Shown here: positions 1 to 10,694 of the stretch, piece after piece
Position numbering within the stretch: position 1 is the stretch's first letter
Layout of the letters: each line of letters opens with the position of its first letter
The notes under the pieces: generated by a model
What the model saw: only the letters and a program-made list of their open reading frames with translations
Told to the model about the DNA's origin: nothing
The model's database searches: none
Program-made: the position numbers and the translations under genes
UHGV virus genome: UHGV-0280588
Direction: 5' to 3' (one strand)
Source of the DNA: a virus
DNA length: 10,694 nucleotides

Positions 1-435
1 AGCGACACTGGCTTCCAGCCTGTTACGGGAGGCTATCGCCTCAACAATCGCACCGAGCGTGGTGTCATGCCAGGAGCCTTCCCGGCGGGAATTGAGCGTC
101 CCGCGAAAATCTGCACTCCGGGCGCGGATGGTGACCACATCCGGAGCGCCCCGGTGTTCAACCTCATCAACGGTAAATTTCCCTTTGCATACCAGGGCAA
201 AACCTTTCCAGCCGATATAAACCGTCAGGACAGCGCCACGAACCGGCAGCCCGACCTGCCCGTCGGCATCGTTCAGTTCAATATCAAGCTGGTCAGCCTC
301 AAAGCCCCGGTTATCCGTCAGGGTCATGCTCATCAGACGGTCGCTGATATTGCCGGTAATATCCCTGCTGTCGAGCATCAGCATGTAATCCGGCGTCAGC
401 GTACTGCCTGCATCAAATGTCAGCGCATCCAGCAT
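1..435 (-). CDS. D: Tail protein D (gpD-like), N-terminal part; gene continues past the window start
   Basis: Minus-strand ATG at 435-433 overlaps the U stop (TAATG). Hand translation gives MLDALTFDAGSTLTPDYMLMLDSRDITGNISD..., which matches my recollection of the P2 gpD N-terminus and sits in the expected position after U. Absent from the ORF track, presumably because it has no stop inside the window. Openness of the frame down to base 1 was only checked for the first ~35 codons. Confidence 0.75.
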   Translation of the reverse strand, partial: MLDALTFDAGSTLTPDYMLMLDSRDITGNISDRLMSMTLTDNRGFEADQLDIELNDADGQVGLPVRGAVLTVYIGWKGFALVCKGKFTVDEVEHRGAPDVVTIRARSADFRGTLNSRREGSWHDTTLGAIVEAIASRNRLEASVA

Positions 436-914
436 TATCCCGCCCCCGTCATACCCGTGAATTTAGTCGCCATACTGCCAGCCTTACCGATGAGCGATTC
501 CGCCTGTTTACCGATATCGCCATAAAGCGCGGCCAGTGATTCATCAACGCGGGTGAGCGACAGCGTAAAATCAATTTTCCGGGGGGTGCCGTCTGCAAAG
601 AAAATACTCCCTGTTTCACTCACCTTGCTGATGACATACATGCCGTAAATCATGCCAGTGCCATCCAGCAACGGCCACGCCCGGCCTTCCTCTGCCATCA
701 GCCTGAGCGTGGTCATCGTCAGCTTCCCGCCGGTCAGTTCGGGATAAAGCACGCCGGCAAGCGTCATGTTTTCCTCACCCACACCGAGAAACTGAAAGGC
801 ATCCCGTTTACCGATACGGGAATTTGACGGCCAGCGATAATCTGATTCGCGCTGCATGGTCTGATGTGGCAGCGTCTGGCGCATAAAAACAAACATACCT
901 AACGCGAGCATCAT
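435..914 (-). CDS. U: Tail protein U (gpU-like)
   Basis: 159-aa ORF (MMLALGMFVFMRQTLPHQT...TGMTGAG) immediately downstream of the tape measure gene. GGAGGTG Shine-Dalgarno in the 14-bp gap 915-928. Size and position match P2 gpU. Confidence 0.88.
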   Translation of the reverse strand: MMLALGMFVFMRQTLPHQTMQRESDYRWPSNSRIGKRDAFQFLGVGEENMTLAGVLYPELTGGKLTMTTLRLMAEEGRAWPLLDGTGMIYGMYVISKVSETGSIFFADGTPRKIDFTLSLTRVDESLAALYGDIGKQAESLIGKAGSMATKFTGMTGAG

Positions 915-928
915 TTTTCGTCACCTCC

Positions 929-3376
929 TTAACCGTCATGCATCATGCTGGCACGGGCGCGCACACGTTTATCCCGCTCGTATTTTTCGAGCGCATCCTG
1001 TAACTGGCGGTCAAGCTGTGTCCCCGGCGCAGTACCACCCGTCAGGCTGATGTGATATTCGTTTTTACTCTGGTCCACATAAGAGCGGCCAGCCGGTGCC
1101 GTGACCGGCTGATAAGCCTGATAGCCTGCATAAGAGCTGGTCGCCGGAATATAACCACCGGTGCCATACGTGGCGGCATGAGTTCTGGCGGCGGTCTGGT
1201 CAAGTGTGTCTGACTCTTTGTTGATAACACCGAGTTTTTCCAGTACCCAGTCAATACCGCTGCGCAGTTTGTTGAACGCATTAAGCGGCAGCATCAGCGC
1301 GTCAGCCAGTGCCTGCCCGAACATGACGCCCGTGTCACGGCAACGGTTCAGGGTGTCCTGTGTGGCTTTAACCGGAGCAATCAGGTTTGTAAACCACTGC
1401 CACGCGGCCTGTAACTTTTCGCCCAGCCAGTCAAACACCGGCTTAAGTGGCGTGAACAGCTCCCCCACCGGCGCAAATGCCGCTTTCAGCCCTTCAACCA
1501 CACCGCCAAAGAATGCGCTGACAGGCTCCCAGTATTTACGGATAAGCAACGCCCCGGCGACAATGGCAGCCACCACGGCCACAACCGGCCAGCTAATCGC
1601 ACCGATGGCCGTCATAACGGCACTACCAACCGTCGTGAAGATTGCCCCCATTGCGCCTGCTGCCGCGATAATGGCATTGATGCCGGTGATAACCGGCCAG
1701 GCTACAAGGCCAATGGCACCGATGATGCCAGTCAGCGCCAGTGCACCGCCGGCAATGATGCCGATGGTTGACGCCAGTGATTTGTTTTTCTGTATCCAGC
1801 CGTCGAGTTTTAACACATACTTTGTGGCCGTCTGCGTGAGCTTACGCAGCGCGCCTTCCTGCTGGTCAAACAGGTCAGTCCCCACAGCCTCATAAGCGGA
1901 CTGAAACTCCTTAAAGTCACCGCCGAGGTTATCCTGCATGATTTTAACCAGCTCTTCCGTTTTACTGTCCGAGGCTTTCAGCGTGGCGGTCAGCGTATCC
2001 AGTTTTCCGCTTGCTGCCGCTGCCAGTAAAACGTTCGCTGATTTCAGGGCTTCCTCACCAAAAATGGTTTTAAGGTATTCCCCCTTCTGAGACGTTCCCA
2101 GCTTGTGTTTATCAAAGCTGGCCTGAATCTCTTTCAGAATGGTGAACAACGGACGCATATTTCCCTTTTTGTCCGAGGTTTTAACGCCAAGCTCTTTGAG
2201 TGCATCCCATGCTTTTCCAGTCGGAGCCTGTAATCGGGTGACAACGGCACTACTACCCGTACCCGCCATTGACCCCCTGATGTTATTGTCATGCAGCACA
2301 CCGGTCATGGCTGCTGCCTGCTCAAGACTTACACCTGCCGTTCTTGCGACCGGACCGAGGTAAGTCAGTGCATCACTGAGTCCCTGAAAATCAGCCGCCG
2401 ACTTATTCATCGTTGCCGACAACACGTCGCCCACATGGCTGACATCATCATTTGACAGTTGAAAGGATGCCTTAGTCCCCAGCAACAGTTGCGCGTTTTC
2501 TTCCATCGACCGCTGATTCGCCAGCGCCATATTCAGCGTGACCGGCGTTGCCGCCTGAATGGCATCAACATCCCCACCCGCTTTCGCGATGATTATCTGT
2601 GCACCGGCCGCATCATCCGCCGAGGCGGCGGTATTGTCGCCGAGCTGGCGCGCCTGTTTGCGTAGTGCGGTCATTTCGGCGGAGTCTTTTGCCACTCCGA
2701 GCACGGCCTGCAATTCTGAGTTTTTCTGCGCAAACTCATAACCGGGCATCAGCAACTTAACTCCGGCCATCGTTCCCGCCGCCGCAATCCCCACACCGGC
2801 AGCGCCCACTGAGGCCATATTTCCGGCCAGTTCCTTTCCGGCCTGATAACGCTGTTTTACTGCGTTAAGTTTTGCCTGTTGCGCACTGACACGCGCCAGC
2901 GCGTCACGCTGACGGTTAAGCTGTGCGGTGGTTTCACTGATACGATTTTTCAGTCCCTGCTCATCATGTGCAAGATTGCGGGTATTAATTCCCACAGCGG
3001 CCAGTTCCCGCTGCTGGCGTTTAACGGAATCCGTCAGGCGGTTATATTTCGCCTGTAAGTCCTCCGCCGCACGCTTTGCGGATTCCAGCACTTTCGCCTG
3101 AGCACGGGTCGGACGTTCGGTGTTTTTAAACTGTGTGGCAAGGGCTTCGGCCTCCTGCCGTGCCTTTTCAAGTGCATGACCAGTTACGGCGAGCTGTGCA
3201 CTGGTCTTGCGAAATCCCTCAATACGGGATGCGTGACCGTTCAGCTCGCGCAGTGATTTTTGTGTTTCCCGGATATCCCCCGACAGCGACCTGCTCGCTG
3301 TGCGGATGGATTTAAACGGGCGGGATGCCTGGTCAACAGCCCTGAGCAATACCTGTAATTTTACATTGTTACTCAT
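929..3376 (-). CDS. T: Tail tape measure protein (gpT-like)
   Basis: 815-aa ORF with a coiled-coil-like N-terminal half (many Q/R/A/L/E), a long Gly/Ala/Ile-rich hydrophobic block (IGIIAGGALALTGIIGAIGLVAWPVITGINAIIAAAGAMGAIFTTVGSAV...) and a C-terminal region, typical of tape measure proteins. Lies directly after E/E' as in P2. Confidence 0.92.
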   Translation of the reverse strand: MSNNVKLQVLLRAVDQASRPFKSIRTASRSLSGDIRETQKSLRELNGHASRIEGFRKTSAQLAVTGHALEKARQEAEALATQFKNTERPTRAQAKVLESAKRAAEDLQAKYNRLTDSVKRQQRELAAVGINTRNLAHDEQGLKNRISETTAQLNRQRDALARVSAQQAKLNAVKQRYQAGKELAGNMASVGAAGVGIAAAGTMAGVKLLMPGYEFAQKNSELQAVLGVAKDSAEMTALRKQARQLGDNTAASADDAAGAQIIIAKAGGDVDAIQAATPVTLNMALANQRSMEENAQLLLGTKASFQLSNDDVSHVGDVLSATMNKSAADFQGLSDALTYLGPVARTAGVSLEQAAAMTGVLHDNNIRGSMAGTGSSAVVTRLQAPTGKAWDALKELGVKTSDKKGNMRPLFTILKEIQASFDKHKLGTSQKGEYLKTIFGEEALKSANVLLAAAASGKLDTLTATLKASDSKTEELVKIMQDNLGGDFKEFQSAYEAVGTDLFDQQEGALRKLTQTATKYVLKLDGWIQKNKSLASTIGIIAGGALALTGIIGAIGLVAWPVITGINAIIAAAGAMGAIFTTVGSAVMTAIGAISWPVVAVVAAIVAGALLIRKYWEPVSAFFGGVVEGLKAAFAPVGELFTPLKPVFDWLGEKLQAAWQWFTNLIAPVKATQDTLNRCRDTGVMFGQALADALMLPLNAFNKLRSGIDWVLEKLGVINKESDTLDQTAARTHAATYGTGGYIPATSSYAGYQAYQPVTAPAGRSYVDQSKNEYHISLTGGTAPGTQLDRQLQDALEKYERDKRVRARASMMHDG

Positions 3377-3796
3377 TCGTGTTTCCGCTTCGCCGGAGCG
3401 CCTTTTCGCGCCATGTGATGAGTTCGGTCAGGCTCATGGGATACAGTTCTGATGGCGGCCAGTGAAATATCACTGCCACATCCGCCATCAGGTCATCGAC
3501 CGAGAGATTTTTCGGAAACGTCACTGCACCGAGTTCGGCGACAAAAAACCAACCACCTTACCGGCCAGCGCCACAAGGTCAGGCAGCTCCAGTGCGGCAA
3601 CCTCCTGCTCGGTCAGCATCGGTGCCGTCATGCGCGGCAGCACTTTAATCAGTGCATCGACTTCGGAGTTCGCGACCGCAGCCAGACTGACACCGCGCAG
3701 CGTCCCGGCACTGGGTTTCATCAGCGTGACCTGTTCGATAACCTGCTCACCACGCTTGACCGGATTGTCCAGGGTAATCACATTTTCTTTGTTCAT
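3369..3796 (-). CDS. E': Tail assembly chaperone E+E' made by -1 programmed ribosomal frameshift
   Basis: Slipping -1 at T_TTT_TTG (minus strand, 3548-3542) continues as VAELGAVTFPKNLSVDDLMADVAVIFHWPPSELYPMSLTELITWREKALRRSGNTNE (57 codons) to TAA at 3371-3369, overlapping the tape measure ATG (3376-3374). This is the arrangement reported for P2 E/E' and for lambda G/GT. Confidence 0.78.
3521..3796 (-). CDS. E: Tail assembly chaperone E (gpE-like), frame-0 product
   Basis: 91-aa ORF MNKENVITLDNPVKRGEQVIEQVTLMKPSAGTLRGV...AGKVVGFLSPNSVQ between the tube gene and the tape measure gene; small acidic chaperone in the position of P2 E. Confidence 0.88.
   Translation of the reverse strand: MNKENVITLDNPVKRGEQVIEQVTLMKPSAGTLRGVSLAAVANSEVDALIKVLPRMTAPMLTEQEVAALELPDLVALAGKVVGFLSPNSVQ
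3542..3548 (-). promoter_or_regulatory. Slippery heptamer T_TTT_TTG for the E/E' -1 frameshift
   Basis: Plus strand 3541-3550 is acaaaaaacc, so the minus strand reads GGT TTT TTG in the E frame; the -1 frame is open for 57 codons from here. Confidence 0.75.
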
Positions 3797-3824
3797 GGTT
3801 TTCTCACTTCTGAATCAGGGTTAA

Positions 3825-3845
3825 CCGGTCAGCCTGGCTGACCGG
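3825..3845 (-). promoter_or_regulatory. Intergenic stem-loop between FII and E (possible partial terminator or mRNA stability element)
   Basis: Perfect inverted repeat ccggtcagcc (3825-3834) / ggctgaccgg (3836-3845) in the 56-bp FII-E gap. No U-tract follows on the minus-strand transcript, so it is not a canonical intrinsic terminator. Confidence 0.3.
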
Positions 3846-3852
3846 ATGAAAA

Positions 3853-4371
3853 TCACAGGCCGATATTGCGGCGGTGTTGCTCCAGCCGGTCGACGCCGTT
3901 CACCTTCTCAATCATGTTGATGGTGTCGATTTCGACCAGCTCCTTACCGTCCATCGTCAGCCGGAAATAGGTGCAGACCACGGAGATTTTCGACTCGGTG
4001 TCTTCTCCCTGTTTCCCCTCGCCGGTGTCGATTTCTTTCTGACGTCCACGCATGACCACTTCAACGGCCACCGTTTCGCCGGTATCGTCACGCTGGTAAG
4101 AGCCAGCAAAACGAATCGGCACGGCATCCACACCGGTTGCGGCGTAAAGCTCCCAGATAACCGAATCCGGGAAGCCCCCGAGCGACCACTCCATTGACAG
4201 CGCATCGTCATCAAGGCCGAGGTCTACCGGTGCGCTTCCGTTCATCCCCGCACCGCGATAGTTTTCGAGTTTACGGGTCAGTTTTGGCAGCGTGACGGAC
4301 TTTGCAACGCCCTGATAGCTGTAGCCGTTCAGAAAGACGTTCATTAACTTGAGTTTGCGCGGCATTGCCAT
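3853..4371 (-). CDS. FII: Tail tube protein (gpFII-like)
   Basis: 172-aa ORF MAMPRKLKLMNVFLNGYSYQGVAKSVTLPKLTRKLENYRGAGMNGSAPVDLGLDD... directly downstream of the sheath gene (12-bp gap); matches contractile-tail tube proteins of the P2 FII family. Confidence 0.92.
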   Translation of the reverse strand: MAMPRKLKLMNVFLNGYSYQGVAKSVTLPKLTRKLENYRGAGMNGSAPVDLGLDDDALSMEWSLGGFPDSVIWELYAATGVDAVPIRFAGSYQRDDTGETVAVEVVMRGRQKEIDTGEGKQGEDTESKISVVCTYFRLTMDGKELVEIDTINMIEKVNGVDRLEQHRRNIGL

Positions 4372-4383
4372 CGGTCAGGCTCC

Positions 4384-5574
4384 TTAATTGCTGTTAACCG
4401 AGGTGACCAGATTTGCCAGGTATTTATCGGTAATACGCTGGCGCAGGGTCAGGTTTTCAAGAGGAGGCACCGGAGTATAGTCGTAGTCGATATACAGTTT
4501 TCCGGCCTTAAGGGTTTCCGCATCGTTGGATTCTTCGCTGAACCAGCAGGTCGCATCCACGATATAGCCGTTTGTTTTCAGCTCACGGAATTTGGCATTG
4601 ATGCCGTCAACGATGTCGCGAATCAGCGTTGCGGTGATGGGCTTGTCCACCGCCCACATGTGCGCCTCAGCCATCGTGTCGGCCAGCACCTGCGCGGTGC
4701 GGGTGTAGTTTTCAAAGAGGAACAGCGGGTCATCAGAGCAGGTACGGTTACCCCAGAAGCGGAAACCGTCGCGGCGAATCAGCGTTGTGACGCCTGACTC
4801 GTTAAGCAGGTCAGCATCGGTGCCGGACTCCTGCAAATCCCAGAATACAGAGGCGCTGATGCCGGTAACACCGTTCACCCCGACATTGGACAGCGTTTTA
4901 TGCCAGCCCTGCTCCTGGTCAATTCTGGCTCGCAGACCCAGCGCACGGGCGGTGGCATATGCGGTGGCGGTGGTACTGGTGACCGTATCCCATGCGAGGA
5001 AATCCGGCCAGATGACCATCAGCTCACGCTGGCTGAAATTCTGGCGGTAGGCTTTCACCTCGGAAATGGTCTTACAGCCCCATGCGCTGATATATCCGAA
5101 AGCGCGCAGCTTCTGACAGACTGATGCCAGTGCAACAGCCACCTCTTTGGTATCCAGCCCCGGCACACCAAGAATACGCGGTTTAACACCGGTTACCGAC
5201 TCTGCCGCCAGCAGAGCTTTCAGTCCGGTGTACTGACCATTTTCGTCGGTGGTGCCGATGATATTGGAAACGGTCTGCGCGAGTTTCGTTTCTTCGTCGT
5301 CGCCGGTGCCGTCTTCCACACGCACGACAACGGTGACCGGTTTTGACTGGTCAGCGATGGCCTGCAGCGACGCCGCCAGCGTGCCTTTTTTACCGGCCTT
5401 TGCAATTGCGCTCTGCACATTGGTAATCAGCACCGGTTTATTGAGGGGGAAGATTTCCGCATCCGCATCGCTGGCCGTGCAGACCATGCCGACAATGGCG
5501 GTGGATACGGTGGAAATGACGCGGGTGCCGTCGTTAATCTCCAGCACCTGCACGCCGTGATGATAGTCACTCAT
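4384..5574 (-). CDS. FI: Tail sheath protein (gpFI-like)
   Basis: 396-aa ORF MSDYHHGVQVLEINDGTRVISTVSTAIVGMVCTASDAD...; N-terminus and length match P2-type sheath proteins; followed by tube, E/E', T, U, D in P2 order. Confidence 0.93.
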   Translation of the reverse strand: MSDYHHGVQVLEINDGTRVISTVSTAIVGMVCTASDADAEIFPLNKPVLITNVQSAIAKAGKKGTLAASLQAIADQSKPVTVVVRVEDGTGDDEETKLAQTVSNIIGTTDENGQYTGLKALLAAESVTGVKPRILGVPGLDTKEVAVALASVCQKLRAFGYISAWGCKTISEVKAYRQNFSQRELMVIWPDFLAWDTVTSTTATAYATARALGLRARIDQEQGWHKTLSNVGVNGVTGISASVFWDLQESGTDADLLNESGVTTLIRRDGFRFWGNRTCSDDPLFLFENYTRTAQVLADTMAEAHMWAVDKPITATLIRDIVDGINAKFRELKTNGYIVDATCWFSEESNDAETLKAGKLYIDYDYTPVPPLENLTLRQRITDKYLANLVTSVNSN

Positions 5575-5633
5575 CCGTTTAACTCCGTGGTTAATGGGTG
5601 AGTGGTATTTTCAGTTGTGCCGGAGATGTCAGG

Positions 5634-6227
5634 CTATTTGTCCCGGTTGGCTAAGGGATGACACAATTTATTCTTTGTCGCTGATGAGGGGAATTTTTTA
5701 TAGAGCGTGGACAGGCCAATATCAAAAATCAGCGCCACACGTTGACGAGATTCCCCCGCAGCCAGCAACCGTCCGACCTGCTCCCACTCACTCGCGGTGA
5801 GTTTCGGACGTCTGCCACCAATACGGCCTTTGGCTCTGGCCGCTTCCAGTCCGGCGCGTGTCCGCTCGACAATGAGTTCTCGTTCCATTTCAGCCAGGGC
5901 ACCCATCACATGAAAGAAAAAACGCCCCATCGGCGTGCTGGTATCAATAGCATCCGTCAGGCTGCGAAAATTAATGCCGCGTTCGCGCAGTTCCTCAACC
6001 AGAATGACCAGATGCCGCATACTACGCCCCAGCCTGTCCAGCTTCCAGACCACCAGAGTGTCACCTGCTGATAATGTTCTGAGCAGTTTTTTCAGTCCCG
6101 GTCGGTCGGACTTCGTGCCGCTGATTTTATCCTCAAAAATCAGCTCACATCCTGCGCACTCCAGCGCGTTACGCTGCAATTCCGTGTTCTGGTCATTTGT
6201 TGACACGCGTACATAGCCAATAAGCAT
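5634..6227 (-). CDS. pin: Serine DNA invertase, Gin/Pin/Hin/Cin family
   Basis: Translation MLIGYVRVSTNDQNTELQRNALECAGCELIFEDKISGTKSDRPGLKKLLRTLSAGDTLVVWKLDRLGRSMRHLVILVEELRERGINFRSLTDAIDTSTPMGRFFFHVMGALAEMERELIVERTRAGLEAARAKGRIGGRRPKL... carries the catalytic YVRVST serine motif and is near-identical in pattern to Gin/Pin as I recall them. Start set at the second ATG (6227-6225), which aligns with the MLIGYVRV start of homologues and has AGGGGGA well spaced upstream; the track's start at 6233 adds two residues. Confidence 0.92.
   Translation of the reverse strand: MLIGYVRVSTNDQNTELQRNALECAGCELIFEDKISGTKSDRPGLKKLLRTLSAGDTLVVWKLDRLGRSMRHLVILVEELRERGINFRSLTDAIDTSTPMGRFFFHVMGALAEMERELIVERTRAGLEAARAKGRIGGRRPKLTASEWEQVGRLLAAGESRQRVALIFDIGLSTLYKKFPSSATKNKLCHPLANRDK
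6120..6144. promoter_or_regulatory. Candidate recombinational enhancer / Fis-binding palindrome inside the 5' part of pin
   Basis: gctgatttt (6120-6128) and aaaatcagc (6136-6144) are exact reverse complements around a 7-bp spacer, with G...C ends and an AT-rich centre like Fis sites. It lies about 85-105 bp into the invertase gene, where Hin/Gin/Cin enhancers are located. Confidence 0.3.
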
Positions 6228-6282
6228 GAGCATCCCCCTGAATAAAAACCGGAGATGATGCCACTTGCCCGTTATCTATGCA

Positions 6283-6308
6283 TTTTCATAAACGTTGGTT
6301 TGGGAGAA
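6283..6308. promoter_or_regulatory. Invertase crossover site (gix/hix-like, pin-proximal)
   Basis: TTTTCATAAACG TT GGTTTGGGAGAA, a 12+2+12 site closely resembling hixL (TTCTTGAAAACC AA GGTTTTTGATAA as recalled). The inner half-site plus 9 further bases (6295-6315, ttggtttgggagaagccagat) recur in inverted orientation at 7731-7751. Confidence 0.72.
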
Positions 6309-6989
6309 GCCAGATTCTCTGGTCGTTTGTTAAACACGAATATTTTTAAAAGCTCTGGAAAATATATCCCAACACCAGGGACAAAAAAGATAAGGGTCAT
6401 TGCCTCTGGTGGCGGTGGCGGCGGCGGTGGGGTTCCTGAAACAACAGAAAATCAGCAGGCAACAGCCGGAGCTGGATTGAGCGGCGCATTTATTGAAGCA
6501 TTTTTCGAGGTTGATAATGATTTCGAAGTCAACGTTATTATCGGTGCTGCAGGTAAAGGTGGGGGAGCCGGAAGAAATTCAGGTAGTGAAGGTGGCACAA
6601 CTTATTTCGGTTCCATGATAACTGCACCTGGTGGTACAGGCGGTGGCGCGGGGGGAGCATCTGCAAACACATCATATATTCAGGGTATTTCATGGGGTGC
6701 CAGTCCGACATCGTCCGGTACTGTACTAAGAGCATTTCGCTGTAGTGCAAAAACACCAGGAGCAATGGTTATCTCTGTTAAAGCTGTAGCAGGTGGTACC
6801 GGGGGGGATACACCATTAGGTTCAGGCGGTATAGGTGGTGCAAGTTCTTCATCATTCAGCGGACGTGGTGGTGGTAAAGCTGAGGGCTTTGGTGCTGGCG
6901 GAGGCGGAGCCTGCGCACCTGCTGGAAGTGAGGCTCAATCGGGAGGTGACGGTGCCCCGGGAATAGTTATTGTTGAGGAGTATGCCTGA
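6297..6989 (+). CDS. Silent alternative tail-fibre C-terminal cassette, glycine-rich (230 aa), expressed only after inversion
   Basis: Plus-strand frame GLGEARFSGRLLNTNIFKSSGKYIPTPGTKKIRVIASGGGGGGGGVPE...GAPGIVIVEEYA shares the crossover-encoded GLGEAR with the H constant part in the same codon phase (junction codon xTT at both sites). Part of track ORF 6255-6989, whose ATG lies outside the segment. Confidence 0.72.
   Translation, partial: GLGEARFSGRLLNTNIFKSSGKYIPTPGTKKIRVIASGGGGGGGGVPETTENQQATAGAGLSGAFIEAFFEVDNDFEVNVIIGAAGKGGGAGRNSGSEGGTTYFGSMITAPGGTGGGAGGASANTSYIQGISWGASPTSSGTVLRAFRCSAKTPGAMVISVKAVAGGTGGDTPLGSGGIGGASSSSFSGRGGGKAEGFGAGGGGACAPAGSEAQSGGDGAPGIVIVEEYA
6408..6431 (+). repeat. 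(GGY)8 trinucleotide run encoding Gly8
   Basis: GGT GGC GGT GGC GGC GGC GGT GGG read directly from the sequence, inside the glycine-rich cassette. Confidence 0.9.
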
Positions 6990-7255
6990 TGAGTAATTTT
7001 GCTCTGATTGAACATGGCGTGGTGAAAAATATTATTATCTGGGATGGAGAGGGGGATTTATTCTCTAATTGCGAAATTATAAATATTGATCATATAGATG
7101 CAGGCGTCGGTTGGTTCTATTCTGACGGAGAGTTTATAGCACCACCGGAACCGGAAATGACTGAATATGATGTTGGTAATATCGACGCGGTGATGGAAGC
7201 AGATACCAGCACCGCGCCGGGGGTTATCTGGCCAGTTCCACCTGAGATGGTTTAA
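6989..7255 (+). CDS. Putative short tail-fibre assembly/chaperone protein for the glycine-rich cassette
   Basis: 88-aa ORF whose ATG overlaps the cassette stop (ATGA). C-terminus ...DTSTAPGVIWPVPPEMV resembles the conserved C-terminal motif of lambda Tfa as I recall it (...RVDTSTAPDIEWPAVPVME). Much shorter than typical Tfa/gpG/U proteins (about 175-195 aa). Confidence 0.5.
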   Translation: MSNFALIEHGVVKNIIIWDGEGDLFSNCEIINIDHIDAGVGWFYSDGEFIAPPEPEMTEYDVGNIDAVMEADTSTAPGVIWPVPPEMV

Positions 7256-7511
7256 TCTCAATCAGAATGGGTTCGCCCTTCTCGTTAACAGATATTTCCA
7301 TTCCTTCAGGGATTTCAGATGCAGTAAAAAACCAGTTATCTTCTGGTAATTCCACAGCCCCGGTCACGTCATGAAGACCGGGGATTACTTCAGTCAAAGT
7401 AACAGGATTAAACAGGCGCACAATAAACTCTCCAGGAAAAAGCACTTGTTGATGGTCTTCCGTCGTACATCTGGCAGCGGACATAAAAACCTGTATTACT
7501 GACCTGGTCAT
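7224..7511 (-). CDS. Uncertain small ORF, possibly a tail-fibre assembly/chaperone protein for the current fibre variant; start not resolved
   Basis: 95-aa frame MTRSVIQVFMSAARCTTEDHQQVLFPGEFIVRLFNPVTLTEVIPGLHDVTGAVELPEDNWFFTASEIPEGMEISVNEKGEPILIEIKPSQVELAR. It overlaps the 3' end of H (stop at 7408-7410) in another frame; the ATG starts at 7511 and 7484 overlap by 104 and 77 nt, and in-frame GTG codons at 7445 and 7421 would give shorter overlaps. Its 3' end overlaps the plus-strand ORF by 32 bp. Confidence 0.35.
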   Translation of the reverse strand: MTRSVIQVFMSAARCTTEDHQQVLFPGEFIVRLFNPVTLTEVIPGLHDVTGAVELPEDNWFFTASEIPEGMEISVNEKGEPILIEIKPSQVELAR

Positions 7512-8799
7512 CCACGATCATTGAAACGTGAACGTTATTAGGTGTGGCCTCGTAATCTGTTCTTATTCTTTCCGCTATGCTGATAAAACGTGAAAGTTTA
7601 GGTAGTGCAATTGGATAAACGACTTTAGCCAGCCCATTATCATTGGAACCACCAGTTCCAAATACTTCTATTGCACCATCTGACCAGCGTATCCATGCAC
7701 CATTGACATTAGCTCCTCGCTGAATGACATATCTGGCTTCTCCCAAACCAAGGTATGCGAGAAGACCAGCAACATCCTTTCCACTCAAATTAGTCAGCGT
7801 ATTGTCCAGCGGTTGTTTGCCTGCCAGTGCATTAAGCACTGTTGTTGAAAAGTTAGGGTCATTCCCCAGCGCCGCCGCCAGTTCATTCAGTGTATCCAGT
7901 GCCGCAGGGGCAGAACCCACCATTGCCGCAATTGCTGATTTCACAAAAGCCGTGGTAGCAATCTGTGTATTGTTGACCGACTGTGCCGCCGTAGGTGCTG
8001 TTGGCGTTCCGGTAAGTGCGGGACTCGACAGCGGCGCTTTCAGCGCCAGCGTATTGTTAATGGTGGTACTGAATTTCGGGTCATTATTAATGGCTGCGGC
8101 AATTTCTTTCAGTGTGTCCAGCGTGGCTGGCGCACCGTTAATCAGAGCAGTAATAGCAGCCTGTACAAACGCAGTGGTCGCAATCCGCGTGGTGTTATTT
8201 CCTGCGGCAGGCGTCGGCGCTTTTGGTTCTCCGGTAAATGTCGGATTATGTTTCTGTGCATACTGGGTATGAGGATCCTGTGCGGCAATGTGGTTTCTCA
8301 TCTGGTCATCCACATAAAGCTTTAATTCCAGGACTTCATCATCCACGTATTTACGGGTCGCCAGTACCACCGACGGGTCGATTTTCAGCGTGATGGCTTC
8401 GGTATTCGTGACAACCAGAATCATGCGGATAGTCTGGGTACGACCGCTGCCTTCCTGCAACTGCGGTTTGTACGTTTCCGGGCAGTTCGCCACCGCAATG
8501 AGTACGCCTTCATCATCATAAAGCCCAATCTCACGGATCCAGAATCCGCCCTCGTTCTCAGGGATGATTTGCTCCGCAATAATCTGGCTCTGGTTGTTCG
8601 GGTCAACACTCAGAAGATTCAGCGGCGCAATGCGTTTCTGGTTAATCAGTTTTGTCTGTGCCGGGTCTGGTGTCGGCAAGACACCATTCGCATCACCAAC
8701 GGCCATTTGCGTCAGATTCAGCTTACTGCCGAGCATCGTCGCGTTAGCCAGCCGTGCTGCGCCCTGATTAGTCAGAATGGCGTAGTATTTCACTGTCAT
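7408..8799 (-). CDS. H: Tail fibre protein (gpH-like), current orientation: constant part 8799-7752, variable C-terminus 7749-7408
   Basis: 463-aa ORF; N-terminal domain MTVKYYAILTNQGAARL...MAVGD...GGFWIREIGLYDDEGVLIAVAN...YVDD is the conserved baseplate-attachment domain of P2 H / Mu S / P1 S type fibres, followed by two shaft repeats, then LGLGEAR at the crossover site and a 107-aa variable tail. ATG overlaps the gpI stop. Confidence 0.9.
   Translation of the reverse strand: MTVKYYAILTNQGAARLANATMLGSKLNLTQMAVGDANGVLPTPDPAQTKLINQKRIAPLNLLSVDPNNQSQIIAEQIIPENEGGFWIREIGLYDDEGVLIAVANCPETYKPQLQEGSGRTQTIRMILVVTNTEAITLKIDPSVVLATRKYVDDEVLELKLYVDDQMRNHIAAQDPHTQYAQKHNPTFTGEPKAPTPAAGNNTTRIATTAFVQAAITALINGAPATLDTLKEIAAAINNDPKFSTTINNTLALKAPLSSPALTGTPTAPTAAQSVNNTQIATTAFVKSAIAAMVGSAPAALDTLNELAAALGNDPNFSTTVLNALAGKQPLDNTLTNLSGKDVAGLLAYLGLGEARYVIQRGANVNGAWIRWSDGAIEVFGTGGSNDNGLAKVVYPIALPKLSRFISIAERIRTDYEATPNNVHVSMIVDDQVSNTGFYVRCQMYDGRPSTSAFSWRVYCAPV
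7738..7763. promoter_or_regulatory. Invertase crossover site (gix/hix-like, fibre-proximal), inside the H coding sequence
   Basis: TTCTCCCAAACC AA GGTATGCGAGAA on the plus strand; inner half-site identical to the reverse complement of the inner half of the 6283-6308 site, and the central dinucleotides (AA here, TT there) are complementary as inverted repeats require. Encodes LGLGEA of the fibre. Confidence 0.72.
7806..8244 (-). repeat. Diverged tandem duplication (2 units of about 219 bp, about 73 aa) in the tail-fibre shaft
   Basis: Protein repeats PTFTGEPKAPTPAAGNNTTRIATTAFVQAAITALINGAPATLDTLKEIAAAINNDPKFSTTINNTLALKA and PALTGTPTAPTAAQSVNNTQIATTAFVKSAIAAMVGSAPAALDTLNELAAALGNDPNFSTTVLNALAGKQ; also visible in the antisense plus-strand ORF 7724-8272. 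Boundaries are approximate. Confidence 0.7.
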
Positions 8800-9407
8800 G
8801 CGTTTACTCTCAGGTTATCAATTAAATGAATGGCCGAGGCCGGGAAATAATCCCCTCCGACAATAATGGCCTCCGGGGTGTAGGGATAAACCGTCAGGGC
8901 GTCACCGTGATAGCATCCCGCACCGGCAAAAATGTTGCCGGTTGTACTTAAACTGATAGCCAGTCCCGTCAGATGGCGGCTTGCCGGTTTGGCATCAGCA
9001 ACGAGGCGCTCCAGCTCCTGATACATTTCCTCGGTAATACCCTGCTCAAGCACGCCGACAACGATACGGAACGTCCCCGGCTCCTCGTTGAGCTGCCACC
9101 ACTCCCTCACCTCAATCAGATAGCCGAGTGGCTCCACCACACGGCGAATCGCACCAATAGTGCCCTTATGGCAGTGAATGAAATACGCATCGCGGATAAC
9201 AGCGCGTTTTGTCGCTTCCGGCCACTTATCATCCCAGCGGTCAACCGAAAATGACCACGCCAGCCACGGCAGCAGATTTGCCGGGCAGGTGTCCGGGTTC
9301 CACAGCTCACGAATACTGACCGGCGTTTTTTCAATTTCCGCACAGGCTTTTGCGGCGGCGACTTCAAGCGGTGATGAGCCAGTCGGCAGCAGTCGCGAAT
9401 CACTCAT
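8796..9407 (-). CDS. I: Baseplate assembly protein I (gpI-like)
   Basis: 203-aa ORF MSDSRLLPTGSSPLEVAAAKACAEIEKTPVSIRELWNPDTCPANLLPWLAWSF... between J and H; 3' end overlaps the H start. Confidence 0.85.
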   Translation of the reverse strand: MSDSRLLPTGSSPLEVAAAKACAEIEKTPVSIRELWNPDTCPANLLPWLAWSFSVDRWDDKWPEATKRAVIRDAYFIHCHKGTIGAIRRVVEPLGYLIEVREWWQLNEEPGTFRIVVGVLEQGITEEMYQELERLVADAKPASRHLTGLAISLSTTGNIFAGAGCYHGDALTVYPYTPEAIIVGGDYFPASAIHLIDNLRVNA

Positions 9408-10308
9408 CCGAGCCTCCGGTCACGACGCTGTATTCGGTGCAGAAAGACGCCTGCATACTGTTGAGCACGATGTCAGCCAGCGGTGCAGCCAGTTCGACAC
9501 GCTGCACGCCTTCCACATGCAAAGCGGCATAAATGGCAGACAGACGGATGTCGCGCCCCAGCCGGTGCTGTGCCGTGATGTACGCTTCCAGTTTTTTCAC
9601 GGCGGCGGCGCGGATGGGTTCGCTTTCGGGACCAGGGTAAAGGTAAAGCGTGGCGTTTATCTGGTATTCAACAATGGCGGCAGACTGCACGGTCACGCGG
9701 TCGGCCACCGGCCTGACGTCCTCGCCATTAAGGGCGTTACGCACCACGGCCAGCAGGTCTTCGGATGCGACACCGTTATTTTCACGTGACAGCACAGAGA
9801 TGGTGACGCAGGCCGGAGACGGACTGGTGACAGAAATATCCGCGACACGCCCGTCAGCACTGCGACCATGATACTGATAGGCTCCCACCGACCCGGCGAC
9901 GCTTAAGCCCTCAAACGCCTGCTGAATACGCAGACGATAATCGGTGTCAGACTCCATCACTGCCGGTGTCGGCGGGATAGTCGAATCATCTGCCGGGGTG
10001 ATAGTCAGGCGCGTGGTGTTGTAATTGGCACCAATCACATCAAGGTCATTACCGGCAGCACAGGCCAGCATTACCGCCCGTGCGGCCTCATTCACACGCT
10101 GACGCCAGATAAGCTCGCGATAAGCATTTTCCTCCAGCAGTTTGACGAGAGGCTCGGATTCCAGCGTCAGGGTACGGGCGACCGCCTCCTGCTGGTCTTC
10201 CGGGTAAAGGGAAATCAGTGTCGCCTTGCGTTCGGCAAGAATGGTTTCAAAGTCCAGCTCCTCGACCACATCCGGTGCAGGTAGCTGGTTCAGGTCGATA
10301 ATCGGCAT
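9400..10308 (-). CDS. J: Baseplate assembly protein J (gpJ-like)
   Basis: 302-aa ORF MPIIDLNQLPAPDVVEELDFETILAERKATLISLYPEDQQEAVARTLTLESEPLVKLLEENAYRELIWRQRVNEAARAV...; size and position between W and I match P2 gpJ. Overlaps the gpI start by 8 nt. Confidence 0.9.
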   Translation of the reverse strand: MPIIDLNQLPAPDVVEELDFETILAERKATLISLYPEDQQEAVARTLTLESEPLVKLLEENAYRELIWRQRVNEAARAVMLACAAGNDLDVIGANYNTTRLTITPADDSTIPPTPAVMESDTDYRLRIQQAFEGLSVAGSVGAYQYHGRSADGRVADISVTSPSPACVTISVLSRENNGVASEDLLAVVRNALNGEDVRPVADRVTVQSAAIVEYQINATLYLYPGPESEPIRAAAVKKLEAYITAQHRLGRDIRLSAIYAALHVEGVQRVELAAPLADIVLNSMQASFCTEYSVVTGGSDE

Positions 10309-10312
10309 GGTT

Positions 10313-10660
10313 TCAACTCACAGGGATGGTTAACGAAAGTGGCTGGCCGGTGTCGTTGTGCTGGCCGGTTAACGTAACTGTCATTCGCCCGTCAAAACTG
10401 CGCGCCGTGGTGACGGATGACAGGGTGACGCGGGGTTCCCATTTCAGCACTGCCATGTAACAGGCAACCTTAATCTGCAACTCAAGCGCCGGGGTCTGCG
10501 GCTGGTCAATCATTGACGCCAGCAACGAGCCGTAATCACGACGCATCACCCGTGAGCCGACCGGTGTGCGCAGGATATCGCCGATACTCTGGCTGATATG
10601 CTCAAGGTCAGTGACAATCAGGCCATCACTGCGATTCATTCCGAGATAACGCGCTGTCAT
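10313..10660 (-). CDS. W: Baseplate protein W (gpW-like)
   Basis: 115-aa ORF MTARYLGMNRSDGLIVTDLEHISQSIGDILRTPVGSRVMRRDYGSLLASMIDQPQTPALELQIKVACYMAVLKWEPRVTL...; small baseplate protein directly upstream of J. Confidence 0.88.
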   Translation of the reverse strand: MTARYLGMNRSDGLIVTDLEHISQSIGDILRTPVGSRVMRRDYGSLLASMIDQPQTPALELQIKVACYMAVLKWEPRVTLSSVTTARSFDGRMTVTLTGQHNDTGQPLSLTIPVS

Positions 10661-10694
10661 AGAGGACTCCCGGTTGTGCCGCCGCTGTCGCCGG
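10657..10694 (-). CDS. V: 3' end of baseplate protein V (gpV-like) gene; rest lies beyond the window end
   Basis: An open minus-strand frame enters from the window edge (...GDSGGTTGSPL) and stops at TGA 10659-10657, overlapping the W start as ATGA, with GGGAG as W's Shine-Dalgarno. Only 12 codons are visible, so identity rests on position alone. Confidence 0.45.
   Translation of the reverse strand, partial: GDSGGTTGSPL

What the first reader, a model, noticed from the sequence alone, without database searches (positions are those of the whole stretch)
3369..3796. Programmed -1 frameshift producing E+E' tail chaperone, invisible to the ORF track
A T_TTT_TTG slippery heptamer sits 9 codons before the E stop, and the -1 frame is open for 57 codons, ending 5 nt after the tape measure ATG. 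This is the conserved chaperone-frameshift arrangement found upstream of tape measure genes (P2 E/E', lambda G/GT). A six-frame track shows E as a 91-aa gene followed by apparently non-coding DNA at 3377-3520.
Basis: partly seen in the sequence, partly recalled or inferred. Interest (0 to 1): 0.45.

Follow-up and report, generated by a model that had tools for sequence, protein, structure and literature searches.

The report
Phage P2 E/E+E' tail frameshift
This is the well-known programmed -1 ribosomal frameshift that lets P2-type phages make two tail-assembly chaperones (E and the longer E+E') from one start codon; the copy here encodes exactly the proteins of phage P2, so it is real but ordinary.

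Summary
Gene E (3796..3521, 91 aa) carries an in-register T_TTT_TTG at 3548..3542. From there the -1 frame stays open for 57 codons, to TAA at 3371..3369, overlapping the tape-measure ATG (3376) by 8 nt.

The predicted 142-aa fusion is residue-for-residue P2 gpE+E' (NP_046780.1 / UniProt O64312), and the DNA from 8 nt before the heptamer to the E' stop is identical to P2. The P2 RefSeq record annotates this frameshift, and the published work credits Christie et al. 2002.

Comparative tests support it:
- All 16 diverse phage relatives, 79 of 80 bacterial genome loci and 78 of 80 viral contigs keep an in-register slippery heptamer and an open, homologous -1 frame.
- The slippery codons are fixed against codon usage.
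- 80 of 96 relatives have no start codon from which E' could be made on its own.

"Invisible to the ORF track" is only partly right. E' shows up as a 51-aa GTG ORF, and NCBI's pipeline annotates it as a separate gene.

There is no 3' stimulatory RNA structure. A conserved Shine-Dalgarno-like AAGGTG just 5' of the site is a possible, unproven stimulator.

Novelty: already known. Interest is low.

The parts
3521..3796 (-). Gene E: tail assembly chaperone gpE, 91 aa, the product of normal (zero-frame) translation; TGA stop at 3523..3521
   Evidence: ORF. Pfam PF10109 Phage_TAC_7 at E=1.5e-12. PHROG 103 'tail protein' at 6e-45. The exact sequence equals UniProt TAP_BPP2 and is seen on at least 1000 contigs.
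3542..3548 (-). Slippery heptamer T_TTT_TTG, in register with E codons 83-85 (GGT TTT TTG); site of the -1 shift
   Evidence: Invariant in 59 distinct close relatives. Present in 76 of 80 genome loci as TTTTTTG, with 3 more as TTTTTTA, and in 13 of 16 diverse phages; the other three have TTTTTTC, AAATTTT and GGGAAAG. The codons GGT, TTT and TTG have the lowest synonymous entropy in the gene; TTG makes up 0.06 of background Leu codons.
3369..3542 (-). E' : the -1 frame extension, 57 codons (GTC at 3542..3540 through GAG) plus TAA at 3371..3369; base 3542 is read twice. Together with E codons 1-85 it gives the 142-aa gpE+E'
   Evidence: Translation. Pfam PF06528 Phage_P2_GpE at 2e-22. PHROG 1756 at 1.4e-28. 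The fusion is identical to NP_046780.1 / O64312. Third-position bias of variation in the E' frame.
3552..3559 (-). Shine-Dalgarno-like AAGGTGGT, ending 3 nt 5' of the heptamer; a candidate (unproven) 5' stimulator
   Evidence: Its anti-SD duplex energy of -10.2 kcal/mol puts it in the top 0.8% of 10-mers in the locus. The Lys codon is AAG in 66 of 67 relatives against a background share of 0.26. With the amino acids held fixed, the excess over a synonymous null is only modest.
929..3376 (-). Gene T, tail tape measure protein (815 aa); its ATG at 3376 overlaps the end of E' by 8 nt (ATGAGTAA)
   Evidence: Pfam PF10145 PhageMin_Tail at 5.8e-45. P2 has the same arrangement.
3853..4371 (-). Gene FII, tail tube protein, immediately upstream of E (context that defines the chaperone position)
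   Evidence: Pfam PF04985 Phage_tube at 2.3e-60. Gene order matches P2.
4384..5574 (-). Gene FI, tail sheath protein, first gene of the FI-FII-E-E'-T-U-D operon
   Evidence: Pfam PF04984 and PF17482. P2 annotation.

Best explanation
This is the E/E+E' recoding site of a P2-type (Peduovirus) prophage or phage.

Most ribosomes translate E to its TGA stop and release the 91-aa gpE. A minority slip back one nucleotide while tRNA-Phe and tRNA-Leu occupy UUU and UUG of U_UUU_UUG. They re-pair on UUU_UUU, read on in the -1 frame for 57 codons, and release the 142-aa gpE+E', which shares its first 85 residues with gpE. The two proteins are therefore made at a fixed ratio from one start codon.

By analogy with lambda gpG/gpGT, the shared E part would coat the tape measure protein T, encoded immediately downstream. 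The E' part would recruit the tube protein FII, so that tube and sheath polymerise to the length set by T.

Shown here: the sequence anatomy, identity with P2, and conservation of the signal and of the -1 frame.

Taken from the literature: the fused product is actually made in P2.

Inferred: the division of labour between the E and E' parts.
For: Anatomy.

Identity with P2:
- 417 of 428 nt match. All 11 differences are synonymous third positions upstream of the heptamer.
- The fusion protein equals NP_046780.1 / UniProt O64312 'Tail assembly protein E''.
- The P2 RefSeq record annotates a joined E+E' CDS with the notes 'site of -1 translational frameshift' and 'essential tail protein'. PSP3 and 186 are annotated likewise.

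Literature:
- PMC3091744 states that in P2 the -1 shift occurs at TTTTTTG and gives the 91-aa E and the 142-aa E+E', citing Christie 2002 and Xu 2004.
- The lambda G/GT function is summarised in PMC5009743.

Family hits: PF10109 plus PF06528.

Conservation:
- A tblastn search finds both parts, as two pieces, in 401 of 418 phage records, down to about 37% identity.
- 16 of 16 diverse phages have an in-register heptamer and an open -1 frame.
- 79 of 80 Enterobacterales genome loci do too, and 78 of 80 viral contigs.
- The slippery codons are kept against codon usage, with a joint synonymous probability of 0.0005-0.05 per lineage, and they have the lowest synonymous entropy in E.
- 80 of 96 relatives have no ATG, GTG or TTG in the -1 frame between the shift site and the conserved E' motif.
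- Two relatives use non-homopolymeric heptamers (AAATTTT, GGGAAAG). That fits tRNA slippage, not polymerase stuttering.
Against: - Nothing here measures frameshifting in this particular element. Efficiency and the residue at the junction (Leu or Phe) are not determined.
- I could not retrieve the primary experimental paper (Christie et al. 2002), so the experimental basis is cited second-hand.
- There is no significant RNA structure within 50 nt 3' of the site (z = -0.3). What raises slippage above background is therefore not established.
- The chaperone roles of the E and E' parts are carried over from lambda. Sequence similarity to lambda gpG/gpT is not detectable.
Confidence: 0.95

Rival explanations
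1. E' is a separate small gene, translated from its own start. One candidate is the GTG at 3524, which overlaps the E stop (GTGA) as PGAP models it (51 aa). The other is the conserved Met inside the DDLMAD motif (about 39 aa). On this reading the heptamer is irrelevant.
For: - PGAP annotates 3369..3524 as a stand-alone 'GpE family phage tail protein'. That 51-aa protein is recorded on more than 1000 contigs.
- Several phage records annotate a 38-43 aa stand-alone E' starting at the conserved Met.
- GTGA is a typical stop-start overlap for translational coupling.
Against: - Only 3 of 96 relatives have the GTG. 80 of 96 have no start codon at all between the shift site and the conserved motif, yet all keep that 9-26 codon stretch free of stops.
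- No SD-like sequence precedes any of the candidate starts.
- This model does not predict the in-register heptamer, which is fixed against codon usage.
- The literature reports the fused product in P2, and the P2 record notes it.
Confidence: 0.03
2. The fusion is produced by transcriptional slippage. RNA polymerase adds one extra U in the T6 run, and normal translation of that mRNA then gives E+E' with a Phe-Phe-Val junction.
For: - The site is a homopolymer run of six T.
- Inserting one U would put E' in frame.
- Sequence data alone cannot separate this from ribosomal slippage.
- A 142-aa 'GFFV' in-frame version exists in one E. coli genome record (QTN08932.1), so the run can gain a T at the DNA or sequencing level.
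Against: - The review describes efficient bacterial transcriptional slippage on runs of about 9 A or T. This run has six.
- Related phages use AAATTTT and GGGAAAG at the same place. These are classical tRNA-slippage heptamers and poor polymerase-slippage sites.
- The register (X_XXY_YYZ relative to the E frame) and the final G or A are conserved. That matters for tRNA re-pairing, not for polymerase stuttering.
Confidence: 0.03
3. A chance open frame: the -1 frame is open by accident and no E' product matters.
For: A 62-codon stop-free stretch in a 55-58% GC genome is not very rare, and the heptamer count in the window is at expectation.
Against: - Pfam E=2e-22 for the -1 frame product.
- Conservation of E' down to about 37% identity in 401 phage records.
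- Third-position bias of substitutions in the E' frame.
- The P2 record marks E+E' as essential.
Confidence: 0.005

Closest known systems
Bacteriophage P2 gpE / gpE+E' (genes E and E' of the FI-FII-E-E'-T-U-D operon; UniProt TAP_BPP2 and TAPFS_BPP2; Christie et al. 2002, J Bacteriol 184:6522)
   Same: Everything that can be compared matches:
- identical 91-aa and 142-aa proteins;
- identical heptamer and register;
- identical nucleotide sequence from 8 nt before the heptamer to the E' stop;
- the same 8-nt overlap with T;
- the same flanking genes.
   Different: There are 11 synonymous substitutions in the first 246 nt of E. The surrounding element differs from P2 in the tail-fibre region, where it has an invertase and an invertible segment in place of Z/fun.
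Phage 186 orf51/orf52 and PSP3 gp23/gp23.5 (Eganvirus)
   Same: Same heptamer, the same six codons between the heptamer and the E stop, a 57-codon E', and an 8-nt overlap with the tape measure gene. The fusion is about 72% identical.
   Different: A longer N-terminus of E, and amino-acid divergence.
Phage lambda gpG / gpGT, and the general tail-assembly-chaperone frameshift of long-tailed phages (Levin 1993; Xu, Hendrix and Duda 2004, 2013, 2014)
   Same: Two overlapping ORFs lie between the major tail (tube) gene and the tape measure gene. They are joined by a low-level -1 shift near the end of the first ORF, which gives a fixed ratio of short to long product.
   Different: - No detectable sequence similarity: Pfam gives only Phage_TAC_7 and Phage_P2_GpE.
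- The lambda extension (T) is longer than E'.
- P2 has a contractile tail.
- The binding partners of E and E' are inferred, not shown here.
E. coli dnaX -1 frameshift (A_AAA_AAG with a 5' Shine-Dalgarno-like stimulator and a 3' stem-loop)
   Same: A bacterial tandem-slippage heptamer ending in G, with a Shine-Dalgarno-like sequence upstream.
   Different: - No 3' stem-loop at the usual distance.
- The SD-like element lies much closer: its AGGTG core ends 5 nt before the heptamer (the full AAGGTGGT ends 3 nt before), against about 10 nt in dnaX. The dnaX spacing is from my own knowledge of Larsen et al. 1994.
- Its role is untested.

Membership tests
P2 gpE / gpE+E' tail assembly proteins (Pfam PF10109 + PF06528) | The upstream ORF is a gpE homologue | tested here: met
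   PF10109 at E=1.5e-12. The exact sequence equals UniProt TAP_BPP2.
P2 gpE / gpE+E' tail assembly proteins (Pfam PF10109 + PF06528) | The -1 frame overlapping the 3' end of E encodes a GpE (E') homologue | tested here: met
   PF06528 at E=2e-22. The fusion is identical to NP_046780.1 / O64312.
P2 gpE / gpE+E' tail assembly proteins (Pfam PF10109 + PF06528) | An in-register X_XXY_YYZ slippery heptamer (TTTTTTG in P2) a few codons before the E stop | tested here: met
   T_TTT_TTG at 3548..3542, in the GG[T TTT TTG] register, 6 codons before the stop. It sits at the same position as the frameshift site annotated in P2.
P2 gpE / gpE+E' tail assembly proteins (Pfam PF10109 + PF06528) | Position between the tail tube gene (FII) and the tape measure gene (T), with the end of E' overlapping the start of T | tested here: met
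   FII at 3853..4371, E/E' at 3369..3796, T at 929..3376, with an 8-nt overlap.
P2 gpE / gpE+E' tail assembly proteins (Pfam PF10109 + PF06528) | E' has no translation start of its own that is conserved | tested here: met
   80 of 96 relatives have no ATG, GTG or TTG between the shift site and the conserved motif. The GTG at 3524 is present in only 3 of 96.
P2 gpE / gpE+E' tail assembly proteins (Pfam PF10109 + PF06528) | A fused E+E' polypeptide is actually made and is needed for tail assembly | not testable with these tools
   Reported for P2 (Christie 2002, as cited in PMC3091744; 'essential tail protein' in the RefSeq note). The signal and product here are identical in sequence, so the result should carry over, but it was not measured here.
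Lambda G/GT-type tail assembly chaperone frameshift (functional class of Xu, Hendrix and Duda 2004) | Two overlapping ORFs between the major tail gene and the tape measure gene, linked by a -1 shift near the end of the first | tested here: met
   The class is described.
Lambda G/GT-type tail assembly chaperone frameshift (functional class of Xu, Hendrix and Duda 2004) | Sequence homology to lambda gpG/gpT | tested here: not met
   At E<=0.01, the Pfam scan returns only Phage_TAC_7 and Phage_P2_GpE. No solved relative was found. The element therefore works like lambda G/GT without being a sequence-level member.
Lambda G/GT-type tail assembly chaperone frameshift (functional class of Xu, Hendrix and Duda 2004) | The short product coats the tape measure, the long product recruits the tube protein, and neither is in the virion | not testable with these tools
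   Known for lambda. Inferred for P2-type phages.
dnaX / IS-type -1 frameshift with stimulators | A 3' stem-loop or pseudoknot about 5-9 nt after the heptamer | tested here: not met
   - The 50 nt after the site fold no better than shuffles in the window (z=-0.31) and in 8 relatives (z from +0.4 to -1.9).
- PMC3091744 reports the same for P2 and the Burkholderia relatives.
- The strong hairpin at 3449..3491 starts 50 nt downstream.
dnaX / IS-type -1 frameshift with stimulators | A 5' Shine-Dalgarno-like stimulator | tested here: inconclusive
   - AAGGTGGT at 3559..3552 is in the top 0.8% for anti-SD pairing. 14 of 17 lineages have a comparable element within 24 nt.
- The Lys codon is AAG in 66 of 67 relatives against a background of 0.26.
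- With the amino acids fixed, the excess is weak per lineage (P 0.02-0.4; Fisher 0.004, and the lineages are not independent).
- The spacing is shorter than in dnaX.
Transcriptional slippage sites | A long homopolymer run (about 9 A or T in the bacterial cases) | tested here: not met
   The run is T6. Relatives use AAATTTT or GGGAAAG. The run-length criterion comes from PMC5009743.

The most novel reading that the evidence does not exclude
In P2-type phages the frameshift is boosted by a conserved Shine-Dalgarno-like sequence that pairs with the 3' end of 16S rRNA just 5' of the heptamer, not by a downstream RNA structure. The sequence is AAGGTG(G/A)T(C/T), here at 3559..3552. It would act like the dnaX and IS 5' stimulators but at an unusually short spacing.

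Three observations leave this open:
- The element ranks in the top 1% for anti-SD affinity in 14 of 17 diverged lineages.
- The rare Lys codon AAG is nearly fixed.
- No 3' structure is present.

I found no mention of such an element for P2 in the searchable literature, but I could not read the two key papers. A secondary possibility is that the 10-bp hairpin at 3449..3491, inside the most conserved E' codons, modulates translation of E' or T.
Probability: 0.25. Interest if true: 0.3.

Novelty: already known. Interest (0 to 1): 0.08.

Why it matters
For biology, very little is new. This is one more copy of a recoding event that was described experimentally in 2002 and is present in hundreds of phage records and thousands of enterobacterial prophages.

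Its practical value is for annotation. The standard pipeline splits the gene into a 91-aa 'phage tail assembly protein' and a stand-alone 51-aa 'GpE family phage tail protein' with a GTG start that is not conserved. The true 142-aa product is therefore missing from almost all bacterial genome records.

The comparative data gathered here give a clean rule for joining them: an in-register XXXYYYZ heptamer 5-22 codons before the stop of a PF10109 gene, followed by PF06528 in the -1 frame.

The only point that might interest a recoding specialist is the synonymous constraint on an SD-like motif 5' of the site.

Tried and rejected
1. Primary paper. Christie et al. 2002 could not be retrieved by DOI or PMC id. 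I used secondary citations and the RefSeq notes. My recollection that the efficiency was about 10% is unverified and is not used as evidence.

2. Structure prediction. I did not pursue it.

3. Solved structures and NCBIfam. No relative in the PDB and no NCBIfam hit.

4. Genome scan. The 15-sequence alignment was too divergent for the locus scan. A 6-sequence alignment worked.

5. A 3' stimulatory structure. The 136-nt fold looked mildly structured (z=-2.4). This is due to a hairpin 50 nt downstream. The first 50 nt are unstructured in the window and in 8 relatives, so I rejected it as a classical stimulator.

6. The hairpin at 3449..3491. It folds at -25 kcal/mol with z=-3.35. It coincides with the most conserved peptide (LMAD...WPPSE). 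In 64 distinct relatives it averages 9.4 of 10 pairs, but with 10-17% mismatches at two wobble positions and only one compensatory change. I cannot separate it from protein constraint.

7. The SD-like element. It is strong in raw affinity, but a synonymous-codon null shows that the amino-acid sequence explains most of it. It is kept only as a hypothesis.

8. My first ORF-picking script chose the wrong frame in three high-GC phages. I corrected this by fixing the register to the match start.
Full report
**What is in the sequence**

The finding lies on the minus strand. Gene E runs from the ATG at 3796 to the TGA at 3523..3521 and encodes 91 aa.

Its codons 83-85 are GGT TTT TTG, so the heptamer T_TTT_TTG (3548..3542) is in the X_XXY_YYZ register needed for tandem -1 slippage. 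Six sense codons follow before the stop.

Re-reading G3542 opens the -1 frame: GTC GCC GAA ... for 57 codons (VAELGAVTFPKNLSVDDLMADVAVIFHWPPSELYPMSLTELITWREKALRRSGNTNE), ending at TAA 3371..3369. The 815-aa tape measure gene starts at ATG 3376, so E' and T overlap by 8 nt (ATGAGTAA).

One statement needs qualifying: 3377-3520 is not empty on an ORF track. A 51-aa GTG ORF (3369..3524) is listed at a 40-aa threshold.

**Is it more than chance?**

The heptamer by itself is not. It occurs twice in the window against 1.99 expected.

The -1 frame product, however, matches Pfam PF06528 (Phage_P2_GpE) at E=2e-22, and E matches PF10109 (Phage_TAC_7) at 1.5e-12. PHROGs gives 'tail protein' families for both. 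The neighbours are the tail sheath (FI), the tail tube (FII), the tape measure (T) and gpU.

**Identity with P2**

Aligned with the E+E' CDS of the P2 reference genome, 417 of 428 nt are identical. All 11 differences are synonymous third positions in E, upstream of the heptamer.

The predicted 142-aa fusion (...VVGFLVAELG...) is exactly NP_046780.1 / UniProt O64312, 'Tail assembly protein E''. The 91-aa product is exactly UniProt TAP_BPP2.

The P2 record annotates a joined E+E' CDS, marks the 'site of -1 translational frameshift' at the corresponding position, and calls both products essential tail proteins. PSP3 and 186 carry equivalent annotations.

Lynch et al. 2010 (PMC3091744) state that in P2 the -1 shift at TTTTTTG yields the 91-aa E and the 142-aa E+E' from one start. 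They cite Christie et al. 2002 and Xu et al. 2004, and report that no downstream hairpin exists in P2 or in the Burkholderia relatives. I could not retrieve the primary paper.

- A tblastn search of the fusion against 50,697 phage records finds 418 records. In 401 of them both parts are present, and the listed rows show them as two pieces in different frames, down to about 37% identity.
- I fetched 16 diverse relatives: 186, PSP3, and phages of Yersinia, Klebsiella, Burkholderia, Ralstonia, Pseudomonas, Salmonella, Aeromonas, Vibrio, Acidovorax and Mannheimia. All 16 have an in-register slippery heptamer 5-22 codons before the E stop and an open -1 frame of 51-71 codons carrying the conserved motif (D-L-M-A-D-I-A-x-I-F-H-W ... 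W-R-E). Thirteen use TTTTTTG; the others use TTTTTTC, AAATTTT and GGGAAAG.
- Of 80 IMG/VR contigs, 78 keep the 91 + 57 codon layout. The two exceptions have single-base deletions or a scaffold gap.
- Of 80 loci from different bacterial species, 79 keep an in-register heptamer (76 TTTTTTG, 3 TTTTTTA) and an E' of 57-64 codons. The exception is a natural in-frame fusion.

The slippery codons are held against codon usage:
- Given the amino acids and local usage, the joint probability of the observed codons is 0.0005-0.05 per lineage.
- In 78 distinct enterobacterial sequences, GGT, TTT and TTG have the three lowest synonymous entropies of the 46 conserved codons examined. TTG is only 6% of background Leu codons.

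Among close relatives, substitutions in the E'-only stretch fall on third positions of the E' frame (12 of 18, P=0.004). Those in E fall on third positions of the E frame (40 of 42).

**Rivals**

1. *A separate E' gene.* PGAP models 3369..3524 as a stand-alone 'GpE family phage tail protein' starting at a GTG that overlaps the E stop. This 51-aa protein is on more than 1000 contigs, whereas the 142-aa fusion is recorded essentially only for P2. Against it:
   - The GTG is present in just 3 of 96 relatives.
   - 80 of 96 have no ATG, GTG or TTG anywhere between the shift site and the conserved motif, yet the frame stays open there in all.
   - A start at the conserved Met inside the motif cannot be formally excluded from sequence. 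It would not explain the heptamer or the open linker.
2. *Transcriptional slippage on the T6 run.* This would give the same fusion with a Phe-Phe-Val junction. The run is short compared with known bacterial cases, and relatives use non-homopolymeric heptamers. It remains a minor possibility that only RNA or peptide data can bound.
3. *A chance ORF.* Excluded.

**How it most likely works**

Shown: the signal, the two frames and their conservation.

From the literature: the fused product exists in P2 and both products are essential.

Inferred by analogy with lambda gpG/gpGT: the shared E part binds the tape measure protein, and the E' part recruits the tube protein. Frameshifting hard-wires an unequal ratio of the two.

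**What stimulates the shift**

The 50 nt after the site fold no better than shuffles in the window (z=-0.31) or in eight relatives.

A strong hairpin (10-bp stem, 3491..3482 paired with 3458..3449, -25 kcal/mol, z=-3.35) starts 50 nt downstream, too far to act as a classical stimulator. It coincides with the most conserved E' codons. Across 64 distinct relatives it is mostly kept, but with mismatches at wobble sites and only one compensatory change, so it cannot be told apart from protein constraint.

Upstream, AAGGTGGT (3559..3552) is complementary to the 3' end of 16S rRNA:
- It ranks in the top 0.8% of 10-mers in the locus. 14 of 17 lineages have a comparable element within 24 nt of the heptamer.
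- The Lys codon in it is AAG in 66 of 67 enterobacterial sequences, although AAG is 26% of background Lys codons and the other conserved Lys codons of E prefer AAA.
- With the amino-acid sequence held fixed, a synonymous-codon null gives only P=0.02-0.4 per lineage (Fisher 0.004, lineages not independent).
- The spacing is shorter than in dnaX.

I treat this as a hypothesis, not a finding. I found no mention of it in the searchable literature, but the two key papers were not readable.

**Verdict**

This is the P2 E/E+E' programmed -1 frameshift, with proteins identical to those of P2. It is already known. Its practical relevance is that genome pipelines split the gene instead of joining it. 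Interest is low.

Noticed in passing
window 5634-7763 (invertase 5634..6233 minus strand; inverted repeat 6283-6315 / 7731-7763): Where P2 carries Z/fun, this element has a 199-aa serine recombinase (PF00239 + PF02796). Next to it is a roughly 1.45-kb segment bounded by a 33-nt inverted repeat (85% complementary). The repeat contains TTCTCCCAAACCAA(G/C)G..., which I recognise from memory as a Din-family (hix/gix/cix-like) crossover site.

One arm lies inside the tail-fibre gene H (7408..8799, minus strand). The plus-strand ORFs 6255..6989 (Gly_rich_2) and 6989..7255 would supply an alternative fibre C-terminus after inversion. This looks like a Mu G / P1 C-type host-range switch.
   Followed up: partly
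window 3449-3491 (minus strand): A perfect 10-bp stem (CTGATGGCGG / CCGCCATCAG) with an inner 6-bp stem, at -25 kcal/mol and z=-3.35. It lies 50 nt after the slippery site, inside the most conserved E' codons. It is largely kept in 64 distinct relatives, but this cannot be separated from protein constraint. Function, if any, is unknown.
   Followed up: partly
window 3369-3548 versus 3549-3796: All 11 differences from P2 lie in the first 246 nt of E, and none in the remaining 182 nt. In 59 close relatives, third positions of E' vary about half as often as those of E (0.25 against 0.49) or T (0.59). This could be extra nucleotide-level constraint or a recombination boundary.
   Followed up: partly
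L100 (Candidatus Symbiopectobacterium, NZ_PEHF01000066.1) 701-1117: A short deletion just upstream of the T run puts E and E' in one continuous 139-aa frame, with no separate E product and no in-register heptamer. It is either a decaying prophage in a symbiont or a natural experiment in making only the long form.
   Followed up: partly
protein QTN08932.1 (E. coli): A single genome record holds a 142-aa in-frame 'GFFV' version of E+E'. That is what a T7 run in place of T6 would give. It is either a sequencing or assembly error or a real one-base insertion.
   Followed up: no
L103, L113, L173: Assemblies labelled Chryseobacterium sp. 18061, Vagococcus sp. WN89Y and a Sporobacter termitidis MAG carry E+E' loci 73-92% identical to this enterobacterial one. 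The likeliest explanation is contamination or mislabelling of those assemblies.
   Followed up: no
L003 1501-1925 and L007 (IMG/VR contigs): L003 has two single-base deletions inside E, truncating it to 55 aa. L007 is a second, partial copy of E on the same contig as L004, broken at an N. Both are probably assembly artefacts.
   Followed up: yes
whole window: No complete E. coli genome among 5,426 holds the whole window at 99% or better. The best match covers 90% at 95.9%, and the best phage match covers 87% at 97.4%. The mismatch is concentrated in the tail-fibre and invertase region, so the element is a mosaic P2-like prophage, possibly from another enterobacterial host.
   Followed up: partly
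window 3521-3524 (minus strand): The E stop and the GTG that PGAP uses for a stand-alone E' overlap as GTGA. This looks like translational coupling, but the GTG is present in only 3 of 96 relatives. The widespread 51-aa 'GpE family phage tail protein' annotation is therefore probably a pipeline artefact.
   Followed up: yes

Follow-up and report, generated by a model that had tools for sequence, protein, structure and literature searches.

Our data indicate that the sheath operon of this P2-like prophage keeps an ordinary P2 late promoter, pF, and that the promoter that had seemed missing or odd appears to have been a wrong inference. We analyzed a window of 10,694 nucleotides, the whole stretch of UHGV virus genome UHGV-0280588 considered here. 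In the explanation that we favor as a whole, with a probability of roughly 90%, positions 5575 to 5671 represent pF, a Mu/e14-type cassette occupies the Z/fun hotspot next to it, and pin, the invertase gene of that cassette, would be transcribed from a weak promoter of its own. The anomaly disappears once the window is compared with the actual P2 promoter rather than with an idealized consensus. Little is at stake in this correction beyond the removal of the anomaly itself: a late operon seemingly without a promoter has one.

Gene layout of the window

The window holds the late tail region of a P2-like prophage, with all genes of this region on the minus strand; features below are likewise on the minus strand unless stated otherwise. 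In the direction of transcription these are W (10313-10660), J (9400-10308), I (8796-9407), the tail-fiber gene H (7408-8799), the serine DNA invertase gene pin (5634-6227, 197 amino acids plus stop), FI (4384-5574, an open reading frame [ORF] of 396 amino acids), FII (3853-4371), E (3521-3796), T (929-3376), and U (435-914). FI, the first gene of the F operon, encodes the tail sheath; its product matched the Pfam families Phage_sheath_1, Phage_sheath_1C, and Gp18_domIII_N, and the gene is approximately 96% to 98% identical in nucleotide sequence to FI genes of the P2 family. The pin stop codon TAG occupies 5636-5634 and the FI start codon ATG begins at 5574, leaving a gap of 59 bp (5575-5633), exactly as the first-pass annotation had measured it. 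The window contains no match to any Rfam family. The window ends inside D and contains no activator gene; a 99.6%-identical prophage in Escherichia coli NCTC9040 carries ogrK just after D, together with a pV site of exact consensus.

The predicted activator site of the sheath-operon promoter lies within the 3' end of pin

Among phage records, P2 relatives lacking pin match the window in megablast comparisons only up to approximately 5654-5666, so P2 homology resumes within the 3' end of pin. From 5654 to the FI ATG, a gapless comparison with the annotated P2 pF revealed a single base difference over 83 bases. The P2 reference record (NC_001895) annotates an "activator binding site; activation of pF promoter" at 17555-17583, an F-operon start at 17626-17628, and the FI ATG at 17652, placing the start 24 to 26 nt before the ATG. 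By transferring these coordinates by homology, we predict an Ogr-type activator binding site at 5643-5671, the position-for-position equivalent of the NC_001895 site, containing a core partial dyad TGT-N12-CCA (5665-5648) centered 57.5 nt before the predicted start. The -10 element GAAAATA (5606-5612) is identical to that of P2 pF, and the predicted F-operon transcription start (CAC, 5598-5600) lies where the window and P2 are again identical. The FI ribosome-binding site GGAG (5583-5586), read directly from the sequence, precedes the ATG by 8 nt.

This arrangement is what would be expected of a P2 late promoter. A partial dyad of the TGT-N12-ACA type is expected about 55 nt upstream of the start, and here, counting from the transferred start, it is found at 57.5 nt; the -10 element stands at the conserved distance from the first late gene, and there is no consensus -35. 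The predicted activator site (5671-5643) falls wholly within the last 12 codons of pin, and its sequence, TTGTGTCATCCCTTAGCCAACCGGGAC, is strikingly like that of pO, TTGTGTCAGTGATAAGCCATCCGGGAC. The first-pass annotation had considered a promoter embedded in pin in a noncanonical form. By homology to the annotated promoter and start, comparison with P2 late promoters places an Ogr-type promoter between 5575 and 5700, which counts against the dependence on readthrough that the same annotation had offered as its alternative; the activator site is indeed inside pin, but the promoter is an ordinary pF.

The exact pattern TGT-N12-ACA, which had been sought in vain between pin and FI and at the 3' end of pin, has no match anywhere in the window. 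The premise that P2 pF carries it does not hold, however, as the annotated P2 site (NC_001895) is GGTGGTTGTGCTGTCGATTAGCCAACCGG, that is, TGT-N12-CCA centered 57.5 nt from the start, the same form that we find at 5665-5648. The site shared by P2 pO and pP, TTGTGTCAGTGATAAGCCATCCGGGA, is also TGT-N12-CCA, centered 55.5 nt from the start, and the pV activator site of P2 (NC_001895, 10239-10266) reads TGT-N11-ACA. In fact, no activator site annotated in the P2 reference record matches TGT-N12-ACA exactly. Since pV has N11 in P2 and the exact TGT-N12-ACA in the NCTC9040 prophage, the spacing of the dyad is not strictly fixed within the P2 family. A search allowing one mismatch does locate 5648-5665, yet it returned 49 matches in the window against 49.3 expected. 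Because such matches occur at the number expected by chance, the motif alone is without power, and the identification rests on homology. Exact-pattern searches with the textbook TGT-N12-ACA will miss genuine late promoters.

Conservation upstream of FI supplies a second line of evidence. We collected 80 FI loci from assemblies labeled as approximately 80 species, nearly all Enterobacterales, and aligned the 116 bp upstream of FI (81 unique sequences). TTGT and the -10 element GA[A/C]AATA are each kept at a fixed position in at least 90% of the unique sequences and CCAAC, also at a fixed position, in 70% to 90%, and the FI ribosome-binding site ACGGAGTTAAACGGATG is 80% to 99% conserved. Strong conservation across the approximately 80 species extends to AAATAGC, a box located at about -38 to -32 of pF (5632-5640 in the window). 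This box, which to our knowledge is absent from textbook accounts of P2 late promoters, contains the TAG stop codon of pin. A few of the loci come from assemblies labeled Chryseobacterium sp. 18061, Vagococcus sp. WN89Y, and Sporobacter termitidis (the last a metagenome-assembled genome [MAG]), all of them names that fall outside the Enterobacterales. They encode enterobacterial P2-type FI proteins (81% to 90% protein identity) with typical pF regions, and FI genes under such labels probably come from contaminated or misbinned assemblies.

Considering these data, we propose a model for expression of the sheath operon, in which we infer dependence on an Ogr-type activator from the homology of its site. 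A zinc-finger activator of the Ogr type, whose gene would lie elsewhere in the prophage, would bind the partial dyad at 5665-5648 and recruit RNA polymerase to a promoter that has the -10 element GAAAATA and no recognizable -35. Transcription of the F operon would then begin at about 5600-5598, 24 to 26 nt before the FI ATG, and pF would serve the tail operon FI-FII-E-T-U-D. The cassette of invertible fiber segment, crossover site, and pin sits in the Z/fun hotspot with its right-hand junction immediately upstream of the pF dyad; because of this junction, the pin frame runs on through the activator site, to a stop inside the conserved AAATAGC box.

The pin gene and its product

The pin ORF extends over 5634-6233, and its second in-frame ATG, at 6227, gives the canonical MLIGYVRVS start and a product of 197 amino acids; RefSeq uses the same start for pin in the 99.6%-identical prophage. 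The two in-frame ATGs (6233 and 6227) are two codons apart, and e14 pinE has the second only. A GGGGGA ribosome-binding site at 6238-6233 is sensibly spaced with respect to the 6227 ATG only, as opposed to the one at 6233. Pin is a member of the Hin/Gin/Cin/Pin family, with a Resolvase catalytic domain (Pfam, 4e-52), the YVRVSTNDQ motif, and a C-terminal HTH_7 domain (5e-13), and it shares 79% amino acid identity with Cin and 79% with D108 Gin.

The HTH_7 domain ends at residue 181, and residues 182 to 197 form a tail beyond it, the last 12 codons and stop of which overlie pF DNA. The C-terminal tails of invertases from the different lineages among the pin-bearing loci compared are unrelated to each other in sequence, which suggests that the tail arises incidentally as the reading frame continues through promoter DNA.

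In the Gin and Hin systems, the recombinational enhancer sits within the invertase gene. The 5' part of pin contains a Fis-consensus motif, GCGCAGGATGTGAGC (6143-6157), that fits GNNYRNNWNNYRNNC and has a conserved counterpart in D108 gin, GTGCAGGATGTGAAC, making it a candidate part of such an enhancer; a second Fis site was not clearly identified. Outside the gene, GCATAGATAACGGGC (6267-6281), located downstream of the crossover site and upstream of the candidate pin -10 element, also fits the Fis consensus and may do so by chance.

Crossover sites and the invertible segment

The proximal 26-bp crossover site, TTCTCCCAAACC-AA-CGTTTATGAAAA, lies at 6283-6308 (minus strand, core AA at 6296-6295) and has the same sequence as the site that precedes e14 pinE. 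The distal site, TTCTCCCAAACC-AA-GGTATGCGAGAA, lies within H at 7738-7763 on the plus strand. The two are thus inverted with the same core AA and flank alternative fiber C termini, as in other systems of this invertase family. They are embedded in inverted repeat arms (6283-6315 and 7731-7763) that are 85% complementary with 1,415 nt between them, and GLGEAR is encoded at both segment junctions. The distance from the proximal site to the pin ATG at 6227 is 55 bp, in agreement with the approximate value given previously.

The invertible segment (6296-7750) is compact, about 1.45 kb, and a Gly_rich_2 domain (6296-6989, plus strand) forms one of the alternative fiber tips. It also contains two accessory ORFs, one of 88 amino acids (6989-7255, plus strand) and one of 95 amino acids (7224-7511, minus strand), the latter sharing 104 nt with the end of H. 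These short ORFs have no Pfam match and are unlike the usual tail-fiber assembly proteins of 150 to 200 amino acids in pro483, e14, or Mu. A 17-nt GC-rich inverted repeat, 94% complementary, has one arm inside the segment (6416-6432, Gly codons) and the other in constant H (7864-7880, Ala-Ala-Ala-Leu-Gly codons); it is probably a chance outcome of codon composition.

A candidate pin promoter and possible autoregulation

An alignment of the sequences upstream of the invertase start revealed that TGGCAT is invariant in the window, pro483, e14 pinE, D108 gin, Kluyvera, Scandinavium, and Siccibacter. In the window it is found at 6263-6258, about 30 nt before the start codon, and this distance is fixed across the invertase genes compared. 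The conserved box forms part of an extended -10-like element, TGGCATCAT (TGgCATCAT, 6255-6263), and pin is most likely expressed from this weak extended -10 promoter, with a start predicted at about 6247-6250. This point is new; neither the Mu nor the D108 record annotates a gin promoter, and a literature search for the cin, pin, gin, or hin promoter matched only unrelated papers. A consensus scan of 5400-7900 returned no sigma-70 promoter on the minus strand. A sigma-54 reading of TGGCAT was rejected upon inspection, as no GC element occurs at the required spacing of 10 nt.

The proximity of the pin promoter to the crossover site raises the possibility that Pin represses its own gene, the promoter overlapping the site to which the invertase binds. 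Hin is reported to regulate its own expression at hixL. With the -10 element at 6260-6255, the crossover site would span approximately -34 to -59, abutting the -35 region and covering the upstream contacts of RNA polymerase, and the same spacing is found in e14 pinE, D108 gin, pro483, and Kluyvera. On the other hand, the conserved -10-like element itself begins 19 bp downstream of the crossover site and is clear of it, the -35 region contributes little to an extended -10 promoter, and in the Siccibacter loci the site and TGGCAT are 20 bp farther apart, so that a tight overlap of site and promoter is not universal. Autoregulation of pin by invertase binding is thus plausible, although on balance we are inclined to doubt that the promoter is repressed in this way.

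Terminators and possible readthrough into the sheath operon

Whatever the regulation of pin, its transcripts would meet little to stop them before FI. No intrinsic terminator was detected between pin and FI, a scan of 5400-7900 yielding only weak, near-chance terminator-like matches, and the RNA of 5720-5575 has no stable fold (z = +1.25 versus shuffles). As neither a terminator nor a stable fold is present in this interval, pF is not insulated from upstream transcription. The relatives differ in this respect: in about 50 of 75 pin-less loci, the terminator scan found a strong terminator ending a few to approximately 25 nt (mostly 5 to 15 nt) upstream of the pF dyad, whereas in the seven pin-bearing loci there is no convincing one, only two weak hairpins inside the invertase coding sequence. 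Loci bearing pin lack a terminator near pF, then, and readthrough from pin may add to pF activity, a point that we believe to be new.

These observations also bear on an explanation in which the sheath operon has no working promoter and is expressed entirely by readthrough, either from pin or from the V-W-J-I-H operon by way of the invertible segment and pin, a dependence that the first-pass annotation had entertained for pin. The open path from pin to FI speaks for such an explanation, and so does the contrast between most pin-less relatives, with their terminators just upstream of pF, and the pin-bearing loci. It is nevertheless very improbable, given an intact pF that is one base away from P2 over 83 bp with all conserved elements present; because of this intact promoter, readthrough would be a supplement and not a requirement. 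An ordinary, working pF remains our preferred reading.

A related and rather unlikely scenario, offered tentatively, is that the cassette replaced a terminator that had insulated pF, such that the constitutive pin transcript and late transcripts of the V operon enter the sheath operon while Ogr and RNA polymerase occupy the end of pin, coupling the expression of the two. If this is true, lysogens might contain low-level sheath and tube transcripts, or full-length pin mRNA might be shut off late. That prophages with pin lack this insulating terminator is a small point on how hotspot cargo becomes wired into phage late transcription.

The Z/fun hotspot and spread of the arrangement

In P2 (NC_001895), gene G is followed by the V-operon terminator, the nonessential fun(Z) gene on the opposite strand, and pF. 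The earlier proposal that pin stands in the place of gene G and of its late promoter is at odds with this order, as pF is retained, P2 has fun(Z) at this place, and the fiber-accessory ORFs are inside the invertible segment. Hence, pin occupies the known P2 Z/fun hotspot and not the place of gene G. A recent survey found that this hotspot often encodes a DNA invertase, along with inverted neighboring genes, and inversion in P2-like prophages of enteropathogenic E. coli (EPEC) has been demonstrated by sequencing.

The arrangement is common. Approximately 900 of 5,426 complete E. coli genomes contain at least 80% of a query covering 5575-6320, and the same 59-bp pin-FI junction is present in the phage records pro483, S164, and MET_P1_103_31. 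At six further species-level loci (two in Siccibacter, one in Scandinavium, two in Kluyvera, and one in Pseudocitrobacter), the invertase ORF ends 61 to 64 bp before FI and enters the region of the pF activator site. An exact TGT-N12-[A/C]CA dyad overlapped by the invertase ORF was found in four of these six, and a variant right half of the dyad in the three Scandinavium and Kluyvera loci. The pin-pF arrangement is thus ordinary, widespread, and already described.

That the pF-like sequence is a decayed remnant, its promoter inactivated when the incoming pin cassette took over the upstream half of the activator site, is far-fetched, for although nucleotide homology to reference P2 stops within the dyad (at approximately 5654-5666), the TGT is still present, the left half of the dyad in the window (TTGTGTCATCCC, versus TTGTGCTGTCGA in reference P2) fits pO (TTGTGTCA) and the cross-species consensus TTGTG[CT]CATCC, the same junction recurs in those E. 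coli and phage genomes, and invertase ORFs overlap an intact dyad in independent lineages.

Comparison with known systems

The closest reference for the promoter is P2 itself, whose pF shares with the window the TGT-N12-CCA form, the -10 element, and the distance to FI, in addition to the near identity described above. The upstream half of the dyad differs, the window being nearer to pO and to other P2-family pF variants, and so does the surrounding DNA: pF is preceded by a terminator and fun(Z) in P2, whereas in the window the 3' end of pin extends over its activator site. The closest match for the whole locus is provided by pro483 and related phages and prophages, which have the same order of H, invertible segment, invertase, 59-bp gap, and FI, with 96% to 98% nucleotide identity across pin and FI. 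The content of their invertible segments is different; in the window the segment is compact (1.45 kb), the alternative tip is a Gly_rich_2 domain, and the accessory ORFs are short.

Among the fiber-switching systems outside the P2 family, P1 Cin belongs to the same invertase family as Pin and plays the same role. Nevertheless, in P1 and D6, the crossover site cixL and the 3' end of cin overlap, and the gene is directed toward the segment, a topology opposite to that of the Mu, e14, and P2-type loci. Mu and D108 gin and e14 pinE are more similar, just like the window presenting a fiber segment, a crossover site, approximately 55 to 66 bp, and an invertase gene on the same strand, and the TGGCAT box is common to the window, D108 gin, and e14 pinE. 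What lies beyond the invertase sets them apart. The gin gene is followed by com-mom and pinE by mcrA, whereas in the window a late structural operon adjoins the invertase gene, and, unlike at the gin and pinE loci, the invertase ORF enters the activator site of that neighboring operon.

What the first reader, a model, noticed from the sequence alone, without database searches (positions are those of the whole stretch)
6255..6989. Silent glycine-rich alternative receptor-binding cassette, twice the size of the active one
The plus-strand cassette is dominated by Gly runs (SGGGGGGGGVPE, GAAGKGGGAGRNSGSEGG, APGGTGGGAGGASANTSY, GGTGGDTPLGSGGIGGASSSSFSGRGGGKAEGFGAGGGGACAPAGSEAQSGGDGAPG) separated by short non-Gly stretches. 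That layout recalls gp38-type adhesins of T2-like phages, where glycine-rich motifs frame hypervariable receptor-contact loops. The two cassettes are unrelated in sequence and very unequal in size, suggesting acquisition from a different fibre lineage. An in-frame ATG at 6255 lies just outside the segment, so a free 244-aa Gly-rich protein could in principle be made in the current orientation.
Basis: partly seen in the sequence, partly recalled or inferred. Interest (0 to 1): 0.6.

Follow-up and report, generated by a model that had tools for sequence, protein, structure and literature searches.

The report
Silent glycine-rich tail-fibre tip cassette
This is the switched-off alternative tip of a P2-like prophage tail fibre, a glycine-rich receptor-binding domain that a DNA invertase can flip into use; it is an ordinary host-range switch carrying a less familiar type of tip.

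Summary
ORF 6255-6989 (+) is real, 244 aa, and 26% glycine over its cassette part, against 5-11% in the window's other proteins. It lies inside a roughly 1,455-bp invertible segment. The segment is bounded by two inverted 26-bp crossover sites (6283-6308 and 7738-7763) and sits next to a Gin-like serine invertase.

Flipping the segment joins the cassette in frame to the constant part of fibre gene H, giving a 580-aa fibre. That fusion is annotated in E. coli UC4224, while its derivative UC4315 has the window's orientation. Among 5,426 complete E. coli genomes, 16 carry the fused junction and 17 the silent junction.

The downstream 88-aa ORF is a shortened tail-fibre assembly chaperone. Its best structural match is the Pam3 chaperone.

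The in-frame ATG at 6255 is a family-wide feature of Pin-type segments. The e14 equivalent, stfE, is annotated as a pseudogene. No plus-strand promoter was predicted, and the leader shows no sign of coding constraint.

Verdict: a new member of known kinds, of modest interest.

The parts
6283..6308 (.). Left 26-bp crossover site, TTTTCATAAACG-TT-GGTTTGGGAGAA, with the central dinucleotide at 6295-6296
   Evidence: It is one arm of inverted repeat I1. The site was dissected. The pattern search finds only this site and its partner in the window. The inversion breakpoint seen in UC4224 falls here.
7738..7763 (.). Right 26-bp crossover site, TTCTCCCAAACC-AA-GGTATGCGAGAA, with the central dinucleotide at 7750-7751
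   Evidence: No match was found in any of 200 shuffles.
6297..6989 (+). Silent glycine-rich fibre-tip cassette (230 aa plus stop), forming a TNF-like plus glycine-rich domain
6255..6296 (+). 14-codon leader (MMPLARYLCIFINV) outside the segment. It lies in the invertase upstream region and the outer half of the crossover site, and is probably not a functional start.
   Evidence: The leader is conserved at DNA level in e14, L001 and L006 ahead of unrelated silent cassettes. Window versus L001 shows 4 non-synonymous and 2 synonymous codon changes.
6989..7255 (+). 88-aa shortened tail-fibre assembly chaperone, cognate to the glycine-rich tip
7224..7421 (-). 65-aa ORF following the active tip; function unknown, possibly its assembly factor
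   Evidence: PHROG 5400, unknown function. Annotated as a hypothetical protein in RefSeq homologues.
7408..7751 (-). Currently expressed variable C-terminal part of the fibre, about 113 aa including the shared GLGEAR
   Evidence: It is contiguous and in frame with the constant part.
7752..8799 (-). Constant N-terminal part (350 aa) of P2-type fibre protein H
   Evidence: Pfam Phage_tail_fib, E 3e-62. It follows gpI and gpJ on the same strand.
5634..6227 (-). Gin/Pin-family serine DNA invertase, starting at ATG 6227 or 6233. The enhancer-equivalent stretch is 6138-6209.
   Evidence: Pfam Resolvase plus HTH_7. Mu Gin 3uj3, E 2e-88. The N-terminus reads MLIGYVRVS. 58 of 72 nt are identical to the annotated P1 cin enhancer.

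Best explanation
The window holds the tail module of a P2-like prophage. In it, the usual fibre-assembly gene after fibre gene H is replaced by a roughly 1.46-kb invertible segment and a Gin/Pin-family invertase.

The segment carries two convergent modules, each a fibre C-terminus followed by a small accessory gene. Late transcription through J-I-H enters the segment from the right. In the present orientation it makes a 463-aa fibre with the short tip.

The invertase recombines the two 26-bp sites at their central dinucleotide. This places the glycine-rich module behind the constant 350 aa and gives a 580-aa fibre. The tip of that fibre is a TNF-like beta-sandwich carrying a lattice of extended glycine-rich strands, as in cyanophage Pam3 gp24. 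Its variable stretches between the conserved Gly motifs (inferred to be distal loops) would contact a different receptor.

The 88-aa gene that follows is a shortened assembly chaperone that flips with the tip. A lysogen population would therefore release particles with two host ranges.

What is shown:
- the anatomy of the locus;
- the in-frame fusion;
- both orientations occurring in nature;
- homology of the tip and of the chaperone.

What is inferred:
- receptor binding by the variable stretches;
- the polyglycine-II conformation of the Gly motifs;
- the trimeric state of the fibre;
- chaperone activity of the 88-aa protein;
- silence of the cassette in the present orientation.
For: Anatomy:
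- Inverted repeat 6283-6315 / 7731-7763.
- Only two crossover sites in the window.
- Invertase with Resolvase and HTH_7 domains, E 2e-88 to Mu Gin.

Fusion:
- The predicted flipped product is 580 aa. It has the same length and register as the annotated tail protein of UC4224, with one substitution in the cassette.

Inversion in nature:
- In UC4224 the segment 6292-7751 is 99.7% identical and collinear, while both flanks match on the opposite strand.
- UC4315, recorded as a mutant of UC4224, has the window's orientation.
- 16 genomes carry the fused junction and 17 the silent junction, of 5,426.

Tip:
- Pfam Gly_rich_2 above its cut-off.
- PHROG 6202 matches the constant part and the Gly-rich part as one fibre.
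- AF2 pLDDT 90.5.
- Family profile E 7.8e-11 to Pam3 gp24.
- Distant homologues are fibre genes placed after baseplate genes.
- Gly motifs are conserved and inter-motif stretches are variable.

Chaperone.

Background: invertible fibre loci in P2-like E. coli prophages are documented (PMC4272514).
Against: - No expression or adsorption data exist for this tip.
- tblastn of the cassette found nothing in 50,697 deposited phage records. No cultured phage demonstrates that it functions.
- The chaperone lacks the central helical region that mediates trimerisation in Pam3 gp25 (PMC9608196), so its competence is uncertain.
- Sequence differences between copies are too few (6 synonymous, 2 non-synonymous) to prove purifying selection.
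- The enhancer was identified only by similarity within a coding region.
Confidence: 0.88

Rival explanations
1. In the present orientation, a free-standing 244-aa glycine-rich protein is made from ATG 6255 and has its own role. It could act as a detachable gp38-like adhesin or as a receptor-blocking factor.
For: The ORF is intact and has an ATG with GGAG just upstream. PGAP annotates it as a CDS in OFF-state genomes. The ATGATG leader and its frame are kept in four diverged loci.
Against: - No sigma-70-like promoter was found on the plus strand upstream, and every upstream gene is on the other strand.
- GGAG is 0 or 3 nt from the two ATGs. From general knowledge of E. coli initiation, this is shorter than the usual spacing.
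- The leader precedes unrelated silent cassettes. The e14 equivalent, stfE, is a curated pseudogene.
- Leader codons change mostly non-synonymously, 4 against 2.
- The leader DNA is the invertase upstream region plus half of the crossover site, which explains its conservation.
- The product would lack any fibre-attachment or shaft domain.
- About half of the carrying genomes have the cassette fused to the fibre.
Confidence: 0.04
2. The cassette encodes a member of the T-even gp38 adhesin family captured by a P2-like prophage.
For: The sequence is glycine-rich, with conserved Gly motifs separated by variable stretches. The literature places Pam3 gp24, Bxb1 gp33 and gp29, S16 gp38 and ALK in one structural class of glycine-rich PPII-helix bundles (PMC13243192, PMC9608196).
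Against: - No sequence similarity: only Gly_rich_2 was hit in Pfam, and no gp38 was found among PDB sequences with either the single sequence or the profile at E <= 10.
- The domain is fused to the fibre and sits on a TNF-like sandwich. gp38 is a separate monomer with an attachment domain and a beta-helix (PMC12032242).
Confidence: 0.03
3. The segment is a frozen relic. The glycine-rich cassette is a decaying remnant that is no longer switched or used.
For: The prophage context is unknown. The cassette is absent from deposited phage genomes. The chaperone is shortened.
Against: - The cassette and chaperone ORFs are intact and 98-100% identical across genomes.
- The invertase is intact and keeps its N-terminal catalytic motif.
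- Both orientations are about equally frequent.
- A strain and its laboratory derivative differ in orientation.
Confidence: 0.05

Closest known systems
Gin/Cin/Pin/Hin-type invertible tail-fibre segments (Mu G segment, P1 C segment, e14 P segment, P2-like prophage loci of E. coli)
   Same: - An adjacent serine invertase, E 2e-88 to Mu Gin.
- Two inverted 26-bp sites with a 2-bp core.
- A constant fibre N-terminus outside the segment.
- Two convergent modules inside, each a variable C-terminus plus an accessory gene.
- The invertase 5' end faces the segment, as in e14.
- The leader and crossover sequence are nearly identical to those of e14.
   Different: The silent tip is a glycine-rich TNF-like domain, not one of the better-known tips. 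Its accessory gene is an 88-aa shortened Tfa instead of a 130-175-aa one.
Cyanophage Pam3 tail fibre gp24 with its chaperone gp25 (PDB 7YPX, 7YFW; PMC9608196)
   Same: - Shared GGGGxGG motifs and a shared terminal G-I-V-I-V strand.
   Different: - About 29% identity.
- Here the domain is the end of a long P2-type fibre and is one of two switchable tips. Pam3 has a single short fibre with a helical shaft.
- The chaperone here lacks the helical trimerisation region.
Mycobacteriophage Bxb1 gp33 (tail wing brush) and gp29 (tail spike), PDB 9D93
   Different: They belong to a siphovirus tail tip rather than a fibre terminus, share 18-23% identity, and are not part of a switch.
T-even gp38 adhesins (Salmonella phage S16 gp38, PDB 6F45)
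   Same: Same broad design: extended glycine-rich strands form a rigid scaffold that displays variable receptor-contact loops (PMC12032242, PMC9608196).
   Different: gp38 is a separate monomeric protein with an attachment domain, a beta-helix and a three-layer sandwich. No sequence or fold match was obtained here.
ALK/LTK extracellular TNF-like plus glycine-rich (TG) domain
   Different: It is a cytokine-binding domain of a eukaryotic receptor kinase, with 19-22% identity.

Membership tests
Gin/Pin-type invertible fibre segment | Adjacent serine recombinase of the invertase subfamily | tested here: met
   Resolvase plus HTH_7 domains. E 2e-88 to Mu Gin 3uj3. The N-terminus reads MLIGYVRVS.
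Gin/Pin-type invertible fibre segment | Two 26-bp crossover sites in inverted orientation with matching 2-bp cores | tested here: met
   Sites at 6283-6308 and 7738-7763, with cores TT and AA.
Gin/Pin-type invertible fibre segment | Inversion joins the alternative C-terminus in frame to a constant N-terminus | tested here: met
   The predicted 580-aa chimera equals the annotated UC4224 protein in length and register.
Gin/Pin-type invertible fibre segment | Both orientations occur | tested here: met
   UC4224 against UC4315. 16 ON and 17 OFF junctions in 5,426 genomes.
Gin/Pin-type invertible fibre segment | Fis-dependent enhancer in the 5' part of the invertase gene | tested here: inconclusive
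   Window 6138-6209 aligns without gaps to the annotated P1 cin enhancer, 58 of 72 identical. The stretch is also coding sequence, so the similarity is not independent evidence. Fis binding was not tested.
Pam3 gp24-type glycine-rich fibre tip (Pfam Gly_rich_2, PF21722) | Match to the family HMM above its curated cut-off | tested here: met
   32.6 bits against a cut-off of 24.3, covering profile positions 9-224 of 226.
Pam3 gp24-type glycine-rich fibre tip (Pfam Gly_rich_2, PF21722) | TNF-like sandwich plus glycine-rich domain fold | tested here: met
   [not shown]
Pam3 gp24-type glycine-rich fibre tip (Pfam Gly_rich_2, PF21722) | Sequence homology to a solved member | tested here: met
   The family profile gives E 7.8e-11 over residues 72-284 of Pam3 gp24.
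Pam3 gp24-type glycine-rich fibre tip (Pfam Gly_rich_2, PF21722) | Glycine motifs adopt extended polyglycine-II/PPII conformation in a hydrogen-bonded lattice | not testable with these tools
DSSP leaves the Gly runs unassigned, which is compatible with this conformation but not diagnostic.
Pam3 gp24-type glycine-rich fibre tip (Pfam Gly_rich_2, PF21722) | Located at the C-terminus of a fibre gene in a tail or baseplate module | tested here: met
T-even gp38 adhesin | Separate monomeric protein with an N-terminal attachment domain for the gp37 tip | tested here: not met
   The cassette is fused to the fibre in the ON state. The 14-residue leader is not a domain.
T-even gp38 adhesin | Sequence or fold membership (beta-helix plus three-layer polyglycine sandwich) | tested here: not met
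   [not shown]
T-even gp38 adhesin | Conserved glycine-rich motifs alternating with variable segments | tested here: met
   Invariant or near-invariant Gly columns. The highest entropy is at residues 121-140 and 181-190.
Caudo_TAP tail-fibre assembly proteins (for ORF 6989-7255) | Match to Pfam PF02413 | tested here: not met
   The 88-aa protein itself gives no hit. 29 of 50 aligned homologues do.
Caudo_TAP tail-fibre assembly proteins (for ORF 6989-7255) | Homologous N-terminal domain and C-terminal DTSxAPxxxWP motif | tested here: met
   The A2 profile hits Mu Tfa 5yvq_B at E 1e-10.
Caudo_TAP tail-fibre assembly proteins (for ORF 6989-7255) | Central helical region | tested here: not met
   About 45 residues are absent relative to the 130-aa homologues. 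The model shows no helix.

The most novel reading that the evidence does not exclude
The silent-orientation ORF is translated from ATG 6255/6258. This would give a free glycine-rich domain that acts on its own, for example by occupying the receptor as a superinfection block, or by docking on fibres in trans as gp38 does. The leader conserved across Pin-type segments would then be a functional start shared by all silent cassettes.
Probability: 0.04. Interest if true: 0.6.

Novelty: new member of a known kind. Interest (0 to 1): 0.27.

Why it matters
It adds a tip of the Pam3/ALK-like glycine-rich class to the set of cassettes that enterobacterial prophages swap by DNA inversion. This class has so far been solved only in a cyanophage and a mycobacteriophage.

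The tip travels with a shortened chaperone as one module between two prophage lineages.

For phage engineering, it offers a compact, self-contained tip-plus-chaperone unit with defined junctions. For annotation, it explains the 'glycine-rich domain-containing protein' and 'carbohydrate kinase' labels given to these ORFs.

It does not change the understanding of inversion switches.

Tried and rejected
- The single-sequence search of the cassette against PDB sequences found nothing. Only the family profile reached Pam3 gp24.
- tblastn of the cassette against 50,697 phage records found nothing. The low-complexity filter may contribute to this.
- NCBIfam gave no family for the cassette, either small ORF or the fibre.
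- The literature search for PF21722 or 'glycine-rich domain-containing protein' returned only plant papers.
- The 88-aa protein alone hit nothing meaningful in PDB sequences; the ribonucleotide reductase hits at E about 0.9 are chance.
- The word-based homologue search for it found only near-identical proteins. The exhaustive representative search was needed to reach relatives.
- A third crossover site, which would make this a multi-cassette shufflon, was looked for and not found.
- The weak terminator-like hairpin at 6309-6323 lies within the inverted-repeat arm and was judged not meaningful.
- A diversity-generating mechanism was considered and rejected. Copies in E. coli are 98-100% identical, and no ORF of at least 50 aa in the window was identified as a reverse transcriptase, though not every ORF was scanned.

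Full report
**Observation**

The plus-strand ORF 6255-6989 is present, starts with ATGATG and encodes 244 aa. Glycine makes up 26.3% of the cassette, against 4.6-10.5% in nine other proteins encoded in the window. The DNA shows a strong positive GC skew over 6300-7200.

The only minus-strand ORF of at least 50 aa wholly within this stretch is a 75-aa TTG ORF. The plus-strand frame matches Pfam Gly_rich_2 above its cut-off (32.6 against 24.3 bits). It also matches the C-terminal third of a PHROG tail-fibre family at E 4e-56. The feature is real and far beyond chance.

**Context**

The minus strand carries, in order:
- gpW, gpJ and gpI;
- a fibre gene at 7408-8799 with the P2-type N-terminal collar-fibre domain;
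- a serine invertase;
- tail sheath, tail tube, gpE and the tape measure.

This order rests and on the RefSeq annotation of homologous loci. It is a P2-like tail module in which an invertible segment and an invertase follow the fibre gene. The flanks are 96-97% identical to those of Escherichia phages S164, a P2-type phage from O157:H43, and pro483.

**The switch**

An inverted repeat joins 6283-6315 to 7731-7763. Within it are two 26-bp sites of the hix/gix/pix type:
- TTTTCATAAACG-TT-GGTTTGGGAGAA at 6283-6308;
- TTCTCCCAAACC-AA-GGTATGCGAGAA at 7738-7763.

No third site exists in the window. Both inner half-sites encode GLGEAR.

The invertase has Resolvase and HTH_7 domains. It matches Mu Gin at E 2e-88 and begins MLIGYVRVS. 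Nucleotides 19-90 of its gene align without gaps to the annotated P1 cin enhancer, 58 of 72 identical. This is suggestive but not independent of coding constraint.

**Fusion and inversion in nature**

Recombining at the central dinucleotides predicts a 580-aa fibre made of 350 constant residues and 230 cassette residues. A protein of exactly that length and register is annotated in E. coli UC4224, with a single substitution in the cassette part.

At DNA level, window 6292-7751 is 99.7% identical and collinear with UC4224, while both flanks match on the opposite strand. This is a clean inversion at the two sites. UC4315, whose record calls it a mutant of UC4224, has the window's orientation.

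Junction-specific searches of 5,426 complete E. coli genomes found 17 genomes with the silent junction and 16 with the fused junction. This near-even split is what an active switch should give. The same flanks are joined to other cassettes in over a thousand genomes. The glycine-rich tip is therefore a rare option, present in about 35 genomes.

**What the cassette is**

Neither the single sequence nor Pfam links it to gp38. An AlphaFold model built on 45 homologues has mean pLDDT 90.5.

Foldseek agrees. A profile of the family reaches Pam3 gp24 by sequence alone at E 7.8e-11 across the whole domain, including the terminal G-I-V-I-V strand. No gp38 chain appears in any of these lists.

The Pam3 structure paper describes a TNF-like sandwich. 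Its strands extend into a four-layer lattice of twelve glycine-rich motifs, with a less conserved distal tip proposed to bind the receptor. The paper notes only a limited resemblance to S16 gp38, 52 C-alpha atoms (PMC9608196). A later paper groups the Pam3 fibre, Bxb1 gp33 and gp29, S16 gp38 and ALK as glycine-rich PPII-helix bundles (PMC13243192).

The cassette therefore works like gp38 in broad design but belongs to the Pam3 gp24 / Gly_rich_2 family. gp38 itself is a separate monomer with an attachment domain and a beta-helix (PMC12032242). Neither feature is present here.

**Variability**

Across homologues of 31-43% identity, the glycine columns are invariant or nearly so. The N-terminal GRLLN...SGTYTPTPGTKKIRV motif and the C-terminal GAPGIVIVEEYA motif are conserved. 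Entropy peaks at residues 121-140, with a second peak at 181-190. Model confidence dips in roughly the same stretches (residues 121-130, 151-160 and 181-190).

Within E. coli the cassette is 98-100% identical, and the next relatives are at about 40%. Diversity therefore comes from swapping modules, not from local hypervariation.

**Accessory gene**

ORF 6989-7255 (88 aa) has no Pfam hit. Its first 58 residues are 52% identical (E 2e-22) to the N-terminus of the Caudo_TAP protein that follows a distant glycine-rich fibre in Enterobacter. They are 34% identical to the equivalent protein in another E. coli prophage.

An exhaustive search found 212 relatives. The alignment shows that the 88-aa protein keeps both ends of the 130-aa assembly proteins, including the DTSxAP...WP motif. 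It lacks about 45 central, helix-forming residues.

**Mobility**

Window 6290-7233 covers the region from the crossover site to the convergent 3' ends of the two small ORFs. It is 98.4% identical in a different prophage type, one with a Baseplate_J/Phage_Wedge1 baseplate. There it is fused to a 113-aa constant part and paired with a different alternative cassette and its own 139-aa Caudo_TAP gene. The segment's lower GC points the same way.

**The free-protein idea**

The ATG lies 40 nt outside the crossover point. The following points argue against a functional start:
- No sigma-70-like promoter is predicted on the plus strand upstream, and all upstream genes are on the other strand.
- GGAG is 0 nt from the first ATG and 3 nt from the second.
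- The same leader, ATGATGCCA..., precedes unrelated silent cassettes in UC4224, in the second prophage type and in K-12 e14. The e14 ORF, stfE, is curated as a pseudogene.
- Between the window and UC4224, the leader has four non-synonymous and two synonymous codon changes.
- The leader DNA is the invertase upstream region plus the outer half of the crossover site, which accounts for its conservation.
- Any cassette is automatically in frame with the leader, because the crossover fixes the frame.

Expression is not excluded, but nothing supports it.

**Verdict**

This is a textbook inversion switch for fibre tips. Such switches are already documented in P2-like E. coli prophages (PMC4272514). 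This one carries a tip of the Pam3-type glycine-rich family and a shortened chaperone. It is a new member of known kinds.

The modestly new points are:
- this tip class sits in an invertible module of enterobacterial prophages;
- it is absent from 50,697 deposited phage genomes by tblastn;
- its chaperone is truncated.

Noticed in passing
window 6989-7255 (+): The 88-aa accessory protein is a tail-fibre assembly homologue that keeps both termini but lacks about 45 central helical residues. Many relatives of 55-70 aa consist of the N-terminal domain alone.
   Followed up: yes
window 7224-7421 (-) and 7224-7255: The 65-aa ORF after the active tip (PHROG 5400, unknown function) converges on the 88-aa ORF, and the two overlap by 32 nt. 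The boundary of the mobile module (7233) falls in this overlap.
   Followed up: partly
L006-L008, about 4333-5276 (E. coli contigs): The same glycine-rich tip plus mini-chaperone module, 98.4% identical, sits in the invertible segment of a different prophage type. There it is in the expressed orientation as a 343-aa fibre, and this is the most widely recorded form, listed in 76 blocks of the contig collection.
   Followed up: partly
window 6255-6296; L009 3620-3660 (e14 of K-12): The leader MMPLARYLCIFINV before the crossover site is shared by Pin-type segments, including e14, whatever silent cassette follows it.
   Followed up: yes
proteins P0037 and P0042: Distant homologues of the glycine-rich tip are named 'carbohydrate kinase' by their sources. 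This is probably a misannotation, perhaps driven by the GGGGxGG motifs.
   Followed up: no
NZ_CP025840.1 (E. coli 214-4), about 18135-18434 and 5123228-5123528: One genome carries both a silent and a fused junction for this cassette, so it has two copies in opposite states.
   Followed up: no
window 3369-3796 (-): Two small ORFs between the tube and tape-measure genes correspond to the P2 gpE / E+E' pair, which in P2 is expressed by programmed frameshifting. The RefSeq homologues annotate a tail assembly protein and a GpE family protein here.
   Followed up: no
window 6138-6209 (-): This stretch, inside the 5' end of the invertase gene, aligns to the annotated P1 cin recombinational enhancer, 58 of 72 identical with no gaps.
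   Followed up: partly

Follow-up and report, generated by a model that had tools for sequence, protein, structure and literature searches.

The region between the tail-fibre gene H and gene FI in the window considered here (the whole stretch of viral DNA that was analysed, 10,694 nucleotides) raises the question of whether this phage can exchange the tip of its tail fibre by DNA inversion and, if it can, what is exchanged. Invertible switches are well known from textbook examples, Mu G, P1 C, e14 P and p15B Min, and the classical members of this family are host-range switches. Judged by its sequence, the window is the tail module of a P2-like Escherichia coli prophage (Peduoviridae). It has the P2-like order W-J-I-H ... 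FI-FII-E/E'-T-U-D, and its ORFs correspond one-to-one with P2 W, J and I on one side and with P2 FI, FII, E, T, U and D on the other. In blastn comparisons, window positions 1–5654 match P2 17572–23225 at 94.5% and positions 8971–10694 match P2 10906–12629 at 94.3%; between 5655 and 8970, the sole match to P2 is a 216-nt patch at 73%. P2 homology thus ends at 5654/5655 and at 8970/8971, and the view of the first-pass annotation that a switch had been grafted into a P2-type module is literally true. The non-P2 graft (5655..8970) comprises the invertase, the invertible segment, an H that differs from that of P2 and the 3'-terminal part of I; the P2 sequences that it replaces are H, G, fun(Z) and the corresponding 3' end of I. 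Classical P2 (H-G-fun(Z)-FI) has neither an invertase nor a hix-like site, as the same annotation had proposed. Its further statement that P2 has gene G at the place of the switch is right for P2, where G is present; it does not hold as a simple absence of G here, where short ORFs of the segment occupy its place.

The graft carries a gene for a serine DNA invertase of the Pin/Gin family (5634..6227, minus strand), 197 aa long from MLIGYVRVST and identified by Pfam, PHROG and alignment to Gin. Its Pfam domains are Resolvase (residues 5–137, 4e-52) and HTH_7 (residues 140–183, 5e-13), and it matches PHROG 125 'DNA invertase' at 1e-101. The match to Mu Gin (3UJ3) runs from end to end (residues 1–182, E 7.5e-94), against a value of 3e-32 for gamma-delta resolvase. 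The full-length amino-acid identity to Gin is 77%, and that to PinE of the e14 element is 87%, which bears out the assignment of a Gin/Pin-family invertase beside the segment. Residue S9, which lies within MLIGYVRVSTNDQ and is aligned to S9 of Gin, is retained, together with M114, K46, K47, R50, Q150, R153 and L154 (each number is higher by one in Hin). For Gin, the roles of both S9 and M114 have been described; M114 is the position associated with Fis independence, and the wild-type residue is kept here (PMC3575834). The other retained residues correspond to those involved in activation by Fis and the enhancer in Hin: basic helix-B residues 47, 48 and 51, and Q151, R154 and L155 of the DNA-binding domain (PMC3798978).

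Two inverted 26-bp recombination sites of the pix/hix/gix type are present, as the first-pass annotation had claimed. The invertase-proximal site (6283..6308) reads TTTTCATAAACG TT GGTTTGGGAGAA, with the crossover dinucleotide at 6295–6296, and the distal site lies within H (7738..7763) and reads TTCTCGCATACC TT GGTTTGGGAGAA on the minus strand, with its crossover dinucleotide at 7750–7751 (AA on the plus strand). This is a pair of Hin/Gin/Pin-type sites in inverted orientation, both with a TT core. The invertase-site consensus TTNTCNNAAACCNNGGTTTNNGANAA has just these two matches in the whole window at up to three mismatches, each with a single mismatch; 0.01 matches would be expected by chance, and two matches occurred in none of 200 shuffles. 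In nearly all of 79 related viral loci, a site occupies the corresponding place, with its start 81 bp ahead of the invertase ATG. The arms of the inverted repeat (6283–6315 and 7731–7763) are 33 nt long and 85% complementary. The perfect 21-bp identity reported within them is real (6295–6315 and 7731–7751), but its position is off-centre with respect to the site: it begins at the central TT and continues 7 bp into the segment, past the end of the 26-bp site.

The invertible segment (6297..7749) measures 1455 bp between crossover centres, making it the shortest of 60 loci compared, and has a GC content of 47%, versus 56–58% in the P2 backbone. The crossover falls inside a fibre codon, as predicted: in H, TT supplies positions 2–3 of the Leu350 codon, CTT, and in the silent ORF at 6255–6989 the same positions of a Val codon, GTT. 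The right half-site GGTTTGGGAGAA of the distal site is translated in frame as G-L-G-E, and GLGEAR begins at residue 351 of H. As the cut lies within codon 350 and GLGEAR is encoded in the same phase at both ends, inversion joins the constant shaft to either tip. H currently consists of a 350-aa constant part and a 113-aa tip (463 aa); when 6295–7751 is inverted in silico, the frame of H stays open, now with a 230-aa tip and a total of 580 aa. Fibres of 463 and 580 aa are both annotated genes in natural genomes, so the two fusion lengths proposed earlier are found in nature as well as on paper.

The constant part of H (residues 1–350; 7750..8799, minus strand) lies outside the segment, matches the Pfam Phage_tail_fib N-terminal domain (3e-62) and PHROG tail-fibre families, and is 51% identical in amino acids to P2 H over residues 26–332. 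The tip now fused to it (7408..7749, minus strand; 113 aa, delimited by frame analysis) has a weak match to Gp53-like_C, with an E-value of 0.006 that falls under the Pfam cut-off. Its cassette is present in 26 viral contigs, in the ON position in 17 and in the OFF position beside an invertase in eight. Just downstream, in the position of a fibre-assembly gene, is a 65-aa ORF with a GTG start (7224..7421, minus strand), which matches PHROG 5400 (3e-22), is annotated in RefSeq as WP_001236016.1 and is intact in three related loci (L045, L062 and L069) at about 83% nucleotide identity; no similarity was found between it and full-length Tfa. The silent tip (6297..6989, plus strand, within ORF 6255–6989) is glycine-rich and 230 aa long, matches Pfam Gly_rich_2 (1e-7) and the C-terminus of the PHROG 6202 tail fibre (4e-56), and is identical to the tip of E. 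coli UC4224 at 229 of 230 residues. The fused 580-aa H is annotated in UC4224, UC4316 and VCSW8. A stop codon interrupts the glycine-rich arm in EC23-1020, indicating that this arm can decay. The ORF downstream of the silent tip (6989..7255, plus strand; 88 aa) matches PHROG 14370 and has in its C-terminus a Tfa motif, ID-AV---DTSTAP-IIWPV-PE, in common with a 202-aa Tfa (pairwise E 3e-8), which suggests that it is probably a miniature tail-fibre assembly protein. Neither small ORF matched any Pfam family, Caudo_TAP included; both may act as chaperones.

Evidence that such a segment inverts comes from a strain and its derivative. UC4315 is a lambda-Red laboratory derivative of UC4224 (PMC13340028). 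The segment is precisely inverted between the two: its flanks match at 100%, and so, once one copy is reverse-complemented, do the 1429 bp that separate the sites. The isogenic strain UC4316 has the segment in the orientation of UC4224; H is 580 aa long in these two strains and 463 aa long in UC4315. The segment of the window is 99.8% identical to that of UC4224 and UC4315. Precise inversion within one laboratory strain lineage is thus demonstrated for an almost identical segment, and the phase variability expected by the first-pass annotation is borne out indirectly, by proxy. ECE228 and UC4316 likewise have identical invertase and H flanks, with the segment in opposite orientations. The architecture is kept in about 60 related loci. 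Two points weigh against a direct transfer to the window: the invertase that flipped the segment in UC4224 has only 85% amino-acid identity to that of the window, and Pin-type invertases encoded elsewhere in a genome can act in trans (PMC12529663).

Two other explanations may be considered. One is that the copy in the window is a frozen relic that no longer inverts, for example because its C-terminally extended invertase is inactive or unexpressed. The 3' end of the invertase ORF is indeed unusual: it extends into the region of the P2 pF promoter, which makes the protein about 13 residues longer than PinE. A search for a promoter-like site for the invertase found none. This explanation is nevertheless very improbable: the ORF is intact with its catalytic and regulatory residues kept, both sites are one mismatch from consensus, both fibre frames are open, and in two related loci (L006 and L011) one and the same segment lies in opposite orientations; the invertases of these two loci have the C-terminus of the window's enzyme and 99% amino-acid identity to it. 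The other is that RecA-dependent homologous recombination over the 21-bp inverted identity generates the inversions. A perfect repeat of this kind is present, and the exchange point within it can be placed no finer than at or to the right of TT. A length of 21 bp, however, is no greater than the minimum that efficient RecA recombination usually requires. The repeats are, in addition, consensus invertase sites found at a fixed offset from the invertase gene in dozens of loci, and, in the isogenic pair, the one base that tells the sites apart directly precedes the central TT on its 5' side, where exchange at the core would place it. RecA as the agent of inversion is, thus, extremely improbable.

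The locus is very probably a Pin/Gin-type site-specific DNA inversion switch that provides a P2-like prophage with two alternative tail-fibre tips. Dimers of the invertase would bind the two inverted 26-bp sites and, with host Fis, would assemble at an enhancer in the first 90 bp or so of the invertase gene, by analogy with Hin and Gin. Both sites would be cut at the central TT with a 2-bp stagger, and one pair of half-sites would be rotated by 180 degrees, placing the 350-aa shaft in front of either the 113-aa tip (463 aa, the present state) or the 230-aa glycine-rich tip (580 aa). With each tip, its own downstream ORF (65 or 88 aa) would become part of the late V-operon transcript, and expression would presumably be driven by the upstream late promoter.

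The assignment of the enhancer in this scheme is weak. A putative Fis-dependent recombinational enhancer can be placed at 6143..6206 (minus strand), within the 5' portion of the invertase reading frame, with candidate 15-bp Fis cores at nucleotides 22–36 and 71–85 of that gene, tentatively positioned after the hin and gin enhancers. The G and C at the core ends (nucleotides 22, 36, 71 and 85) are invariant across 75 unique invertase genes. Nucleotide 36 is a third codon position, and the third positions of codons 9–12 are nearly invariant in the same set. Synonymous codon entropy is lowest in codons 1–30, and this low variation is broad, extending over about the first 115 codons. A simple Fis-motif score puts the distal candidate core at threshold and does not flag the proximal one. 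The proximal core is about 97 bp from the centre of the site, which matches the loop of about 100 bp between hixL and the enhancer in the Hin system (PMC3798978). The dependence of the switch on Fis and on an enhancer may be proposed.

Alternative tips produced by inversion would allow a lysogen population to release virions with two receptor specificities, a form of host-range bet-hedging; the two tips would then differ in host range. The switch may instead be real and have been selected for a benefit to the host, with fibre proteins or fragments made by the lysogen blocking the adsorption of other phages, or with a tailocin of switched killing spectrum. Inversion of the e14 P segment has been reported to yield StfE2, an inhibitor of T2 adsorption, in a system involving PinQ and StfE2 of e14 (PMC12529663), and the sites of the window have the core TTGGTTTGGGAGAAG in common with e14. 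The silent arm is also an ATG-initiated ORF of its own (6255–6989), annotated in RefSeq as a free-standing protein, and the completeness of the prophage is more than the window alone can show. Against a host-beneficial role, the surrounding tail module is an intact P2 gene set at 94% identity, the N-terminal collar and shaft domain of H is complete, there is no promoter-like signal above chance before the silent arm, and the classical members of the family serve host range. We regard such a role as the selected function as quite improbable. The two roles are not mutually exclusive.

The closest known relative of the host-range switch proposed here is the Pin system and P segment of e14 in E. 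coli K-12 (pinE, stfP-tfaP/stfE-tfaE), which has been shown experimentally to invert (PMC4272514; PMC12529663). The pinE-proximal site of e14 is identical to the left site of the window, and its distal site has the same right half and a TT core. The layout is also the same: the constant part of the fibre, a site, two convergent cassettes of tip plus accessory gene, a second site and the invertase. The window differs in being the tail module of a P2-like myovirus, in which the constant part of H is 350 aa long, whereas e14 is a defective element; in its shorter segment (1455 versus 1797 bp); in its tips, which are weakly gp53-like and Gly_rich_2; and in its accessory ORFs of 65 and 88 aa, compared with 137 aa for TfaP and 200 aa for TfaE. 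The Mu G segment (S/U, S'/U') resembles the window in its 26-bp sites with a 2-bp core and in a crossover within the fibre ORF, through which one constant N-terminus acquires alternative C-termini. It is, however, about 3 kb long; its assembly genes U and U' are full-length and encode about 175 aa, unlike the small ORFs of the window, and its gix core and half-sites differ (TTATCCAAAACC TC GGTTTACAGGAA). Salmonella Hin belongs to the same recombinase subfamily, with 26-bp hix sites and conserved Fis/enhancer contact residues (PMC3798978). The Hin enhancer is located within the recombinase gene, some 100 bp away from the proximal site, and the candidate in the window is similarly placed. The DNA that Hin inverts contains a promoter and the hin gene itself, whereas the invertase of the window is outside the segment and a 3' coding region is exchanged.

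The same backbone and position are found in the P2-like prophages of EPEC E2348/69 and in invertase-bearing Peduoviridae (S164, pro483, 'P2' of O157:H43 T22, Cartapus and Klebsiella phages), in which an invertase and alternative fibre cassettes lie between H and FI, at the Z/fun hotspot. In the EPEC prophages, coexisting orientations were detected by sequencing and PCR (Goldberg et al., 2014; PMC4272514). These phages cover 46–55% of window positions 5600–8800, corresponding to the invertase and the constant part of H, and the contents of their segments differ from those of the window. In contrast to the window with its two sites, one of the EPEC loci contains three repeats and acts as a shufflon. 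Switch loci are common in sequenced Peduoviridae and prophages, and related loci with an invertase and two sites are common in IMG/VR viral contigs. How such switches work, that P2-like prophages carry them and that they undergo phase variation has all been established before, and the locus opens no new question.

Any novelty would lie in the cargo rather than in the switch, and is mild: the segment is the shortest of the loci compared, with 88-aa and 65-aa ORFs in place of full-length assembly genes. A stronger proposal, which we consider unlikely, is that this is the most compact Pin-type cassette so far, with a 113-aa weakly gp53-like tip and a 230-aa Gly_rich_2 tip, 65- and 88-aa accessories replacing Tfa/gpG chaperones of about 140–200 aa, and the whole 1.46-kb unit mobile between unrelated backbones, namely P2-like phages whose H shafts differ and an element of the e14/Mu type. 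The lysogen might, in addition, use the segment for StfE2-like masking of receptors against other phages. The locus adds a pair of tips to the catalogue of exchangeable P2-like receptor-binding modules, which is useful for host-range or tailocin engineering. RefSeq labels the pieces as 'phage tail protein', 'hypothetical protein' and 'glycine-rich domain-containing protein', and gives H of the same prophage a length of 463 or 580 aa according to orientation at the time of sequencing; recognition of the switch removes this apparent difference between strains.

The combination of inverted recombination sites, an exchangeable tail-fibre end and an adjoining invertase described in the first-pass annotation is confirmed, and its interpretation as a switch is supported. 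A repeat finder detected a single long inverted repeat in 5000–9000, with arms of 33 nt (6283–6315 and 7731–7763; 85% complementary). The Hin/Gin/Cin/Pin consensus, with up to three mismatches allowed, has exactly two matches in the 10.7 kb, an invertase-proximal site (6283–6308) and a distal site (7738–7763); 0.01 matches are expected by chance, and two were obtained in none of 200 shuffled sequences. The proximal site, read into the segment, is TTTTCATAAACG-TT-GGTTTGGGAGAA, and the distal site, read into the segment as its reverse complement, is TTCTCGCATACC-TT-GGTTTGGGAGAA. Both are made up of a 2-bp core flanked by two 12-bp half-sites of the TTNTCNNAAACC type. The consensus scan of the window revealed no third site, so the arrangement is that of a simple two-state switch; a shufflon was considered and dropped, as just two sites are present in the window. 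The two inverted 26-bp sites had been said to share a perfect 21-bp core. The sites, their inversion and the 21-bp identity (6295–6315 and 7731–7751) all stand, but this identity is not centred on the 26-bp site: it starts at the core TT and runs 7 bp into the segment, which is the sole correction needed to the earlier observation.

The tail-fibre gene H (7408–8799, minus strand) encodes 463 aa, with a tail-collar fibre N-terminal domain (3e-62), and its residue 351 is the start of GLGEAR. Inversion of 6295–7751 in silico keeps CTT at codon 350 and results in an open H of 580 aa, in agreement with the proposal that inversion fuses the 350-aa constant part to either a 113-aa or a 230-aa tip. 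The 580-aa form ends in the 230-aa glycine-rich domain (Pfam Gly_rich_2, 1e-7), whereas the present tip is weakly gp53-like (E 0.006, below the cut-off). Upstream of the silent glycine-rich arm, the 55-bp spacer between invertase and site has an in-frame ATG (6255). RefSeq annotates this OFF arm from 6255 as a free-standing 244-aa 'glycine-rich domain-containing protein' (a predicted ORF), and no promoter-like signal was found ahead of the 6255 ORF.

The adjoining ORF (5634–6227, minus strand; 197 aa) encodes a small serine recombinase with Pfam Resolvase (4e-52) and HTH_7 (5e-13) domains. It can be aligned residue for residue with the crystallised Gin of Mu (E 7.5e-94), and its amino-acid identity is 87% with PinE of e14, 77% with Gin and 85% with the prophage invertase of E. 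coli UC4224, as expected of the Gin/Pin-family enzyme originally proposed. The comparison with e14 and Mu suggested at that stage identifies e14 Pin/P as the nearest relative, as the invertase-proximal site is also identical to that of e14; at the distal site, the right half and the core match those of e14. The enzyme retains its nucleophile, S9, as well as a wild-type M114, and an M114V substitution makes Gin Fis-independent (PMC3575834). Also kept are K46, K47 and R50 of the basic helix B and Q150, R153 and L154 of the DNA-binding domain; the basic helix-B residues and the Q/R/L of the DNA-binding domain were described by the Johnson laboratory as specific to Fis/enhancer-activated invertases (PMC3798978). 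A promoter and terminator scan of 5500–8900 gave nothing above chance (five promoter-like sites against 4.1 expected) and is uninformative as to whether the invertase or the silent arm is expressed.

Among 79 viral loci whose invertases are related, nearly all have a consensus site that begins 81 bp before the invertase ATG, and its inverted partner is found about 1.5–3.5 kb further off. This geometry matches the classical invertasome. The enhancers of gin, cin and pin are placed within the 5' part of the invertase gene. That of Hin is likewise inside the recombinase gene, towards its 5' end and about 100 bp away from hixL (PMC3798978). In the window, two candidate enhancer 15-mers with G and C ends were found at nt 22–36 and 71–85 of the gene (6206–6192 and 6157–6143, minus strand), the proximal one about 97 bp from the site centre. 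Conservation at synonymous positions was used to judge the enhancer, since simple Fis-motif scoring did not pick it out cleanly, the proximal core being weak. Among 75 unique homologous genes, the four terminal G/C positions of both 15-mers are invariant, including the synonymous nt 36, and the third positions of codons 9–12 hardly vary. The minimum of synonymous codon entropy falls in codons 1–30 of the invertase, and variation stays low beyond them, through much of the gene's first two thirds. This constraint would fit an overlapping enhancer, short of proof. Given the weak proximal Fis score and the breadth of the low variation, we infer dependence on Fis and an enhancer from family membership.

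The 1.46-kb segment (6297–7749) recurs, at an identity of at least 99%, in complete E. coli genomes, and these public genomes serve as a close proxy for the flipping of the window segment. In UC4224 and its derivative UC4316, the glycine-rich arm is joined to H, and the product is annotated as a 580-aa 'phage tail protein', whereas in UC4315 the segment is oriented as in the window and H has 463 aa. For 3 kb on either side these genomes have 100% identical flanks, and the 1429 bp that separate the sites differ in orientation alone (100% identity); the sole differing base lies directly 5' of the core TT, at the half-site exchange point. UC4315 was derived from UC4224 by lambda-Red recombineering of an unrelated locus (PMC13340028), so the inversion took place within a few laboratory passages. 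Phase variation, as first suggested, is thus borne out by proxy, in a near-identical segment rather than in the window's own copy. ECE228 is identical to UC4316 in the invertase and H flank but has the segment in the opposite orientation, and VCSW8 has the 580-aa fused form. Two viral contigs (L006 and L011), with invertases 99% identical to that of the window, carry one 1817-bp segment in opposite orientations. The present tip occurs in 26 IMG/VR contigs, fused to a long upstream ORF in 17 and parked beside an invertase in eight; each of the 26 matches once, always with the present tip, and the window's pairing of tips was not recovered in this collection. In an exact-pattern search, no species-representative genome matched the junction core joined to the beginning of either tip. 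The reading of all 'inner-only' BLAST matches in E. coli genomes as inverted copies was rejected: A15 and Res13-Sevr-PER07-33 share the window's orientation and differ in their flanks. The orientations reported are therefore those of individually verified genomes, and no ON/OFF ratio was derived from BLAST boundaries.

The switch had been described as a graft into a P2-type module, and the flanks agree with this. Positions 1–5654 are 94.5% identical to P2 17572–23225 (the pF promoter, FI, FII, E, T, U and part of D), and 8971–10694 are 94.3% identical to P2 10906–12629 (W, J and the 5' part of I). In the 3.3 kb in between, the only similarity to P2 is a 216-nt patch at 73%; this position is taken up in reference P2 by H, G, a terminator and fun(Z), and neither an invertase nor a consensus site was found in that genome, as anticipated for classical P2 with its gene G. 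GC content is 47% in the segment and 56–58% in the backbone. The P2 homology (94%) begins at 5654, within the invertase gene, so the graft junction makes the protein longer than PinE at its C-terminus, and the gene shares sequence with the promoter of the FI operon. At its 3' end (5634–5672; also 5575–5654), the gene extends into the region of the P2 late promoter pF, and the DNA of its last 11 codons (KLCHPLANRDK, plus stop) aligns with the annotated activator-binding site of P2 and the sequence just downstream. A 152-aa ORF on the plus strand (67–525) lies opposite the homologues of P2 genes D and U; it is very likely spurious, because the minus strand here matches P2 D and U at 94% identity. 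Parts of 5600–8800 are matched by 81 phage records, the best of which extend over the invertase and the constant part of H and differ in what the segment contains. Invertases with inversions next to them are noted at the Z/fun locus in a preprint on P2-like hotspots, and coexisting orientations have been demonstrated in two P2-like prophages of EPEC E2348/69 (Goldberg et al., PMC4272514). An invertase switch is common in a P2-like setting.

The cassette (at least 99% identity) is found behind three kinds of constant part: one of 350 aa in the P2-like prophages of the window, UC4224, ECE228 and VCSW8, one of 285 aa in A15 (L085, a P2-like prophage with a 398-aa H) and EC23-1020, and one of about 97 aa in Res13-Sevr-PER07-33 (L088, NZ_CP062811), in an e14/Mu-like element (YmfQ, baseplate J) with adjoining umuDC-like genes. 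The flanks in L088 and L085 are unrelated or distantly related to those of the window. This distribution points to horizontal movement of the segment as one unit, in line with the long-standing idea that such conserved junctions are where fibre modules are exchanged. A single arm can also decay: in EC23-1020 (L086, NZ_CP168214; locus at about 1500–1700), the glycine-rich arm is fused to H and has a nonsense codon (NIF*SSGKY) 17 codons past the junction, for which RefSeq annotates H as a pseudogene.

Every Hin/Gin/Cin/Pin family feature tested is present, with a candidate for the enhancer; the switch belongs to a thoroughly known kind, and its differences from known systems are in the cargo. 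According to a 2025 paper, PinQ inverts the e14 P segment in trans, and the resulting chimeric fibre protein prevents T2 from adsorbing (PMC12529663). The core of the window's sites is that of e14, so Pins acting in trans may be at work here too, with a host-protective side effect as an unlikely possibility. The P2 tail module is intact, however, and host-range switching is still the most economical explanation. The value of the locus lies mainly in its correct annotation and in one more exchangeable receptor-binding cassette.

As to the cargo, the window segment is the shortest of 60 compared, its tips are the weakly gp53-like and Gly_rich_2 domains, and two small ORFs stand in for the full-length Tfa genes of known systems. 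A 65-aa ORF (7224–7421, minus strand; PHROG 5400) follows the present tip and an 88-aa ORF (6989–7255, plus strand; PHROG 14370) the silent one; they are convergent, with an overlap of 32 nt. At its C-terminus the 88-aa protein has DTSTAP-IIWPV-PE, a typical Tfa motif (pairwise E 3e-8 against a 202-aa Tfa) and the only Tfa feature that it retains. The 65-aa protein showed no resemblance to Tfa, and its match to PHROG 5400, a family with no assigned function and a profile length of 145, is limited to positions 1–66. Both may be miniature or truncated chaperones. A 21-nt inverted repeat (5925–5945 and 7202–7222; 81% complementary) pairs the invertase gene with the 88-aa ORF; both arms encode D-T-S-T, as part of IDTSTP (invertase) and DTSTAP (Tfa-like motif), which is probably a coincidence.

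Follow-up and report, generated by a model that had tools for sequence, protein, structure and literature searches.

Two short genes in an invertible tail-fibre segment of a P2-like prophage: probable Tfa-type chaperone derivatives stripped of the C-terminal domain

Are two short convergent open reading frames (ORFs) in the middle of an invertible tail-fibre segment genuine genes, or are they what remains of longer chaperone genes? The question is raised by the window analysed here, a 10,694-nt stretch of viral DNA (UHGV-0280588) that represents the tail module of a P2-like prophage from E. coli. A sequence-only reading of this DNA had noticed the two ORFs and had offered three explanations for their small size: minimal chaperones, a deletion that collapsed two tfa genes, or a frameshift lesion at the end of the active fibre cassette. 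The analysis leads to the conclusion that the short ORFs are genuine compact genes carrying only the fibre-binding half of the usual chaperone, and that they are not a sequencing lesion. The finding is a modest variation on a known system and leaves the picture of invertible fibre segments unchanged.

The invertible segment and its two fibre tips

The window combines a P2-like gene order with a serine invertase gene and inverted repeats. The invertase belongs to the Pin/Gin/Hin type, which flips the fibre segment. It is encoded on the minus strand at 5634-6233 (Pfam Resolvase, 4.3e-52; HTH_7, 5.2e-13) and carries the RefSeq label 'recombinase family protein' in identical prophages. The adjoining segment is bounded by an imperfect inverted repeat of 33 nt (85%) whose arms lie at 6283-6315 and 7731-7763, and each arm holds a crossover site. 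The left site is a 12-2-12 quasi-palindrome, TTTTCATAAACG-TT-GGTTTGGGAGAA, at 6283-6308. The right site, TTCTCCCAAACC-AA-GGTATGCGAGAA, is located at 7738-7763 within the fibre codons for LGLGEA, a motif common to both fibre tips. Inverted copies of the segment in other E. coli genomes align to window positions 6292-7751 only. Among 27 independently sequenced complete E. coli genomes with the same segment, 10 carry it in the orientation of the window and 17 in the opposite orientation relative to the flanks. The segment is thus truly invertible, as had been read from its sequence, with repeats, an adjoining invertase, and both orientations in E. coli genomes. Furthermore, inversion still takes place in the population.

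The fibre gene occupies 7408-8799 on the minus strand. Its larger part (7751-8799) encodes the constant N-terminal part and the shaft of a P2 H-like tail fibre (Pfam Phage_tail_fib, 2.9e-62). The active variable tip (7408-7750, ~113 aa) is fused to this shaft and shows a weak match to Gp53-like_C (E 0.38). It ends in FSWRVYCAPV before the stop codon, in keeping with the conserved motif FSWRVY.AP[VIF] at the fibre end. The alternative tip, at 6297-6989 on the plus strand, is silent and not joined to the shaft at present. This tip is glycine-rich: the ORF at 6255-6989 matches Pfam Gly_rich_2 at 1e-07, and the start of the tip resembles that of the Goslar fibre tip (E 6e-9). In a locus with the inverted orientation (L003), the glycine-rich tip is fused to the shaft, creating a 580-aa fibre.

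In the proposed arrangement, an invertible segment of ~1.45 kb would stand in place of P2 gene G and would be flipped by the Pin/Gin-type serine invertase. It holds two cassettes that face each other, and in each of them a fibre tip is followed by a small gene that is translationally coupled to it. Late-operon transcription would reach only the cassette joined to the fibre shaft. Between the convergent genes, no intrinsic terminator was convincing, and promoter-like matches stayed below shuffle expectation. On the minus strand, a hairpin (7183-7220, z -2.55) is present but has no T-run.

Start, extent and conservation of the small genes

The small gene of the active tip lies on the minus strand at 7224-7421 and is a chaperone-like gene with an N-domain only. 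Its 65-aa product begins with MRLFNP at GTG 7421, which is preceded by GGAGAG 8 nt upstream. Every homologue begins at this point, and RefSeq annotates an identical 65-aa product (WP_001236016.1). The sequence-only reading had given this ORF a length of at most 95 aa and an overlap with the fibre 3' end of 14-104 nt in another frame. The ORF from the first ATG (7224-7511) does exist. However, a 95-aa product starting at ATG 7511 was rejected because the conserved sequence begins only with MRLFNP and because, in one homologue (L012), the frame is closed by a stop two codons before that start. In other words, the 14-nt overlap that follows from GTG 7421 stands, but the 104-nt overlap that would follow from ATG 7511 does not.

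The junction of the 65-aa gene with the fibre 3' end (GTGCGCCTGTTTAA, 7421-7408; overlap out of frame) is found well beyond the window. The same 14-nt overlap (GTG/ATG-CGC-CTG-TTTAA) is present in Escherichia phage S164, Intestinirhabdus, Trabulsiella, Xenorhabdus, and other loci. At additional loci, the fibre stop precedes the small gene, which carries its own Shine-Dalgarno sequence. The recurrence of the overlap in distant loci and the earlier fibre stop elsewhere contradict a frameshift lesion at the end of the active cassette. A fibre-chaperone fusion produced by frameshifting was likewise rejected, because several genera have the fibre stop ahead of a small gene with a Shine-Dalgarno sequence of its own.

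At their 3' ends, the two small genes overlap by 32 nt (7224-7255), as first noticed. In this stretch the tail of the 65-aa protein, KPSQVELAR up to the stop, is the antisense reading of the partner codons for WPVPPEMV and stop. The position of the junction is conserved among the window, S164, and two other loci (L009 and L014), and the overlap in relatives measures 17, 20 or 29 nt or is replaced by a 26-nt gap. The idea of a conserved functional element was abandoned because the length is variable and the small protein shows no conservation in the overlapped residues. Conservation of the 65-aa protein stops at about residue 55, after which the frame reads the partner antisense until a stop is reached. 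The 3' overlap would then have no function of its own.

Homologues of the 65-aa protein number 141, and among the 120 listed the length ranges from 47 to 90 aa. Complete members of the family, either aligned or read from their loci, are 57-66 aa long. Their alignment displays a conserved 55-residue core followed by a variable tail. At 13 loci from 12 genera (including Intestinirhabdus, Erwinia, Trabulsiella, Yersinia, Mixta, Enterobacter, Cedecea, and Xenorhabdus), the gene has a start codon and a Shine-Dalgarno sequence and lies directly behind a homologous tip; in all relatives examined, the family is always behind this same type of fibre tip. In a P2-like prophage of Ca. Erwinia dacicola (L010), it is the sole chaperone-like gene between the fibre and sheath genes. 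Substitution rates give more direct evidence for the reality of the gene. The median pN of the family is 0.24 against a pS of 0.79, and dN/dS has a median of 0.15 and does not exceed 0.31 in the 28 measurable pairs. The family is under purifying selection, and the 65-aa ORF is not a chance ORF because synonymous sites are saturated at these values and nonsynonymous ones are not.

How is the 65-aa protein related to longer proteins? Its residues 1-64 match positions 1-66 of the 145 positions of phrog_5400 (4.7e-23), and since only this part is matched, the profile was apparently built largely from longer proteins. JK004 gene_1, a 128-aa protein of a Cronobacter phage, shows 34% identity to the 65-aa ORF over 64 aa (2e-5) and has its Caudo_TAP match at residues 36-127. 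Compared with JK004 gene_1, the 65-aa protein stops at the boundary between the N-domain and the linker. Its AF2 model is all-beta (pLDDT 83.5). Judged by its presence in at least 12 genera, the truncation is old.

The other small gene (6989-7255, plus strand) appears to be a chaperone derivative for the glycine-rich tip, and its length of 88 aa was confirmed. Its start overlaps the stop of the silent tip in TGATG at 6987-6991, with GAGGAG upstream. In the protein, a short linker connects an N-domain (residues 1-56) to what corresponds to the final ~24 residues of a Tfa C-domain (DTSTAPGVIWPVPP). Residues 1-56 match phrog_14370 (2.3e-08), and residues 4-56 share 53% identity with the 138-aa Goslar_00089 (tblastn 6e-12). 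Goslar_00089 matches Caudo_TAP at 2.8e-20, and its gene follows a fibre with the same glycine-rich tip start. Alignment with relatives of 130-138 aa reveals an in-frame internal gap of ~46 residues in the 88-aa protein. Its DTSTAP..WP tail, which had been described as a lambda-Tfa-like C-terminal motif, does match Tfa C-termini, though weakly (phrog_188, phrog_3792, and phrog_105; E 0.02-0.12), and is probably a left-over of the ancestral C-domain. The AF2 model has a pLDDT of ~90 in residues 1-50 and of 52-74 in the tail. Its top PDB match is Pam3 gp25 (7ypx_a, probability 0.99), with a statistically weak E of 0.17.

When the 88-aa ORF was used in a word-indexed search, all the proteins recovered were near-identical and from E. 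coli. The 88-aa architecture does not extend beyond this narrow cluster (at least 92% identity), and the evidence of selection is therefore confined to the 65-aa family. RefSeq marks the tail in one genome as an incomplete 'phage tail protein' pseudogene. An exhaustive HMMER search for the N-domain family of the 88-aa protein gave 212 cluster representatives with bimodal lengths. The 150 representatives listed include 72 of no more than 80 aa and 53 of 116-160 aa, and 42 of these 53 have a W[PE] tail. N-domain-only forms (53-80 aa) therefore account for about half of the family among those listed. Klebsiella phage Kp4865-2 has the same tip type followed by a 60-aa N-only gene, an in-frame stop, and a degenerate Tfa remnant. 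The same short ORFs as in the window were also looked for in other genomes and are present there.

Relation to Tfa and rival explanations

Do the two proteins belong to the Tfa (Caudo_TAP) family? Neither window ORF has a match to PF02413 at E <=1, and Pfam and NCBIfam scans of both ORFs reached no threshold and returned nothing meaningful. The Caudo_TAP connection is found in their long relatives, as Goslar_00089, AH07_24, JK004 gene_1, P0126, and P0133 all pass PF02413. Profiles that include long relatives match Mu Tfa U (5YVQ_B) only in the C-domain, at residues 94/107-175, with E-values of 1.9e-10 and 2.4e-12. In a profile-profile comparison, the two N-domains of the window are unrelated to each other (probability 0.2%), which is expected because these are tip-specific domains. 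The usual chaperone had been put at 175-195 aa; this is too long for P2-like sister segments, whose full-length chaperones are 110-147 aa.

The C-terminal helical domain is thought to trimerise the Tfa chaperone and is the conserved part of the family (PMC9608196). In their solved structures, Tfa-type chaperones such as Mu U and Pam3 gp25 bind the side of the cognate fibre tip through the N-domain. The current model, based on Mu Tfa and Pam3 gp25, assigns fibre binding to the variable N-domain and trimerisation or assembly to the conserved C-domain (PMC9608196).

Both small genes are probably domain-stripped Tfa/Caudo_TAP derivatives that act as minimal partners of the tips, with a presumed chaperone function. 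Comparison with the long relatives supports a derivation of both genes from two-domain Tfa proteins through ancestral loss of the C-domain. The 65-aa gene (GTG 7421 to 7224) would serve the active short tip and the 88-aa gene (6989-7255) the silent glycine-rich tip. Each small protein may bind a tip monomer and cap it or assist its folding, and the fibre itself would drive trimerisation. The early suggestion of minimal chaperones is thus strengthened by the N-domain homology to the Caudo_TAP proteins Goslar_00089 and JK004 gene_1 and by the wide occurrence of short forms. The suggested deletion that collapsed two tfa genes survives only as an ancestral C-domain loss, visible in the 88-aa ORF as an in-frame gap of ~46 residues. 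A single recent collapse does not fit, because the 65-aa truncation is found in at least 12 genera and the junction at the centre of the segment also occurs in segments with a full-length Tfa partner.

A broader claim is that N-domain-only Tfa proteins are widespread, unrecognised minimal chaperones or tip caps that work without a C-domain. This claim is tentative, and its prospects are rated slightly below even. No description of N-domain-only or truncated Tfa proteins was found in the open-access literature. Counted against the two small genes being minimal chaperones were the lack of Pfam and NCBIfam matches above threshold, the weak Pam3 gp25 match, the narrow distribution of the 88-aa architecture, the position of the Kp4865-2 tail behind a stop codon, and the role of the C-domain in driving fibre trimerisation in the current model.

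The short ORFs could instead be non-functional, decayed tfa remnants that are open by chance or recency, with fibres that are defective or fold unaided. This would account for the restriction of the 88-aa architecture to near-identical E. coli sequences, its internal deletion, the pseudogene mark on its tail in one genome, and the position of the Kp4865-2 tail, and it agrees with the failure of both ORFs to pass Pfam thresholds. Decay is nevertheless unlikely, as the length, start, Shine-Dalgarno sequence, and 55-residue core of the 65-aa gene are kept in at least 12 genera at a pN of 0.24, N-only forms make up 72 of the 150 listed representatives in the 88-aa N-domain family, and the segment still inverts in the population.

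Somewhat less probable still is that the N-domain-only proteins are specificity adaptors that need a C-domain in trans from the full-length Tfa of another resident prophage; the phage would therefore depend on the prophage content of its host. It is usual for an E. coli genome to contain several tfa genes (2,298 of 5,426 genomes were matched by the segment query, at up to 10 places per genome), and older literature records cross-complementation among Tfa proteins, with lambda Tfa replacing T4 gp38. The conserved status of the C-domain (PMC9608196), evident also from the profile matches, is compatible with such a supply, but the solved complexes have both domains in one polypeptide joined by a short linker (PMC9608196). 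Against it also stands the presence of the 65-aa gene in diverse genera, including the Ca. Erwinia dacicola element in which it is the sole such gene. To our knowledge, there is no mechanism by which a free N-domain recruits a foreign C-domain.

In an equally improbable reading, the small proteins are accessory subunits bound to the tip. As in the case of Mu Tfa, they would remain part of the virion, where they would shape or mask receptor binding. Mu and Ur-lambda Tfa remain on mature particles through the N-domain (PMC9608196), and each small gene strictly co-occurs with one tip type. However, virions lack Pam3 gp25 (PMC9608196), which is the protein that the 88-aa N-domain resembles most closely in structure. 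Sequence does not separate such a subunit from a transient chaperone, and this reading overlaps the best explanation more than it excludes it. Finally, a sequencing or assembly indel at the end of the active cassette, suggested only by the appearance of a 14-104 nt out-of-frame overlap, can be dismissed, as the arrangement recurs unchanged in 27 complete E. coli genomes that were sequenced independently, distant genera share the 14-nt overlap, and the fibre end carries its conserved motif.

Significance and comparison with known systems

Tfa-type chaperones decide the folding of engineered or swapped phage and tailocin fibres and are routinely co-transferred in host-range retargeting. The N-domain-only classes described here comprise the 57-66 aa family and dozens of 53-80 aa representatives in the second family. 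Pfam Caudo_TAP misses them because the part of the profile that can be matched is the domain they lack. If the minimal-partner interpretation is correct, hundreds of 'hypothetical proteins' behind fibre genes could gain an annotation, and some fibre tips may need only a ~55-residue partner, which would be useful for compact fibre engineering. The C-domain would be dispensable for certain tip folds (short Gp53-like knobs and glycine-rich tips), and the two-domain model, as it stands, would not hold for Tfa action in general. The prophage would then offer a natural example of two alternative fibres that both depend on minimal partners.

How do the small genes compare with recognised Caudo_TAP members (lambda Tfa, Mu U/U', P2 G, and P1 U)? 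Like these, both are located directly downstream of a fibre and are translationally coupled to it, with one gene per alternative tip in the invertible segment. Both have N-terminal fibre-specific domains homologous to those of accepted members (Goslar_00089, AH07_24, and JK004 gene_1), and the 88-aa protein shares the terminal DTSxAP..WP motif. In contrast, the C-terminal helical domain, which defines Pfam Caudo_TAP and matches residues 94-175 of Mu U (5YVQ_B), is absent from the 65-aa protein and cut to its last ~24 residues in the 88-aa protein. The difference is reflected in size: 65 and 88 aa in the window, 110-147 aa in sister segments, and 175 aa in Mu. The best profile matches of the two ORFs, phrog_5400 and phrog_14370, are both labelled 'unknown function'.

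Pam3 gp25, in complex with the glycine-rich fibre gp24, binds the side of the tip through a ~55-residue N-terminal beta-sandwich (PDB 7YPX; PMC9608196). The 88-aa ORF likewise lies behind a glycine-rich (Gly_rich_2) tip, and its modelled N-domain superimposes with an rmsd of 2.8 A over 59 columns, although identity is 17% and the Foldseek E is 0.17. Unlike the window protein, gp25 has a 99-residue helical trimerisation domain (64-162).

The 65-aa gene has a counterpart in the silent cassette of Escherichia phage S164, where it meets the partner 3' end at the same junction. In S164 and the other loci examined, the partner, where present, is a full Tfa of 110-147 aa, whereas both partners in the window are C-domain-less, and therefore no complete Tfa is encoded in the window. 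In its overall design, the segment resembles Mu G (Gin), P1 C (Cin), e14 P (Pin), and P2-like segments. As in these systems, a serine recombinase with resolvase and HTH_7 domains adjoins the segment, inverted crossover sites are placed inside the fibre gene and both orientations exist in nature, and two convergent tip-plus-chaperone cassettes face each other.

Organization of the invertible segment

A P2-like (Peduoviridae-type) prophage tail module makes up the window. The tail genes lie on the minus strand, and their transcription order, which runs opposite to the window coordinates, is W (10313-10660), J (9400-10308), I (8796-9407), the H-like fibre (7408-8799), a serine recombinase (5634-6233), sheath (4384-5574), tube (3853-4371), E/E' (3369-3796), tape measure (929-3376), and lastly U (435-914). 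Between tube and tape measure, a 91-aa ORF (3521-3796) and a 51-aa ORF (3369-3524) overlap on the minus strand; the pair (3369-3796) looks like the E / E+E' tail chaperones of P2, made by programmed frameshifting. Complete E. coli chromosomes carry segments at least 98% identical to 6200-7800, and in RefSeq these are flanked by the gene set of the window: sheath, recombinase, fibre, and tail protein I.

Quasi-palindromes of 26 bp with a 12-2-12 layout sit within imperfect inverted repeats (33 nt, 85%) at 6283-6315 and 7731-7763. The left crossover site (6283-6308) reads TTTTCATAAACG-TT-GGTTTGGGAGAA and the right one (7738-7763) TTCTCCCAAACC-AA-GGTATGCGAGAA. Complementary central dinucleotides, here TT and AA, are expected for Gin/Cin/Pin-type sites. 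The right site falls within the fibre codons LGLGEA, and LGLGEA also opens the plus-strand ORF 6255-6989. Among 27 E. coli genomes having the whole segment, 10 keep the window orientation across the flanks; in the other 17 the match is limited to 6292-7751 and is inverted relative to the flanks, fusing the shaft to the glycine-rich tip in a 580-aa fibre (L003, an inverted locus). The repeats, the placement of the crossover at LGLGEA, and the occurrence of both orientations thus bear out the earlier premise that the segment is invertible.

The contig carrying the small gene consists of the invertible segment alone (whole contigs, 1177-1314 bp) in three draft genomes, those of Intestinirhabdus alba, Trabulsiella guamensis, and Cedecea neteri (L009, L011, L016). 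The likely cause is that the sequenced culture contained both orientations, so that assembly stopped at the crossover repeats. At 6900-7700, G+C is 41-44% in both chaperone genes and the active tip versus 52-55% in the constant fibre part and flanks, a drop consistent with horizontally exchanged cassettes.

The minus-strand gene and its family

The sequence-only reading had described two short convergent ORFs in the middle of the segment, one of 88 aa (6989-7255, plus strand) and one of at most 95 aa (7224-7511, minus strand; length from its first ATG). Both are present, and their 3' ends overlap by 32 nt as claimed. The minus-strand ORF therefore stands, but its start at ATG 7511 does not: family alignments indicate that it really begins at GTG 7421, giving a 65-aa gene (7224-7421). 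MR[LYH]F[ND] opens 22 of 22 aligned family members, and at 13 loci from other genera an ATG or GTG sits exactly at this position with a GGAG-type Shine-Dalgarno 7-9 nt upstream. In Yersinia pekkanenii an in-frame stop lies two codons ahead of the small-gene start. Counted from this GTG, the gene shares 14 nt with the fibre gene (GTGCGCCTGTTTAA).

Among 5.8 billion proteins searched, the 65-aa protein has 141 homologues (59-85% identity), from Escherichia, Enterobacter, Salmonella, Kosakonia, Citrobacter, Cronobacter, Hafnia, Yersinia, and others. Lengths are 47-90 aa for the 120 listed and 57-66 aa for the complete members that were aligned. Their first 55 residues are conserved (MRLFNPxTLTEVIPGxHDxTGAIELPEDNWFFTxTEIPEGKxLAVNExGEPILID) and are followed by 2-12 residues varying in length and sequence. 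For codons 6-54, compared as DNA at 14 loci, median pS was 0.79 (saturated) versus a pN of 0.24; dN/dS, taken from the 28 pairs with finite dS, was 0.15 at the median and at most 0.31. By these substitution patterns the gene is protein-coding and under purifying selection, and it is unlikely that this family consists of non-functional relics. A homologous short fibre tip ending in FSW[RHQ][VL] always precedes the gene. Yersinia (L012) and an unclassified Enterobacterales genome (L021) carry the gene in non-invertible contexts, and in Ca. Erwinia dacicola it is the sole gene between the fibre and sheath of a P2-like prophage (L010). Xenorhabdus bakwenae has the small-gene cassette twice, once within a P2-like tail cluster beside an invertase (L019) and once at another place (L018).

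What kind of protein is this? The profile phrog_5400 (145 positions) matches it at 4.7e-23, at positions 1-66 only. Cronobacter phage JK004 gene_1 (128 aa) is 34% identical across its first 64 residues and then runs on into a Caudo_TAP domain (1.4e-20) with the end VDIANPVWPIIPN. In this alignment the 65-aa protein stops exactly at the N-domain/linker boundary (EPILIEIKPSQVELAR and stop versus EPVLQDIPAPTPADLAAEAE...). By these two matches it is a Tfa-type N-terminal domain lacking the C-domain. AF2 models it confidently as a small all-beta domain (pLDDT 83.5), for which the PDB yielded no significant neighbours.

The plus-strand gene and the segment centre

The 88-aa gene starts at a TGATG junction with the silent tip, with GAGGAG upstream. 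This tip (6297-6989, plus strand) is glycine-rich (Pfam Gly_rich_2, 1e-07) and may belong with polyglycine-type receptor-binding tips such as S16 gp38 or Pam3 gp24. phrog_14370 (63 positions) matches residues 1-56 of the protein (2.3e-08), and residues 65-87 weakly match the C-terminal ends of Tfa PHROGs. By tblastn, its phage relatives are Goslar_00089, a 138-aa annotated tail fiber assembly protein that is 53% identical over residues 4-56 and carries Caudo_TAP (2.8e-20); gene 24 of Pantoea phage AH07, with 140 aa and Caudo_TAP at 1.2e-12; and a gene of Klebsiella phage Kp4865-2. The fibre of Goslar, a jumbo phage, also shares the start of its glycine-rich tip with the silent tip (E 6e-9), so this tip and its N-domain travel together.

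Exhaustive searching with HMMER yielded 212 cluster representatives. The best 150 were tallied by length: 72 have 80 aa or fewer, 22 have 81-115 aa, 53 have 116-160 aa (42 of these 53 with W[PE] in the last 20 residues), and 3 exceed 160 aa. Aligned to 41 relatives, the 88-aa protein shows the N-domain, the linker start (APPEPEMTEYDV), a gap of ~46 residues, and then GNIDAVMEADTSTAPGVIWPVPPEMV, which aligns to ...LDYLDALEAIDTSSAPDIEWPVTP of the long forms. The gapped architecture occurs only in its own cluster (P0123), and all homologues in a word-indexed search were E. coli proteins at least 92% identical. The 573-aa fibre of Kp4865-2 (Peduoviridae) has a Gly_rich_2 tip; behind it lie a 60-aa N-only gene, an in-frame stop, and what is left, in degenerate form, of a Tfa C-terminus (YRELLMYQSASAAPGIF). 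This remnant behind a stop argues that the tail of the 88-aa protein is a relic rather than a requirement, and this tail may be non-functional. An IS1 transposase fragment (Pfam DDE_Tnp_IS1, 1.3e-47) replaces the right half of the invertible segment in Kp4865-2 (L008 3184-3760). The AF2 model of the 88-aa protein has pLDDT ~90 at residues 1-50 and 52-74 for the remainder. Its best PDB match, chain a of 7ypx (Pam3 gp25, 162 residues), is weak (Foldseek E 0.17, probability 0.99, rmsd 2.8 Å over 59 columns) but fits a gp25-like N-domain serving a glycine-rich tip.

The sister E. coli segment L002 (CP138217) has the same left cassette, with the plus-strand ORF as an 87-aa version. The right cassette of L002 is a different one, with a complete Tfa of 139 aa (Caudo_TAP 2.6e-23; end DTSGAPDIEWPTPPAVQAR and stop), whose 3' end overlaps the plus-strand ORF at the same ATCTGGCC, read as IWP on one strand and as AR and stop on the other. 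Similarity between the window and L002 breaks at ~7220-7233. The centres of the window, S164 (an Escherichia phage), Intestinirhabdus (L009), and Enterobacter (L014) were aligned; each has a Tfa 3' end (...GATAC...GCACC...TGGCC...TAA), and no more than a few bases after it the antisense of GEPILI(D/E) begins. The junction between the small-gene core and its partner's 3' end is therefore inherited, and the small protein's variable tail arises because its frame reads the partner's WPxxP codons in antisense until a stop is reached. The junction of partner tfa stop and GEPILI(D/E) antisense has the same position in four otherwise different segments (window 7202-7275; L002, L004, L009, L014). Together with the similarity break, this makes the centre look like a recurrent boundary for half-segment swaps of tip plus chaperone.

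The 3' overlap was rejected as a functional element; it measures 17, 20, 29, or 32 nt depending on the locus, as a by-product of tight packing. In Xenorhabdus khoisanae and X. bakwenae (L017-L019) the convergent Tfa partner has 110-126 aa and is separated by a 26-nt gap. No convincing terminator was found between the two convergent genes. A stable minus-strand hairpin (7183-7220; CGGCGCGGUG...CACCGCGUCG) lies just 3' of the 65-aa gene's stop, and folding of the surrounding 121 nt (7180-7300) has z = -2.55 versus shuffles; lacking a T-run, the hairpin was rejected as a canonical intrinsic terminator.

Relation to two-domain Tfa chaperones

On the genomic comparisons, the segment inverts, a coupled small gene lies behind each tip with a product corresponding to the tip-specific Tfa N-domain, selection acts on the 65-aa family, and both small proteins lack the C-domain. 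How would such proteins act? According to PMC9608196, which summarises the Mu and Pam3 structures, trimerisation is normally aided by the chaperone's helical bundle. By analogy with these structures, each small protein would bind its cognate tip subunit laterally and protect or cap it while it folds, and the fibre itself would have to supply trimerisation. It is improbable that the small proteins instead depend on a C-domain given in trans by other prophages; that they are tip accessories retained in the virion, not transient chaperones, is similarly improbable. A sequencing lesion, or the frameshift lesion at the fibre end that had been raised earlier, is refuted because the same short gene follows homologous tips elsewhere, either overlapping the fibre or placed after its stop with a separate Shine-Dalgarno. 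The same variable junction excludes a fibre-chaperone fusion made by frameshifting.

The arrangement of coupled small genes behind each tip is not a new kind of system. The finding is useful for annotation, as RefSeq lists both products (WP_001236016.1, 65 aa; WP_001534173.1, 88 aa) as 'hypothetical protein', neither has a Pfam family, and phrog_5400 and phrog_14370 are of 'unknown function'. It also mildly challenges how general the two-domain Tfa model is; the literature searched, of incomplete coverage, yielded no description of N-domain-only Tfa proteins. A Pfam scan gave no PF02413 match to either ORF. Compared by hhalign (probability 0.2%), one N-domain is unrelated to the other. Profiles including long relatives matched Mu Tfa U (5YVQ_B) at 1.9e-10 and 2.4e-12 over C-terminal residues 94/107-175 only, a part that is absent from both window proteins. 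In other words, the two proteins are homologous to parts of Tfa and their genes occupy the Tfa position, whereas they lack the conserved C-domain that defines the family. Rather than as Caudo_TAP members, we class both as domain-stripped derivatives with a probable mode of action like that of a Tfa N-domain.
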